From Gemmatimonadota bacterium (lineage in GTDB: Bacteria; Gemmatimonadota; Gemmatimonadetes; Palauibacterales; Palauibacteraceae): a DNA stretch of 64,000 nt. Below are positions 1-64,000 of this stretch, in pieces. Under the pieces are notes generated by a model. That model did not search any database. It was not told where the DNA came from and worked only from the letters and a program-made list of their open reading frames with translations. Position numbers and translations under genes: made by a program. Numbering within the stretch: position 1 is the stretch's first letter; each line of letters starts with the position of its first letter. Location: assembly GCA_963666735.1 (NCBI GenBank), contig OY762926.1, positions 3,008,001 through 3,072,000 of the forward strand. The letters run 5' to 3'.

Positions 1-2
1 CG

Positions 3-1742
3 GCTCCAGGCGTCCCGGAGCGTCACCGTCCGGTTGAAGACGAGCGGGCCGGCGGCTCTCGTGGCCCGGTCCCGGACAAAGTAGCCGAGGCGCTCGAACT
101 GATAGGCCGTCTCGGGCGGATCGTCGGCGAGGCTCGGCTCGCCGCGCGCATGGGTCAGCACCTGCAGCGAATCCGGGTTGAGGCTCTCCCGGAGGCCTTC
201 GGCGCCTCCGGCCGGGTCGGAGACGCGGAACAGGCGATCGTAGAGGCGGACCTCCATCGGCGCCGACTCCGTGGCGGACACCCAGTGGATGGTCCCCGCC
301 GGCCGGCGCCCGTCGGGCGCCGCTCCGCTTCGCGTCGCCGGGTCGTACGTACAGTGCAGGCGCACGATCCGGCCGGCGTCGTTCTTCTCCACCCGCCGGC
401 ACGTGACGAAATAGCCGTGCCGCAGGCGCACCTCGCGCCCGGGGGCGAGCCGGCGGAAGCCCGGGGCCGGCTCCTCCGCGAAGTCATCCCGCTCGATGTA
501 CAGGACCCGGGTGAACGGGACCTTCCGCGTTTCCGGCCACCCTTCGGGCGGGGCATCGGCGCCGCGCGGAAAGTAGGGGGCCTCGATCCAGTCCACCTCG
601 CCCTCCGGGCAGTTCTCGATGACGACCTCGAGGGGACGCAGCACGGCAAGCACGCGCGGTGCCCGCCGGTTCAGCGCCTCGCGCACCGCCCATTCGAGCG
701 TGGCCATCTCCACCCGGTTGTCGGCCTTGCCGATTCCGACCTGCCGGCAGAAGGCGCGAATCGCATCCGGGGGGATGCCGCGGCGCCGGAAGCCGGCCAG
801 CGTGGGCATGCGCGGGTCGTCCCAGCCCGAGACGTGTCCCTCCTCGACGAGGAGGAGGAGTTTCCGCTTGCTGACGATCGTGTAGTCGAGATTGCGGCGC
901 GCGAACTCGTACTGGCGGGGCCGCGGATCCCAGGAGCCGAGCGCCTCTCCGCCGCCGCCCTCCGCTCCCGGTATGCGGTCGATGCGGGCGGACGCGGGAC
1001 GGGTGTGCTCGATGAACCAGTCGTAGAGCGCGCGGTTGTCCTGAAACTCGAGCGTGCAGAAGGAGTGCGTGATGCCCTCGATGGCGTCGGACTGGCCGTG
1101 CGCCCAGTCGTAGAAGGGGTAGATCGGCCACTCATCGCCCGTCCGGTAGTGGTGTGCGTGCCGGATTCGATACATGAGCGGATCGCGCAACTTCATGTTC
1201 GACGAGGCGAGGTCGATCCGCGCGCGGAGGACGTGCGCTCCATCGTCGAACTCGCCGGCCCGCATGCGCCGGAAGAGATCCAGGTTCTCCTCCGCCGAGC
1301 GATCCCGATACGGGCTGGGCCGGCTGGGTTCGCGCACCGACCCGCGGTGCGCGCGGATCTCCTCCTCGGACAGGCTGTCCACGTAGGCGAAGCCATCCTC
1401 GATCATCCGCAGCGCCATCCGGTACAGCGCCCCGAAGTAGTCCGACGCGTAGCGGATCCCGCCGTCCCACCCGAACCCGAGCCAGCGGATGTCCCGCGCG
1501 ATCGCCTCGACGTAGGAGGGGTTCTCCGTCGTCGGGTTCGTGTCGTCCATGCGCAGCGTCGTGCGGCCGCCGTACTCGCGCGCCACCTCGAAGTTGAGGC
1601 AGATGGCGGAGGCGTGGCCCACATGGAGGAAGCCGTTGGGTTCGGGCGGAAAGCGCGTGAGCACGCGCCCTCCGTGCCGTCCGCTCTCGACATCCTCGGC
1701 GACGATCTGACGGATGAAATCCGGACGCTCTCGTTGCGGCAT
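3..1742 (-). CDS. glnS: Glutamine--tRNA ligase (3' end runs off window)
   Basis: Not in the ORF track; translated by hand: MPQRERPDFIRQIVAEDVESGRHGGRVLTRFPPEPNGFLHVGHASAICLNF (HIGH-type motif), later 'VSKRKL' (KMSKS-type) and C-terminal 'LVFNRTVTLRDAW'. Confidence 0.96.
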   Translation of the reverse strand, partial: MPQRERPDFIRQIVAEDVESGRHGGRVLTRFPPEPNGFLHVGHASAICLNFEVAREYGGRTTLRMDDTNPTTENPSYVEAIARDIRWLGFGWDGGIRYASDYFGALYRMALRMIEDGFAYVDSLSEEEIRAHRGSVREPSRPSPYRDRSAEENLDLFRRMRAGEFDDGAHVLRARIDLASSNMKLRDPLMYRIRHAHHYRTGDEWPIYPFYDWAHGQSDAIEGITHSFCTLEFQDNRALYDWFIEHTRPASARIDRIPGAEGGGGEALGSWDPRPRQYEFARRNLDYTIVSKRKLLLLVEEGHVSGWDDPRMPTLAGFRRRGIPPDAIRAFCRQVGIGKADNRVEMATLEWAVREALNRRAPRVLAVLRPLEVVIENCPEGEVDWIEAPYFPRGADAPPEGWPETRKVPFTRVLYIERDDFAEEPAPGFRRLAPGREVRLRHGYFVTCRRVEKNDAGRIVRLHCTYDPATRSGAAPDGRRPAGTIHWVSATESAPMEVRLYDRLFRVSDPAGGAEGLRESLNPDSLQVLTHARGEPSLADDPPETAYQFERLGYFVRDRATRAAGPLVFNRTVTLRDAWS

Positions 1743-1820
1743 GGGGAGAAACTATGCGCTTGGCAGGCGATTCCGAACAGGCGCGCGACCGGATGCCGCG
1801 CCCCATGGAATCGTCCGTCG

Positions 1821-1855
1821 AAAAAAAAGGCCGGGTCCCGTTACGGACCCGGCCC
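1821..1855 (-). terminator. Rho-independent terminator of the small ORF 1888-2112
   Basis: GC hairpin GGCCGGGTCC...GGACCCGGCC next to A8 on + (U8 on - strand). Confidence 0.75.
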
Positions 1856-1887
1856 GACCGGCGGCGCCGCGAGCAATGCGGCTTCGC

Positions 1888-2112
1888 TCAGGACCTCGCG
1901 TGGGTGTCGAAATCCACAGCCGCGGGGGCCGCCGCGACGGGCGTCTCCGGACAGGTCACGGTTTCCGGGGCGTCCGGGGCTTCCGGCGTCCCGGCCGCCT
2001 GCGCGCCCTGCACGGACCCGCTGTGCGTGCCCAGGATCAGCCCCACCGCCATCACCAGCCAGGCCAGAGAGCCTGTGGTCGCCCACTTCGAGAATCTGTC
2101 CATGTGATCCAT
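1888..2112 (-). CDS. Small exported/membrane-anchored hypothetical protein (74 aa)
   Basis: GAGGAGG RBS before ATG at 2112, hydrophobic N-terminal segment, Pro/Ala-rich tail, followed by a terminator. Confidence 0.6.
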   Translation of the reverse strand: MDHMDRFSKWATTGSLAWLVMAVGLILGTHSGSVQGAQAAGTPEAPDAPETVTCPETPVAAAPAAVDFDTHARS

Positions 2113-2257
2113 CCCTCCTCGGAAATCGGCGGTTGCGACCTGTACCCTACGTGATACGGAAAAAAAGAGAGAAAGTTTCCATCGGTTCCTGAACCTTCGA
2201 CTCCGGAATCGACGAAATGGTTGGCAGGCGGCCTGTCCCGGGCGACGTCGCGGAGGG

Positions 2258-3031
2258 TCACGAAGGCCTCGTGAGGCGGGCGAGCCAGTCCCCGTTTCCA
2301 TCCTCGAACGCCACCTCCAGCCGCCAACCCGCTCGCGCGGCGTGGCGCGCGAGCGTTTCGGGATCGACGTACAATTCGCGAAAGAGCCGGCCCACGCGGC
2401 CCGCGTGGGCGAGTTCGATCCAGGCCTGGCCGGGATACCCGCCGGCGGGCGGCCAGCCGGCCATCGCCGAGGGGCCGCGAGGGACGGCCTCCGCGCCATC
2501 GATCAGGACCTGCCCGCCCGGCGACAGGAACCGGGGGGCGTGCGCGAGGAAACGGTCGAGGCCCGCGAGGGTGCCCACCGGCCCCAGCCCGTTCATGAGC
2601 ATCAGGACCGTGTCGAAGCCCGGTCGCCACCAGTGGCGGAAGTCGGCGTGCACGACCGACGCCGCCCCGCGCGCCCGCAACAGACGAGCGATCGCGGCGG
2701 AGCCTTCCACCGCGACGACGGGGCGTCCCCGCGCCTCGAGCGCGAGGGTGTGCGGTCCCGCGCCGGCCCCGAGATCGAGCACGCGCCCGCGGCACAACTC
2801 GATGGCATAGCGCTCGAAGTCCATCCATTGATCCGGGGTCCGAAAGAAAAACCCGACCGGCAGCGATGCGTCTTCCCCGAGACTGCTGCGCAGCCGAAGT
2901 CCGGGATCCGATTCCCCCGCCGCGTACGCGGCCAGCGCGCTCGCAAAGGGGGCGAGCGGCGGCACTCGCCCGCGATAGAGGCCGGGCTCCCGGGTGGGAG
3001 CGGGCCGGGTGGGAGCGGGCCGGGGCGTCAC
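2258..3031 (-). CDS. Class I SAM-dependent methyltransferase
   Basis: Motif I 'GRVLDLGAGAG', 'FDTVLMLMNGLG', 'LSPGGQVLID'. Confidence 0.88.
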   Translation of the reverse strand: MTPRPAPTRPAPTREPGLYRGRVPPLAPFASALAAYAAGESDPGLRLRSSLGEDASLPVGFFFRTPDQWMDFERYAIELCRGRVLDLGAGAGPHTLALEARGRPVVAVEGSAAIARLLRARGAASVVHADFRHWWRPGFDTVLMLMNGLGPVGTLAGLDRFLAHAPRFLSPGGQVLIDGAEAVPRGPSAMAGWPPAGGYPGQAWIELAHAGRVGRLFRELYVDPETLARHAARAGWRLEVAFEDGNGDWLARLTRPS

Positions 3032-3327
3032 GGATGGGGCAGCAGCGCCTGCGCCGCGGTGGGTTCATCCAGGTCCCGGACCCATATCGACTTGACGCGT
3101 CCCGCATGGCCGGAACGAATCTCGATGTCCGAGCGGGGGAGGCGGAGTCGCCGCGCGAGGAACTTGAGCAGCGCGCGGTTTGCGGCACCGTCCACGGGCG
3201 GTGCGGCCACGCGAATGCGGAGGGCCTCCCCATGAACGCCCGCGACGCCGGTGCGACTCGCGCGCGGCTGAGTCCGGATTCGCAGAATGCCGCCCCCGGG
3301 GGCGGCGGAATACCAGTTCAGCGCCAC
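3028..3327 (-). CDS. DUF167/YggU family protein
   Basis: 'QPRASRTGVAG...LRIRVAAPPVDGAANRALLKFLA...GHAGRVK'; GTG start overlapping the end of the upstream gene. Confidence 0.9.
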   Translation of the reverse strand: MALNWYSAAPGGGILRIRTQPRASRTGVAGVHGEALRIRVAAPPVDGAANRALLKFLARRLRLPRSDIEIRSGHAGRVKSIWVRDLDEPTAAQALLPHP

Positions 3328-3527
3328 CTCAGGGCCTCGAACACCGTTCGGCACGCGTTGCAGTAATATTGGGCGGTCGACGCTTGTCCCCCGAAGGTGG
3401 CGAACGGGTCGGAATCGTCCGAGCCGCAGAAGGGGCAGGGGATCGAAACCGGCATGGCGGACGATTCGACGGGATCGTCGAGCGTCGACCGCCCCGCCGG
3501 CCGGTTGGGTTTCGCGTCGCCGGACAC
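3318..3527 (-). CDS. Stand-alone PaaD-type zinc-ribbon protein
   Basis: CPFCGS...FGG...YYCNACRTVFE resembles the PaaD C-terminal domain; directly follows the paaC-like gene. Confidence 0.8.
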   Translation of the reverse strand: MSGDAKPNRPAGRSTLDDPVESSAMPVSIPCPFCGSDDSDPFATFGGQASTAQYYCNACRTVFEALRWR

Positions 3528-3530
3528 GGT

Positions 3531-4355
3531 TCAGTCCAGGAGGAGCGTACGGTTGCGGTCGCCGCGCACTCGCGCCAGAGAGTCTTCATCGGGCCCGCCC
3601 CCCGCCGTGCGACGCCGCCGTGCGCGGCAGCCCTCCCAGGCCGGTTCGCGGGTGCTGACCCAGCCGGCATCGGCCGCCCGGGCGAGTCCCGTCTCCGCGG
3701 CGAGCGGCCCCACCCGCTCGAGCCAGCGCGCCCGCGCCCCGCGCGCATCCCCCCTCACGACCCCGTGGTGGGCGAGCGTCGACACGAGCGGGTCATCCCC
3801 GGCCCCGAACCAGCACAGACACGCGTTCCAGGCCGCTCCGAAGGCTTCGGCCAGCGCCGTGCGTCCGCCCTCGGCGCTCAGCAGGCGGGAGGTCCACCCC
3901 TGTCCGTGGTCGAAATGGAACCGCTCTTCCTCGAGCAGTTTGCGCACCTTGTAGTGGATCGGTTCGTAGCGGCTCTCCACGAGCATTTCGAACTGGACCG
4001 AGAGCGCGGTGTCCCACAGGAAGTTGAGGGCGAGGAACTCCTCCCAGGACGCGACGTCCCGGTCGAGCAGTTCCGAACTGTGGTACTCGCCGGCCCCGCG
4101 TTCGTGCTCGAGCGCGGACGGATCGTGGCCGAAGTCGCGCAGCAGCGCATAGAGGATGCGGGCGTGCCCCCACTCATCCTGCGCCATGGCGGAGCAGGCG
4201 ATGCCGGCCTCGACCGAGGGCGCCCCGAGAATCCAGTCCGAGTAGCGGAGGCCGAGCAGCCGCTTGTTGTCGGCGAGGGCGAGAAGGAGGTTGCCGAGGT
4301 GTCCCGACACCTCCTCCGGCAAGTCCTCCGCGGACCGGAAGCCGCTCTCCGTCAT
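3531..4355 (-). CDS. paaC: Phenylacetyl-CoA epoxidase subunit C-like (ferritin-like)
   Basis: 'LADNKRLLGLRYSDW..APSVEAGIACSAMAQDEWGHAR', 'EERFHFDHG'; ATGA overlap with paaB. Confidence 0.85.
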   Translation of the reverse strand: MTESGFRSAEDLPEEVSGHLGNLLLALADNKRLLGLRYSDWILGAPSVEAGIACSAMAQDEWGHARILYALLRDFGHDPSALEHERGAGEYHSSELLDRDVASWEEFLALNFLWDTALSVQFEMLVESRYEPIHYKVRKLLEEERFHFDHGQGWTSRLLSAEGGRTALAEAFGAAWNACLCWFGAGDDPLVSTLAHHGVVRGDARGARARWLERVGPLAAETGLARAADAGWVSTREPAWEGCRARRRRTAGGGPDEDSLARVRGDRNRTLLLD

Positions 4356-4624
4356 CGTGAATCCGCCGTCGCGCGCGCGCCCGAACCGCCGAGCGTGAAC
4401 GGGGCCTGCGGCCGATTCACCGCCGCGAACGCATCGCGCGGCGCGACCGTCATCTCGAACCACTTCGCCTCGTCGTACGTCTGCCACGCGTAGACGCGCG
4501 CCAACTGCTCGTTGGGGGCGGACACCGCGCCCACGTGCTCGAAGCGGTCCGCCCTCTTCTTGCGCGCGAACACTTCGTAGACGCGTCCGTTACGCCTCAC
4601 GCCGCCCCTCCCGTCACTGCTCAC
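4352..4624 (-). CDS. paaB: Phenylacetyl-CoA epoxidase subunit B-like
   Basis: 'YEVFARK...HVGAVSAPNEQLARVYA..YDE' PaaB signature. Confidence 0.85.
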   Translation of the reverse strand: MSSDGRGGVRRNGRVYEVFARKKRADRFEHVGAVSAPNEQLARVYAWQTYDEAKWFEMTVAPRDAFAAVNRPQAPFTLGGSGARATADSR

Positions 4625-4631
4625 GTGCCGC

Positions 4632-5117
4632 TCACGTCACGACTCCGACGGAGCGCAGAAGCGCCCGGCCGCGCGAGGAGATGGCGGCCGTCGTCCACGG
4701 AGGATCCCACTCCGTCACGATCTCGACCTCCCGGACGCCGTCCAGCTCCAGCAGGCGCTGCCGCACGTCCCACTCGATGAAGTCCATGCATGGGCAGGCC
4801 GTGGCCGTGAAGGTGAGATGGACGGTGAGGGTCCCGGCTGCCTCGTCTCCCTCGACCCCGCGAACGAGTCCGAGGTCGACGATCGAAATCGGAAACTCGG
4901 GGTCCGCGACTTCGTAGAGCGCCCGGCGCGCCCGTTCCGCGAGATCCTCGGCCGGTTGGGCGAACGCGGGAGGGAGCGGCAGTTCCCGACCGCCCCGCGT
5001 CTCCCGGAGGACGGCGCCGAAGTCCATGCCCGCTTCGTACCGCGGGACGTAGCGCGGGAGGGACCGCGGCAGGCGCCGAGGCCGCGCCGCGCCGTGAGCC
5101 GTGCCGCCGGCGTTCAT
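4632..5117 (-). CDS. paaD: PaaD/DUF59 metal-sulfur cluster assembly protein (without zinc ribbon)
   Basis: 'DPEFPISIVDLGLV', 'TFTATACPCM', 'WDPPWT'; ATGA overlap with the paaA stop. Confidence 0.85.
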   Translation of the reverse strand: MNAGGTAHGAARPRRLPRSLPRYVPRYEAGMDFGAVLRETRGGRELPLPPAFAQPAEDLAERARRALYEVADPEFPISIVDLGLVRGVEGDEAAGTLTVHLTFTATACPCMDFIEWDVRQRLLELDGVREVEIVTEWDPPWTTAAISSRGRALLRSVGVVT

Positions 5118-6052
5118 GCCGCGAGCAGCCGCTCGACCGCGAATCGACTTCTCCGCAGCGAATCGACGTACTGCTCGTTCATGGGGCCGCGCGCCTTCCA
5201 CCGCTCGAACACCTGCTTCCAGGTGATCGTCTCGTTGAAGAGCCAGCGCCGCGCCTTCGGGTCGTACTGGCAGGGCAGCTCGTAGGTCAGCTCCACTTCG
5301 TCCGTATCGGGGTCGCAGCGCGCCGGAAGGTCGTAACCCAGCTCCTCGCACAGCGGCACGACCGCCCTGAGCCAGGTCTGGCGGAGCTGGTCGTTCGTCA
5401 TCCCCTTGAGGCGGAAGTCGAGCTGGGCGTTGTGGTGCTTCCGGTCGTCCGGCATGCCGAACCACTCCACGCCCATTGGAAACATCCAGTCGAGCGTCCG
5501 CTGAACCGCCTCCTTCGCGGCGCCTCCCGCCTCGGCGAAGCGGCGGATCCAGACCTCCCCGTGCCGCAGGTGGAAGTTCTCCTCCATACTCACCTTGACG
5601 AGGCCGCGCTTGAGGGGCCCGTAGCTCGTGTTGCGGTGTACGTCGCCCAGCAGCGTGATCCCGGCCCGGTCGTAGAGCGCGTTCGCCGAGACGAGTGCGG
5701 CCCAGTCCACGAGCGGCTGGTCGAAGCCGTAGGGGTGCTTGAAATGGGCGGGTTCCCGCTCGTAGAGCAGCCAGTGGCGGTCCACGCCCAGATCCTCGAG
5801 CAGGCGGTACGCGATGTTCGCGTGCCCGAGTTCGTCCTGAATGATCGCCGTGGCGGAGACCATCGTGTTCGTGGACGGAGCGTCGCGCGCGGCCATGAAG
5901 TAGGCCGGCGCGCTGATCAGTTCCGTGTCCCCCTGGACCGTGAGCTGCGTGATCAGCGCCCGCTTGTAGGTTTCCGTCATGTCCTCTTCGGACTCGACGA
6001 TGAACCCTTCCTGTACCTTCCGCTGCAACTCCTCGTCCGTGAAACGTCCCAT
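5114..6052 (-). CDS. paaA: Phenylacetyl-CoA epoxidase subunit A-like (diiron, divergent clade)
   Basis: Diiron motifs 'QDELGH' and 'EENFHLRHG', plus 'TSYGPL', 'FGMPD', 'TNDQLRQ'. Confidence 0.85.
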   Translation of the reverse strand: MGRFTDEELQRKVQEGFIVESEEDMTETYKRALITQLTVQGDTELISAPAYFMAARDAPSTNTMVSATAIIQDELGHANIAYRLLEDLGVDRHWLLYEREPAHFKHPYGFDQPLVDWAALVSANALYDRAGITLLGDVHRNTSYGPLKRGLVKVSMEENFHLRHGEVWIRRFAEAGGAAKEAVQRTLDWMFPMGVEWFGMPDDRKHHNAQLDFRLKGMTNDQLRQTWLRAVVPLCEELGYDLPARCDPDTDEVELTYELPCQYDPKARRWLFNETITWKQVFERWKARGPMNEQYVDSLRRSRFAVERLLAA

Positions 6053-6109
6053 ACCGTGGCGCCTCTCCCGCCCGCACCGGATCCTCCGCCCGGCGGGCGA
6101 ACCGTGAAT

Positions 6110-7078
6110 CTACATTGAACTCGCGTCGGGCGTGTCCGGGGTCGCGTCGGCCGTGTGCGAAGCCAGCCGCCGTCCGGCCCGGAAACGAATCGCGCCCCCT
6201 CGGAGCGCGAGCGTCATCCGGTCGCCGTCGACCTGGAACGCTGTCACGGAACGAAGCGCTTCGAGCAAGCGCTGCTCGAAGTCCGCCTGCCGCCCCCGGC
6301 ACTGCCTGCGCATGGCCGCGACGCCGTACAACCGCAGGGCCTCCGCCTCGTGCATTCGGAAGCTCCCGAAAATCCGATTGCAGCCCGCGAATCCCGCCAA
6401 CTGCCCGGTGACGTCCGCGGCGTCGCGCAGGTCCGCCTGGAATCTGAGCGTCACCGGTTCACGCGGCGCGCGGAGGTTCGCGCTCCAGTCCCCGCTGTCG
6501 AACGATTCAAGCTCCCATTCGTGCGTGTAAAGCGCAGGCGTGGCGGCTTGCGCGTCCTCCCCGTCGTCGACGTCGATGAGGGTGGTGGAGGCGAGTCCCC
6601 GATCCGTCAGCGCGAAGTAGGGGGTCCGGTCGACCGAGGGGCGGACCGTGACCGGGTCGCCCGGCCTGCGCACCCGGACGCTCATCCGGATCACGCCGTC
6701 GAGAATCTCCGCCCGGAGGACGTCGATCCGGTCTCCGATGAGGCGCGCGGACACGTCCCGCAGCTGATCGCCGTCTCTCAGAACGGCATGCAGGGTCAGG
6801 AACCGCTCCCGCCCGTGATCCGCCGCGAGCACCGCGATGGCGTCGACGTCCGAATCGAAATCGAGATCGCCGTCGGCCGTGAGGAGAAGTTCGTGGCGCA
6901 CATTGTCCTCACTGACCCCCGTTCCCGCCGTGAGCGTGACCTCGCCACCGTCCAGCGTGAGGAACGTCGCGTCCTCCAACACCTCCCGGCTCGGAGTTAC
7001 GGGCTCGTCGCCGCACCCCATGGCCCCGAACGCCGCGACGAGCAGCCCCGCACGCAGCAGATTCCGTCCGCCCCTCAC
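6110..7078 (-). CDS. META-domain lipoprotein
   Basis: Lipobox 'AMGC'; C-terminal 'GFAGCNRIFGSF...AAMRRQC...EQRLLEAL'; GTGA overlap with the pruA stop. Confidence 0.8.
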   Translation of the reverse strand: MRGGRNLLRAGLLVAAFGAMGCGDEPVTPSREVLEDATFLTLDGGEVTLTAGTGVSEDNVRHELLLTADGDLDFDSDVDAIAVLAADHGRERFLTLHAVLRDGDQLRDVSARLIGDRIDVLRAEILDGVIRMSVRVRRPGDPVTVRPSVDRTPYFALTDRGLASTTLIDVDDGEDAQAATPALYTHEWELESFDSGDWSANLRAPREPVTLRFQADLRDAADVTGQLAGFAGCNRIFGSFRMHEAEALRLYGVAAMRRQCRGRQADFEQRLLEALRSVTAFQVDGDRMTLALRGGAIRFRAGRRLASHTADATPDTPDASSM

Positions 7079-8721
7079 TCTTCCTCCATGTAGGGATACC
7101 GGTAGTCGACCGGCGGGTCGAAGGTCTCCTTGATCGTCCGGGGGGAGACCCAGCGCACGAGGTTCAGAACGGACCCGGCCTTGTCGTTCGTGCCGCTCGC
7201 GCGACCGCCGCCGAAGGGCTGCTGGCCGACCACCGCGCCGGAGGGCTTGTCGTTGATGTAGTAGTTCCCCGCCGCATTCCGAAGCGCCGCGCCCGCGCTT
7301 CGAACGGCCGCCGGGTCGCGCGCGAACACCGCGCCCGTGAGCGCGTACGGAGACGTTCCGTCGACCAGGGCGAGCGTGGATTCCCAGTCCGAGGCGCGGT
7401 ACGGGTGCAGGGTGACGACCGGCCCGAAGATCTCCTCGCACATCAGCTTGTGCCCGGGGTTGTCCGCCTGGACCAGCGTGGGTTCGATGAAATAGCCCCG
7501 GCTGTCGTCGCAGCCGCCGCCGGCGAGGATGCGCGCATCGCCGGATTCGCGAGCGTAGTCGATGTACGACTTGATGCGGTCGAACGCCGGCCGGTCGATC
7601 ACCGCGCCGAGGAAGTTCCGGAAGTCCGCCGGGTCGCCCATGCGAAGTTCCTCGGTCATCGCGACGGCCCGGTCCCGCACATCCTCCCACATCGTGTCCG
7701 GCACGTACACGCGCGATGTCGCCGAGCACTTCTGTCCCTGGTACTCGAAGCCGCCCTGCACGATCGCGACCGCGAGCGCCTGCGGGTCCGCGCTCTCGTG
7801 GGCGAGGATGAAGTCCTTCCCTCCCGTCTCGCCGACGAGTCTCGGATAGGCGCGATAGTTCTCCACGTTCTGCGCGACGGACTTCCAGAGATGCTGGAAC
7901 GTGCCGGTCGAACCGGTGAAGTGGATGCCCCCGAGTTCCGGGCTCGACAGCAGGACATCGCTGATCTCCGAAGCCACGCCGGGGATGAAGTTGATCACGC
8001 CCGGGGGGAGCCCCGCGGCTTCGAGAAGCTTCATCACGTAGTGGGACCCGAGCACGCCGGTGGTCGAGGGCTTCCAGATCGCGACGTTTCCCATGAGCGC
8101 GGGAGACGTGGTCAGATTGGCTCCGATGGCCGTGAAGTTGAACGGACTGATGGCGTAGACGAACCCCTCGAGCGGGCGGTGGTCCATGCGGTTCCGCACG
8201 CCCGGCCCGGAGATGGGCTGCTCCGCGTGCACGCGTCCCGCGAAAAAGGAGTTGAAGCGCCAGAAATCGACGACCTCGCAGGCGGCGTCGATTTCGGCCT
8301 GGAGCGCCGTCTTGCTCTGCCCGAGCATGGTCGCCGCGTTGAGCTTCATCCTCCACGGGCCGGCGAGCAGTTCCGCGGCGCGGAGGAGAATCGCGGCCCG
8401 GTCCTCCCAGGCCCAGTTCGACCACTCCGCCCAGGCCGCGCGCGAGGCGTCGATGGCGGCCCGGGCCTCGGCGGTCCCGGCGATGTGGCAGCGAGCCAGC
8501 ACGTGGCCGTGGTCGTGCGGCATCGCGACGTCGAACGTCTTCGATGTCCGCACCTCGCGCCCGCCGATGATCAGCGGGATCTCGACGACCTCGCTCCGCT
8601 GGCGGAGCAACTCTTCCTTCAGAGCGGCCCGTTCCGGAGTGCCCGGGGCGTAGTCGTAGACAGGTTCGTTGGCGGGAGCCGGAATTGCGCCCTGCTGAAC
8701 CTCGCCGGCAAGTGGTTTCAT
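7075..8721 (-). CDS. pruA: L-glutamate gamma-semialdehyde (P5C) dehydrogenase
   Basis: 'NEPVYDYAPG', 'ISPFNFT', 'ETGGKDF', 'GQKCSA', 'QQPFGGGRASGTNDKAGS'. Confidence 0.96.
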   Translation of the reverse strand: MKPLAGEVQQGAIPAPANEPVYDYAPGTPERAALKEELLRQRSEVVEIPLIIGGREVRTSKTFDVAMPHDHGHVLARCHIAGTAEARAAIDASRAAWAEWSNWAWEDRAAILLRAAELLAGPWRMKLNAATMLGQSKTALQAEIDAACEVVDFWRFNSFFAGRVHAEQPISGPGVRNRMDHRPLEGFVYAISPFNFTAIGANLTTSPALMGNVAIWKPSTTGVLGSHYVMKLLEAAGLPPGVINFIPGVASEISDVLLSSPELGGIHFTGSTGTFQHLWKSVAQNVENYRAYPRLVGETGGKDFILAHESADPQALAVAIVQGGFEYQGQKCSATSRVYVPDTMWEDVRDRAVAMTEELRMGDPADFRNFLGAVIDRPAFDRIKSYIDYARESGDARILAGGGCDDSRGYFIEPTLVQADNPGHKLMCEEIFGPVVTLHPYRASDWESTLALVDGTSPYALTGAVFARDPAAVRSAGAALRNAAGNYYINDKPSGAVVGQQPFGGGRASGTNDKAGSVLNLVRWVSPRTIKETFDPPVDYRYPYMEEE

Positions 8722-8940
8722 GAAGGGATCCCCCTGGGTGAATTCGTTCGCGAAGGGAGCGCAATCTGGCGCTCCGCGAGCGAGATTGAAAGGTGCCCGG
8801 CGCGCGGCCGCGCGCCCGTCCGCGGCCGTCCGTATCCGCTCGGGGAGACATCCGCCGTCCGCCCTTGTATCGTGCTGTGTATCGTGCAGTGGACGCGCGC
8901 CGGATTCGTTTGGTTGCCGACGAGGAAGAGCACGGAAAAC

Positions 8941-10431
8941 ATGGCGTTTGCCAGGCACGGATTCCCCGCCGGATCGCGCCCGCGGCGGGAGGCCCTATTG
9001 GCCCTGCTGGCCATACTCGTCGCGCCCTGCTTCCTGTGTCCGGGTGCGGCCGTGGCCCAGGAAGGCGCGGGTTCGCTGCAAACGCTCGCGGCTCGCCTCG
9101 GCCAGGCCCGCGAGAACGCGATCCACCTCCTCGCGCCGTCTTCGTTCGGCGAAGCCGCGGACCGGCTGGAGGACGCGTCGCGTCGTCTGAGGGATGGCCG
9201 ACAGGACGACCGGTTCGAGGAACTGCTGGGCGAGGCCGGACGCTGGTTCGAAGCGGCGGAGCGGATCGCGGCCGCGGGCCGGCCGCACTTCGCGGCGGCG
9301 CTTGCCGCCCGGGACCAGGCCCGCGCCTCCGAAGCCGAGACGCGGGCGGTCGAAGGGTGGGCGCGAGCCGAACGCGAACTGGAAACGGCGGGCCGTCGTC
9401 TGGAACGCGAAGATCTCGAGGACGTGGCGGTGCGAGCGGACCGCGCGGCGGTGCTCTACCGGCGGGCGACCCGCTCCGCGCGGCGCGACGAGTTTCTGGG
9501 AGCGGCGATGCAGGCGCGAGCCGCTGCGATGAACGCGGGCGCGAGCGAGTTGGCCCCGAAGGCGTTCTCGGTGGGCGAGGCGCACATCGCGAGCGCGGAA
9601 ACGGAGATCGAGAACCTCGCTCCCGTGGAGGGGTCGGCGCGGGCCGGGGAAGCCGCGTTCGCCGCTTTCTCCCGCGCCCACCGCATCGCCGCCCTGTTCG
9701 ACAGCGTACGCCGGCGCGAGGTGACGGTCGAACGGCTGCTCGACGCGCATGAGGCGGACCTGGCCCGCCTCGCCGAAGCTGCGGGCGTGGAGGCCCTCCA
9801 GAGCGACGCCGGCGAAACGACCGCGCGCATCGAGGGGGAAATCTCCCGCCTCCTGGCGGACAACACGCGGCTGGGCGCCGAGGTGGCGAGCGAACGAGCG
9901 AGGACCGCGGAACTCGACCGCCGGGTGGCCTCGCTGGAAGACCGCGTGGCCGAGTTCGAGAGGCGCTTCACGGGAGCCCGCGCCGAACTGCTCGCGATAC
10001 GCGAGCGGGAGGCGCGGCTGCGCGAAGTCCAGGGCCTCTTCACCCCTGCGGAAGGGGAAGTCCTGCTCGTCGGAGACCGGCTCGTCCTCCGCCTGTTCGG
10101 CCTCACCTTCGAGCCCGCGCGGGCCGAGATCGACGAGGCGCTGTATCCCCTGCTCACCAAGGTCCAGCGCGTCATCACGACCTTTCCGGGGGCTACCGTG
10201 CGGATCGAGGGGCACACCGACGCGCAGGGCGGGACGCGCGGGAATCAGGCGCTGAGCCAGCGGCGGGCCATCGCCGTGCGCGAGCACCTGCTCGCCCGGG
10301 TGCCCATTCCGTCCTCGCGGGTCGAGGCGGCCGGCCTGGGCGAGGAACGCCCGGTCGCGAGCAACGAGACGGAGGAAGGACGCGCGCGGAACCGCCGGAT
10401 CGAAATCGTCCTCGACCTGGCAGGGAACTGA
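8941..10431 (+). CDS. OmpA-family peptidoglycan-binding protein with long coiled coil
   Basis: Signal peptide from ATG 8941; C-terminal 'IEGHTDAQG..NQALSQRRA..GEERPVASN..GRARNRRIEIV'. Confidence 0.9.
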   Translation: MAFARHGFPAGSRPRREALLALLAILVAPCFLCPGAAVAQEGAGSLQTLAARLGQARENAIHLLAPSSFGEAADRLEDASRRLRDGRQDDRFEELLGEAGRWFEAAERIAAAGRPHFAAALAARDQARASEAETRAVEGWARAERELETAGRRLEREDLEDVAVRADRAAVLYRRATRSARRDEFLGAAMQARAAAMNAGASELAPKAFSVGEAHIASAETEIENLAPVEGSARAGEAAFAAFSRAHRIAALFDSVRRREVTVERLLDAHEADLARLAEAAGVEALQSDAGETTARIEGEISRLLADNTRLGAEVASERARTAELDRRVASLEDRVAEFERRFTGARAELLAIREREARLREVQGLFTPAEGEVLLVGDRLVLRLFGLTFEPARAEIDEALYPLLTKVQRVITTFPGATVRIEGHTDAQGGTRGNQALSQRRAIAVREHLLARVPIPSSRVEAAGLGEERPVASNETEEGRARNRRIEIVLDLAGN

Positions 10432-10464
10432 ACCTGGCCGGGAACTGACGCGAGCCCCGGTGCC

Positions 10465-10683
10465 TCAGTCCCGGGGGCGCTCCGCCTGAACCGCGGCGAT
10501 CACGCCCCACGCCGCGGCTCCCACCGCGAGGCCCGTCCCGATCCAGCGGCCCACCTCCGCCCAGCGTCCGCGCCGTCCCGTGCGCCAGGGCCGGGTGATT
10601 TCGCTCCGCCAGTACTCCACCTCGCCGGAGGCGATCTCCCGGGCCAGGTCCGCCGCCGGTCCGGCCAGTCGCCGGGGGTCCAC
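10465..10683 (-). CDS. Small hypothetical protein with C-terminal membrane anchor
   Basis: 72 aa, GAGG RBS, directly downstream of the SDR gene, hydrophobic C-terminus. Confidence 0.55.
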   Translation of the reverse strand: MDPRRLAGPAADLAREIASGEVEYWRSEITRPWRTGRRGRWAEVGRWIGTGLAVGAAAWGVIAAVQAERPRD

Positions 10684-10696
10684 GTCCTCGGTCCCC

Positions 10697-11500
10697 TCAG
10701 TCCCCGGGCGGTTTGGAGCCGACGAAGTCCTCGCCTCCGTCGACGCGGATCGTGTTCCCCGTCATCCACCCCGTTTCCGGCGCGGCGAGCGCCACCATGC
10801 AGCGCGCCACCTCTTCCGGGGTTCCCAGTCGTCCGTGGGGGTTCTGGGCGGCGGCCTCGGCGATCATGTGTTCCGCGCCGGGAATCTTGCGAAGCGCGGG
10901 CGTGTCCGTGACGCCGGCCCGGATCGAGTTGACGGTGATGCCCTTCACCGCGAGTTCGAGCGCGAGTTGGCGGCAATGCGATTCGAGCGCGGCCTTGGCC
11001 GCGGAGACGGCTCCGTAGGAAGGGATCACGCGGTCGCCGCCGGACGAGGTCATGGCGAAGATCCGGCCGCCTTCGCCCATCAGGTCGCGCTCGAGCAGCC
11101 CCTGGGTCCAGTAGACCAGCGTATGGGCCATCACGTCCAGCGTCATGTTCATCTGCTCGGGACTCATTCCGTCGTCGTCGTCGGGCACGAAGGGGAGGAG
11201 CGTTCCGAAGGCCAGGGAGTGCATCAGCACGCGCACGGAACCCGGCCCCGCGCTTTCCGCGATTTCGTCCAGTACCCGGTTGCGCTTCTTCGCGGAAGCC
11301 GCGTTTCCGTTGAAGAACGTCGCGCGCCGTCCGCGCGATTCGATCAGATCCCGAATCTCTCCGACGTGCGCGAGTCCCGCCCGCCGGTCCAGGTGTACTC
11401 CGAAGATGTCGTAACCGGCCTCGGCGAACGCCAGCGCGGCCGCTTCGCCGAAGCCGCTCGAGGCGCCGAGAATCAACGCGCCGGGCGCGGAATCCGTCAC
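10697..11500 (-). CDS. SDR family enoyl-ACP reductase (FabL/FabI-like)
   Basis: 'LILGASSGFG', 'YGAVSAAKAALES', 'VNSIRAGVTDTPAL'; GTG start with GGAGG RBS. Confidence 0.88.
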   Translation of the reverse strand: MTDSAPGALILGASSGFGEAAALAFAEAGYDIFGVHLDRRAGLAHVGEIRDLIESRGRRATFFNGNAASAKKRNRVLDEIAESAGPGSVRVLMHSLAFGTLLPFVPDDDDGMSPEQMNMTLDVMAHTLVYWTQGLLERDLMGEGGRIFAMTSSGGDRVIPSYGAVSAAKAALESHCRQLALELAVKGITVNSIRAGVTDTPALRKIPGAEHMIAEAAAQNPHGRLGTPEEVARCMVALAAPETGWMTGNTIRVDGGEDFVGSKPPGD

Positions 11501-12065
11501 TCGTGTCCCTCCGTCTCCGTCCGTTTGCCGTCCGTCCCAAAGCCGCCCCGCCGCCTCCGCCGCCTTGCGGAAGTTGGAGCGCACAGCATAGCCGTCCGTT
11601 CCCCGGGTCGCACGGTCGTGCGCATCTCCGGACCGCCAACGGCGAAGCATCCGGCAACCCGGACGCCCATCGGCGGCAATCGATATTTTTTGAAAAAAAT
11701 AAGTCGCGCGCCAGTTCTTGGGAGCAGCCGTCACAGCCCGTTCATCGCCGCATGTAACGGGCACGAACGCCGCTCGCGCGCGCCACGGACGCGACGCGGA
11801 TTAGCGGCACGATCCACACATAATCAGGAGTTTTGGACGATCATTCAACAGTCACGTAACGCCCTATGATGCAGCCCGTTACGATCCCATTCCGCAATCC
11901 TCCCATCCCTACGCTAGAGGGTCGTCCGCTTGCAGGAGCCGGAACGTCGATCCTATCCTCAGAGCGCGACGGGAAATGCACGGCCCCCGACTGCCGCGGA
12001 CCCCCGGGGTCCGTTCCGATACAGAGAGCGAAACCCTCGAATTTCTTGCGAGAGCATCCTTGAAC

Positions 12066-12248
12066 ATGATGGCATCATCCGACTGTAGCCTCGTCAACGT
12101 CGTCGTGGATCTCCCGAAGGAGCTTGCTGCGGATGTGGAGGCCGTGCGCCAGCGGGATCCGGAGTTCCTCGAACGAGCCATACAGTACGTCCTGGCCCGC
12201 CGCATCATCTTCGAAGAACTCAAGACGCCCGTCTCGAGACACCGCTGA
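12066..12248 (+). CDS. Small hypothetical protein (60 aa)
   Basis: Protein-like composition (VNVVVDLPKELAADVEAVRQRDPEFLERAIQYVLARR), GC3-biased codons. Confidence 0.6.
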   Translation: MMASSDCSLVNVVVDLPKELAADVEAVRQRDPEFLERAIQYVLARRIIFEELKTPVSRHR

Positions 12249-12382
12249 GGGAGGCGGCCGGCGTGCCCGCGGGGGCGCGGATCCGGTCGCCGAGCGCCGT
12301 CCCCGCCACGACCGGAGGCGTTGACGCCCGTCCCGCCCGGAGCTAAATCGCGCGGGGGGCGGGTGAGCGGGGAGGTGAGGGG

Positions 12383-12784
12383 TTGGCCAGCGATTGCGAG
12401 CCGAGTATAGCCGTGTCTTCCGATACGGAGCGTCCAGCGCCCGGCCGGGGTGCCGAGAGGGGATCGGAGTCCGGCGAAGGCGTCCTGCGGGCCAAATACG
12501 CCGACTACTGCTCGGCTCAACTCACCGAAGTATTCCTCTCCCTGTCTGAAGAACGCATCTACGAGATCGTGGAGGAGGAAGCCCGGGCGCAGGCTTTCGG
12601 CCAAGAGCGCCTTGCGTTTCAGACGAGGGTCCGACTAGCGACCAAGCGACTGCGGGAGAGCGTGCCGCTACCCGATTTCGAGAAGTGGCGCCGCGATTAC
12701 GAAGCTGCCCCCGAAGAGTACGACGAGTACCTGATGGGCCTGTGGCGGCAGCGTTCGGAGGAGGAGGCCCCGGACACCGATTGA
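12383..12784 (+). CDS. Hypothetical protein (start may be GTG 12413)
   Basis: Helical protein-like ORF 'LRAKYADYCSAQL...LPDFEKW..Y...PEEYDEYLMGLW'. Confidence 0.7.
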   Translation: MASDCEPSIAVSSDTERPAPGRGAERGSESGEGVLRAKYADYCSAQLTEVFLSLSEERIYEIVEEEARAQAFGQERLAFQTRVRLATKRLRESVPLPDFEKWRRDYEAAPEEYDEYLMGLWRQRSEEEAPDTD

Positions 12785-12807
12785 ATCCCGGTGGAATCGG
12801 AGGGGGG

Positions 12808-13119
12808 ATGGCTGGAGATCAGTATGACGCAACCGACGGTGCCGAAGCAGGACGCCCCCAACTGCGGATGTGGGACGAAGCGGGCCAGGAGGCCCCGATC
12901 GGCAACCTTGACGACGGGGAACGCCGGTGGAAGATCCTCGTCATCGCCGAACCCGTCGCCGACGACCTCGTGCGGGGTTGGCTCTCCTTTCGGCTCGACG
13001 ATGAGAAGCATGACACGGCTCCGGTGATCATGGAGGAATCGGTGGCGCACGTCATCGAGCGGGCCATCGCACTCCCGGAGCCCACGCTGCGACAGCTCTT
13101 CCGTTCGGCTCGGCGGTGA
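12808..13119 (+). CDS. Hypothetical protein
   Basis: GGAGG RBS, ATG 12808, protein-like composition. Confidence 0.7.
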   Translation: MAGDQYDATDGAEAGRPQLRMWDEAGQEAPIGNLDDGERRWKILVIAEPVADDLVRGWLSFRLDDEKHDTAPVIMEESVAHVIERAIALPEPTLRQLFRSARR

Positions 13120-13176
13120 CCCCGGCGGGTTCGCCCGCTGACGCCGGCGCAGGTCGGTGACGTCCGGCGCCGGAAA

Positions 13177-14478
13177 ATGATCTGGCTCCTCGTGGCCGTC
13201 GAGGCGGCGGCGCTCTGGGGAATGGTCTGGGGTGGATCCGGCACCCCGTGGCCGGCGATGCCGCTGTGGGCCGTGGCGTTCGCGGCCTATCTCGCGGCGG
13301 CCGGCTGCGCCGCCGGGCCGGGCCGGGCGGCATCGACCCGCCGGCGCATCTGGACCGCCGGGATCGTCCTTCGAGCGGGGGCCTTCCCCGCGGCGCCCGC
13401 CCTTTCCGAGGACATCTATCGGTACATCTGGGACGGCTGGGTTCAGTCCAACGGAGTGAATCCCTACGCGCATTCCCCCTCGGCGTCGGCGCTCGAGGAA
13501 CTGCGCACCGCGTGGTGGCCGCTCATCAACCACGCGGACGTGTCCACGATCTATCCGCCGGGGGCTCAGGTCGTGTTTTCGCTGCTGGTCTCGGCCGGGC
13601 CTGCGTGGTGGATCTTCAAGCTGGGGTGGCTCGCGGCCGACCTGCTGGTGGCGCGGCTCATCGACCGGCTGTCGTCGGGCCGGAGCGTGCTCCCGCTGCT
13701 GCTGTATCTCTGGTCCCCGCTCGTCGTCGTCGAAGTGGCCTGGAGCGGCCACCTGGATCCGCTCGGGGTCGCGCCCATGCTGGGCGCCGTGGCGCTGGCG
13801 GGCAGCACGGCGGTTCCGGCGTGGCGGTCCGGAGCCCTTCTGGGACTCGCCGGCGCGCTGAAGTTCGCCCCCCTCGCCGCACTCCCGGCGCTCTGGCGGC
13901 TCCGCGGTCCCGGGGCGCTCGCCGCAGCCGTCCTCGTACCCCTGCTTCTCTATGTGCCTTACGCCGGCGCGGGGCCGGCCCTCTTCGACGGTCTGCGGAC
14001 CTACGCGGACATCTGGGCGTTCAACGGCGGCCTCTACCGGATACTCGCGCGGCTGCCGGGGCATCCCGATCTCGCGAAGTGGATCGGCGCGTCGATCGTC
14101 GGGGCCATCGCGTGCCGCGCCGCGCTCCGCCGCTGGCCGTTGGAGCGCGCCCTCCTGTGGACGATCGGATCCGCCCTCCTCCTCTCGCCGACCCTCCACC
14201 CCTGGTATCTGCTCTGGGTCCTCCCCTTCGCCTGTCTATCGGCGAATCGGGGTTGGCTCCTGTTCAGCGGCACCGTGTTCTTCGCGTACGCGGGGCGGGA
14301 TGCCTACCTCGGCACGGGGGCGTGGCCGGAGCCCGCGTGGCTGGCCTGGCTGATCCATGGGCCGCCCCTGGCCCTCCTAGCCTGGGATGGCTGGCGGAGA
14401 CGGCGTCCTCAGGGACTCGCGCGTCGTGAGAGCGTAGCCCGCGGCGAAGAGCGCCGTGAAGGGCAGGACGGCGGGTGA
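13177..14478 (+). CDS. GT-C fold membrane glycosyltransferase (DUF2029/GT87-like)
   Basis: 'LSEDIYRYIWDG..GVNPY', 'TIYPP', 'WSPL..E..SGHLD', 'HPWY'; many TM segments. Confidence 0.88.
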   Translation: MIWLLVAVEAAALWGMVWGGSGTPWPAMPLWAVAFAAYLAAAGCAAGPGRAASTRRRIWTAGIVLRAGAFPAAPALSEDIYRYIWDGWVQSNGVNPYAHSPSASALEELRTAWWPLINHADVSTIYPPGAQVVFSLLVSAGPAWWIFKLGWLAADLLVARLIDRLSSGRSVLPLLLYLWSPLVVVEVAWSGHLDPLGVAPMLGAVALAGSTAVPAWRSGALLGLAGALKFAPLAALPALWRLRGPGALAAAVLVPLLLYVPYAGAGPALFDGLRTYADIWAFNGGLYRILARLPGHPDLAKWIGASIVGAIACRAALRRWPLERALLWTIGSALLLSPTLHPWYLLWVLPFACLSANRGWLLFSGTVFFAYAGRDAYLGTGAWPEPAWLAWLIHGPPLALLAWDGWRRRRPQGLARRESVARGEERREGQDGG

Positions 14479-15810
14479 CCCGACGAGCGCCGTGTTCACG
14501 ACGGCGCCGGCGAGCGCGGCGGCGAGCGCCAGGCGCAGGAACGCCGGTCCGCCCGAAAGCCGGGCTCGATACGCCACGACGGGTTGGAAGCCTCGTTTCG
14601 GCGTGCGGGCGAAGGGGGTCGGGATCCCGCGGCAGGCCCGCGCGACGGCGAAGGTGAGCGGCACGCCGAGCCCCAGCCCCAGGAGCAGGGCCTCGACGAT
14701 GCGGCGTCCGAGCCGCCGCCGGCGGCGGATCCACCCGGCGGACCCGTAGAAGAGCACGAACGGGACGGTGGCGAGAAGCACGGCGGCTACATGAACGGCC
14801 GTGGGCAGACCGAAGCCGGTCGCCGACGCCCACCCGGCCCCCGCCAGCGCCGCCGCCATCGTGAGCGTCAGCGGATGGACGACGTGTCCCGCGAGATGGG
14901 CCGTCGCCTCGACCTTGATCGCCGCCGGCACGGGGGCGCGCCAGATCCGCGGCAACAGCTTCCTGGCGCTCTGGATTCCGCCCTGCGTCCAACGGCTCTG
15001 CTGGATCTCCACCGCGCGGAGACTGGCCGGCAATTCGGCGGGAACCCGGACGTCGTCCCGGTACACGAAGCGCCAGCCCGCGAGTTGGGCGCGGTAGCTG
15101 AGATCGACGTCCTCGGTGAGGGTGTCGCTCTGCCACCCCCCCGCCGCCTGCACGCACGCCTTGCGCCACATTCCGCCGGATCCGTTGAAGTTGAAGAAGA
15201 GGCCGGCCCGGTATCGCGCCTCGTGCTCGATCGCGAAATGCGCGTCGAGGAAGAGCGCCTGTGCGCGCGTCAGCCAACTCGCGTCGGGGGACAGGTGGTC
15301 CCAGGCCGCCTGCACGGCCCCCACGCCGGGGTCCGCGAAGGGGGGGAGCAACTCCCGAATCAACTCCGGGCGCGGAACGAAATCCGCGTCGAGCACGAGC
15401 AGGAAGTCTCCGCGGGCCAGGGCCGTGCCGTGGGCGAGCGCGCCGGCCTTGTACCCTTCGCGGGAGGCCCGGCGCACGTGCCGGATGTCGATCCCGCGAG
15501 CCCGCCACTCGCGCACGCGCCGCGCCGCGGTCGCCACCGTCTCGTCGTCGGAGTCGTCGAGCAACTGGATCTCGAGGCGGTCCGCCGGATAGCGCAGGCG
15601 GCACGCCGCGTCGATGAGCCGTTCGACGACGTTGGCTTCGTTGAAGATGGGCAGTTGCACCGTGACGACCGGAAGCGCGTCCTCCCAGGAGCGCGATTCC
15701 ACCCTGGCGGGTCGGCGCATTCGCAGCCAGAGCAGGCGCAGCCGATGCGCCCCGAAGGGGGCGAGGAGGGCGAGGAGCGCCAGGTACGCCAGGGGTCCGA
15801 TCCCGCTCAT
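14377..15810 (-). CDS. Processive GT2 glycosyltransferase (cellulose synthase-like)
   Basis: 'VQLPIFNE', 'GYKAGAL', 'DADF', 'TLTEDVD', 'QQSRW' (D,D,D,QxxRW). Confidence 0.92.
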   Translation of the reverse strand: MSGIGPLAYLALLALLAPFGAHRLRLLWLRMRRPARVESRSWEDALPVVTVQLPIFNEANVVERLIDAACRLRYPADRLEIQLLDDSDDETVATAARRVREWRARGIDIRHVRRASREGYKAGALAHGTALARGDFLLVLDADFVPRPELIRELLPPFADPGVGAVQAAWDHLSPDASWLTRAQALFLDAHFAIEHEARYRAGLFFNFNGSGGMWRKACVQAAGGWQSDTLTEDVDLSYRAQLAGWRFVYRDDVRVPAELPASLRAVEIQQSRWTQGGIQSARKLLPRIWRAPVPAAIKVEATAHLAGHVVHPLTLTMAAALAGAGWASATGFGLPTAVHVAAVLLATVPFVLFYGSAGWIRRRRRLGRRIVEALLLGLGLGVPLTFAVARACRGIPTPFARTPKRGFQPVVAYRARLSGGPAFLRLALAAALAGAVVNTALVGSPAVLPFTALFAAGYALTTRESLRTPSPPAIPG

Positions 15811-15812
15811 CG

Positions 15813-17129
15813 TCAGTTCGGCGTCTCCGGCCGGAAATCGAGTCGGTCGAGCGCGATGACGCCGTCGCTCATCACGAACAGCACGTCCTGGTACTGGCCG
15901 ATGTCATCGAGCGGGTTGCGGTCGACGACCAGAAGGTCCGCCTCGAACCCTGCCGCGACCCGTCCCGTGCGGTCCGCGATGCCGAGCAACTCCGCCGCAA
16001 CGGTGGTCGCGGACCGGATCGCATCGAGTTCGCTCATTCCGATTCCCACGAGTTCCATCAGTTCATGGCTCAGGCGGAGGACGCTCTCCGACCCGTAGCC
16101 CGTGTCGGTCGCCGCGACGACGGGCACCCCGAGCGCGTGGGCGGCCGCGGCCGTTTCCCGGACCCGGGGGAGCATGTGCCGTCCGCGCACCTGTAGCACC
16201 GGATCGTCGTAGTCGCCACCGGGGAGCGTGAGATCCGATACGACGGCGATCGTCGGCACCAGATACGTGCCCCGCTCCCGCATGAGGCGCAGCGTTGCGT
16301 CGCCCAGGTACGTCCCGTGCTCGATGCTTCGCACGCCCGCCGCGACCGCGGCCCGGCCGCCCCGGTCCCCGTGCGCGTGCGCGGCCACCGGCACGCCGCC
16401 GCCCGCCGCGTCCGCCACCAGCGCCGAAAGTTCGGCCTCCGTGAAGAACGGCTTGCGGGGGTCGGTTTCCGGCAGGCCCGCGCGCTCGGTCGCGTTGACC
16501 TTGATGAAGTCCACGCCGCGATCGAGCATCGCGCGCGCCACCCGCCCCAGCGCCTCGGGCCCGCGCACATCGCGTCCGAGAAGGTCGCTGAGACCCGGCT
16601 CATCGAGGAAGAGACCCTCCGCCGGGCGGGGCCGCACATGGTAGCCCGCGGCGAGGATCTCCGGACCCGCGAAGCTCCCGCGCCGGAAGAGTTCCCGCAG
16701 GCCGACGTCGGCGAAGAATCCCGCCCCCATGCTGCGCGCCGTCGTGACTCCGGAGAGGAGTGCCCGGCGGGCCGCCTCGAGCGTCGCGATGTGGACGTGC
16801 GCGTCGATGAGGCCGGGGACGAGGAAGCGGCCGCCGAGGTCGACCGCCTGCGCGGCGGCGGGCGCCTCGCCCCCCTCCGCCACGGAAACGATGACCCCCT
16901 CCCGCACGACGACCGTCGCGTTCGAGAGGACGCCGGAGGTCCCCGGATCGATCACCGAGGCGCCGGTGAAAGCGATCGCCTCGCTCTGGCCCGCCGCCGG
17001 CACCGGGAAGGCCAGACAGGCGAACAGGACGCCGGCGCACCGGGAGCGCCGGCCGAGTGAGCCGAATCCGCAGACTCCGCCGAGTCGGGAACGTCGGGAC
17101 GCGGTCGCCGCTGAAGTGATGACAGCCAT
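15813..17129 (-). CDS. Exported amidohydrolase (Xaa-Pro dipeptidase-like)
   Basis: 'PGLIDAHVH', 'AAHAHG', 'IEHG', 'ATDTG', 'ADLLVVDRNPL'; start uncertain. Confidence 0.9.
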   Translation of the reverse strand: MAVITSAATASRRSRLGGVCGFGSLGRRSRCAGVLFACLAFPVPAAGQSEAIAFTGASVIDPGTSGVLSNATVVVREGVIVSVAEGGEAPAAAQAVDLGGRFLVPGLIDAHVHIATLEAARRALLSGVTTARSMGAGFFADVGLRELFRRGSFAGPEILAAGYHVRPRPAEGLFLDEPGLSDLLGRDVRGPEALGRVARAMLDRGVDFIKVNATERAGLPETDPRKPFFTEAELSALVADAAGGGVPVAAHAHGDRGGRAAVAAGVRSIEHGTYLGDATLRLMRERGTYLVPTIAVVSDLTLPGGDYDDPVLQVRGRHMLPRVRETAAAAHALGVPVVAATDTGYGSESVLRLSHELMELVGIGMSELDAIRSATTVAAELLGIADRTGRVAAGFEADLLVVDRNPLDDIGQYQDVLFVMSDGVIALDRLDFRPETPN

Positions 17130-17243
17130 TCGGAACCTCCGGCATCGTGAGGGTGAGGCACCAACATGCCTTCGGCCGGGGGCCGGGGGTAGAAGCGGGC
17201 CGGGGGTGGCGCGCGCCGCCGTCGATCCGGCTACGTTGGCCGC

Positions 17244-18839
17244 ATGCAGCGCACCACGCAGCGCACGACGCCACCACTGCCACGCGAGACCGCCCAGGGT
17301 GGGGATCCGCTTCCGTTTCCCCTGCGCGTCGCCGCCATCGATGTGGGATCCAACGCGTTTCGCTTCGTCGCGGCCGAGTTCAGCGACCCGCACCGCTACG
17401 TGGAACTCGCTTCGGAGAGGGTCGCGGTCCGGCTGGGGCATTCGGCCTTCCTCACCGGCGAACTGTCGCCTTCCGCCATCGACCGGACCGTCGAGGGGTT
17501 CCGGCGCTTCCGGGAGGAGATTGATCGCCTGGACATCGAGCACGTGCGCGCCGTGGCCACCAGCGCCGTGCGGGAGAGCCGCAACGGCGCCGACCTCGTC
17601 CGCCGCGTCGAAGAGGAGGCGGGAATCCGGCTCGACCTCATCTCCGGCACGGATGAAGCGCGCCTCGTGTGGATGTCCGTGAAACAGCAGCTCGACTTCG
17701 GCGACGCCAAGTGGATGCTCGTGGATCTCGGCGGCGGGAGCGTCGAAGTCTCGCTGGCGGACCAGTCCGGGATCATGTGGAGCGAGTCGCACCGGATGGG
17801 CTCGGTGCGGCTGCTCGAGGAGCTCACGGGGGCGGCCGATGCCCCGGCGCACTTCGCGAATCTGCTCGCGGAGTACGCCGCCACCCTCCGCATTCCGCAC
17901 GCGAGCAAGCACTGGACGCCGGTCCAGTTGATCGCCACCGGCGGCAATATCGAGGAGCTTGCCCGCCTCGCGGGCCAACGCGCCGCCGACGGGATCCGCC
18001 GCATCACGCGGGCGGAACTCGCCATGGCGATCGAGGAGTTCTCCCATCTCTCCTACAGCCAGCGCATCGGACGGCTGGGCCTGCGGGAAGATCGGGCCGA
18101 CGTGATCCTCCCTGCCGCGATCGTGTACGACCGCGTCGCCGAACTCGCGGGGGCCGAGCACATCCTCGTCCCCGGAGTCGGTGTAAGGGAGGGCGTCCTG
18201 TTCGACCTCGTCGATGAGTTGGCGAGCGGGGCCGGTTTCGGGCGGCTGGAGCGGATCGTCCACGAAGGAGCGCTCACGCTCGGGCGCAGATATCTCTTCG
18301 ACGAGGATCACGGACGCCACGTCGCGTCGCTGGCCATCTCGCTGTTCGATCAACTTGCCGAGGTTCACGCCCTCGAACCGCGCGACCGGCGGATCCTGCT
18401 GGCGGGAGCGATGCTGCACGACATCGGGCAGCACATCTCCTACGCGAAACACCACAAGCACTCGCTCTACCTGATCCATCACAGCGAGATCCCGGGGATC
18501 GCGCCGAACGAACTCCCGCTCGTCGCCCTGGTGGCGCGCTACCACCGGCGCGCCGAACCGCGCCGCGGCCACTACCTCTACCGCGACCTGAATCCTCACG
18601 ACCGCGGACGCGTGGAGCGGCTCGCCGCCCTCCTTCGCATCGCGGACTCCCTCGACCGCGAGCACCTTCAACGCGTGCACAGCGTCGAGGCGCGCGTGCA
18701 CGAACACCGGCTCGAACTGCGTCTCGAGCGGAGGGGACGCCTGCTCCTCGAGCAGTGGGCGCTGCGCAAGAAGGGGAAGCTCTTCGCCCGCATCTTCGGC
18801 CTCGATCCGTACGTCACCTTCGACCTGTCCTCCGACTGA
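17244..18839 (+). CDS. ppx: Exopolyphosphatase / Ppx-GppA
   Basis: 'AIDVGSN', 'ATSAVRE', 'DLGGGSVE', HD domain 'LHDIG..HHKHS'. Confidence 0.95.
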   Translation: MQRTTQRTTPPLPRETAQGGDPLPFPLRVAAIDVGSNAFRFVAAEFSDPHRYVELASERVAVRLGHSAFLTGELSPSAIDRTVEGFRRFREEIDRLDIEHVRAVATSAVRESRNGADLVRRVEEEAGIRLDLISGTDEARLVWMSVKQQLDFGDAKWMLVDLGGGSVEVSLADQSGIMWSESHRMGSVRLLEELTGAADAPAHFANLLAEYAATLRIPHASKHWTPVQLIATGGNIEELARLAGQRAADGIRRITRAELAMAIEEFSHLSYSQRIGRLGLREDRADVILPAAIVYDRVAELAGAEHILVPGVGVREGVLFDLVDELASGAGFGRLERIVHEGALTLGRRYLFDEDHGRHVASLAISLFDQLAEVHALEPRDRRILLAGAMLHDIGQHISYAKHHKHSLYLIHHSEIPGIAPNELPLVALVARYHRRAEPRRGHYLYRDLNPHDRGRVERLAALLRIADSLDREHLQRVHSVEARVHEHRLELRLERRGRLLLEQWALRKKGKLFARIFGLDPYVTFDLSSD

Positions 18840-18932
18840 GGCGTCGAGAACGAGCGGGATGGGGGGTGCAGGGCTTATAATTCAAGCCCTGCGTTCGCAA
18901 ATCGTTCGCGAAAGAGTGGCCGGGAGCGCCGT

Positions 18933-21338
18933 GTGTCGTCCGAATCGAGAGCCGAATCGAAAGCCGAGCCGAAAGAAGCGCCCCGTCGGTCGTGGGTCCA
19001 CCACGGGAGCCGGCGCGCCGCCGGCACTTCTCCGGCGGCGCCGTCCGGCTCCGCCGCCGTGAACGGGTCCCCGACGCGCGAGGCCCGCCCGCCCGCCGCT
19101 GCCGCCCCGACGCCGGACGCCCCGAGGCCGGACAGCGACGCCGGCGCCACTCCCCGTCCGTCCGGCCCGGAGGTCGGCCACCGCGTAGGGGGCACCCCGG
19201 TCCTCCCGCGCGCCGCGGCGCCGAAGCCCGTTCCCGACGGCGCGAAGCCGGGCCATCCATCGCTCTACTTCAACGCGGAACTCAGCTGGCTGGACTTCAA
19301 CTGGCGCGTGCTCTACCAGGCCATGGACGAGCGCACGCCGCTGCTGGAGCGGCTCCGCTTCCTCGCGATCACGGAGAACAACCTCGACGAATTCGTGATG
19401 AAGCAGGTCGGCGGCCTCAAGCGCGTGCTCGGGGCGGGCGTGGTGAAGCCATCCCTGGACGGGCGCGGGCCCGCCGAACAACTGGATCTCGTGCGCGAGG
19501 GCGTCCGCACCATGCGGACCCGGCTGGCGGAGGTGTGGGAGGAGGAACTCCGGCCGCGCCTCGCGTCGGAACTCGACATCGTCGTGCGCGACTTCGAGGA
19601 TCTGAACGAAGAGGAACGCGAGCACGTGCGCCGCGTATTCGCGGATCGCATTTATCCGGTCCTCACGCCGCTGGCCGTCGATCCGGGACACCCGTTCCCC
19701 TTCCTGTCCAACATGAGCCTCTCGCTCGCCCTGATGCTCGAGCACCCGGAACGCCGGACCCGCCACTTCGCCCGGGTGAAGATCCCCACGGCGCTGCGCT
19801 GGGTCGAACTCCCGGAGAGCGGGCACGTGGTCCCCGTCGAGCAGGTGGTGCGGCACTTCGCGGGCGAGCTCTTCCGGGGGATGAGGATCGAGAGCGCGTC
19901 GCTGTTCCGCGTCACCCGAAACGCGGATGTGGCCCGGGACGAAGAGGTGGCGGACGACCTCCTGCAGATGATCTCCGAAGAGCTTCGCGAGCGGCGCTTC
20001 GCGCGCGTCGTGCGTCTGGAGGTCGAGCCGGGCATGCCCGACGACGTGCGACAGTTCCTCGTTCACCAACTCGAACTGGACGAGGAAGATCTGTACGAGA
20101 TTCCGGGCCTGCTCGAGATGTCGGGTTTTTGGCAGATCGCGGCCGAGGGTCCCTGGGAACACCGGCACGAACCCTGGGAGCCGATGATCCCGCCGCGCCT
20201 CATCCGCGAAGGCGAGACGGAGGACCGTCCCGACATCTTCACGGTGATTCGCGCGGGCGACCTCATGGTGCACCACCCGTACGAGTCCTTCACCGCCACG
20301 GTGCAGCAGTTCATCGAGGAGGCCGCCGCGGATCCCGCGGTCGTGGCCATCAAGCAGACGCTCTACCGGACGGCGGAGCACTCGCGGATCATCGCCGCGC
20401 TGGTGCGGGCGGCCGAGGCGGGCAAGGCGGTCGCCGTGCTCGTGGAGGTCACGGCCCGCTTCGACGAGGCCGACAACATGGAGTGGGCGTCTGTTCTGGA
20501 GGAGGCGGGCGTCAACGTCACGTACGGTCTCGTCGGGCTGAAGACGCACGCGAAGGTCGCGCTCGTCGTCCGCGAGGAAGAGGACGAGATCCGCACCTAC
20601 TGCCACATCGGCACCGGCAACTACAACTCCGAGACCGCGCAGATCTACGCGGACATCGGGATCCTCACGGCGCGTCCGGAGATCGGCCGCGATGCGGTGA
20701 ACCTGTTCCACTACCTGACGGGGTACGCCCCCGACCAGCACTACGAGGAGCTCATCGTCGCGCCCCGCGACCTGCGACGGGCCCTCATCGCCCGGATCGA
20801 GCGCGAGGTTTCCCATGTCGAGGCCGGCCGGAGGGGGCGCATGATCATGAAGATGAACGGCCTCGACGACCCGAAGGTGATCCGCGCCCTCTACGCGGCG
20901 TCCGCCGCCGGCGTGCAGATCGACCTCATCATCCGCGGCCAGTGCCGGCTCCGCCCCGGGATCCCCGGCTTCAGCGAGAACATTCGCGTGCGCAGCATCG
21001 TCGGACGGTTCCTGGAGCACGACCGGATCTTCTGGTGGGAGAACGACGGGAGCGCCGAGGTGTGGATCGGGAGCGCGGACTGGCGCCGCCGAAACCTCGA
21101 CGACCGCGTCGAAGTGCTGCTGCCCGTGCGCGACAAGCGGATCCGGAAACGCCTGCGCAAGACGCTGCGCTTCGCCCTTCGCGACAATCAGCGAGCCTGG
21201 GAACTGCGGCCGACGGGGGAGTACGTGCTGTGCGAGCCCGCGCCGGGCGAGCGCCCCATCGACTATCAGAGCCGGATGTTGAAGGCAGTCCGGAAGCGCC
21301 GCCGCAAGGTGGACGACCACTGGAGCGCCTCGCACTGA
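18933..21338 (+). CDS. ppk1: Polyphosphate kinase 1
   Basis: 'ELSWLDFN', 'NLDEF', 'HPFPF', 'HHPYESF', 'KTHAK', 'IGTGNYN', 'GRFLEH', 'GSADW'. Confidence 0.97.
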   Translation: MSSESRAESKAEPKEAPRRSWVHHGSRRAAGTSPAAPSGSAAVNGSPTREARPPAAAAPTPDAPRPDSDAGATPRPSGPEVGHRVGGTPVLPRAAAPKPVPDGAKPGHPSLYFNAELSWLDFNWRVLYQAMDERTPLLERLRFLAITENNLDEFVMKQVGGLKRVLGAGVVKPSLDGRGPAEQLDLVREGVRTMRTRLAEVWEEELRPRLASELDIVVRDFEDLNEEEREHVRRVFADRIYPVLTPLAVDPGHPFPFLSNMSLSLALMLEHPERRTRHFARVKIPTALRWVELPESGHVVPVEQVVRHFAGELFRGMRIESASLFRVTRNADVARDEEVADDLLQMISEELRERRFARVVRLEVEPGMPDDVRQFLVHQLELDEEDLYEIPGLLEMSGFWQIAAEGPWEHRHEPWEPMIPPRLIREGETEDRPDIFTVIRAGDLMVHHPYESFTATVQQFIEEAAADPAVVAIKQTLYRTAEHSRIIAALVRAAEAGKAVAVLVEVTARFDEADNMEWASVLEEAGVNVTYGLVGLKTHAKVALVVREEEDEIRTYCHIGTGNYNSETAQIYADIGILTARPEIGRDAVNLFHYLTGYAPDQHYEELIVAPRDLRRALIARIEREVSHVEAGRRGRMIMKMNGLDDPKVIRALYAASAAGVQIDLIIRGQCRLRPGIPGFSENIRVRSIVGRFLEHDRIFWWENDGSAEVWIGSADWRRRNLDDRVEVLLPVRDKRIRKRLRKTLRFALRDNQRAWELRPTGEYVLCEPAPGERPIDYQSRMLKAVRKRRRKVDDHWSASH

Positions 21339-21360
21339 CGCGGAGCCTTGCCGCCGCCCG

Positions 21361-22029
21361 CTAAGGCGGGTTTGCCGTCCCCTCCTGGTGCCGGATCGTG
21401 ATGCCTTGGACCATGTAGACGACATCCTCCCCGATGTTCGTCGCGAGGTCGCCGATCCTCTCGAGGTTGCGGCCGATGAGGATGACCTGCAGGCACGCCG
21501 ACAGGTTGTAGTCCGGCATATGCGTGATCATCACCCGGCCCAGCGAGTCCTGGAGCTGGTCCAGCCGGTCGTCCCGGGCGATCACCGAGCGCGCGTCGTC
21601 CGCGTTCCGGTGTACGAAGGCGTCGAGCGCATCGCGCAGCATCGCCCGCGCCATACGGCTCATCTCGTCCAGTTCGGGCGGGACCGGCACCTTCTTCTCG
21701 GCCCCCGCCAGCCGTTCGGCCGCTTCGGCGATGTTCACCGCATGGTCGCCGATCCGCTCGAGGTCGTTGTTGATCTTGAGCACCGTGACGAGCACGCGCA
21801 GGTCGCTCGCCACCGGATGGTGGAGCGCGAGGATCTCCACCGTGGATTCCTCGACCTCCACCTCGACCCGGTCGATGGCGTCGTCCGCTTCCCGGATCGC
21901 TTCCGCGTCCACGACGGGTTGGCCCACGAGCGCCACCGCCCGCTGCACGAGTTGCTCGATGTCGTGCGCCATCCGGTGCAACGTGCGCGTGACGTCGCTC
22001 ACCCGGTCGTCGAACTGCCTGAAGGACAT
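21361..22029 (-). CDS. phoU: Phosphate signalling protein PhoU
   Basis: 'PVASDLR..DLERIGDHAVNIA', 'LERIGDLATNIGE'. Confidence 0.96.
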   Translation of the reverse strand: MSFRQFDDRVSDVTRTLHRMAHDIEQLVQRAVALVGQPVVDAEAIREADDAIDRVEVEVEESTVEILALHHPVASDLRVLVTVLKINNDLERIGDHAVNIAEAAERLAGAEKKVPVPPELDEMSRMARAMLRDALDAFVHRNADDARSVIARDDRLDQLQDSLGRVMITHMPDYNLSACLQVILIGRNLERIGDLATNIGEDVVYMVQGITIRHQEGTANPP

Positions 22030-22043
22030 CGGCGGCGGCCCTT

Positions 22044-22805
22044 CTAGCCCCGCCGGCCCGTGATGTAGGCCTCGGTCCGCTCGTCCTCCGGATTGGTGAA
22101 CAAGCGCTGCGTCTCCTTGTATTCGACCAGGTCGCCCATGTAGAGGAAGGCCGTGTCGTCGCTGATGCGCGCGGCCTGCTGCATGTTATGCGTCACGATC
22201 ACGATCGTGTAGTCTCCGCGCAGATCTCCGATGAGGTCCTCCACGCGGCCGGTCGCGATCGGGTCGAGCGCGCTCGCCGGCTCGTCCATGAGGAGAACCT
22301 CCGGTTCCACCGCCAGCGCCCTCGCGATGCAGAGCCGCTGCTGCTGTCCGGCCGAGAGCCCGAGGGCGTCCGCGTCGAGGCGGTGGCTCACTTCGTCCCA
22401 GAGCGCGGCCGCGCGGAGCGACGCCTCCACCCGATCGCCGATGTCGTCCCGGAACCCGTTGATCCGCAGGCCGAACGCGATGTTCTCGAAGATCGACTTC
22501 GGAAACAGGTTCGGCTTCTGGAACACCATCCCGATGTTGCGCCGGACGTCGGCCGGGTCGACGCCGGGCGCGTAGAGATCCCGCCCGCGGAACAGGACCC
22601 GGCCGGTGACGCGGGCCGTCGGCACGAGGTCGTTCATGCGGTTGAAGCAACGCAGGAGCGTGCTCTTGCCGCAACCGGAAGGCCCGATGAAGGCGACCAC
22701 CCGCTTTTCCGGTATCGTGAGCGAGATGTCCCCGATCACCCGGGTCTCGCCGTAGCGAACGCCGAGCCCGACGGTCTCGAGGACCGCATCCGACGCCACG
22801 GTCAC
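22044..22805 (-). CDS. pstB: Phosphate ABC transporter ATP-binding protein
   Basis: 'GPSGCGKST', '[13 protein letters not shown]', '[13 protein letters not shown]'. Confidence 0.97.
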
Positions 22806-23680
22806 CTCTCGTATCGGTTACGAATCAGAATCGCGGCCGCGTTCATCATGAGCAGCACGCCCAACAGTACCACAATGGCTCCTGCCGCCAGCGCATGGAA
22901 CTCCCCGCGTGGATCCGTGGTCCAGTTGAAGATCTGGATCGGCAGGGCCGTGAAGGGATCCATGGGCGAGACCGGATCGAACGCGATGAACGTCAGGCCC
23001 CCGATGATGAGCAGCGGGGCGGTCTCCCCCCCCGCGCGCGAGAGACCGAGGATGGCGCCGGACAGGATTCCCGGCAGGGCCGCCGGGAGCACGTGGTGCC
23101 GGATGGTCTGCCAGCGCGTGGCGCCGAGCGCACAGGCGGCTTCCCGCAACGAGTTCGGGACGGCGCGGATCGCCTCGCGGGCCGCGATGTTGACGAGGGG
23201 GAGCACGAGCAGCGACAGCGTCGCCGCTCCGGCGAGCAGGCTCCGCTCCAGCGCCAGGAAGCGGACGAACACGGCCAGGCCGAGGATGCCGTAGACGATG
23301 GAGGGCACGCCGGCGAGGTTCGCGATGTTCGTCTTCAGCAGGCTCGTGAAGCGGTTCCTCGGGGCGTATTCCTCCAGGTACAGCGCGGCGCCGACTCCGA
23401 GCGGAAAGGACATCGCCGCCGCCAACGCAAGCATCCACGCGCTCCCGAGGATGGCGGAGCGAATCCCGGCACGCTCCGGGAAACGCGACGGATGGCTGGC
23501 CAGGAACTCGAACGACAGCACCGGCAGCGCGTCCGCGAGGATACTCGCGAGGAGGACGACCAGGGACGCGACCCCGAAGGCCACCGCAAGGCGGCACAGC
23601 CACTTGAACCGGACCCCGGCGCGGCGGCGGGCCTCGAGGCGCGGGTCGAAACGGCCTCCGCGGAGCGCGCCCGGACTCAC
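22802..23680 (-). CDS. pstA: Phosphate ABC transporter permease
   Basis: 'YLEEYA', '[11 protein letters not shown]', 'GETAPL'. Confidence 0.96.
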
Positions 23681-24591
23681 CGGAAGCTCCCCCGGAAGCT
23701 CCCCCGGAAGCGCGCAGCCATGCGCTGGCTCAGCAGGTTGAGGGCCAGCGTGATGAGGAAGAGAAGGAGGCCGGCGGCGAACAGGGTCCGGTATTCGACG
23801 GACCCGGAGGAGGCGTCGCCCAGGCTCACCTGCACGATGTAGGCCGTCATCGTCTGAACGCTCTGGAGCAGATCCAGCGTCATGCCCGGGGTCGCGCCCG
23901 CGGCCAGCGTCACGACGATCGTCTCGGCGATGGCGCGGGAGATCGCGAGGACGAAGCTGGCGGCGATGCCGGGCAGACCCGCCGGCACCACGATCCGCGT
24001 CACCACCTCGTACGGGGTGGCTCCGACGCCGTACGCGGCCTCGCGCAGAGAGCCGGGGACCGCGCTCAGCGCGTCTTCGGAGAGAGATGACACCATCGGA
24101 AGGATCATGATGCCCACGACGATGGCGGCGCTCGCGGCATTGAAGACGCCCGCCGACGGGAAGAACGACCTGAGGATCGGGGTGACGAGGATCACGGCAA
24201 AGTAGCCGTAGACGACCGTCGGAATCCCCGCGAGAATCTCGAGCGCCGGCTTGACGGTCCGCTTCGTCCGGATCGATGCGAACTCGCTCAGGTAGATGGC
24301 CGTGGCCAGTCCCACCGGGAGCGCGATCAGCGCCGCGCCAGCCGCGACGAGGAGGGTGCCGTTGACCAGCGGGAGGATGCCGAACGACCGCGGCACGAGG
24401 TCCGGGGACCAGCGCGTCCCCGCGAGAAACTCGACCGGGGATACTTCGGCGAAGAAGCCCAGCGACTGGGTGAGCAGCACCACGACGATCCCGACCGTCG
24501 TCAGGATGGAGAGCGCTCCGCAGCCGAAGAGGAGCGCCCCGATCAGGCGCTCGCCGAGGGTGCTAGCCGATCCGGGCTCGGATTTCCGCAT
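23677..24591 (-). CDS. pstC: Phosphate ABC transporter permease
   Basis: '[12 protein letters not shown]', 'SRAIAET', 'LFAAGLLLF'. Confidence 0.96.
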
Positions 24592-25519
24592 ACGCTTCCG
24601 GCTCGAGCGGTATGTACCCCGTCTCCGGGATCAGGGTCGCCGCCCGCTCGAGGAAGAAGCGCACGAATGCCCCGACCTCCGGTCGATCGAGCGCATCGCG
24701 CCGAATGTAGATGTACATCGGTCGAGCGAGCGGCGTGTACGTGCCGTTCAGGATCGTTTCGCGGGACGGTGCGACGCAACCGGCGCCCCCGTCGACCTCA
24801 ATGGCGCGCAGTTGCCCCCGGTTGTCCTCGAAGTACGCGTAGCCGAAGTAGCCGAGCGCGCCCGGATCGCCGCTCACGCCCCCGACGAGCACGTTGTCGT
24901 CGGCGCTGGCGGTGTAGTCGCTCCGGCTGGCGCCCTCCTCGCCGACCACGGCCGCCGTGAAGTAGTCGAAGGTGCCCGAATCGGTGTCGGGTCCGTACAG
25001 CTTCAGTTCCTCATCCGGCCAGCCCGGGCGGAGCTGGCTCCAGCGCTCGACCTCGGACCCGGGCGCCCATAGCCGCCGGAGTTCGGCCACGCTGACGCAG
25101 GCGACCCAGTCGTTGGAGGGGTGCACGACCAGCGTGAGGCCATCGCGGGCGATCTGCACTTCGACGGGCTCGATGCCCTCCGCCCGGCAGGACGCGGCCT
25201 CGGCTTCGTCGATCTTTCGCGAAGCGTTGGTGATGTCCGTCTCGCCGTTGCAGAACCTCTGAAACCCTCCCCCCGTGCCGGAGACGCCCACCGACACGCG
25301 AACCGCGCGTCCGCCGGCGATCTGGAACTCCTCGGCCATCGCCTGGCTGATGGGGAAGACGGTGCTCGAGCCATCTACTTCGATGAGGCCCGACAGGCCT
25401 CCGTCCGGGTCGGCACCGCAACCCGCGAGCGCAAGGGCCGCCAACGTCGCCCATCCCGCACCGGAGCGACGGGAGCAACCGGGGCGACCGGGGCGAAGCG
25501 GCCTGTCAGGCGGGAACAT
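24563..25519 (-). CDS. pstS: Phosphate ABC transporter substrate-binding lipoprotein
   Basis: Lipobox 'LAGC', 'DGSSTVFP', 'GTGGGF', 'DSGTFDYF', 'PLARP'. Confidence 0.95.
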
Positions 25520-26873
25520 CGAGGCTCTCCCTGCCCGAGAGCCGGGCGGCATCCGGGAGCGTGAACCAGACGGTGGTTCCGTGGCCGAGCACGCTCTCGA
25601 TGCCGATCCTGCCCCCGTGCGCCTCGACGAAGTGCTTCACGATCGAAAGTCCGAGGCCGGTTCCGCCCCGGGCGCGCGAACGCGCCGGATCGACGCGGTA
25701 GAAGCGTTCGAACACGCGTTCGACGTGTACGGACGCGATCCCCGGGCCGCGGTCGGAGACCTCCACTCGCTGGAAGCGTCCGACCGACCGGATCCGGACC
25801 CTGATGTCCGGGTCCTCATCGCTGTAGCGCGCCGCGTTGTCGAGGAGGTTCCGGATCACCTGGCGGATCGCATCGGGGTCCGCCCAGGCGGGCTGCTCCG
25901 TTCCCGACACGCGCAGTTCGAGGTCGGCGGCCCGAACCTTCGGCGACAGCGTCTCCCACGCCTCCCTCGCGAGGGCGCCCACCGAGACCGCCTCCGGCTC
26001 GGGGTTCCAGTTGCCGGACTCGATCAGGGAGAGGTCCAGAAGATCATCGACCAGATACCGCATGCGGGTCGCATTGGAAAAAATGCGCCGGGCAAAATCG
26101 CCCGCCTGGTCCGCTTCGAGTCCTCCCTCCGCCAGCGCCTCGGCGAAGCCCACCACGCTGGTGAGCGGGGTCTTGAGTTCGTGCGACACATTCGCCACGA
26201 AGTCCCGGCGGACGCCCTCGAGTCGCCGCATGACCGTAAGGTCGTGGAGCACGATGATCGCGCCCGACCGGTGGGGCCGGACCGACATCAGCACCGTGTT
26301 CTCGCCGAGTTCGACTTCAGCCGTCGTGGATTCGCCGCGCCGCGCCGCGTTCACCGCTTCGGCGATCCCGGGGGAGCGGAAGAGCGTGGCGACGCGAGCG
26401 CCGGGCGCCACCTCACGTCCGGCCCAGCGCTCGAAGGCGGGGTTGCAGAGGCTTACGAACCCTTCCCGATCGATGAACGCGAGTCCGTCCTCCAGCCCGT
26501 CGAAGAGCACCCTCAGGTCGCTGGACTCTCGTTCGGAGACCTCCACACGGTGGCGCACCTGCCCGGCCATGCGGTCGATCGCTCGACCCAGGGAACCGAC
26601 GGAACCGACGGAACCGGAACCGGTCGGGCCGATGGAGGGATCGAGGTCGCCGGAGGCGATGCGATCGACGGCTTCCCGCGCCTGTCCGAGCGCCGTCTCG
26701 ATTCTCCGGGCCACGAACCAGGAAGCCGGCCACAGCAGAAGCAGGATGCCTCCGAGCACGGCGGCTTCGATCGCCACGCCCGTCGCGTCGAGCCGGAGGG
26801 TGAACCGGGCGGCGAAGTACGCCACGACGAACACCGCGGCCGCGGCCAGAAAGAAGCGGGTGGCCAATCTCAC
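25506..26873 (-). CDS. phoR: Phosphate regulon sensor histidine kinase
   Basis: HAMP/PAS region, H-box 'RRDFVANVSHELKTPLT', 'FERFYRVD..RSR..GGTGLGL'. Confidence 0.93.
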   Translation of the reverse strand: MRLATRFFLAAAAVFVVAYFAARFTLRLDATGVAIEAAVLGGILLLLWPASWFVARRIETALGQAREAVDRIASGDLDPSIGPTGSGSVGSVGSLGRAIDRMAGQVRHRVEVSERESSDLRVLFDGLEDGLAFIDREGFVSLCNPAFERWAGREVAPGARVATLFRSPGIAEAVNAARRGESTTAEVELGENTVLMSVRPHRSGAIIVLHDLTVMRRLEGVRRDFVANVSHELKTPLTSVVGFAEALAEGGLEADQAGDFARRIFSNATRMRYLVDDLLDLSLIESGNWNPEPEAVSVGALAREAWETLSPKVRAADLELRVSGTEQPAWADPDAIRQVIRNLLDNAARYSDEDPDIRVRIRSVGRFQRVEVSDRGPGIASVHVERVFERFYRVDPARSRARGGTGLGLSIVKHFVEAHGGRIGIESVLGHGTTVWFTLPDAARLSGRESLDVPA

Positions 26874-26895
26874 CGAACGGGCTCCGCCGCGCGAA

Positions 26896-27591
26896 CTACT
26901 TGTCGAGCGCGCGGAATCGGTAGCCGATCCCCCGAACGGTCTCGATCAGGGGAGCGGCGTCCCCGAGCTTGGTCCGCAGCCGGGCGACGTGCATGTCGAC
27001 CGTGCGCGTTTCGATCGCGGCATTCGTGTCCCACACGGCCTGAAGCAGTTGGCGGCGGGTCTGCACGCGTCCACGCCTCTCGAGCAGCACTTCGAGCAGA
27101 CGGTACTCGAGGCGCGTCAGGTCGACCTCGACCCCGTCCGAGAAGGCCCGGTGCGCCTCCCGGTCCAGTTCGACCGGTCCCACGGCGATCCTCCTCGTCG
27201 TCGACACCGGTTCCGCCTTCGCCCGGCGGAGAAGCGCCTCGACGCGCAGCGTGAGTTCGCGCGCGCTGAAGGGCTTCGTGATGTAGTCGTCCGCGCCGAC
27301 CTCAAAGCCCTTGACACGTTCCTCCTCTTCCCGTCTCGCGGTGAGCAGGATGACCGGCATGGAACTCGTGCGCTCGGCGCGCCGCAGTCGCTGCAGCACC
27401 TCGTATCCGTCCATGCCCGGCAGCATGAGATCGAGGATGATGAGGTCCGGCTGCTCGGCCTCCGCCGTCGTCAGCGCGCCCGGTCCGTTTACGGCCGTGG
27501 TGACCCGGTATCCTTCCCGGCTCAGGTGATACACGAGCACGCTGAGGATATCCGGTTCGTCATCCACAACCAGGATCTGTGCGTCCGGCAT
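26896..27591 (-). CDS. phoB: Phosphate regulon response regulator
   Basis: 'ILVVDDE', 'DLMLPG', 'GADDYITKPFS', 'TRTVDMHVARLR..IETVRGIGYRF'. Confidence 0.93.
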   Translation of the reverse strand: MPDAQILVVDDEPDILSVLVYHLSREGYRVTTAVNGPGALTTAEAEQPDLIILDLMLPGMDGYEVLQRLRRAERTSSMPVILLTARREEEERVKGFEVGADDYITKPFSARELTLRVEALLRRAKAEPVSTTRRIAVGPVELDREAHRAFSDGVEVDLTRLEYRLLEVLLERRGRVQTRRQLLQAVWDTNAAIETRTVDMHVARLRTKLGDAAPLIETVRGIGYRFRALDK

Positions 27592-27697
27592 CGTCAACCA
27601 TCCGCGTCAGATGGGCTCAACCATGGAGGCGTCCGCCGCACGGACCCAATCCCCGCAGCATTCCGGACCCCATTCTGGACCCCGTCTGCAGACCGTA

Positions 27698-27726
27698 TCG
27701 TAACATATTCGTAACCATCTCGTGAC
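27698..27726. promoter_or_regulatory. Putative Pho box array (three direct repeats, 11-bp period)
   Basis: TCGTAAC (27698), TCGTAAC (27709), TCGTGAC (27720) between divergent phoB and TBDR. Confidence 0.65.
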
Positions 27727-27783
27727 CGACCGCCGGAGCGCGCCGCGTCCCAAGGCCTCGCGAGGCTTCCGGTCCGTCCAACT

Positions 27784-27823
27784 CGGTAACCCGGCGCGCT
27801 TCGCGCCGTGACGAACCTGTGAC
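27784..27823. promoter_or_regulatory. Second putative Pho box array
   Basis: CGGTAAC (27784), CCGTGAC (27806), CTGTGAC (27817): spacings 22 and 11 bp. Confidence 0.5.
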
Positions 27824-27911
27824 GTTTCCTTGTCCGGAGGCGTTACCGAACCCGCCTATCCTCCGCCCCGGTGGCAGATCCCTGCAGTGAACGCCCGGAG
27901 GATCCAGAGTC

Positions 27912-30761
27912 ATGAAACGAGTCATGAAACTCAAGCAGCGACAGCACAAGCCCCGGCTTCCGGCCGGTCTTGCCGTCCTTTCCGCTTGCCTCCTGCTCGG
28001 CCTGGCCGGTGCAGTTGCGGCGCAGGAGGCGGAACTCGGCAAGATATCGGGTCGAATCGTGGATGAAGAGACGGCGAGGCCGCTGAGCCTGGCGCAGATC
28101 TCCGTCCCCTCGTTGAACACCGGCACGCTGAGTGACGTCGATGGCCGCTGGACGCTGCAAGCCGTACCGGCCGGCACATACGACATCGTCGCCCGCCTCA
28201 TCGGTTACGCGAGCAAGACGATCACGGGCGTACGGGTCGTCTCGGGAGGGAACGCGACGATAGACATCTCGCTGCCGCCCCGGGCGATCGAGTTGAACGA
28301 GCTGACCGTGACGGTCGCGGACCAGCGCGGCACGGCCTCCGCCGTCCTCCAGAACAGGCGGACCGCGCCCGCGGTAACCGACGCGATCGGCCGCGAGCAG
28401 ATCGCGGACTCGCCGGACTCGGACGCGGCCGCGGCGCTGGCCCGGGTCCCCGGCGTCTCCATCGTCGACAAGAAGTTCGTGTTCGTGCGAGGCCTCGGAG
28501 AACGCTACGGGAACACGACGCTCGACGGCGCGGTCATGCCGTCCCCGATCGCGGACCGCAAGGCGGTTCCGCTCGACCTCGTCCCGGCCAGTTTCATCGA
28601 GAACGTCTCCACCTCGAAGAGCTACCTCCCCCGGCAGCCGGCCGACTACGCGGGCGGACTCGTCCAGATCGAGACGCGCAGGGTTCCGGGAGAGAGCTTC
28701 TTCAAGATCGGGTTCGGCACCGGCATGGAGACGGCGACGACCGGCAAGAGCGGCCTCGGCTACGCGGGCTCCGGCCTCGACTTCCTCGGCATCGACGACG
28801 GGCTGCGCGCCCTTCCCGACCTCCTGCCGGCCGACGCCCCCGTCAACCGGCGCAACTTCAACTCCGCCGAACTGGAGGCGATCGGCGAGGCGTTCGCGCC
28901 CGGCTGGGCGGGCACCCCGCGCGACCTCCCCTTCGGGCGCAGCGGCGAACTCGCTTTCGCGACCGAGATCCCGCTCGGCGCGAAGAACCTCGGCCTTCTC
29001 GCCGCGGCCCACTGGGACGATTCCTGGAACCGCCGCGAGGGCTATGTGGAGCGGGTGTTCGCTTCCTCGGGCCTCGCGGATCCCGAAGTCGACTACGGGG
29101 GCGACCAATCGGCGCGAGCCGTCACCCTCGGCGGCCTTCTGAACATGGACTACACGCTGGCGGCGAGTCACCGGATATCGTTCAACGGGCTCCTCAACCG
29201 GGTGACCGAAGACCAGTCCCGCATCCTCGAGGGCTTCAACCTCGACTCGAACACGAACCAGCGGAACACCCGAATCCAGTACGTCGAGAACTCCCTCGTC
29301 CAGGGGCGCCTGAGCGGGAGGCACTACTTCAGCGCCTTCGGCGACATGACGGCGGAGTGGAAGGCCGCGTACTCGCGCGCCGGCCGCTACGAGCCGAACA
29401 CACGCGAGGTTCTGTACCGCGAGTCCGGCGGCGTCTTCCTGTGGGACAACTTTATCCAGAGCGGCAGCATCTTCCATCAGGATCTGACCGAAGATGCGAT
29501 CAACCTCAACGTCGACATTCAGTTCCCGATCCGCGTGAACGGGCGGGCGGGGACGATCGAGGTCGGCGCCGCGAGGCTCACGCGTGACCGCGACGTGCTC
29601 AGCCGGCGCTTCCGGTTCATCCCCAACCGGTCGATCGCGAACGAAGTCAGGGCGTCGTCGCCCGACCGGATCTTCTCGCCGGACAACATCGGCCCGGGTC
29701 CGCGACAGTTCGAGATCCAGGAGGCGACCTTCCGCCCCGATAACTACGTTGCCGACCAGACCACGACCGGGGCCTACCTCATGGCCGACTTCGAACTCGT
29801 GCCGCGCCTCCGCTTCGCCGGCGGGGCCCGCATCGAGCGCAGCCGGCAGGTCGTCGAGCCGAAGGACGTCTTCACGCTGGGTGCCGAGCCGCTCACGGGC
29901 GCGGCACTCGACAACACCGACTTCGTCCCCGGCGCCACGCTCACCTGGGCGGCGAGCGACCGGGTCAACCTCCGGGCCGCCGCTTCACGCACGCTGGCGC
30001 GGCCCGAGTTCCGCGAGCTGGCGCCGTTCTCGTTCGCCGACTTCGCCGGCGGGTATCTCGTCGTCGGGAACCCGGTGCTCCAGCCCTCGCGGATCACGAA
30101 CTTCGATCTGCGCTGGGAGTGGTTCCCCCGCCCCGGCGCGGTTATCGCGGTGAGCGGCTTCTACAAGAATTTCAGGGATCCGATCGAGGAGGTCGTGTTC
30201 CCGAGCAGCGAGTTCATCAAGAGCTGGCTCAACGCCGGGACCGCGAACAACACCGGGACCGAATTCGAGCTGCGCTCCGACCTCGGCTTCCTCTCGGAGT
30301 CGTTCGAGAACTTCGCGCTCAACCTCAACCTCACGCTGGTCGATTCCGAGGTGGAGACGGGGAGCGTGGCCCAGATCTTCGTCCCCGGCTCGGGACCGCT
30401 CGAGATCGACGTGGTGGGGCAGAAGCGCCGCCTCCAGGGCCAGTCGCCCTACGTCGTCAACGCGGGCGCGAACTGGGTCAGCCCGTCCGGCCGGACCTCG
30501 GTCTCCCTCCTCTTCAACCGCTTCGGGCGCCGGATAAGTCAGGTCGGCACCCAGTTCCTCGAGAGCGTATTCGAGGAAGGCCGGAACCAGTTCGACCTCG
30601 TCGTCGAACAGGGGATCGGGTCGAAGATCTCGGCCAAGCTCAGCGCCACGAACCTCTTCGCCGCCGACTACCGCTTCACGCAGGCCGGCGATCTCCTTCG
30701 CGGCTGGCAGCCCGGCAGGGCCTTCTCTCTCGGCATGACCTGGCAGCCGGTCGACCGCTGA
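27912..30761 (+). CDS. TonB-dependent receptor with N-terminal carboxypeptidase-regulatory-like domain
   Basis: Signal peptide; plug 'DAAAALARVPGVSI..VRGLGERY'; 'SRTLARPEFRELAPF', 'GNPVLQPS', 'LQGQSPY'. Start 27912 or 27924. Confidence 0.95.
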   Translation: MKRVMKLKQRQHKPRLPAGLAVLSACLLLGLAGAVAAQEAELGKISGRIVDEETARPLSLAQISVPSLNTGTLSDVDGRWTLQAVPAGTYDIVARLIGYASKTITGVRVVSGGNATIDISLPPRAIELNELTVTVADQRGTASAVLQNRRTAPAVTDAIGREQIADSPDSDAAAALARVPGVSIVDKKFVFVRGLGERYGNTTLDGAVMPSPIADRKAVPLDLVPASFIENVSTSKSYLPRQPADYAGGLVQIETRRVPGESFFKIGFGTGMETATTGKSGLGYAGSGLDFLGIDDGLRALPDLLPADAPVNRRNFNSAELEAIGEAFAPGWAGTPRDLPFGRSGELAFATEIPLGAKNLGLLAAAHWDDSWNRREGYVERVFASSGLADPEVDYGGDQSARAVTLGGLLNMDYTLAASHRISFNGLLNRVTEDQSRILEGFNLDSNTNQRNTRIQYVENSLVQGRLSGRHYFSAFGDMTAEWKAAYSRAGRYEPNTREVLYRESGGVFLWDNFIQSGSIFHQDLTEDAINLNVDIQFPIRVNGRAGTIEVGAARLTRDRDVLSRRFRFIPNRSIANEVRASSPDRIFSPDNIGPGPRQFEIQEATFRPDNYVADQTTTGAYLMADFELVPRLRFAGGARIERSRQVVEPKDVFTLGAEPLTGAALDNTDFVPGATLTWAASDRVNLRAAASRTLARPEFRELAPFSFADFAGGYLVVGNPVLQPSRITNFDLRWEWFPRPGAVIAVSGFYKNFRDPIEEVVFPSSEFIKSWLNAGTANNTGTEFELRSDLGFLSESFENFALNLNLTLVDSEVETGSVAQIFVPGSGPLEIDVVGQKRRLQGQSPYVVNAGANWVSPSGRTSVSLLFNRFGRRISQVGTQFLESVFEEGRNQFDLVVEQGIGSKISAKLSATNLFAADYRFTQAGDLLRGWQPGRAFSLGMTWQPVDR

Positions 30762-30875
30762 CGAACGATCCGTGCCGCCGCTCCCTCACGGGCGGCGGCT
30801 CTTCCGGCCTGCGACTCACGCTCCGGTCGCGGGGGGACTCCAGACAGGCGACGGAGCGTTGAGGAGAAACACACG

Positions 30876-32231
30876 ATGAATCCGGTACGACGCAACCGGC
30901 GGGTCGGACTGTTTCTGACCGGGCTGCTCCTGAGTGGCTTCCATGTGGCGTGCGGGGGCGAGGAAGATCCCGTCTCGCCTCCGCCTCCTCCTCCACCGCC
31001 GCCGCCGCCCCCCGTGGCGCCGCCGCCGCCTCCACCGCCGCCGACCACGGCGACGCTGTCGGGGACGATCGACCAGTCGATCGAACTGGATCCGAGCCTC
31101 ACCTACTTCATCCAGGGGACGACGGTCATCGAGGACGGCGCGACGGTCACGATCCCGGCCGGGACGGTGCTCAGGGGCGACGTCGACTTCACCGGTTCGG
31201 CGCTCATCGTCCGTCAGGGCGGCCGGCTCGTCGCCGAGGGCACGGCGGAAGAGCCGATCGTGTTCACGAGTTCGAACGATGAGGGCTCGCGCCGCCGCGG
31301 CGACTGGGGCGGGGTCGTCCTCAACGGCCGTTCGAACTGTAACTTCCCGGCGGATGAGTGCGTCGGCGAGGGCAACTCGGGTCCGTACGGCGGCAACATG
31401 CCCGACGACGACAGCGGCGTGCTGCGCTACGTCCGCATCGAGTACGGCGGCTATGAAGTCAGCTTCGGAAACGAACTGAACGGCCTCACGCTCAACGGGG
31501 TCGGCTCGGGCACGCAGCTCGAGTACGTCCAGTCGCACTTCGGCTCGGACGACGGGATCGAGTTCTTCGGCGGCACCGTGGACCTCAAGTACGCCTACGT
31601 CACCGGCGCATCGGACGACTCGTTCGACTACTCGACGGGCTGGCAGGGCCGCGGGCAGTTCTGGGCGGCGCAGCAGGATCCCGATGACGCGGACAACGGC
31701 TTCGAGATCGATGGAAACGAGGAGAACTTCGACGCCATGCCGCTGACCGATCCGACGATCTACAACGTCACGCTGGTCGGGAAGGAGGCGGGGACCGGTT
31801 CCGCGGGCGAGAGCACGCGGGGGATCATCTTCCGTCGCGGCACCGACGGGACGGTGTACAACGCCGTGATCCTCGGCTTCGAGAAGGGCTTCGACGTCGA
31901 CCAGTCGGAGACGGTCGGCCGAGTCGAGATCCGGAACAGCTACCTCTACGGCCAGCAGGAAAGGATGTTCGAGGGCGATGACGACGGGATCGACGAGGAA
32001 GCCCTGTGGATGACGGAGGACTGGGCCAACTCGATGGACGACCCGATGCTTGCGGACCCGTTCAATCTCATGATGCCCGACTTCCGGCCGGCCGACGGCT
32101 CCCCGCTCACCGAAGGCTTCGCCGAGCCGCCCGCGGGTAGCGACTTCTTCGAGGCGGTGGACTACATCGGCGCCTTCGCGCCGGACATGCCGCAGTGGAT
32201 CGAAGGCTGGACCACGTCGGACCAGGGCTAG
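30876..32231 (+). CDS. Acidic surface lipoprotein with poly-Pro linker and probable beta-helix repeats (TBDR partner)
   Basis: Lipobox 'HVAC', poly-Pro run, 'GDWGGVVLNG', 'NELNGLTL.GVGSGT', 'DDGIEFFGG', 'DDSFD'. Confidence 0.88.
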   Translation: MNPVRRNRRVGLFLTGLLLSGFHVACGGEEDPVSPPPPPPPPPPPPVAPPPPPPPPTTATLSGTIDQSIELDPSLTYFIQGTTVIEDGATVTIPAGTVLRGDVDFTGSALIVRQGGRLVAEGTAEEPIVFTSSNDEGSRRRGDWGGVVLNGRSNCNFPADECVGEGNSGPYGGNMPDDDSGVLRYVRIEYGGYEVSFGNELNGLTLNGVGSGTQLEYVQSHFGSDDGIEFFGGTVDLKYAYVTGASDDSFDYSTGWQGRGQFWAAQQDPDDADNGFEIDGNEENFDAMPLTDPTIYNVTLVGKEAGTGSAGESTRGIIFRRGTDGTVYNAVILGFEKGFDVDQSETVGRVEIRNSYLYGQQERMFEGDDDGIDEEALWMTEDWANSMDDPMLADPFNLMMPDFRPADGSPLTEGFAEPPAGSDFFEAVDYIGAFAPDMPQWIEGWTTSDQG

Positions 32232-32243
32232 CAGAACACACGT

Positions 32244-32759
32244 ATGCGTCGCACCAGCCTCATCCTCGTATCGGGTCTGCTACCGATCCTTTCCGGATCC
32301 TGCGGGGATGCTCCGTCCGTTGGAGGGCAGAGACTGCCCGGATCCGCCGGCTCCCTCGCGGAGTTGGCGACCACGGTCCTCGTCGGGCTGGCTGCGGCGG
32401 ATACCCTTCGCCTCGAAGGCGTCCGTCTCACCGAGATCGAACACAACGAGATGGTGTGGCCGGAACTCCCGGCCTCCGCGCCGGAAGTGAACTACCCCGT
32501 GGATCTCGCGTGGAAGAACATCCGGACGCGGAACCGCGCGGCGCTCTCCGACCTCTTCGGCGTGTACGAGGACCGGAAGCTGCAGTTCATCGACGCGGAG
32601 TGCCGTGGATCCACGGAGGCGTTCGAGAGCTTCGTCGTGCACACCGACTGCTGGGTGACCCTCGAACGCGACGGGGACCTGATCCCGCCCCAACAGATCT
32701 TCAAGGATGTCCTCGACTGGGACGGCGAACTCAAGATCTTCCGCTACTACGAGCCGTAG
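32244..32759 (+). CDS. Hypothetical lipoprotein
   Basis: Lipobox-like 'SGSC', GC3-biased codons, 12 bp after the previous stop. Confidence 0.75.
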   Translation: MRRTSLILVSGLLPILSGSCGDAPSVGGQRLPGSAGSLAELATTVLVGLAAADTLRLEGVRLTEIEHNEMVWPELPASAPEVNYPVDLAWKNIRTRNRAALSDLFGVYEDRKLQFIDAECRGSTEAFESFVVHTDCWVTLERDGDLIPPQQIFKDVLDWDGELKIFRYYEP

Positions 32760-32760
32760 T

Positions 32761-33639
32761 TCAGTAGTCCACCGGTCTCAGATACCACTCTCCGATCGCC
32801 GTCGGAGAGATCATCGCGACCGTCGGCAGGTGCCGCTTCCAGTGCGTGCGCTCGAGCCGCCCCGCCACGATCTCCACCTTGTCTCGCTCGAACCCCGCTG
32901 CGGTCAGTTCATCCCGCACGCGCCCCGAAACCAGGTGATGGAGGATGAGATCGGCTTCCGGGTAGGTGACGCCGAGGTCGCCCTCGTCCGTCTGTCCGTG
33001 GATCAGATCCGCCGTCGCGGGCTTGTCGATGATCTCGGACGGCACTCCCACGGCCCGCGCGAGCGCCCACACCTGGCATTTGAACAGATCTCCGAGGGGG
33101 TTCACCGGGGGAGAGTCGTCGGCGTGCCAGGTGTAGTAGCCGAGCAGCCGCTCCGACTTGTTGCCGGTGCCCACGGGGAGGGCCGACAGCTTGAAGGCCT
33201 GGTCGAAGAGGACGATCATGCGCTGGCGCGCGGCCACGTTGCCCCTGCGGTGCCCGCCGGCGCCGGGTTCGAAGTTCTCGAGATAGCCATCGACGGCCCG
33301 CGTGATCTCGATCGTGCGCGTCGGGATGCCGAACCCGTCCGCCACGAGAAGGGCGTCCTCGCGGCTGCGCGGGCTCGACGTCCGGTAGGGAAGGAGGAGG
33401 GCGAGCACGGCTTCCGGGCCGAGAGCTTCCGCGCACAGCGCAGCGGTGAGAGCGGAATCCACCCCGCCCGACAGCCCGACCACCACCCGGCGAAAGCCGC
33501 GCCGACGCTCGATCTCCTCGCGGAGGAACTGAGCGAGCCAGTTTCGCACGAGGTCCACATCGATGTCGAGCGGGCTCGGATCGGCGGGGTGCGGTGAACG
33601 GCTCTCGGCGACCCCGGCCGGCGGCCATACGCCGTTCAT
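32761..33639 (-). CDS. nadE: NAD+ synthetase (synthetase domain)
   Basis: 'GLSGGVDSA', 'NVAARQRM', 'GTGNKSE', 'KPATADL..GQTDE'. Confidence 0.95.
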   Translation of the reverse strand: MNGVWPPAGVAESRSPHPADPSPLDIDVDLVRNWLAQFLREEIERRRGFRRVVVGLSGGVDSALTAALCAEALGPEAVLALLLPYRTSSPRSREDALLVADGFGIPTRTIEITRAVDGYLENFEPGAGGHRRGNVAARQRMIVLFDQAFKLSALPVGTGNKSERLLGYYTWHADDSPPVNPLGDLFKCQVWALARAVGVPSEIIDKPATADLIHGQTDEGDLGVTYPEADLILHHLVSGRVRDELTAAGFERDKVEIVAGRLERTHWKRHLPTVAMISPTAIGEWYLRPVDY

Positions 33640-34523
33640 TCGATCTCGGCGGCGGGTCGGCCGACGCCCGAGCCCGGGCTGTTCACGAGCAGACGCGTCC
33701 AGGAACGCTCCAGGTCGGAAAAGAGCGGTTCATCCGCGCGGGCGCGGGCAGCCTCGCCGAGATCTGCGCGCACGGGGAGCAGCGCTTCCTCCCACAGCGG
33801 CCCCGCGACGATGCGGTGGCCGCGCGGATCGTACGCCGCGGAGCCACCGGCGAATCCCTTGCCGCCCTCGAAGCCGACCAGTTGCGACACGACGACGTAG
33901 ACTCCGTGCTCGGCGGCGACCGCGCTCGCGAGCGCGTCCCAGCGAACGAGGTTGCCGGGCGCCCCGGCCCCCGGGGCCGCTCCGCGTGCGGGCGAGGCGC
34001 TGAGGATGAGGATAATCGAGGCGCCGTCGAGCGCCGCGAGCGTGCCCGAGATCGAGTGGAAGCCGTCTTCGCAGATCAGGAGAGCGGTTCGCCCGAGCGG
34101 CCCATCGAAGGCCCGGATGCCGGCTCCGGCCTCGACGAAACGCTCCTCCTGGAAGATGCCGTAGGTGGCGAGGAACACCTTCCTGTGAACGTGACGAATC
34201 CCTCCCGCGGGCCCCAGCGTCGCGTACAGTCCCGAGTTGTAGATCCCCCCCGCATCCCGTTCATAGAACCCGATCGCGATGTCGAGACCGTCCGCGCTCA
34301 CGCGCGAGTTGAGCGCCTCGAACAACCGCGGGGCCGAGATCGCCTGTTCGCGCACGCCCCCTTCGAGGAAATACCCGGTGAGGGCCGTCTCGGGAAACAC
34401 GACCAGACGCGGCCGGGGTTCCCGCGCGACGGCTCGTTCGATCGTCGCGGCGCACGCGTCCAGCGTCCGGTCGAGGTCTCCCTTGGCGGGCCGGAACTGG
34501 GCGATCGCGATATCGAGCGGCAT
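33636..34523 (-). CDS. Nitrilase/carbon-nitrogen hydrolase, probable glutaminase subunit of NAD synthetase
   Basis: Glu-Lys-Cys triad 'FPETALTGY', 'HRKVFL', 'ICED'; ATGA coupling to nadE. Confidence 0.9.
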   Translation of the reverse strand: MPLDIAIAQFRPAKGDLDRTLDACAATIERAVAREPRPRLVVFPETALTGYFLEGGVREQAISAPRLFEALNSRVSADGLDIAIGFYERDAGGIYNSGLYATLGPAGGIRHVHRKVFLATYGIFQEERFVEAGAGIRAFDGPLGRTALLICEDGFHSISGTLAALDGASIILILSASPARGAAPGAGAPGNLVRWDALASAVAAEHGVYVVVSQLVGFEGGKGFAGGSAAYDPRGHRIVAGPLWEEALLPVRADLGEAARARADEPLFSDLERSWTRLLVNSPGSGVGRPAAEIE

Positions 34524-34683
34524 GCGTTCGGAGCCGTCGTTCGAGTGAAGTGCCGAGAGGCCGGCGGCCACGAGAGACCGCCTGCGGGGAGAACGTCCCC
34601 GAACCTCGCGGCGGTGTCAACGGCCCCGGGGCGCCCGGCGTCACGTGTTGCACCCCGCACCTTGTCTCCGTATCCGTCCGGCC

Positions 34684-35400
34684 ATGCTCGAGACTCCGAG
34701 TCCGACCGCGGCGGCTTACGCGCTGCTGCTTCTGGTCGGCATGCCCGTCCTTGCCGCCCTCGACGCTCGCCGCGGGGCGGATCTCGCCGCGGCGGCGCAA
34801 CACCGCGTGCTCCTGTATGTGTCGGTGGGGGCCTCTCTCCTCGTCCTCGGACTCCTGACGCTCGGCGTCGCGGCGTGGCAGGACGTGCCGGCGGCCGCGC
34901 TCGGCTGGACGGTCGACACTCCGGCCGCGGCGCTGCTATGGGGCCTGGGGGTCGCCGTCGCGGGCCTTGTGCTCGCCTGGCTCATCACGGCGGCCACCCG
35001 GCTGGCCGGACTCCGGGAGACCGCCGCGGTGATGCTGCTCATGCCGCGAGACGCCGCGGAAAAGCGAGCCTTCCTCGTGCTTTCCGGGATCGCGGCGGTG
35101 TGCGAGGAGTACGCGTACCGGGGGTTCGCGTTGTGGGCCCTCGCGGCGTGGACCGGGAACGTCTGGCCGGCCGCGCTGATCGTCTCCGTCTCGTTCGGTC
35201 TCGGACACGGGTACCAGAAGCTGGCCGGCGTGATCCGCGCGACAACGCTGGGCGTTGTGCTCGCGGCAACCGTCATCTGGACGGGGAGCCTCTTCCCCGC
35301 CATCGTCGGGCACTTCTGGATCAACGCGGCCATCGGCCTTGGAGGCTGGCGCTACCTTCACGCGGGCTTCGATCCCGCCGATACCGCAGACCCCGAATGA
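34684..35400 (+). CDS. CPBP (CAAX/Abi) intramembrane metalloprotease
   Basis: 'CEEYAYRG', 'FGLGHGYQ', 'HFWIN'. Confidence 0.9.
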   Translation: MLETPSPTAAAYALLLLVGMPVLAALDARRGADLAAAAQHRVLLYVSVGASLLVLGLLTLGVAAWQDVPAAALGWTVDTPAAALLWGLGVAVAGLVLAWLITAATRLAGLRETAAVMLLMPRDAAEKRAFLVLSGIAAVCEEYAYRGFALWALAAWTGNVWPAALIVSVSFGLGHGYQKLAGVIRATTLGVVLAATVIWTGSLFPAIVGHFWINAAIGLGGWRYLHAGFDPADTADPE

Positions 35401-35410
35401 CACTCACACC

Positions 35411-35470
35411 AGCAGATCACGGTAGACTACGGCAGACCACAGTAGGACCCGGCAGGCAGGAGTAGACAGG
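35411..35470. repeat. Degenerate 10-bp tandem repeat upstream of porin gene
   Basis: AGCAGATCAC/GGTAGACTAC/GGCAGACCAC/AGTAGGACCC/GGCAGGCAGG/AGTAGACAGG. Confidence 0.55.
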
Positions 35471-35490
35471 CGGATGATGAGGAGAACTCA

Positions 35491-36555
35491 ATGATCGCGA
35501 GAGTGTGCGCACGAACGGCCATCGCGCTGGCCCTCACCCTGCCGGCGGCGGCGGCGGCCCAGGAGTCACTCCCCGTCCAGGTCGGGGGACTCATGCGCGC
35601 GGGGGTTCGCGCGCACTCCGATTCCGGCATCGGGGCCCAGGGATTTCAACTCTTCGAGTCGCGTCTCAAGGTGAGCGGGTCGGTCGGCCTGGTCTTCGAC
35701 TACAAGTTCGTGACGCGCTACGATGCGTCGCGCGACGCGTTCCGGATTCACGACGCCGTGGTCACGATGCCCCTGATGCCGGAGTTTCAGATCAAGTTCG
35801 GCATGTTCAAGCCCAACTTCAGCCACGAAGCGGTCGTGTCGCGGGCCGACATCACCTTCGTGAATCGATCGCAGGCCGTGACCGCCATCAAGCCCGGCCG
35901 GCAGATCGGCGTTGAGGCGGGCGGCGAGGCGCTCGAGGGCCGGCTCTCGTACGGGGCCGGACTGTACAACGGGAACGGACGCGACGTCACCAACGATGAC
36001 GACAACTACCTGTTCACCGGCCGGGTCCAGTTCAACTCGATCGGCACGATCGCCTTCTACGATGAGTTCGTTGCCCAGGCAGGCGTTTCGTTCGGCTATT
36101 CGACGGACACCTCGGCGTCCCTCGGCACGGGCATCGTCACGGGAGATCGATCCGCGGCGCCGCGGATTACCTCCGATTTCGCGGGCGAACGCCTCCTTTG
36201 GGGCGCGGACATGGAGCTCTCCTACCGTGGCCTGACGCTTTCGGGCGAGTACCTGCGGGCCGACTTCGATCTCGATGGCTCCTTGGGTGCGATCGGATCC
36301 TCGGAGACGGAGGCGTACGGCGGGTACGCGCAGTTCGGGTACCGGCCCTGGGGATTGATCGAGGGCGTCGTCCGCTACGACGGCTTCCGGCCCGCTCTGG
36401 GTGCCGACCGCGAGTTCATGGTGTTCGGCGTGAACATGTATCCGGACGGCTACGCGCGGTTCGGCGTGCAGTACGCCACCGCGCTCGGGGATTCTCCCAA
36501 CGCCCCGACGCTGTCCGACGGGCAGTTCATGTTCCTCGCCCAGGTGAACTTCTGA
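35491..36555 (+). CDS. Phosphate-selective porin O/P family
   Basis: Signal peptide; 'SRLKVSG', 'GMFKPNFSHE', 'GRQIG', 'GLYNGNG', C-terminal 'QVNF'. Confidence 0.8.
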   Translation: MIARVCARTAIALALTLPAAAAAQESLPVQVGGLMRAGVRAHSDSGIGAQGFQLFESRLKVSGSVGLVFDYKFVTRYDASRDAFRIHDAVVTMPLMPEFQIKFGMFKPNFSHEAVVSRADITFVNRSQAVTAIKPGRQIGVEAGGEALEGRLSYGAGLYNGNGRDVTNDDDNYLFTGRVQFNSIGTIAFYDEFVAQAGVSFGYSTDTSASLGTGIVTGDRSAAPRITSDFAGERLLWGADMELSYRGLTLSGEYLRADFDLDGSLGAIGSSETEAYGGYAQFGYRPWGLIEGVVRYDGFRPALGADREFMVFGVNMYPDGYARFGVQYATALGDSPNAPTLSDGQFMFLAQVNF

Positions 36556-36599
36556 CCGACGATCCGTCGCGCGCCGGAGTGGCCTGAGGGCCGGCCGGC

Positions 36600-37340
36600 G
36601 TGTACGCGGGAATGACGGTCGGCGTGGTCGTGCCGGCGCGGGACGAGGAGCGGAATATCGGTGTCGTCGTCGGCGACCTGCTCGCGCTGTGCGATGATCG
36701 GGGCAGGCGCGTGGTCGACGACTTCGTCGTCTGCGACAACGGATCGACCGACGCGACCGCGACCCGCGCGAGAGAGGCGGGGGCACGGACCGTCCGGCAG
36801 GACACGCCGGGGTACGGACTCGCCTGCCTCACGGCCCTCGCGCAGCTTCGCCCCGTGGACATCGTGTTGTTCACCGACGGCGACCGGTCGTTCGAGGCCG
36901 TGCAGGGACTCGGGCTGCTCGAAGCCGTCGCTGGCGGGGCTGACCTGGCCATCGGATCGCGCGCGCTGGGCCGGAGGGAGCCGGGCGCCCTGTCGGCTCC
37001 GCAGATCGCGGGCAACCGGGTGGCCGGCCTGCTCATACGTCTGCTGTGGGGGGCGGCGGTGACCGACCTCGGTCCCTACCGCGCCATACGGGCCGAGGCT
37101 TTGCGCCGCCTCGACATGCGGGATCGCACGTACGGCTGGACCGTGGAAATGCAGGTCAAGGCCATCCAGCAGGGTCTGCGGGTCGTTGAAGTGCCGGTGG
37201 ACACCTTGCGCCGCCGCTTCGGCCGCTCGAAGGTGGGCGGAACGGTCCGGGGCGTCGTCGGCGCCAGCGCCGGCATCCTCTCGATGATCGCCAAACTCCG
37301 CTGGCGGCAGGCACGCGCGGGGCGCGGCTCAGGAGCATAA
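36600..37340 (+). CDS. GT2 glycosyltransferase (polyprenol-phosphate sugar synthase-like)
   Basis: 'VVPARDEE', 'DNGSTD', 'GYGLAC', 'DGD', 'TDLGPYRAI', 'YGWTVEMQ'. Confidence 0.92.
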   Translation: MYAGMTVGVVVPARDEERNIGVVVGDLLALCDDRGRRVVDDFVVCDNGSTDATATRAREAGARTVRQDTPGYGLACLTALAQLRPVDIVLFTDGDRSFEAVQGLGLLEAVAGGADLAIGSRALGRREPGALSAPQIAGNRVAGLLIRLLWGAAVTDLGPYRAIRAEALRRLDMRDRTYGWTVEMQVKAIQQGLRVVEVPVDTLRRRFGRSKVGGTVRGVVGASAGILSMIAKLRWRQARAGRGSGA

Positions 37341-37342
37341 TG

Positions 37343-37389
37343 CAGCGGGGTAGTACAGCGGGATCACACAGCGGGATAAGACAGCGGCG
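37343..37389. repeat. 13-bp tandem repeat (~3.6 copies)
   Basis: CAGCGGGGTAGTA/CAGCGGGATCACA/CAGCGGGATAAGA/CAGCGGCG. Confidence 0.75.
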
Positions 37390-37434
37390 CGATCCGGACG
37401 AAGGGGCTCGTCCCGAACACGCTGCGGTGCTTCA

Positions 37435-37507
37435 TACCCCCTAGGGGAATCGAACCCCTGTCTCCTGGCTGAGAACCAGGTATCCTGGGCCACTAGACGA
37501 AGGGGGC
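37435..37507 (-). tRNA. tRNA-Glu (anticodon CTC), CCA not encoded
   Basis: GCCCCCTTCGTCTAGTGGCCCAGGATACCTGGTTCTCAGCCAGGAGACAGGGGTTCGATTCCCCTAGGGGGTA: full cloverleaf with GTTCGA T-loop. Confidence 0.97.
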
Positions 37508-37523
37508 GGAGTTGGGAAGCGAT

Positions 37524-37551
37524 ATTCTAGCCGGGCTGGAAGGCGTGTCAA
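37524..37551 (-). promoter_or_regulatory. Sigma70 promoter of tRNA-Glu
   Basis: TTGACA-N16-TAGAAT on the - strand, 16 nt before the tRNA 5' end. Confidence 0.8.
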
Positions 37552-37584
37552 GATGAGAACAAGTCGAGACGGTACGCGGAACGG

Positions 37585-38070
37585 GTGCCGGGCGCCGTGA
37601 GCTGGGAACACCTGCACATCGTCTCCCACTCGTTCCCCATCGTCCTCGCCGCGTGCGGGAGCGTCGTCGGCCTGTACGGGTGGGCGCGGAACCGCGAGCC
37701 GCTCGAGCTGTGGGGGCTCGTGGCCCTCGTGATCGCCGGCGCCTTCGTCGCCCCCGCCTACCTGACCGGCCTCGCCGCCGCCGATGTCGTGGCGGAGCGC
37801 ACTTTCGTGCGGCCCGGCATCGTCCAGGCCCACCGCTTCTGGGCCACGTGGGCGGCCGTCCCCGCCTTCACGGCCGGCGCGCTCGCCGCCTTCGCGCTGC
37901 ACGAGCGGGACGACCGGCGGCTGCGGCATTTCGTACTCCTCGTGGGCCTGTTCGCGACGCTAATGATCAGCTTCGCCGCATGGCAGGGCTCGAAGATCGT
38001 GCACGGACCGAATGAGACCGCCGGCGCGGGGGTGCCCGCCACGATGGTTGAGTCCGCTGCGGGAGAATGA
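37585..38070 (+). CDS. 4-TM membrane protein (DUF2231-like)
   Basis: 'HLHIVSHSFPIV', 'AYLTG', 'H..WA', 'G.KIVH' His pattern; start may be GTG 37597. Confidence 0.75.
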   Translation: MPGAVSWEHLHIVSHSFPIVLAACGSVVGLYGWARNREPLELWGLVALVIAGAFVAPAYLTGLAAADVVAERTFVRPGIVQAHRFWATWAAVPAFTAGALAAFALHERDDRRLRHFVLLVGLFATLMISFAAWQGSKIVHGPNETAGAGVPATMVESAAGE

Positions 38071-38088
38071 AAGGGAGGGAGTGAGCCG

Positions 38089-38550
38089 ATGAGCGTACGG
38101 CTGGAAATCCTCACGGTCGCGCTGGCCATGACGGTCTTGGCAGGTTTTTCCGGCTGGACGGTCTGGGCTACGGCGGAAAGCGACGCATCTCTATGGTGGT
38201 TCGCGGCGCTCGTCGTCGTGTGGGTCCTCCTGCTCGGGGTCAGCGCCCTGGCATGGGCGGGTTGGGGGCGCTGGCTGTTCGACCAAGCGGATGCGAGCGC
38301 CCGGTCGCGCCGATGGTGGCGGCTGTGGTTCGTGCCCTGGGCGTTCTGGGTCGTGAACTCCATAGCCCGGGATGCCGTTGATGGACTCAACGAGTTGATT
38401 CACGGATCCGGGGAAGGGCTGTCGCTCGTGCTGCTGGTGCCTCCATCGGTCGTCGGCATCGCAGCTTCGCTGGCCGGCTTCGTGTTGGTCCTCGCTTTCG
38501 CGTTCCGGGAGATCGATCACCTTTCCCGGAAGCGACGAGCCGCCCGCTAG
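38089..38550 (+). CDS. Hypothetical membrane protein
   Basis: GGAG RBS, four hydrophobic segments. Confidence 0.65.
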   Translation: MSVRLEILTVALAMTVLAGFSGWTVWATAESDASLWWFAALVVVWVLLLGVSALAWAGWGRWLFDQADASARSRRWWRLWFVPWAFWVVNSIARDAVDGLNELIHGSGEGLSLVLLVPPSVVGIAASLAGFVLVLAFAFREIDHLSRKRRAAR

Positions 38551-38568
38551 CGGTTCGCGGGAGAGCGG

Positions 38569-38739
38569 CTAGTGGGTGGCGGACTCCAAGAGGGCGACGA
38601 GGCCGAAGAAGATGAACGCCGCGGCGAGCATCGCGGCCGTCTGAAGCACGCGTTCCAGGAAGGACATTCTGGCAAGGTGCCCGAGCAATAGGGCCACGAC
38701 GACCGTGCTGATGAGCAGGATCCCGAGAATCATCATCAT
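38569..38739 (-). CDS. Small 2-TM hypothetical protein
   Basis: MMMILGILLISTVVVALLLG...FIFFGLVALLESATH. Confidence 0.5.
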   Translation of the reverse strand: MMMILGILLISTVVVALLLGHLARMSFLERVLQTAAMLAAAFIFFGLVALLESATH

Positions 38740-38886
38740 CTTCGCAAGCCATCCTTGTGCGGCGGTTTCGGCGGCGGAGACCGGGCCGCCCGCATTTGCA
38801 GGCGACGCGCCACAAGGTCGGCCCAAGCCTGCGTTTCGGCAACATTCCCGCCGGTGAGTTCCCGCCCGCGCGTTCCCGCGGGAACG

Positions 38887-39666
38887 TCAGACGCGCAGGC
38901 CGACTTCCGGCGCCTGTAGCGGCGCAAGGGCGGGGAACGCCACGGGGAAGGCGCGCAGCACGGCCTCGCCGGCCTCTTCCAGCGTAAGGGAGGCGCCCTC
39001 GGACGCGAGGCTCGTCATGCGGACGCCGTGGATGCCACAGGCGACGATCCCGCGGAAATTCACGAGCGGCTCGGGCGTCACGTTGAGCGCGAAGCCGTGC
39101 GACGTGATCCAGCGGCTCGCGTGCACGCCGATTGAAGCGACCTTTCGGATCGCACCGGCCCCGATCAGGGCGTCCGCCCGCGCGGCGGCGATCGCGCCGA
39201 ACCCGTCATCCTCGACGGCCTCGAGACTTCCGGGGGGTGGAGACCCGGTCCACGCCCCCGTGTACGACGCGACCCGGAATGCGGGGAGACCGCACTCCGC
39301 GAGGACGCGCAGCAGCACCTCCTCGATGCGGCGCAGATACCAGTGGAGGTCCTTCCGGTGCGCGTGGAGGTCCAGGATCGGGTAGCCCACCAGTTGGCCG
39401 GGGCCGTGATACGTGAGGTCGCCGCCGCGCTCGATCTCGACCACGTCCATCCCCTCGTCCGCGAGCCAGGCCGCGTCGGGCAGCGTGTGCTCCTCCCTCG
39501 AACCGCGCCCGACGGTGATCACCGGCAGGTGTTCGACGAGAAGCAGGAGGTCGTGACCCGGCGGAGAATTCCGGCGCCAGCGGGCGATGGAGCGCTGAAG
39601 CTCGAGAACCTCCCGATACTCGCGGCGGCCGAGGTCGACCGCCCGGAGTTGCCGCTCGCCGCTCAT
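38887..39666 (-). CDS. lipB: Lipoyl(octanoyl) transferase
   Basis: 'LLVEH', 'RGGDLTYHGPGQLVGYPI', 'KVASIG', 'TSHGFALN', 'CGI'. Confidence 0.95.
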   Translation of the reverse strand: MSGERQLRAVDLGRREYREVLELQRSIARWRRNSPPGHDLLLLVEHLPVITVGRGSREEHTLPDAAWLADEGMDVVEIERGGDLTYHGPGQLVGYPILDLHAHRKDLHWYLRRIEEVLLRVLAECGLPAFRVASYTGAWTGSPPPGSLEAVEDDGFGAIAAARADALIGAGAIRKVASIGVHASRWITSHGFALNVTPEPLVNFRGIVACGIHGVRMTSLASEGASLTLEEAGEAVLRAFPVAFPALAPLQAPEVGLRV

Positions 39667-39704
39667 TTGGAGTCCCGTCCGTCCCCCGCCGGCGCCCTGC
39701 CCGC

Positions 39705-41114
39705 CTACATGTGGATTGCGCGCCCCAGGGCGGCGAACGCGGCTTCCATCACGGCCTCGGCCATGCTCGGATGTGCGTGCGCGTGACGCACGATCTCGTC
39801 CAGCGTGGCTTCCAGTTCGCGCGCCATGCCGACCTCGGCCACGAGTTCGCTCACGTTGTGTCCGATCATGTGGACGCCCAGTACTTCGCCGTACTTGGCG
39901 TCCGCCACCACCTTCACGAAGCCGTCCGCGGATTCGGCGGTCAGCGCGCGTCCGTGCGCTCCGAGCGGGTACTTGCCGGTGACGACCTCGTGGCCCGCCT
40001 CCTCGGCCTGCGACGCGGACATGCCGATCGAGGCGACTTCCGGGTGGCAGTACCCCACGGAGGGGATGTTCCCGTACGTCATCGGGTGCTTGGCCACGCC
40101 CGCGATATGCTCGGCGGCGACGATGCCCTCGTGCGATCCGACGTGGGCCAACATGGGCTGCCCGGCGACGTCGCCGATCGCGTAGACGCCCGGCTGGTTC
40201 GTCCGGCACCAGCCGTCGATCTTGATGAAGCCATCCTCCATCGCGACCCCGTTCCTCTCGAGGTCGAGATTGTCCGTCACCGGCCGCCGCCCGACGGCCA
40301 TGAGTACGAGGTCCGTCTCCTCGGCGGTCTCGCTGCCGTCGGGGTTCACGAGCGTGAGAACCATCGGGCTCGCTTCACGGTCCAACTGCTTGACCCGGGT
40401 GTTCGTGAGGCTGCGGATCCCCCGCTTCCTGAACGAGCGCTCGAGCGCCTTCCCGATCTCCGGGTCCTCAAAGGGCACGAGCGTGTCGAGGGCCTCGATC
40501 AGCGTGACGTCGACGCCGAATGCGTTGAAGACGTCGGCGAACTCGACGCCCACGAATCCGGCCCCGACGATCGCCATCTTCGCGGGGAGTTCCTGGAGCC
40601 CGAGCGCTTCGCGGCTCCCGATCACCTTCTCGCCGTCGAGTTCGAAGCCGGGGAAGGTCTTCATCACGGAACCCGTCGCGAAGACGACGTTCCGGGTGGC
40701 GAGTTCGAGGGCCTCGCCGTCCGACTCGACCGCGACACGGCCCGTCCCGCCCAGCCGGCCGCGACCTTGTACGATGTCGACCTTGTTCTTCCCGAGCAGG
40801 TACTTCACGCCGGCGGTGAGCTTGCGCGTGATCATGCGGCTCCGCTTCACGGCCGCGGGGAAATCGTACTCCACTTCGACGGGCTTCACGCCCATGCGGG
40901 CGCCGTGGTGCCGGAGGTTGTGCGCGAGCGCCGCGCTCTCGAGGAGCGCCTTGGCCGGGATGCAGCCCCAGTTTAGGCAGGTGCCGCCGAGGCCGCCCTC
41001 GTACGACCCGCTCTCGACGCAGGCGGTGCGGAGCCCCAGTTGCGCGGCCCGGATCGCACACACGTAGCCGGCCGGTCCGGCCCCGACCACGACGACGTCG
41101 TAAGTCTCCGACAT
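39705..41114 (-). CDS. lpdA: Dihydrolipoyl dehydrogenase (E3)
   Basis: 'GAGPAGY', 'GGTCLNWGCIP', 'HAHPSMAE'. Confidence 0.97.
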   Translation of the reverse strand: MSETYDVVVVGAGPAGYVCAIRAAQLGLRTACVESGSYEGGLGGTCLNWGCIPAKALLESAALAHNLRHHGARMGVKPVEVEYDFPAAVKRSRMITRKLTAGVKYLLGKNKVDIVQGRGRLGGTGRVAVESDGEALELATRNVVFATGSVMKTFPGFELDGEKVIGSREALGLQELPAKMAIVGAGFVGVEFADVFNAFGVDVTLIEALDTLVPFEDPEIGKALERSFRKRGIRSLTNTRVKQLDREASPMVLTLVNPDGSETAEETDLVLMAVGRRPVTDNLDLERNGVAMEDGFIKIDGWCRTNQPGVYAIGDVAGQPMLAHVGSHEGIVAAEHIAGVAKHPMTYGNIPSVGYCHPEVASIGMSASQAEEAGHEVVTGKYPLGAHGRALTAESADGFVKVVADAKYGEVLGVHMIGHNVSELVAEVGMARELEATLDEIVRHAHAHPSMAEAVMEAAFAALGRAIHM

Positions 41115-41166
41115 CTATCCCTTCACTCTCTCATTCTCTGGTTCTCAGGAAGTCCCGCCAGCCTGC

Positions 41167-42495
41167 TTAGAGGATCATCTCGAGCGGGTTCTCGAGCATG
41201 GCCTTGAAGGTGACGAGAAACGCCGCCCCCGTGGCCCCGTCGATGACGCGGTGATCGCAGGACATGGTCACGCGCATCCGCTTGCGCACGACCACCTCCC
41301 CCGCAACGACCACGGGCTTCTCGACCGTCTGCCCGATGGCGAGGATGCCGGCTTCCGGCGGGTTGATGATCGCCGTGAACTGGTCGATCTCGAACATGCC
41401 GAGGTTGCTGACCGAGAACGTCCCGCCCTGGTATTCCTCCGGCGCGAGCTTCCGCGCCCTCGCCCGGGCGATGAGGTCACGCGCCTCGGCCGAGATCTGT
41501 CGCAGCCCCTTGCGGCCCGCATCGCGCAGCACCGGCGTGATGAGGCCTTCGTCGAGCGCCACCGCGATGCCGAGGTGGACCGCGCCGTGGTAGCGGATCG
41601 CGTTCTCCTCCCACGAGGCGTTGACCCCGGCGTGCCGGTTGAGGGCCTCCGCGGTCGCCTTCAGGAGCAGGTCCGTCACCCCGATTCTGCCGTCCGCGAA
41701 GCGGGCGTTGAGGTCCGCGCGCAATTCGAGCGCCCGGCCCATGTCGACCTCGGTCGTGAGGAAGAAGTGGGGGACGGGCCCGATCGACTGGCCTAGCCGG
41801 CGCGCGATGGCCTTCCGCATCTGGCTCGCCTCCTCGACCCGGTCCTCGAGGCCGTGAGATGGCGCGACCGAGGCGGGGGCCGGCGCAGGCGGTGGCTCGG
41901 ACGCCGGGGCGGGGGCCGGCGCAACGGCCGGCCCGCCGGCCCGCGCGGCCTCGATGTCGGCCTTGACGATCCGGCCGCCCGGCCCGGAGCCGGCGAGGCC
42001 GGAGAGGGCGATCCCGCTCTCCGCGGCCATGCGCCGGGCCACGGGGGAGGCCTTGATGCGGCTGCCGGCCGCCGGCGCGGGTTCGGGCGCGGCCTCGACA
42101 GGCTGCCCGGTTCCGGCCGCGGGGGCGGACGCCTCGGCCGTCTCGGGAGCCGCGGCCGCCGGCGCGGGCACCTCTGCGGGGCCGCCCGCGGGTTCTTCCG
42201 CCGGCCCGGCGCCGCCGGCCGCCTCCGCCTCGGCGAGCAGGGCGTCGATCGACTCGTCCGGCGCGGCGATCACGCCGATGAGCGCCCCCACGGGGACCGT
42301 GGCGCCCGCCTGCACGACGATCTTGCGCAGCACGCCGCCGCCGAGCGCCTCGACATCCATGTTCGCCTTGTCGGTTTCGATCTCCGCGACGACATCTCCC
42401 TGCGCCACGGCATCGCCCTCGGCGACCTTCCACTCGATGAGCTTGCCTTCCTCCATCGTCGGGCTCAGCTGCGCCATCACGACTCTCGTCGGCAT
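41167..42495 (-). CDS. pdhC: Pyruvate dehydrogenase E2 dihydrolipoamide acetyltransferase
   Basis: Lipoyl 'ETDKA', 'GSGPGGRIVKAD', 'DHRVIDGA'. Confidence 0.96.
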   Translation of the reverse strand: MPTRVVMAQLSPTMEEGKLIEWKVAEGDAVAQGDVVAEIETDKANMDVEALGGGVLRKIVVQAGATVPVGALIGVIAAPDESIDALLAEAEAAGGAGPAEEPAGGPAEVPAPAAAAPETAEASAPAAGTGQPVEAAPEPAPAAGSRIKASPVARRMAAESGIALSGLAGSGPGGRIVKADIEAARAGGPAVAPAPAPASEPPPAPAPASVAPSHGLEDRVEEASQMRKAIARRLGQSIGPVPHFFLTTEVDMGRALELRADLNARFADGRIGVTDLLLKATAEALNRHAGVNASWEENAIRYHGAVHLGIAVALDEGLITPVLRDAGRKGLRQISAEARDLIARARARKLAPEEYQGGTFSVSNLGMFEIDQFTAIINPPEAGILAIGQTVEKPVVVAGEVVVRKRMRVTMSCDHRVIDGATGAAFLVTFKAMLENPLEMIL

Positions 42496-42513
42496 ATCGG
42501 CCGGCGTCCGCGG

Positions 42514-43497
42514 CTAGTCCGCGTAGCACACGTGGCGCACCGCCGCCGCCACATGGTCCGCGTTCGGGATTACGAGCTTCTCCAGGTTCTTCGCGTAGGG
42601 CATGGGCACGTCCAGCCCGTTCACGCGCGCCACCGGCGCGTCCAGCGAGTCGAAGGCCTCGCGCTGAATGTCGTCCACGACCTGGGCTCCGACGTTGCAC
42701 ATCGGCCACCCCTCTTCCGCGACCACGGCCCGGTTCGTCTTCCTGACCGACGCCACGACCGCGTCCACGTCCAGCGGACGCACCGTGCGCAGGTCCAGCA
42801 CCTCGACGTCGATATCCTCCTTCTCCAGCGCGCGCGCCGCCGCGAGCGCCTGGTGCACCATCTTCGAGTGGCACACGACGGTCACGTCCGATCCCTCGCG
42901 CTTCACCTCGGCCGCCCCGATCGGGGTCACGTACTCCTGCTCCGGCACCTCATCCCGCACGAGGTTGTACATGATCTCGCTCTCGATGAAAACGACCGGG
43001 TCGTTGTCGCGGATCGCGCTCTTCAGCAGTCCCTTCGCGTCCTTCGCCGTGGCGGGCGCGATCACCTTCAGCCCGGGCACGTAGCTGTACCAGGGCTCGG
43101 GCGACTGCGAGTGCTGCGCCGCGAGTTGGAGGGCCGCGCCGCCCGGCCCCCGGAAGACGATGGGGACGTCGTACTGCCCTCCCGACATCTGGAACAGCTT
43201 CGCCGCCCCGTTCACGACCTCGTCGATCGCGAGGAAGGCGAAGTTCCACGTCATGAACTCGACGATCGGCCGCAGGCCCGCCATCGCCGCGCCCACGCCG
43301 AGCCCCGCGAACCCCAACTCGGCGATCGGGGCGTCCCGGACGCGCCATTCCCCGAACTGGTCGAGCAGTCCCTTGGTGACCTTGTAGGCGCCGTCGTACT
43401 CCCCCACCTCTTCACCGATGATGAAGATGGAGTCGTCGCGCTCCATCTCTTCGCGCAGGGCGTCGTTCAGCGCTTCCCGATACGTGAGGACGGCCAT
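42514..43497 (-). CDS. pdhB: Pyruvate dehydrogenase E1 beta
   Basis: 'GEEVGEYDGAYKVT', 'PIAELGF', 'AAQHSQ'. Confidence 0.96.
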   Translation of the reverse strand: MAVLTYREALNDALREEMERDDSIFIIGEEVGEYDGAYKVTKGLLDQFGEWRVRDAPIAELGFAGLGVGAAMAGLRPIVEFMTWNFAFLAIDEVVNGAAKLFQMSGGQYDVPIVFRGPGGAALQLAAQHSQSPEPWYSYVPGLKVIAPATAKDAKGLLKSAIRDNDPVVFIESEIMYNLVRDEVPEQEYVTPIGAAEVKREGSDVTVVCHSKMVHQALAAARALEKEDIDVEVLDLRTVRPLDVDAVVASVRKTNRAVVAEEGWPMCNVGAQVVDDIQREAFDSLDAPVARVNGLDVPMPYAKNLEKLVIPNADHVAAAVRHVCYAD

Positions 43498-44611
43498 CAG
43501 CGCAGCTCCTTCCGCCACGCGTCGCGCCGCCGCATGTCGTCCGGATACCCGTCCGAATACACGTAGCGATACAGCGCTTCCGCATCCGGGAAGGGGCTCC
43601 GGTCCGCGAAGGCCGCGGACTCCTCGGCGATCTCCTTCGCCTCGCGGTCGATCGCCTTGTACGCCTCCTCCGTCAGACGCCCCGCGTCCATGAGCTGCCG
43701 GGTGAAGGAGAGGATCGGGTCATCGGAGCGCCACTTCTCGACTTCCTCGCGCGTCCGGTACGTCCCGTGCATCGGATCCGCCATCGAGTGGCCCATGTAC
43801 CGGAAGCAGCGCGCCTCGATGAAGCTGGGCGTCTTCTCGTTCCGTCCCCGCTCGATCGCCTCCTCCGTCGCCTGGCGGACGGCCAGCACGTCCATGCCGT
43901 CCACATCGAGCGAGGTGAGGCCGTCGTATCCCCGGCCGCGGTCCTTGAGTTCCTTCACCGCCGCCACGCGCCGGTAGTCGGTCCCCATCCCGTAGCGGTT
44001 GTTCTCGAGGATGAAGATGACGGGCAACTTCCAGCGCGCCGCCATGTTCATCGACTCGTGGAACGCGCCGATGTTGACCACCGAGTCTCCGAAGAAGCAG
44101 ACGCAGACCTGGTCCCCGCCCCGGTACCGGATCGCGTACCCGGCCCCGATCGCGATGGGGAGGTGGCTCCCGACGATCCCGTGTCCGCCCATGAAGTTGA
44201 GCGACTTGTCGAACATGTGCATCGAGCCGCCGAAGCCCTTCGAGCAACCGTCCACCCGCCCGTAGAGTTCGGCCATGACGGCGTTCGGCGTCATCCCGCG
44301 CGCGATCGCCTGCGCGTGATCGCGATACGCGGTGATCACGTAGTCGTCGTCCCGCAGCGGCGTGATCGCTCCCGCGGAGACCGCTTCCTGCCCGATATAG
44401 AGGTGGCAGAAGCCACCGATCTTGCCGACCTGGTAGACCTCCGCCGCCTTCTCCTCGAACCGGCGCTCGATGATCATCTCCCGCAGGAGCGCTACGCATT
44501 CCTCCCTCGAGAGTCCGAGAAACACGTCGGGGTCGTCCGTCGATCCCGCGGGGGCTCCCCCCGCCGGCGCGTCGGAGACCGTGGCCGCGGACCGGCCGGC
44601 GTTCGCCGCGC

Positions 44612-44615
<4 letters not shown>
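43497..44615 (-). CDS. pdhA: Pyruvate dehydrogenase E1 alpha
   Basis: 'GFCHLYIGQEA', 'GGSMH', TPP motif 'GDSVVN..NN', 'GHSMADP'. Confidence 0.96.
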
Positions 44616-45541
<926 letters not shown>

Positions 45542-45784
45542 GCCTGCCGCCTTCTCGCTATGTGATCGCCTCTATGTGATCCGCTCTGTGATCCGCCCTG
45601 CGTTTCCCGGTCGCGCGCCCCCGGCCGAACCATCCGTTCGCTCTCCGTATGCCGTCCGTATGCCGTCCGCCGGGAACCATCCAAGATACCGGCTGTTGCG
45701 CGACGGACCAACCCGCCGCCCCCCGCTCCGGCGGGCGGCAACGCGGAATTGCTCAGCCCTCAGGCCTCGGGTATCTTCCCGCGC

Positions 45785-46033
45785 ATGACCTACATCATCA
45801 CCGAACCATGCATGAGCGAGAAGGATGCATCCTGCGTGGATGTGTGCCCCGTCGACTGCATCTACGAGGGCGAGGACCAGTACTACATCCATCCCGAGGA
45901 GTGCATCGACTGCGGCGCCTGCGTGCCGGAGTGCCCCGTGGAGGCCATTTATCCGGACGACGAAGTGCCGGAGCAGTACGACGCCTTCACCGCGAAGAAC
46001 TACACCTACTTCGACGTTCCGCCGCCCGACTGA
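45785..46033 (+). CDS. Ferredoxin (FdxA-type, dicluster)
   Basis: '[15 protein letters not shown]', '[12 protein letters not shown]'. Confidence 0.95.
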
Positions 46034-46067
46034 TCCTCGAGTCCGACCACTGAGGGGAGCCACCGCG

Positions 46068-47201
46068 ATGTGGAACCGGCGCCCGCGCGGCCCTGTGCCG
46101 CACCTCGTCACCCTCGGCCTCCTGCTGTCGCCGCACCCGCTGGCGCCGGCCACCCACGCCGCGCAGGAACACGCCCACGGAGCTTCGGCGCTTGTCGGCG
46201 AAGCGCACGCCGACGACTCGGCCCCGCCGCGTTTGCCCGCCGCGAGTCCGCTCATCGACGTGCGCGTGCACGCGGCCGATCGCGAGTTCGAGATCGTCGT
46301 CGGCCCCGTCTCCCTGCCGGCCGGCGGTCCGCACCTCCGGCCCCCGGTGCAACTCGCGGAGGTGCCGGTCGCGGGCTGGATGCACGGTTTCTCGTGGCAG
46401 ATGAAGGACCGGGAAGGCAACCCGCTCCCCGAACGCCTGCTCCATCACGTCAACCTCATCGACCCCGACAACCGCGAACTCTTCTCCGCCGTCCCGCGCC
46501 GCGTCCTCGCCGCGGGCCGCGAGACGAAGAGCGAGTTCCTGCCGGGCGTGCTGGGGTATCCCCTCGCGCCGGGCACCCGGGTCCTCGTGAGCGCGATGTT
46601 CGCGCCGCTCCCCGCAGCGTCGCACGACGAAGCCTTCCTGCACATCCGGCTGCCGTACACGCCGTTCGAGGATCCGGGCCTCATCGGGCCGGTGGACATC
46701 TATCCGTTCTATCTCGACGTGATGGGCCCCGTCGGCGAGAAGGAGTTTCCGCTCCCGCCCGGGACGCACGGGATGAGTTGGGAGGGCAGCCCCGCCGTGG
46801 ACGGGCGGATCCTCGGCATCGGAGGGCACCTGCACGACTACGGGGACTGGATTCGGCTCGAGGACGTCACGGCGCACAGGGTGATCTGGGAAACGGGGCC
46901 GGAGGTGGACGGCGAAGGCCGCACCGTCGGGGTGCCCACGAGCCGGCTGTGGTGGCGCGGGGGGGTGCGGGTCCGGAAGGACCATGTCTACCGCATCTCG
47001 GTCCAATACTCGAACCCGCTGGGACACCCGGCGCCGGACGGTGGGATGGGCGCGATCGGCGGCATCATCATCGCGGCGGATGAGGACTGGCCGGAGTTCA
47101 GCCGCGAACACCCGGACTACGTCCAGGACCTTCGCAACACCCTCGAGAAACCGAACGAAGCCGCCCACGGCCACGGACACGCATCCCGCTCGGACGGCTA
47201 G
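46068..47201 (+). CDS. Exported protein, probable copper type II (PHM/DBH-like) monooxygenase fold
   Basis: Signal peptide; 'LLHHVN', 'GGHLHDYG', 'GGMG'; His-rich termini. Confidence 0.7.
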   Translation: MWNRRPRGPVPHLVTLGLLLSPHPLAPATHAAQEHAHGASALVGEAHADDSAPPRLPAASPLIDVRVHAADREFEIVVGPVSLPAGGPHLRPPVQLAEVPVAGWMHGFSWQMKDREGNPLPERLLHHVNLIDPDNRELFSAVPRRVLAAGRETKSEFLPGVLGYPLAPGTRVLVSAMFAPLPAASHDEAFLHIRLPYTPFEDPGLIGPVDIYPFYLDVMGPVGEKEFPLPPGTHGMSWEGSPAVDGRILGIGGHLHDYGDWIRLEDVTAHRVIWETGPEVDGEGRTVGVPTSRLWWRGGVRVRKDHVYRISVQYSNPLGHPAPDGGMGAIGGIIIAADEDWPEFSREHPDYVQDLRNTLEKPNEAAHGHGHASRSDG

Positions 47202-47249
47202 CGCGGAGACGCCACGCTGGCGTTCGGGGTGCTTCGCCGGACAGCGCCG

Positions 47250-48218
47250 ATGCCCGAACTGCCCGACATCACGATCTACCTTGAAGGGCTGGAGGCGCGC
47301 CTCCTCGGACGCACGCTGGAGCGGGTGCGGCTCGGCAGTCCCTTCCTGCTCCGGAGCGTCGATCCGCCCCTGGCGGATGCGCACGGACGCGAGGTCGTGG
47401 CCCTGCGCCGGCTGGGGAAGCGTATCGCCATCGGGCTGGCCCGCCCCGGCGAACGCGGTGACCCACCGGACGCACAGGACACACGGGAACTGTGGCTCGT
47501 CCTCCATCTCATGATCGCGGGTCGGCTCCGGTGGCGGGACCCCGGCGTGAAGATCCCGCGCCGGCTCGGTCTCGCGGCCTTCGACTTCGCCGAGGGAAGT
47601 CTCCTGCTCACGGAGGCGGGGACGAAAAAACGGGCCGCGCTGCACGTCGTGCAGGGCGCCGAGGCCCTCGCGCGGCACGACCCCGGCGGCGTCGATCCCC
47701 TGGCGGCGGACCCGACCGTCTTTCGCGAGACGCTCACGGCCCGCAACCACACGCTCAAGCGCGCGCTCACGGACCCGCGGCTCTTCTCGGGCATCGGCAA
47801 CGCGTATTCCGACGAGATCCTGCACGCGGCGAAGCTGTCGCCGATCAAGTGGACGAGCCGGCTCGATGACGAGGAGATCGGCCGGCTCCACGAGGCCACG
47901 CGCGGCACGCTGGAGCGGTGGACGTGCCGGCTGCGCGATCAACTTGCGGGCAAGTTCCCGGAGAGGGTGACCGCGTTCCACGCCGAGATGGCCGTACACG
48001 GGAAGTACGGGCGGCCGTGCCCGGATTGCGCGGCTCCGGTGCAGCGGATCCGATACGCGGACAACGAAACGAACTACTGCGCCGCCTGCCAAACCGGCGG
48101 GAAGGTGCTGGCGGACCGGGCCCTTTCCCGGCTGCTGGGAAGGGACTGGCCCCGCAGCCTGGAAGCGCTCGAGGAACTCCGGCCGGGAGGGCCGCCGGTC
48201 TCCGGGGAGGGCGCATGA
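47250..48218 (+). CDS. Fpg/Nei family DNA glycosylase
   Basis: N-terminal 'MPELPD', 'HLMIAG', H2TH 'GIGNAYSDE', zinc finger CPDC..CAACQ. Confidence 0.94.
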
Positions 48219-48487
48219 TCCGCTACCACTACCACACCTCGCGGAAGGAGATCCCCCGCCTCGGGATCTCGAAGGGGGACCCGCTGTGCCACGTCTACAG
48301 CGATGCCTCCCGCGAGGAACTGGAGGCGTGGGGCCGGCGGCACGGCCTCGAGCCCGCGTGGATCCACGACTCGACGCTCCCCCACTTCGACGCCTTCGGG
48401 GCTCGCCTGGAGTGGTGCGGTCCGGGCGTGTCGCGGGCGGAACTCAGGGATCACATCCGCGCCTGGCGCGCCGGCCGCAAAGCCTGA
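48215..48487 (+). CDS. DUF4031-like small protein
   Basis: 'CHVYSD.SREEL..W...G....W....PHFD'; ATGA coupling to the glycosylase. Confidence 0.7.
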
Positions 48488-48548
48488 GGCAACGGGCTGC
48501 GCGGGATCCGAAGCCGGCGCCTGCCGATTGCAGCCGGTCCCGGTGGGC

Positions 48549-50717
48549 TTACCAGGTGGCGAGTTCCACGATCGCTTCGGCGATGTCGTCGACCTGCGGC
48601 AGGGACGCGTTCTCGAACGACGGCGCGTAGCCGATGAAGGTGTCCGTCGAGGTGATCCGCCGGATCGGCGCGTCGAGCCACTCGAACAGTTCGTCGGCCA
48701 GGCGGGCCGAGATCTCCGCCCCGTAGCCCCACGACTTCGCGTCCTCGTAGGCCACGAGCACGCGGTTCGTCTTCATCACGGAGCGCCGGATCGCGTCCAT
48801 GTCGACCGGGTTCAGCGACCGCAGGTCGATCAGGTCCGCGCGCACCGGCTCCCCCGCGCGGTCCAGCTTCGCGAGCGCCTTGCGCGTGCGTTCCACCATC
48901 GCGCCGTACGTGACGATCGTGAGGTCGTCCCCCTCCGCCACGAGCGCGGCCTTGCCGAACGGAATCATGTACTCGGGGCCCGGATAGACGCCCTTGTTGT
49001 ACGTCTGCCGGTACAGATGCTTGTGCTCGAGGAAGAGCACCGGGTCGTCGCACCGGATCGCGGTGCGCAGGAGCCCGTTCGCGTCCGTCGCGTTCGAGGG
49101 ACAGATCACGTGCATGCCGGGCGTGTGCGTGAAGAGCGAGGCGCCCGTCTGCGAATGGTACATCGCGCCGCCCGAGATGTAGCCCCCGTACGTGGTCCGG
49201 ATGACGAGCGGACACTTCCAGGTGCCCGCGGAGCGCCAGCGGAAGGTCGCGACCTCGTTCCGGAACTGGTGGTAGGCCGGCCAGATGTAGTCGAAGAACT
49301 GGACCTCGGCGACCGGCTTCAGCCCGCGCACGGCGAGGCCCACGGCGCGTCCGACGATGTTCGCCTCCGCGAGGGGCGCGTTGTACACCCGAAGCGACCC
49401 GAACTCGCGCTGCAGGCCGTGCGTCACCTTGAAGACGCCGCCCTTGCCCTTGACCTCCTCGAGGATTTCCTCGCGGCTCGCGTCCGCCACGTCCTGCCCG
49501 AACACCACGATCCGCGGTTCGCGCCGCATCTCATCGCGGATGCAGGCGTTGAGCAGGTCGACCATCGTCTTCGGGTTCCCCTCCGGGCCGGGCCGGGCCC
49601 GCGTCTCGAAGGCGCTCGACGCGGGGTCGACGTCGTGCGAGTACACGTGGGCGTAGACGGTATCCGGGTCCGGCTGCGGGCGGGCCATGGCCCGGTCCGC
49701 CGCGTCGGCGACGCCGGCCTTGATCTCCGCCTTGAGCGATTCGAGGGCGCCGGCCTCGATCACGCCTTCCCGGACGAGGTAGTCGGCGAAGGTGACGAGC
49801 GGGTCGCGCGCGGTTTCGAGTTCCCGCTCGCTCTCGGACCTGTAGAGGCGCTCATCGTCGGACATCGAGTGGCTGTAGGGCCGGGTGACATGCCCGTGAA
49901 CGAGTGCCGGACCGCGGCCGGACCGCACGTGTCGCGCGGCGCGCCGCATGACGACATAGCTCTCGATCGGATCCGTGCCGTCGACTTCCTCGATGTGGAG
50001 GTTCGGGAAGTTCCGCACGAGGCTCGAGATGCTGCCCCCGGCGGTGTTGACCTCCACCGGCACGGAGATCGCGTATCCGTTGTCCTCCACGAGGAAGAGG
50101 ATGGGAAGCTGCAGGTTGGAGGCGGTGTTGATCGCCTCCCAGAACTCTCCTTCCGAGGTCGTGCCGTCCCCCGTGCACACGAGCACGATCTCATCCGATT
50201 CCACGTGCGGCTTGACCGCGTCGAGGGCGTCGAGGCCGGCGGCCCGGGCGCGAGCGATGCCTTCCGCGCACCCCACCGCCTGGTTGAACTGCGTGCCCGT
50301 CGGACTGGAGGGCGTGACGAGGTGCAGGGCCGGAGAACCGAAGTGCGCCGGCATCTGCCGTCCGCCCGTCGAGGGATCCTCCTCCGCCCCGACCGCGCCG
50401 AGGAACATCTCGTACGGAGACATGCCGAGTTCGAGGCAGAGCGCGCGGTCGCGGTAGTAGGTGAAGAACCAGTCGTAGCCGGGTCTGAGCGCGCGTCCCG
50501 CCGCGACGAGGAGCGCCTCGTGTCCGGCGCCGGAGATCTGGAAGAAGATGCGGTTCTGCCGCTTCATCGCGATTTCGCGGTCGTCGATCGTTCTCGACGT
50601 GTACATCGTGCGATACATCGCGAGGAGATCCTCGGCCTGGAGATCCCGCCATTCGGGGCGGGCGAGGGCGCTGAGCGCGCGCTCGAGGTCGTCGGTCTGG
50701 TCGATAGGGGTTGCCAT
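48549..50717 (-). CDS. 2-oxoisovalerate dehydrogenase E1, fused alpha/beta
   Basis: 'FQISGAGHE', '[10 protein letters not shown]', 'SHSMSDD', beta part 'GQDVA', 'PLAEANI', 'YHSQ'. Confidence 0.93.
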
Positions 50718-50866
50718 GTATATCCAGTATGTCCGGCGTCATCAGGAAGAGTTCGAGTGCCGGGTCTCCGGGCTCGGGACTCACCACGACTCCGCCGCCT
50801 TCCGCAACCGCCCCCGTCCCCACCGCGACGAAGACCCGGCGGGGAATCTAATCGTCCCTCCGGCGT

Positions 50867-51523
50867 CTAGAAACCGACCGGCAGAAAGCGGCGCAGCCGC
50901 GGGAGAATCGAGGCGGCGTGGTCCGCGATCGGGTCGCCCTGTCCGCTCTCGGGCATGAGCTGGCTCAGCGCGTGCAGCATCGCGACGGCGTAGTCGGAGA
51001 ACGCCCGGTAGGGCGGCGCGTGGCGAAACCCCCACGCTCCCACCGGCAGCAGAAGGAGCCAGCGCAGGTCGCCCGCAAGCTGGATCAGGTTCCCTTCGTC
51101 CAGCGCCATCTCCGGTTCGCCCATGGCCAGCCGCGTCAGCGCGGCCATGAAGAGGGCCGACGCTTCCGGCGAGAGCAGCTCGAGATCGGGGTACCGCGCC
51201 AGAACCTGGGCGGCGAAGGAAGATTCTTCCGGCGCGGCGAGTCGCTCGGCCATGATCGTCGGCTCTCCGTCGCCCAGAATCAGCCACTCGAGCCGCAGGG
51301 GAGGGAAGGCGCGCTTCAGCGCGGCCAGGAATTCGGACCGGGGTCCCGCCCTCGACGACCCGGCGGCCTCCCGTTCGTAGTTCGAGAGCGTGCCGAGGCT
51401 TACGCGGGCGTGCTCCGGCAACTCCGCGTTGACGTGGCCGCGAAAATCGCGCAGCGACAAGCCCTGAAGCTCCTTACGGAAGAATCGCAATCGTGATTGA
51501 ACAGTGTCCATACATCTGAACAT
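50867..51523 (-). CDS. XRE/Cro-like HTH regulator with unknown C-terminal domain (start may be 51511)
   Basis: 'RLRFFRKE..GLSLRDF..SLGTLSNYER..P..EFL..L..LEWLILGDGEP'. Confidence 0.75.
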   Translation of the reverse strand: MFRCMDTVQSRLRFFRKELQGLSLRDFRGHVNAELPEHARVSLGTLSNYEREAAGSSRAGPRSEFLAALKRAFPPLRLEWLILGDGEPTIMAERLAAPEESSFAAQVLARYPDLELLSPEASALFMAALTRLAMGEPEMALDEGNLIQLAGDLRWLLLLPVGAWGFRHAPPYRAFSDYAVAMLHALSQLMPESGQGDPIADHAASILPRLRRFLPVGF

Positions 51524-51643
51524 AGCGGCGGCGGGTGCTCTGTTGCAACCGTGCGGAGCGGGTACGTGTTACATTTTTCGGCTTGGCGTGCGCAGGTCGA
51601 TCCTTCAAGGTGCTAATCCGTGTTCATCCAAGGTGTTCATCGT

Positions 51644-54109
51644 ATGAGCCTCCGAAGAAACCATGGTCTGCCCGGGCTGGCAGCCCGCGGCAAAAGCCCT
51701 GCTGCGTTCGAGCGGCGATGCATTTCGCCTGAAACGCTTCCGCTCCGCGTTGCTCCCCGGTCACATAGCGCTGCTATGCTCCCTCGTCGCGCCTTGTCAG
51801 GCGAACGCCTCACCGCTCTCGGCGCTGACGCAGGGTTTTACCACGGGCTGCTACGCTTCGGGATCGCCTGTCTCATCGCCGGGCTGGTCGTCCTGTCCGC
51901 GCCGGCGCCGGAGTTGCGCGCGCAGGACGGTCCGGGGCAGCGCGAACCGGAAGAGGCGCCGCCCCCTCCGCTGGAAGGCCTGGCGGTCCGTGCGGAGCAG
52001 GTTCCCGTCGTCGATGGAGTCCTGGACGATGCGGCCTGGAACGGGGCGCCGGTGATGACGGACTTCATCCAGCGCGAGCCCTTCGACGGGCAACCGGCAT
52101 CCGAGCGCACCGAAGTCCGCATGGTGTTCGACGACGAGGCCATCTACATCGGCGTGTGGGCTTTCGACGAGGACCCGGCGGGGATCATCCCCGGGGACCG
52201 GATCCGCGACATGGAGGTCTCCGAGGCCGACCACATCCTGCTCGCGTTCGACACCTACCACGACTACCAGAACGCGTTCGTGTTCGGGACGACGCCATCG
52301 GGCATCGAGTACGACGGGCAGGTCGCCAACGAAGGCCGCGGCGGCGGTTTCTTCCTGGGAGGCGGTTTCAACACGCAGCGGCGCATGCAATCCGGCGCCG
52401 GCGGGGGCTTCAACAAGAACTGGGATGGCTCCTGGAACGTCGCGACGAGCCGCAACGGCGAGGGCTGGTACGCCGAATTCCGGATTCCCTTCAACACGCT
52501 CCGCTACGGGACCGACTCGACCTGGGGCTTCAACGTCTCCCGCCAGATCCGGCGCCGGAACGAGGAGTCCTTCTGGTCCGCCGTCCCCCGCGAGTTCACC
52601 CTCTACCGGCTCAACTACGCGGGGCACCTGACGGGGCTCGAGCTTCCCTTCCGGCGCCTCGGGTCGGTCACGCCGTACATGCTGGGGTCGACGGAGCGAG
52701 ACTACGCGGGCGGGCAGACGGCGTTCGACCGGAACTACGAGTTCGGAGGCGAGGCCAAGCTCCAGCTTACGCGGGGCGTGACGCTCGACGCGACGTACAA
52801 CACCGACTTCGCGCAGGTGGAGGTGGACGACCAGCAGGTCAACCTGACGCGCTTCAGCCTGCTCTTCCCCGAAAAGCGCCCCTTCTTCCTCGAGAACGCG
52901 GGCTTTTTCGCGGTCGGGGGCGGCGGGGCCGATCTCTTCTTCAGCCGCCGCATCGGCATCGCCAACGGCCGGCAGGTCCCGATCACCGGCGGCGCCCGCG
53001 TCTCGGGGCGAGCGGCCGGGTTCAACGTCGGGATGCTGCACATCGGGACCGACGGGGTCGAGGGCGTCCAGGACGGGAACGCGTACTCGGTCGCCCGCGT
53101 GGCGCGGGAACTGCCGAACCGGTCAAGGATCGGCGCCGCCTTCATCAACCGCGACGGGAGCGGTTTCGACGACTACAACCGGACCTACGCGGTGGATGGA
53201 CAGTTGGGGCTGGGGGAGGCGTGGACGCTGACCGCCTGGGGGGCGAGGACGGAGACCCCCGGCCTGACGGACGCGGACCGGGCCCTTGACGCGACCTTCG
53301 GTCTCACGACCCGCAAGTGGCGAGGGAACGTCCAGTACCAGCACTTCGGCGAGAACTTCAACCCCGAAGTGGGCTTCCTGCGGCGGACGGGCCACCAGTA
53401 CTACCAGGTCTTCCTGATGCACAACATCCATCCGGCCGAGACCTTCCGCGAGATCCGCCCGCACGTCTCCTACTACACCTTCCGGAGCGACAAGACCGGC
53501 GTCGAGCAGGGGTTCGAGGAGTCGGCGCGGCTCCACATCGACACGCACTGGGAGTTCAACGACGGGATGGAGGCCCACACCGGCGTCAACTGGGTGCGGG
53601 AGGGGCTGTACGAGCCGTTCACGATCTTCGGCACGGACGTCACGGTGCCCACCGGAACGTACGACGGCTGGGAGAGCCAGATCCGCTTCTGGACGGACGA
53701 GTCGGCGAAGGTCTCGTTCAACAGCGGCGCGAACATCGGCTCGTTCCTGTCGGGGTCGCGCCGCAGCCTGAACGGGACGTTGACCATGCGCTCGGGTTCC
53801 TCGTTCAGCACGTCGCTCCGGCTCGACTACAACAACGTCACGTTGGAGCACGGCGACTTCGTCACGACGCTGGCCGGGGTGAACTTCGGGTACTTCTTCT
53901 CGCCGCGCGTCTACCTGCAGTCGCTCGTCCAGTACTCGACGCAACTCGACACCTTCTCGGCCAACGTGCGCTTCGGGTGGCTGAGCACGGCGGGAACCGG
54001 CCTGTTCATCGTCTACAACGACATCCAGGGGATCCAGGATCTGCACGGGCCGCAGGGCCGCTCGCTGATCATCAAGTTCAGCCGGCAGTTCAACGTCCTC
54101 GGGGGCTGA
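51644..54109 (+). CDS. CBM9-like/DUF5916 outer-membrane protein (signal peptide interrupted by palindromic element)
   Basis: 'PVVDGVLDD..W', 'NTDFAQVEVD', 'NLTRF..FPEKRPFFLE', 'LFFSRRIG', 'FNPEVGF'. Confidence 0.92.
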   Translation: MSLRRNHGLPGLAARGKSPAAFERRCISPETLPLRVAPRSHSAAMLPRRALSGERLTALGADAGFYHGLLRFGIACLIAGLVVLSAPAPELRAQDGPGQREPEEAPPPPLEGLAVRAEQVPVVDGVLDDAAWNGAPVMTDFIQREPFDGQPASERTEVRMVFDDEAIYIGVWAFDEDPAGIIPGDRIRDMEVSEADHILLAFDTYHDYQNAFVFGTTPSGIEYDGQVANEGRGGGFFLGGGFNTQRRMQSGAGGGFNKNWDGSWNVATSRNGEGWYAEFRIPFNTLRYGTDSTWGFNVSRQIRRRNEESFWSAVPREFTLYRLNYAGHLTGLELPFRRLGSVTPYMLGSTERDYAGGQTAFDRNYEFGGEAKLQLTRGVTLDATYNTDFAQVEVDDQQVNLTRFSLLFPEKRPFFLENAGFFAVGGGGADLFFSRRIGIANGRQVPITGGARVSGRAAGFNVGMLHIGTDGVEGVQDGNAYSVARVARELPNRSRIGAAFINRDGSGFDDYNRTYAVDGQLGLGEAWTLTAWGARTETPGLTDADRALDATFGLTTRKWRGNVQYQHFGENFNPEVGFLRRTGHQYYQVFLMHNIHPAETFREIRPHVSYYTFRSDKTGVEQGFEESARLHIDTHWEFNDGMEAHTGVNWVREGLYEPFTIFGTDVTVPTGTYDGWESQIRFWTDESAKVSFNSGANIGSFLSGSRRSLNGTLTMRSGSSFSTSLRLDYNNVTLEHGDFVTTLAGVNFGYFFSPRVYLQSLVQYSTQLDTFSANVRFGWLSTAGTGLFIVYNDIQGIQDLHGPQGRSLIIKFSRQFNVLGG
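51678..51853. mobile_element. MITE-like palindromic element inserted in frame
   Basis: Imperfect terminal inverted repeats TGGCAGCCCGCGGCAAAAGCCCTG / CAGGGTTTTACCACGGGCTGCTA, nested inner inverted repeats, and CATAGC-GCT-GCTATG hairpin. Confidence 0.8.
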
Positions 54110-54135
54110 CCCCGGACGATCCGGCGGGGATTCCC

Positions 54136-54576
54136 ATGCGGCCGCGGCTCCTCTTCGTCTGCGTCGAGAACTCCTGCCGGAGCCAAATGGCGGAGGCGTT
54201 CGCCCGCCTGCTGGCGGGTAACGGCGTGGAAGCGGCGAGCGGAGGATCGCGGCCCTCGGGTGTGGTGAACCCGCGGGCGGTCGAGTCCATGGCGGAGTTG
54301 GGCTACGATCTCGGCGCCCACCGGTCGGAGGGACTGGACGACGTGCCGCCCGGACCGTTCGATGCGGTCGTCACCATGGGGTGCGGCGACGCGTGTCCCC
54401 ACGTGCCCGCCCGGCGGCGGGAGGACTGGGATGTGAGGGACCCGAAGGACCTTCCGCCCGAGGAGTTCCGCGCGGTCCGGGATGACATTCGCCGGCGGGT
54501 GGCCGCGTTGCTGGCGGATCTCGGCGTGGCGGGCCGGGCGGAGGCGACGGGCCCCGGAGGGCCTGCCGGGGCGTGA
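54136..54576 (+). CDS. arsC: Arsenate reductase / LMW-PTP family
   Basis: 'LFVCVENSCRSQMAE', 'GCGDACP', 'DP'. Confidence 0.9.
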   Translation: MRPRLLFVCVENSCRSQMAEAFARLLAGNGVEAASGGSRPSGVVNPRAVESMAELGYDLGAHRSEGLDDVPPGPFDAVVTMGCGDACPHVPARRREDWDVRDPKDLPPEEFRAVRDDIRRRVAALLADLGVAGRAEATGPGGPAGA

Positions 54577-55310
54577 GCGGGCCGGACGGATCGCTCGTGA
54601 TCGTGGCCGGCGGGCGTTCGCGCCGCCTCGGCCGGGACAAGCCACTGGTCGAGATCGGCGGCCGCACCGTGCTGTCGCGGATCCTGGAGGCCACGGCGCA
54701 TATCGCGGACATCGTGCTCGCGGTGCGCGAGGTGCCGCCATTCCGGCGCACCCTCGAGGCGGAAGGCTGGGAACCCGCCGCGGAGCGTGCGGGCCGCCCG
54801 CCCGGATCTGTTGCGCTCCGGAACCCGAACGGCCGCGCCCTCGTCGTCGTGCCCGACCCGGTGCCCGACCTCGGCCCCCTCGCCGGCCTCGCCTCCGGGC
54901 TGGGCGCGGCGCATGGTGCGATCTGCGTTGTGCTGGCGGGCGACCTTCCCTTCGTCACCCCGGATCTCGTCGACCGCCTGAGCCGTGAACTCGCGAGCGA
55001 CGCGGAGTTGGACGCGGTCGTGCCGCGCGCCCGCGGCCGGGCACAGCCCTTGTGCGCCGTCTATCGGCGAGAGGTCGGCCAACTGGCCACGCGGCTGGTG
55101 GCGCGGGCCGCCGAGTCCGGGGGCTCGTCCCCCTCGATGATGAGTTTTCTCGAGCGGTTGAGGGTGCGATACGTCACGGCCGAGGATTTGGCCGGGACCG
55201 GCGACATCGAGACGATGGTCCGGGGCGTGGACAGCCGGGCCGACCTGGACTGGGCCGTGCGCCGCGCCTCGCGGCCCGATGGCTTTCGCTTCGAGCCGGA
55301 CACGCCCTGA
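54573..55310 (+). CDS. mobA: Molybdenum cofactor guanylyltransferase-like NTP transferase
   Basis: 'AGGRSRRLGRDK', 'GPLAGL', 'GDLPF', 'QPLCAVY'. Confidence 0.85.
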   Translation: MSGPDGSLVIVAGGRSRRLGRDKPLVEIGGRTVLSRILEATAHIADIVLAVREVPPFRRTLEAEGWEPAAERAGRPPGSVALRNPNGRALVVVPDPVPDLGPLAGLASGLGAAHGAICVVLAGDLPFVTPDLVDRLSRELASDAELDAVVPRARGRAQPLCAVYRREVGQLATRLVARAAESGGSSPSMMSFLERLRVRYVTAEDLAGTGDIETMVRGVDSRADLDWAVRRASRPDGFRFEPDTP

Positions 55311-55504
55311 CGGCCGGACGATGGCTTGGATGGCTTGCGCTGGCGGGGGCTACTTCACAGCGGACATCGCTCGTCGCACCGCGTCTTCCATCGCGACTAC
55401 CTCGTCGTACCGCATCGGATACGACTCGCGGGTTTGCGGCCCGTGCGTCTCGGTGCGCCGGGCGCCGGCCACGACGTTTAGGATTTGGGGTTGTGTTCGA
55501 ACAT

Positions 55505-55881
55505 GGTCCGGGATCCTCCTCGCCCGCGATCATCGCCTCCGTGGTCGCGCGGCCCGTCACGCCCATGATGTCGGAGACCACCGAGCCCAGCTTGACGTTT
55601 GCCAGCTCCAGGATCCTTCCCACCCGGTTGACCTGCGAGTTCCGGTCCGGACGAGCGCTTTCCGGAGCCGGGTCAGATCGCGCAGATCGCGGATCTCCGG
55701 CGGCGGCACGAAGCTGCCCTTGAGCAGTCCGCACTCGAGAAGCTGTGCGATCCACTCGCAATCCCGAATGTCCGTCGTCCGGCCGGGCACGTGCTTGACG
55801 TGCCGGGCGTTGACCAGCAGCGGCCGGAAGCCGGTCTCGAGCACCGCGTACACCGGGCGCCGGCCGGTACACGCCCGTCGA
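55505..55881 (-). pseudogene. IS110-family transposase remnant (truncated, at least two frameshifts)
   Basis: Segments 'STGVY' / 'PVYAVLE..LVNARHVKHVPGRTTDIRDCEWIAQLLECGLLKGSFVPPPEIRDLRDLTR' / 'NRVGRILELANVKLGSVVSDIMGVTGR' in different frames. Confidence 0.88.
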
Positions 55882-55943
55882 TAAACTAATGTCGACGACC
55901 TCAAGCCGCCCCCGCACCGAAGTTCTGGTTTCAGCTCCGCGGG

Positions 55944-55974
55944 GTGGCCACCCCGGCGTGGCCATGCTTTTTCC
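55944..55974 (+). terminator. Possible intrinsic terminator/hairpin insulating the island
   Basis: GTGGCCAC-N6-GTGGCCAT followed by GCTTTTT. Confidence 0.4.
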
Positions 55975-55982
55975 ATTGCGGC

Positions 55983-56020
55983 TTGACGCCGGAGAGAGGG
56001 GGAGGGTAATGTAACTTACA
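55983..56020 (+). promoter_or_regulatory. Putative island promoter with overlapping palindromic operator
   Basis: TTGACG-N18-TAATGT; perfect palindrome TGTAA-C-TTACA at 56010-56020. Confidence 0.45.
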
Positions 56021-56066
56021 ATGAAGCGCGTGTTCCACAGATGCGTCACAATTGCAGGAGAACGCG

Positions 56067-56651
56067 ATGAAGCTTCGATCAAGTATCCGCCGCTGGATTG
56101 GGTGGGCCGTACTCGTACTTGCGGTCAGCTGGACTGGATACCCATTGCAAGCTTACGAAGCCGGGTTCCTCAACCGCCCCTCTCACGCGTTTACGCCGCA
56201 ATTCATGGAAGCGTCTGAGTGGGTATCCGAAACCACGAACATCGAACTCAATTGGAAATGGCCGACCGACGGAGTTTTTCTGGTAGTGGATTGGGAATGC
56301 CCGTGGTCGGAGGCGGCTATCGAAGCAGCGCTTGCGCTCCACGAGACATCGCCGAAACGAGAAGTGCTTCTGCTCGATACAGATCCTCGCAACGGACCTC
56401 GTTGGCGTCGGAAGTTCGGCGCCGAGATGTCGAAGATGCTCCGAATCGTGACCCCCCGTGCCGGCTGGTGGTCCATTGGCACGCCTCGTGGTGTCACCCC
56501 CGTGTGGTTTGTGATTGAAGGCGGTGAGTTCACCGGCGTCGGTGTCGGCGCTGACGGTTTGCGGACGCTGAGTTCGTTTGACTTCGATCCGATGGCGCCG
56601 ATAGTAACGTCAATTGCCCCCGTTGAAGAACTGACCTTGAACGAAAGGTGA
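56067..56651 (+). CDS. Exported thioredoxin-like protein (CxxS)
   Basis: AGGAG RBS, signal/anchor segment, 'VFLVVDWECPWSEAAI' and 'GVTPVWFVI' (cis-Pro loop position). Confidence 0.65.
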   Translation: MKLRSSIRRWIGWAVLVLAVSWTGYPLQAYEAGFLNRPSHAFTPQFMEASEWVSETTNIELNWKWPTDGVFLVVDWECPWSEAAIEAALALHETSPKREVLLLDTDPRNGPRWRRKFGAEMSKMLRIVTPRAGWWSIGTPRGVTPVWFVIEGGEFTGVGVGADGLRTLSSFDFDPMAPIVTSIAPVEELTLNER

Positions 56652-56657
56652 CCTCGC

Positions 56658-56907
56658 ATGCTGCCACGACACGTTGGATCCTTCGCGCTTGTGTTGATCG
56701 CCGCGTTGCTGGTGGCGCCGACCGTCTCACCGATTCCGTCACTGGAGGCGATGAGTGCGGCGTGCCAAGCGGGCCCCCAAGACGAAGTGCTGCACCTGCG
56801 GCGAGCAGGACGGGGAGCCATTCTGTAAGGGTGGAGCATACATAGGAGCGGTATCGTGCGATGGCTCCTCCTGCCCGGATAATCCGGCCTGTCTGTGGGT
56901 ACAGTAG
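56658..56907 (+). pseudogene. Secreted 8-Cys peptide, copy 1 (one extra C at 56774-56778)
   Basis: Signal peptide in frame 0; Cys-rich mature part in +1 frame aligns with the peptide at 58115. Confidence 0.8.
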
Positions 56908-56972
56908 GGACAGCGAGTGTTCTCGTCCTTCAGTCGCCTATCGTCGCGCGCCCACCCAAGCGTAGCCGCTGC

Positions 56973-58067
56973 ATGAGGACTCCGCGCTTCCGTGTTTTGC
57001 AGCAGTTGCTGATGTGTTCTTCGGTTCTTGGCTCCGGAGAGAGCAACCACGCGTGGCTATTGCCCGGACTAAGCGACGTGAGGGCCGAGGCGGCGGGGGC
57101 GGATTCCTCGTGGGTGGCGGTATCGCTTCGAGAATACGGTAGTTTGTCTGGAGAGATATCCTTCGGCGCCCCTATCGACGCGGCGGTTCTCGCGGATGGC
57201 AGTCTCGTTGTAGCGGATCTGCACGCCTGCACCCTTACAGTGATCGCGCGACCCGAGGGTCGCTTGCGCCACAAACTGGGTCGTTGTGGCGATGGCCCCG
57301 GCGAATTTCGGATGATCCGAATCATCGACACGTTCGGCGACTCGATCTTCGTTTACGATCAGGGACACGGTGCCGTCGTCGTGTTGGACGATACGGGCCA
57401 CGAGGCGAGGCGAGTGCCGCTGGGAGTCGTAGGCGGGCGGCGTGTGACCCTTTCGCATCTGGCCGTACTGGACGACTCGACGCTGGTGGTCGCTACCGAG
57501 GCGGCCGACCACGCCAGCGTGGCGCTGGTCGACAGTCGAACGGGAGTGTTCCGCAGGTCCTTGTTGGACGCTCCACCTATTGCCATGCGCTCGGACGGCT
57601 GGATCAGGCATATGGCGGCTTGCGTCGAGCCCGGGAGCCGGTCGCCTACCATCGTCGCGACAAGTGAATGGGCTCTTGAAGGTGTTGGATTCGTATCCGA
57701 TACCGGCGAAGAACGATTTCATTTCCTGACATCGCTGGATCTGCCTCCCACGCTCACATCGGGCGGGACGTGGGTGCCGGGGCCAGCCAGGGTCGACGTG
57801 GCTTGCGGTCGCTCGCTAGCTCTTTACCGCGTCGTGACGGTGGATCCGGACGACTTTACGGGAGACATCGCGGACATCCGTGCATCGTCCGTGATTCTTG
57901 AAGCACGCGCGTACAGTGGAGCCCTGCTGATGCGATGGTCGGTCGTGGACACGGCATCGGTACTACGCGGGCCCATGGGCGCCTTCAGGGGGGACACGGT
58001 CTTTCTTCTTGCCGAGAGGGTCCGACCGTACCCGATAGTAAGCGAGATCGTGCTCCGGCCGCGCTGA
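56973..58067 (+). CDS. 6-bladed beta-propeller protein (NHL/DUF5128-like)
   Basis: 'GSLVVAD', 'LGRCGDGPGEFR', 'GDSIFVYD'; start uncertain. Confidence 0.8.
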   Translation: MRTPRFRVLQQLLMCSSVLGSGESNHAWLLPGLSDVRAEAAGADSSWVAVSLREYGSLSGEISFGAPIDAAVLADGSLVVADLHACTLTVIARPEGRLRHKLGRCGDGPGEFRMIRIIDTFGDSIFVYDQGHGAVVVLDDTGHEARRVPLGVVGGRRVTLSHLAVLDDSTLVVATEAADHASVALVDSRTGVFRRSLLDAPPIAMRSDGWIRHMAACVEPGSRSPTIVATSEWALEGVGFVSDTGEERFHFLTSLDLPPTLTSGGTWVPGPARVDVACGRSLALYRVVTVDPDDFTGDIADIRASSVILEARAYSGALLMRWSVVDTASVLRGPMGAFRGDTVFLLAERVRPYPIVSEIVLRPR

Positions 58068-58114
58068 GTCGCGACGGGGATGTGTACGTGTTTTGTCCGA
58101 CAAGGTGGTGCACC

Positions 58115-58399
58115 ATGAGGAACAAGCGACGCACCCGTCGCGAGGGTCGGCGTTTCTTCGTCCTCGCCTTCGCGATCGCTGCAGGACTGATGGCGATAGC
58201 GATGCCGGCGATCCCCTCGCCCGCGCTCGGCTCGGGGGCGTCCGCGTGCAGTAGTTCGCCGGCAACCAGATGCTGCGCATGCGGCGATACCGACGGCGAA
58301 TTCTACTGCCACGGGGGTGCGTACATGGGATCTCCGTATTGCGGCGAGGGCACCGAGTTTTGCGAAAGGAGACTCTGTAGATCGCCGCAGCTACAATAG
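58115..58399 (+). CDS. Secreted 8-Cys peptide, copy 2 (94 aa precursor)
   Basis: AAGGTGG RBS; basic n-region plus hydrophobic h-region; mature ACSSSPATRCCACGDTDGEFYCHGGAYMGSPYCGEGTEFCERRLCRSPQLQ. Confidence 0.85.
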   Translation: MRNKRRTRREGRRFFVLAFAIAAGLMAIAMPAIPSPALGSGASACSSSPATRCCACGDTDGEFYCHGGAYMGSPYCGEGTEFCERRLCRSPQLQ

Positions 58400-59614
58400 G
58401 TTGGAGGTTTCGCCCACGGCGGCGATCGCGTCGTCCAGTTGGCGGTCGGTGAGATAGGGGGCCGGACCCAGTCGCAGGAGGTCGTCGCGGTAGTCCGTCG
58501 CCACGCCTCGCGCCGCGAGGGCCTCGTGGAAGTCGCGTGCCCGCGGCGTCCGGAGCGCGAGGAAGCCGCCGACCGCCTCGGACGGCGTCTCCCGGTCGCG
58601 GTCGATCAGTGCCGGATCCGCGCCGAGGGCGTCGAAGGCCTCCGCCAGGCGGCCCACCTGATGTCGGCTCACCTCCCGCAGGAATTCCGGCGTCAGTCCC
58701 CGCTCGCGGAAGAAGTCGAAGACTTCCACCGCCCGATAATGGCTCGTCGGATCGTAGGTGCTGCCGGCGAACCGTTCCGCCCCCGGGCCGTAGCTCACGC
58801 GCCCGGCGTCTTCCCCCTCGTGCAGGGCCGAGAACTCCGCGAACCAACCCGTGACGGCGGGACGCAGCCGACAGTCCGGCGGCACGCGCAGGAAGCAGTT
58901 GCCTTCCCCGAGTTGGCAGTACTTGTAGCCGCCCCCGGTCACGAAGGCGCCTTCGAGTCCCAGACTCGAGAGATCGAAGGGGACCGCGTTCAGCGCGTGA
59001 TAGGCGTCCACCAGGAGCTCGGCCCCGACCCGCTCGCAGCGCTCCGCGACGGAGCCGAGTCCGTCGACGATGCGGGCGTCACGGTAGAGGACGGCGGAGA
59101 CCAGCACGGCCGCCGCCTCGTCGTCCGTCGCGAGACGGAGCCGCCCGGAGAGCGAGTTGATGGGGTCCACGGGCACGCGCACGATGGTCAGCCCCTCCTC
59201 CTCCAGCCGGTCGAGTTGGCGCCGGATCGAGTGAAACTCGCCAGCGGTCGTCACGAGCCGCGGCCGCGCGCGCAGGGGCAGAGCGGAGAGAAAGCGGATC
59301 ACGAGTTCGTGCGTGTTCGAGCCGAGCGCGTAGTCCCCGTCGTCCGGACGCTCCGGGCGCCCGAGGAGTTCGGCATACCCGGCGCGGACCCGATTCCCGC
59401 GCGCGAACGCCTCCTCCCACTTCCCGTCCACGAGGCGGGCGGCGTCCTCCCAGGCCCGGAGCTGCCCCGCGAATCCGCAGTCGGGCCACGCCTGGTGCGA
59501 ATGTCCCGTGAGGAGCAGCCGCTCCGCGACCCGGAAGCGGGAATAGTGCGGAGCGAGCGCGTTCGGCTCCCGGTACAGATCCTCCGCCGCGATATTTGTC
59601 ACAGGGCTCGTCAC
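58391..59614 (-). CDS. kynU: Kynureninase (PLP class V)
   Basis: 'LLTGHSHQAWPD', 'VDAYH', 'GGGYKYCQLGEG', 'GWFA', 'LRLGPAPY'; GTGA overlap with kynA. Confidence 0.9.
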   Translation of the reverse strand: MTSPVTNIAAEDLYREPNALAPHYSRFRVAERLLLTGHSHQAWPDCGFAGQLRAWEDAARLVDGKWEEAFARGNRVRAGYAELLGRPERPDDGDYALGSNTHELVIRFLSALPLRARPRLVTTAGEFHSIRRQLDRLEEEGLTIVRVPVDPINSLSGRLRLATDDEAAAVLVSAVLYRDARIVDGLGSVAERCERVGAELLVDAYHALNAVPFDLSSLGLEGAFVTGGGYKYCQLGEGNCFLRVPPDCRLRPAVTGWFAEFSALHEGEDAGRVSYGPGAERFAGSTYDPTSHYRAVEVFDFFRERGLTPEFLREVSRHQVGRLAEAFDALGADPALIDRDRETPSEAVGGFLALRTPRARDFHEALAARGVATDYRDDLLRLGPAPYLTDRQLDDAIAAVGETSNLL

Positions 59615-60414
59615 AGGTCCGTGCGGATGGCCCACAGGTCGGGAAACACGGGGCGGTTCAGCGACTTCCTCAGGTAGTCGGCGCCCCCCGTCCGGCCGGT
59701 GCCGGGGCGCGCCCCGATCGTGCGCTCGACCATCTTTACGTGCCGGTAGCGCCATTCCTGGAGCCCCTCGTCGAGATCCACGAACCGTTCGCACAACTGG
59801 ACGAGTTGCGGGTCCTCGCGGTACAGCCGGACGAGGGCGGCCTGCACCCCCGCGGATGGCTCGGTCGGCGCCGTGACATCCCGTTCGAGGTCTTCCGCCG
59901 GGATCGGGTATCCGCGCGCGTGGAGGAAGCGGACGAAGGCGGTCCACAGCGAGGGCTCGCCGTAGCGGGCGTCGAGTCGGCGGCGGGCGTCGCTCCCGGC
60001 CGGGTATCGGTCGAACACGCTGGTCCGCTTGTGGCCGAGAATGAACTCGAGCTCGCGGAACTGGTACGACTGCAGTCCGCTCGCCTCCTCGAGCCGCTGC
60101 CGGAAGGCGAGAAACTCCAGTGGACGCATCGTCTCCAGGATGTCGAGTTGGGCGACCTGGACCTTCAGGATCGTGAGGATGCGTTGCATCGTGTGCAGGA
60201 GTCGCGGCATGTCGTCCGCGTCCATCCGGCCGCGCGCGAACTCGAGCTCGTGCAGGAGCTGCTTGAACCACAGCTCGTACACCTGGTGGATGATGATGAA
60301 CAGCATCTCATCGTGCTCGCGGTCCCCGTCCACGCCCGACTGCTCCCGCTGGAGCGACAGCAGCTCCTCGAGGTGCAGGTAGCCGGCATAGGTGACGTAT
60401 TTGCCGTGCGCCAT
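59611..60414 (-). CDS. kynA: Tryptophan 2,3-dioxygenase
   Basis: 'HDEMLFIIIHQVYELWFK', 'ASGLQSYQFR', 'WRYRH..VERTIG..GTG'. Confidence 0.96.
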   Translation of the reverse strand: MAHGKYVTYAGYLHLEELLSLQREQSGVDGDREHDEMLFIIIHQVYELWFKQLLHELEFARGRMDADDMPRLLHTMQRILTILKVQVAQLDILETMRPLEFLAFRQRLEEASGLQSYQFRELEFILGHKRTSVFDRYPAGSDARRRLDARYGEPSLWTAFVRFLHARGYPIPAEDLERDVTAPTEPSAGVQAALVRLYREDPQLVQLCERFVDLDEGLQEWRYRHVKMVERTIGARPGTGRTGGADYLRKSLNRPVFPDLWAIRTDL

Positions 60415-60455
60415 GAATCTCCCTTCAGCGGCCCGTTTTCAGGGCGCCCGCGTGC

Positions 60456-62822
60456 TCAGTAGCCCCACTCGAACCTCGGCGTATAGCCGTCCAGCGACGA
60501 ATACTGCGGCGGCCACGGGATCGGCGCCCCGGAAGCGTAGGCCGCGTGCCGGGTCCAGTATGGATCCCAGAGGTGCGCGCGGGCGAGACAGCACAGGTCC
60601 GCCCTCCCCGCCGCGAGGATCGTGTTCACGTCCATGAACGAGGAGATGTTGCCCACGGCCATGGTCGCGATCCCCGCCTCGTGCCGGATGCGATCCGAGA
60701 AGGGCGTCTGGTACTGGCGGCCGTACACCGGCTTCTGCCAGGGCACGGTCTGCCCCGCCGAGACGTCGATGATGTCCGCGCCCGCCGCGTTCAGGCGGCG
60801 CGCGACCGCGACGGCTCCGTCCGCCGTCATTCCGCCCTCCGCCCAGTCCACCGCGGAGATCCGGACGGAAATCGGCTTCTCCGGCGGCCACGCGGAGCGC
60901 ACGGCCGCGAGCACTTCGAGGGGGAAGCGCAGCCGTCCGTCCACGTCTCCCCCGTACTCGTCCTCGCGGAGGTTCGTGAGAGGAGAGATGAAGCTGGCCA
61001 GCAGGTAGCCGTGCGCGAAGTGGATCTCGAGCAGGTCGAAGCCGGCTTCCTCCGACATTTCCGCCGCGCGCCGGAACTCCGCCGTCACCCGGTCCATGTC
61101 CCGCCGCGTCATCTCGCGGGGAACCGGGCTGTGCTCGAACCAGGGCACCGGGGAAGCGGCCATGATCGGCCAGCCGCCCTCGTCCAGCGGCTCGTTGTCG
61201 CCCTCCCAGGACACTTGCGTGGACGCCTTCCGGCCCGCGTGTCCGAGCTGCATCCCGATCGCCGCGTCGGAGTGGCGGTGCACGAAATCGACGATCCGCT
61301 TCCACGCGCCCACATGCGCGGGAGCGTACATGCCCGTGCAGCCCGGCGAGATACGGCCTTCGCGGCTCACGTCCGTCATCTCCGACATCACGAGTCCGGC
61401 CCCGCCGACCGCGCGGCTGCCGAGGTTCACCAGGTGCCAGTCGTCCGGCGTCCCGTCCTCCGCGGAGTACTGGCACATGGCCGAGACGACGACCCGGTTC
61501 TTCAACTTGAGCTCCCGGAGCCGGAAAGGGGTGAGGAGCGGGGGCGGCGCCGGGCCACTTCCGACGCTCCCGGGGGGAGCTTCTCCGGCCCCCGTCGCCG
61601 CGTCCGCCAGGCCCGCCGCGGCCCGCTCCGCGAACCAGCGGTCGACGCGCGCGGTGAACTCCGGGTCGCGCAGGGCGAGGTTGGAGTGGGTGATGCGGAG
61701 GCTGCGCGTGATGAGGTTGAAGGCGAACTGCACGGGTTCCGTGTCCAGGAACCGCTCGGCGCCCTCGAACCATTCGAGACTCGCCTGGGCCGCCCGCTGC
61801 ACGCTCTCGACCTCGGGCCGGCGGGCCGTCTCGTAGGCCTCCAGCGCGGGAGCGACGGCGAGGTCGTGGGCGAGGAGCGACTCGTGAAGCGAGATCGCGT
61901 CGATCATCGCGAGCCGGGTGCCGGACCCGATGGAGAAGTGGGCCGAGTGGGCCGCGTCGCCGACGAGCACGATGTTGCCGTGGCGCCACGATCGGTTGCG
62001 GACGGTCGGGAAGCCCCGCCAGATCGAGCGGTTCGCGATGAGGCGGTGGGAGCGTCGCCGGGAGTCCAGTTCCTCGCGGAAGATCTCCTCGAGGAAACGG
62101 ACGGTCTCTTCTTCCGACGCCGAATCCATGCCGGCGGCGCGCCAAGTCCCCTCGGTCGCCTCGACGATGAAGGTGGAGATGGCTTCTTCGTCGCCTTGAT
62201 CTCCTTCGTCTTCCTTGTCCGCCGGTGCGGGCCGGTACTGGTAGGCGTGGACGCGCCACAATCCATGTTCGGTCTCCCGAAAATAGAAGGTGAAGGCGGG
62301 GAAGGGCTTCGTCGTGCCCAGCCACACGAACCGGTTCGGGCGGAGGTCGATGCGGGGGCCGAACGCGTCGGCGTGGCGGTCGCGCACGCCGCTGTTCACG
62401 CCGTCGGCGGCCAGCACGAGGTCGGCGCCCGCCCAGGCTTCGCCGGACTCGACGTCCACGCCGTGTTCCACTCCGTGCCTCAACTCGACGCCGAGGTCGC
62501 GCGCCCGGGACTCGAGGATGTCGAGGAGCGCGGTGCGGGCGAGGCCGCTGAACCCGTGCCCGGTCGACGTGAGCCGCCGGCCCCGGTAGTGGATGTCGAT
62601 GTCGTCCCAGTGGTGGAAGGACCGCGTGATCGCCTCGTAACTCTCGGGGTCCGCGGCGGCGAGTTCTTCCAGGGTGGCGTCGGAGAACACGACGCCGAAG
62701 CCGTAGGTGTCACCGGGGCGGTTGCGCTCGAGGACGATGACGTCGTGCGCCGGATCCGATCGCTTCGCGAGGATCGCGAAGTACAGGCCGGCCGGCCCGC
62801 CTCCGACGCAGACGATCCTCAG
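60456..62822 (-). CDS. Anthraniloyl-CoA monooxygenase/reductase (bifunctional salicylyl-CoA 5-hydroxylase family)
   Basis: '[13 protein letters not shown]', 'GFGVVFSD', '[15 protein letters not shown]', OYE domain 'MCQYSA', 'HAGRK', 'AHGYL'; apparent CTG start. Confidence 0.93.
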
Positions 62823-63979
62823 AGGTCGCTCTCGCCGCGCGCCGCGTCGAACAGATGACGCGCGATCAGGAGACGCTGGATCTCCGTCGCGCCCTCGTAG
62901 ATGCGGAGGGCCCTCACGGAGCGGTAGAGCCGGTCGACCGGATGGTCCGCCAGCACGCCGCGACCGCCGAGGATCTGCACGGCGTCGTCGACCACGCCCT
63001 GCGCGATCTCGGTCGCGAACGACTTCGCCATGGCGGCTTCGAGGTCGGTGCGATCCGCTCCGCCGTCGCGCTCCCAGGCCGCTCGATACACGAGGAGCCG
63101 GGCCGCCGTGAGGTCGGTGCCCATCCGTCCCACCTTCTCCTGCGTGATCTGGAAGTCGGCGAGCGCGCGTCCGAACTGCCGGCGTGAGAGGGCGTGGTGG
63201 AGCGCTTCGTGCAGCGCGCGGCCCGCCATCCCGCAGGCCGCGGCCCCGACCGTGGGGCGGAGGCGGTCGAGCGTGGCGAGCCCGAGCTTGTAGCCTTCGC
63301 CCTCGCCTCCGACCCGCGCCGATGCGGGGAGGCGACAGTCTTCGAGCGCGATCTCGCCCAGCGGGTGGGGGTCGGCCATCAGAAGCGGCCGCACGAAGCG
63401 GAACCCCTTGGTGTCGGCCGGGAGGAGGAAGGCGGAGATCCCCGCCACGCCCTCGCCCGGGTCGGTGACGGCGAACAGGAGATAGAAGTCCGCGATCCCC
63501 GCGTTCGAGATGAAGGTCTTCACGCCGTTGAGGACGTACTGATCCCCGTCGCGGACCGCCGTCGTGCGCATGGCGGCGACGTCGGATCCGGCCTCCGGCT
63601 CGCTCATCGCGAAGGCGGCCACGGCGCGCCCCCGGACGGCGCGGTCGAGCCACAGCCGCCGCTGCCTCTCGTCGCCGGCCAGCGCGATCGGGGTCGAGCC
63701 CAGCGCCTGGAGCGCGAACATCGCGTCCGCGAGCGGCGAGTAGAAGGCGAGCGTCTCGCGGGTCACGGAACAGGCCCGGAAGTCCTGCCGGGCGACCGCC
63801 TTCAGCCAGCCGCCCCGCCCGAGAGAAGTGCAGATCTCCCTCGCGTAGCGCCGCGCGAGGTCATCATCGTCCCGATGCGCGTGTTCGGCGAACTCGTCCG
63901 CCGCGTAGCGTCCGAGGTCCTCCCCGAGCTCGAGATGCCGCGGTTCGAGAAAGGCGCGGACGGGATGGAGGTCGATCAC
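62819..63979 (-). CDS. Acyl-CoA dehydrogenase (anthraniloyl-CoA pathway associated)
   Basis: '[10 protein letters not shown]', 'GVKTFISN', 'RRQFG', '[10 protein letters not shown]'. Confidence 0.95.
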
Positions 63980-63999
63980 GAGAACACCGCCGGCCGCTT
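63976..63999 (-). CDS. 3' end of upstream gene, possibly enoyl-CoA hydratase
   Basis: Only 'KRPAVFS*' is visible (crotonase-like C-terminus); GTGA overlap with the ACAD start. Confidence 0.35.
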   Translation of the reverse strand, partial: KRPAVFS

Positions 64000-64000
64000 C

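Follow-up and report, generated by a model that had tools for sequence, protein, structure and literature searches.

The window, which is the whole stretch of 64,000 nucleotides analyzed here, comes from a sponge-associated bacterium and contains a cassette of four + strand genes between mobA (PF12804) and kynU (PF22580). These genes encode a thioredoxin-like protein (Trx), a small Cys-rich peptide precursor (P1), a predicted six-bladed propeller and a second peptide precursor (P2) (Table 1). The cassette is real, and its coordinates and neighbors agree with the four co-oriented genes described in an earlier note on this DNA. The GC content of the insert is 0.617, compared with 0.695 and 0.703 in the flanks, and a value as low occurs in 1.8% of 1688 equal-sized windows of the genome. 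The GC3 of the cassette is 0.63-0.72, whereas that of mobA and kynU is 0.88-0.89. Both the lower-GC insert and the preceding IS110 remnant, which the earlier note had pointed out, were thus confirmed. The lineage-specific upstream segment stands in place of approximately 380 bp present in relatives, and upstream of 56044 the DNA is not homologous to that of any of three relatives. A promoter had also been proposed at 55984. This site is below the scan threshold (one site elsewhere versus 0.6 expected) and is not conserved in the alignment with relatives; the proposal was abandoned.

Table 1. Features of the cassette and of its upstream DNA (positions in the window)
Feature	Position	Strand	Basis and remarks
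Lineage-specific upstream segment (3' end of mobA, IS110 remnant, putative promoter)	55157..56043	.	blastn to L008-L010 ends at 55156 and resumes at 56044
IS110 transposase remnant	55557..55976	-	PF01548, E 2.8e-9, over cut-off; not in L008-L010
Trx-like protein, membrane-anchored, predicted TlpA/ResA-like fold, C-P-W-S	56067..56651	+	fold from model of intact L008 orthologue
P1, signal peptide and 8-Cys mature peptide	56658..56907	+	frameshifted, read through with X; whole (82 aa) in L008 and L010
Predicted six-bladed propeller (DUF5128/NHL-like)	~56973..58067	+	start inferred; longest ORF from 56895
P2, signal peptide and intact 8-Cys mature peptide; old paralogue of P1	58115..58399	+	mature dN/dS 0.05-0.12

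The copy of the cassette in this genome is decaying, and P2 is the only gene that is unaltered. P1 is frameshifted by an additional base within the C run at approximately 56774-56778. The contig of public run X1, which may be the source of the window, is identical to it over the whole stretch, and run X9 shows no difference at the frameshift (at a low depth of 3.2); an assembly error was rejected because of these two observations. In run X14 this base is missing, and 4 nt are inserted at 56861. In the propeller gene, the lipobox Cys is replaced by Ser (codon 57033-57035); runs X9 and X14 show C>G at 57034. The Trx gene lacks 28 amino acids of the helical stalk (84 nt at 56142/56143), and this joint is present in run X14. 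The upstream DNA has been replaced. The predicted lipoprotein nature of the propeller in relatives, the loss of the lipobox Cys here and the stalk deletion in Trx were absent from the earlier note. RNA run X20 (polyA, share 0.19) gave short contigs for P2, Trx and the propeller but not for P1. As contigs from a single run cannot show transcription, they were not taken as expression.

P1 and P2 are homologous (57% over 28 aa; tblastn against the whole genome, E ~1e-5) and both have signal peptides, as had been noticed before. The patterns CC.CG..DGE and C.GGAY.G occur only in P1 and P2 among 57,050 six-frame segments. The peptide family comprises 19 sequences, in which the invariant residues are, in order, C, CC, C, C, A, G, C and C; outside the Cys residues, only an A-x-hydrophobic-G loop is conserved. 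Of the scaffold proposed earlier, the 8-Cys pattern therefore holds, whereas DGE and GGAY are not family-wide motifs. P0018, a repeat protein in which the Cys pattern is missing, was removed from the family, and the weak G373 match is a frameshifted P2 remnant. Searches of the peptides against Pfam, NCBIfam and PDB sequences gave no usable match, none of the 19 peptides matched Pfam, including NVEALA (PF14055), at E under 0.09 in a search to E 0.1, and the best Atlas score was 0.81, which is below the lead threshold. The 8-Cys scaffold appears, from sequence searches, to be a new family of bacterial disulfide-rich miniproteins; the earlier note had not recognized the motif as a named family. 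For a 52-residue peptide, one of five models was confident (pLDDT 78; the other four, 45-49). Fold searches with this peptide gave no matches in Foldseek and none among 48,161 chains at Z >= 2 in VIA, a result that such a small fold could also give by escaping detection and that is no proof of a new fold. The signal peptides are hydrophobic, and a double-glycine leader and an ABC transporter-peptidase are lacking at the loci read. A Tat signal was rejected, RRxF being present in few members and not conserved.

The dN/dS of the mature part is 0.03-0.13, compared with 0.18-0.53 for the signal peptides, indicating that the mature peptides are under strong purifying selection; diversifying selection was not found among three close copies, in which substitutions are few. 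When assigned by position, P1 and P2 form separate groups across two families of Gemmatimonadota (support 91/92).

The Trx-like protein has no match in Pfam or NCBIfam. The model of its intact L008 orthologue (pLDDT 73) matches 3ia1 in Foldseek (E 9e-4, prob 1.0) and 8t4c in VIA (Z 11.2, rmsd 2.9, 128 aligned), and the protein is predicted from this model to adopt a TlpA/ResA-type thioredoxin fold with CxxS, in line with the CxxS thioredoxin-like protein of the earlier note. C106 and S109 are invariant in 11 of 11 aligned Trx copies, T-P is also invariant, and CxxS is likewise found in L019, L020, L021 and L035. A CxxC dithiol active site is not present; with its single Cys, the Trx-like protein cannot be a classical two-cysteine oxidase. 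The L022 copy is the only one without the Cys, and L022 is the only locus without a trace of either peptide.

The window propeller matches PF17170 at E 0.002, with 17.7 bits against a cut-off of 22.9, and six of eight orthologues match it (best E 6.7e-5); among the 33 PF17170 matches listed for the genome, 23 are over the cut-off. The propeller profile also matches solved NHL domains (E 3e-18), and Atlas scores between the propeller and DUF5128/NHL clusters are 0.93-0.94. These matches suggest a six-bladed, DUF5128/NHL-like propeller. The lipobox Cys is present in all six propeller orthologues examined, and in relatives the propeller is a predicted lipoprotein.

In complex prediction, P1 with the propeller scored 0.64 and passed, compared with 0.30 for the best of three controls; of 157 solved complexes, 116 reach the mark used, as do 2 of 215 mismatched pairs, and this calibration is only roughly valid for alignments made in this analysis. 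Runs were required to agree in at least 18% of contacts with a partner pLDDT of at least 45. Two of the three runs passed, with a partner pLDDT of 75 and 74, and one failed (0.01). The predicted interface is large and extends across one propeller face. The lowest-error contacts are made by P1 residues 57-63, which the prediction places in the propeller pocket and which include the only invariant non-Cys residues, A60 and G63, and a column that is I/V/L/M/T in all 19 sequences. The propeller interface is less conserved than the rest (22% versus 46% between L008 and L021). This divergence would fit specificity drift, and equally any surface loops, and lends no support to the pairing. The prediction nevertheless agrees with the propeller as the peptide partner, as proposed in the earlier note, and peptide and propeller probably pair physically. 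P2 may bind as well, judging from the shared docking loop.

The order Trx-P1-propeller-P2 is kept at 45-60% identity in L008-L010, L019, L020, L021 and L035, and remnants of the cassette are found in L022 and L036. Parts of the cassette occupy seven different, unrelated chromosomal sites in two families of Gemmatimonadota, and the neighborhood is thus a recurring one, as had been anticipated. The distribution is patchy: the cassette was found in 6 of 401 genomes of the phylum, in 3 of 35 of the same genus and in 5 of 257 of the second family, and no stretch with a confirmed locus was found in metagenome scans of 32 and 139 stretches. Three of the ten loci are wholly intact, and IS elements lie in or beside three of the ten (the window, L020 and L022). 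Within the 4-Mb genome, the cassette is one of approximately 20 peptide-propeller pairs and no isolated oddity. Of 27 ORFs for small exported proteins rich in Cys, 21 have a propeller on the same strand at most 1.5 kb away, where 1.3 would be expected (p ~1e-22), and the peptide genes are mostly directly upstream of the propeller. Five other peptide-propeller loci have a Trx-fold neighbor (by motif or Pfam). The genome contains 92 propellers, inserted at many places, versus approximately 21 peptides, and a stricter position test detected a small Cys ORF at most 700 bp upstream of only 15 of the 92.

We tentatively propose, with a probability of about 40%, that the cassette encodes an effector peptide for export and the cognate propeller that holds it. 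P1 and P2 would be exported via a Sec-type signal peptide and released as peptides of approximately 50 residues, with a putative cleavage site and four putative disulfides. The disulfides would be made by general oxidases, genes for VKOR and MauE being present in the genome. The single Cys of Trx could engage the peptides in a mixed disulfide, reshuffling or retaining them until they have folded, an activity modeled on known CxxS proteins. The propeller lipoprotein would bind the folded peptide on one face, with the A-x-hydrophobic-G loop in the central pocket, as predicted. The cassette would then most likely serve in microbial conflict inside sponges as an effector-and-neutralizer module: the peptide would act on other cells, the propeller would capture its own or a foreign peptide, and surplus propellers may be orphan neutralizers. 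The pairing of effector and propeller draws on the kept gene order, the separate P1 and P2 groups, the dN/dS values, the passing complex with its contacts at the invariant loop, the genome-wide enrichment and the Trx-fold neighbors at five other loci; the joint loss of the Trx Cys and both peptides in L022 was also counted for this explanation. The conflict component draws on the patchy mobile spread, the frequent breakage and the surplus of propellers over peptides. Several observations argue against this explanation. Propellers that are 46-54% identical to that of L008, as near as the cassette orthologues, occur in five genomes, and neither peptide nor Trx was found in any of the five. The L035 locus has a frameshifted propeller beside two whole peptides, which argues against an essential immunity gene, unless this is an assembly error. 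The mature peptides are anionic in 18 of 19 cases, whereas typical antimicrobial peptides are cationic; this charge, purifying rather than diversifying selection and the absence of an outer-membrane exporter gene from the cassette are further points against it.

An alternative is a stable two-part envelope complex, in which the peptide is a permanent subunit or plug and the pair acts on the producer as an adhesin, a ligand-binding protein or a regulated enzyme. Docking across a large interface, strong purifying selection, Sec export without a dedicated exporter, the anionic peptides and the usual position of the peptide gene directly upstream of the propeller all fit this alternative, which is nevertheless rather unlikely: close propellers persist without a peptide in the five genomes tested, few of the 92 propellers have a small Cys ORF close upstream, and two paralogous peptides with the same docking loop would compete for one site.

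The propeller may instead be a maturation or export factor, a chaperone or modifying enzyme acting in a RiPP-like manner, and its binding that of an enzyme to its substrate. The propeller profile matches the PAL domain of peptidylglycine amidating monooxygenase (E 4e-4, residues 43-143), and a thioredoxin domain is fused to a propeller in NHLRC2 and in a plant quenching protein, and the Trx domains of both resemble the model of the cassette protein (6gc1, Z 9.3; 7djk, Z 10.2). PAL-type lyases have several conserved His metal ligands, whereas the eight propeller orthologues share one invariant His and their pocket residues vary, and a PAL-type amidating lyase was rejected. NHL proteins without a catalytic role (TRIM71, Brat) score far above the PAL match, and the peptide C-termini have no common Gly or other motif, leaving this alternative unlikely. 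A private signal sensed through the propeller would account for a stable compact ligand with a predicted cognate binder, for the many distinct pairs per genome and for conservation within a clade. Such clade-specific signaling is improbable, as the propeller, a lipoprotein, does not extend into the cytoplasm and the cassette at the loci read lacks any gene for a kinase, an anti-sigma factor or a regulator. Mere co-travel on a mobile island is suggested by the IS elements and by propellers inserted in many places, but is very unlikely given the fixed order and tight spacing at seven sites, the genome-wide enrichment, purifying selection and the passing complex. Least probable of all is a small subunit of a quinoprotein amine dehydrogenase (MauA/MauB/MauD or QhpC/QhpB style), since, although the types of parts are the same (a Cys-rich small exported protein, a propeller and a Trx-like protein) and the genes of the peptide-less sister propellers lie in a gene cluster with a QHNDH gamma subunit (PF08992, E 2.6e-33), 13 of 19 peptides lack Trp in the mature part and no Trp is conserved, the peptides have no Pfam match, and no cytochrome, peroxidase or radical SAM gene is present in the cassettes read.

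Extending the effector-propeller reading, a large ligand-binder code may exist in sponge-dwelling Gemmatimonadota, although we consider this doubtful. It would consist of dozens of disulfide-stapled miniproteins that are unrelated to each other, each gripped in the central pocket of its own cognate six-bladed propeller lipoprotein, and of orphan propellers that intercept the peptides of neighbors; the present cassette would be one family of it, characterized by a new 8-Cys scaffold and by a dedicated foldase that has one cysteine. If it exists, such a code would be a bacterial counterpart of the Cys-rich peptide ligand systems of animals and plants. It would also explain the role of a protein family that is among the most expanded of those without an explanation in these symbionts. 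Six-bladed propeller lipoproteins are hugely expanded in these uncultured symbionts (92 here) and lack an assigned function. Cognate binding, if true, would have consequences for approximately 20 loci of this genome and for similar loci in other phyla. The cassette provides a small, conserved and synthesizable test case, with a 50-residue peptide, a predicted pocket-binding loop with three key residues and a soluble propeller.

Searches of openly accessible papers gave no description of this system. In Bacteroidota, NVEALA (PF14055) small proteins adjoin DUF5128/TolB_like propeller lipoproteins at the level of annotation. They resemble the cassette in that a small exported Cys protein lies beside a propeller lipoprotein, often with a thioredoxin-like gene, and the cassette propeller matches PF17170 under the cut-off; the cassette peptides differ in lacking any PF14055 match and in having eight Cys with their own spacing. 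The word NVEALA was not encountered in the literature search, so there is no function to borrow. Bacteroidetocins (class IIf bacteriocins) are encoded by a region of four genes, among them that of the small Cys-containing peptide toxin and that of a thiol oxidoreductase presumed to introduce the disulfides of the toxin (PMC6671954). The available part of that paper describes a double-glycine leader, an ABC transporter-peptidase and four Cys, and neither a propeller nor an immunity protein (PMC6671954). In contrast, the cassette has a Sec-type signal, eight Cys, anionic peptides, CxxS and a propeller, and has no transporter. The cassette Trx shares its fold with TlpA/ResA/DsbE-like proteins (FetE 8t4c, SdbA 5um7, ResA 2f9s), NHLRC2 and SOQ1 (VIA Z 9-11, rmsd ~3, 125-138 aligned). 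It has an N-terminal anchor, a Cys at the start of helix 1 and a conserved Pro in common with the TlpA/ResA/DsbE-like membrane thioredoxins, and differs from them in having one Cys (CxxS), 6-20% identity and a long helical stalk. In the NHLRC2 and SOQ1 fusions, the Trx domain works beside an NHL propeller, whereas the cassette encodes the two as separate genes with peptide genes between. In the mau cluster, MauA is a small disulfide-rich subunit, MauB a propeller and MauD thioredoxin-like, and MauE is also encoded. The role of MauE in this cluster is treated in a preprint (bioRxiv 10.64898/2026.03.05.709764). The cassette peptide has no conserved Trp for TTQ and is less than half the size, MauG and MauE are not encoded in the cassette, and its propeller is of the NHL type, but both systems combine a disulfide-rich small protein, a propeller partner and a dedicated Trx-fold helper.

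The four genes proposed in the earlier note, for a thioredoxin-like (Trx-like) protein, two paralogous exported 8-Cys peptides (P1 and P2) and a propeller, are found where it had placed them, co-oriented between mobA and kynU and downstream of an IS110 remnant. This cassette has a GC content of 0.617 versus 0.685 genome-wide, and a GC3 of 0.63-0.72 versus 0.88-0.89 in the flanking genes. The homology claimed for the peptides is borne out, as P1 matches only P2 within the genome and P2 only P1. The suggested promoter was not upheld: it scores below the scan threshold and is sited in DNA absent from relatives. The 3′ end of mobA (window 55157-55310) is unlike that of relatives and was replaced along with the upstream segment. 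Sponge metagenomes are among the public runs containing window DNA.

Genes of the cassette in the window
Feature	Position	Strand
Trx-like ORF, 194 aa	56067-56651	+
P1	56658-56907	+
Propeller	start probably 56973, stop 58067	+
P2	58115-58399	+

The search for further copies that the earlier note had proposed revealed a recurring gene neighbourhood; distant loci were found by Trx alignment and additional ones by peptide alignment. Ten loci are known, each counted once: the window, L008, L009 and L010, which share one site, and six further sites with unrelated flanks (L019, L020, L021, L022, L035 and L036). The Trx-P1-propeller-P2 order is kept wherever parts survive, and three of the ten loci (L008, L010 and L021) are wholly intact. 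In L019, P1 has a stop ahead of the last Cys and P2 is reduced to a remnant; L020 has a stop within Trx and a transposase separating P1 from the propeller; the L035 propeller is frame-shifted; L022 has a Trx without Cys, a propeller split by an IS and no peptide; and L036 holds a propeller and a P2 remnant. Assembly errors could account for some of the breaks. At L019:11600-12100, 3.5 kb downstream of the cassette, a further small exported Cys peptide precedes a propeller. The cassette is rare (6/401 phylum genomes); in a second order it occurs in 5/401 genomes, every one in a single family. As dS among Palauibacter copies (~0.3) is similar to that of mobA, the cassette was inherited in Palauibacter since their common ancestor. 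Its scattered occurrence, at many sites in two families, suggests that it has been transferred as one unit.

The window copy is decaying. One surplus base in a C run breaks its P1, and an X at the break restores an 82-aa precursor. The same site is occupied by the cassette in 3 of 35 same-genus genomes: in L008 and L010, P1 is unbroken, the Trx helical stalk is 28 residues longer, the propeller has a lipobox and IS110 is absent, while L009 has an assembly gap within P1 and a shifted P2 start. Among public-run contigs, X1 equals the window across the entire stretch and may be its source; X9 does not differ from the window at the P1 break (depth 3.2), but has the lipobox Cys codon; and X14 carries the full stalk and the Cys codon and lacks the extra base, its P1 being broken instead by a separate 4-nt insertion. 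Therefore, the lesions of the window cassette are natural and recent. P0024, a near P1 homologue from the peptide search with the sixth Cys changed to Phe, is another damaged P1.

The peptide family was defined by 19 sequences, after removal of P0018 and without P0003, P0024 and cluster members, with the pattern C-x7-13-CC-x-C-x4-9-C-x3-A-x2-G-x3-C-x4-8-C-x4-6-C. The mature part has eight Cys in 18/19 members, and the C5-C6 distance is 10 in all; the DGE and GGAY motifs of the scaffold described earlier proved to be local features. Net charge is negative in 18/19. One branch separates P1-position from P2-position peptides (support 91/92, not starred), and therefore the duplication is old and both peptides were retained. 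In a comparison of three copies with few substitutions, dN/dS was 0.03-0.13 for mature peptides, 0.18-0.53 for signal peptides, 0.27-0.30 for Trx, 0.17-0.30 for the propeller and 0.29-0.76 for mobA. The peptides have no match in Pfam, NCBIfam or PDB sequences; folding was confident in one of five models, which has a beta-hairpin core.

The propeller is DUF5128/NHL-like, and a lipoprotein in all six orthologues examined. An iterated profile revealed 92 propeller segments in the genome (G000). When small ORFs were filtered blindly for a hydrophobic start and at least four Cys, 27 passed, of which 21, including P2 and two or three with doubtful starts, have a same-strand propeller within 1.5 kb (1.3 expected; p about 2e-22). 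From the propeller side, 15/92 have a small Cys ORF at most 700 bp upstream, versus 0.75% of 400 random places; the majority have no adjacent peptide. Because of this enrichment, the many unrelated scaffolds of the propeller-adjacent peptides and the Trx-fold neighbours at five other peptide-propeller loci, the cassette is one family inside a general peptide-propeller pairing. Some 20 more small exported ORFs rich in Cys, representing several unrelated scaffolds, adjoin propellers, for example, on contig C1, at 353667, 515918, 1911660, 1920818, 1931326, 2414673, 2416910, 2420532, 2430844, 2744456, 2901680, 2901983, 2944106 and 3873180; paralogous sets are (353667, 515918, 2744456), (1911660, 1920818, 1924070) and (3873180, 3876819). 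C1 also holds a near-identical duplicated peptide-propeller pair (332028-336611), a tandem of seven propeller genes resembling an orphan array, with a small Cys ORF found upstream of none (2382507-2391171), away from propellers, a predicted 165-aa lipoprotein containing 14 Cys and extended poly-Pro stretches (1882554-1883051), and a very long open frame (231471-242894) with ketosynthase-like wording, presumably a type I PKS.

Co-folding suggests that peptide and propeller probably bind. A score of 0.64 (runs 0.01, 0.70 and 0.64) was obtained for the L008 propeller paired with mature L008 P1, and of 0.30 for the best of three controls; the mark for a complex was reached by 116/157 solved complexes and 2/215 mismatched pairs, counts only approximate for the alignments used here. 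At least 18% of contacts agreed between runs, with partner pLDDT of at least 45. We know of no similar complex for a P1/P2-type peptide; solved structures often show peptides on propeller faces, a likeness that may help the score. The best predicted contacts join P1 57-63 and 79-80 to residues along the entire propeller chain. In the 57-63 loop, A60 and G63 are the only invariant non-Cys residues and residue 62 is aliphatic or Thr in 19/19; P2 has the same loop. Against binding, the propeller side of the predicted interface varies above average. Also against it, in five genomes with equally close propellers neither peptide nor Trx was found, a weak empty search, though such alignments matched other genomes; four of these propellers adjoin an ABC transporter or S8 peptidase, and the L054 copy lies inside a QHNDH-type cluster. 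Sister propellers lacking a peptide lie inside such a cluster (gamma subunit PF08992, ABC transporter, S8 peptidase) in L053 and L054, as well as L048 and L050, together with several other propeller lipoproteins.

The intact Trx orthologue is modelled with a TlpA/ResA-like domain preceded by an extended N-terminal helix, its anchor and stalk. C106 lies where helix 1 starts, and S109 takes the resolving position; C106, S109 and a T-P are invariant in 11/11 sequences. CxxS proteins such as ERp44 and Eug1p form mixed disulfides and are suited to isomerisation or holding rather than to net oxidation. By analogy, the Trx-like protein would shuffle disulfides, and the propeller, with two invariant Cys pairs, could also be its client. 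Elsewhere in the genome, one VKOR and one MauE exceed the cut-off; MauE is a general oxidase according to 10.64898/2026.03.05.709764.

As the cassette is mobile and often lost and propellers are in surplus, we tentatively favour an effector-and-neutraliser module (probability roughly 0.4). The anionic peptides, purifying selection, missing exporter and L035 propeller break count against this purpose and keep three others in play: a permanent two-part peptide-propeller complex, which is less likely, a role in maturation, which is doubtful, and signalling, which is improbable.

The cassette is real and conserved, and P1/P2 are a new peptide family inside a widespread, uncharacterised architecture, for which the cassette offers a concrete, cheap test case. 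It is undescribed in the literature searched, where no paper on the system was found; the main text of the Palauibacterales paper (PMC10469786) mentions neither propeller, NHL, cysteine nor peptide. The bacteroidetocin clusters (PMC6671954) likewise contain both a Cys peptide and a thiol oxidoreductase, but the cassette falls outside their defining tests. This holds equally for the mau cluster, although its parts are of the same kinds as those of the cassette.
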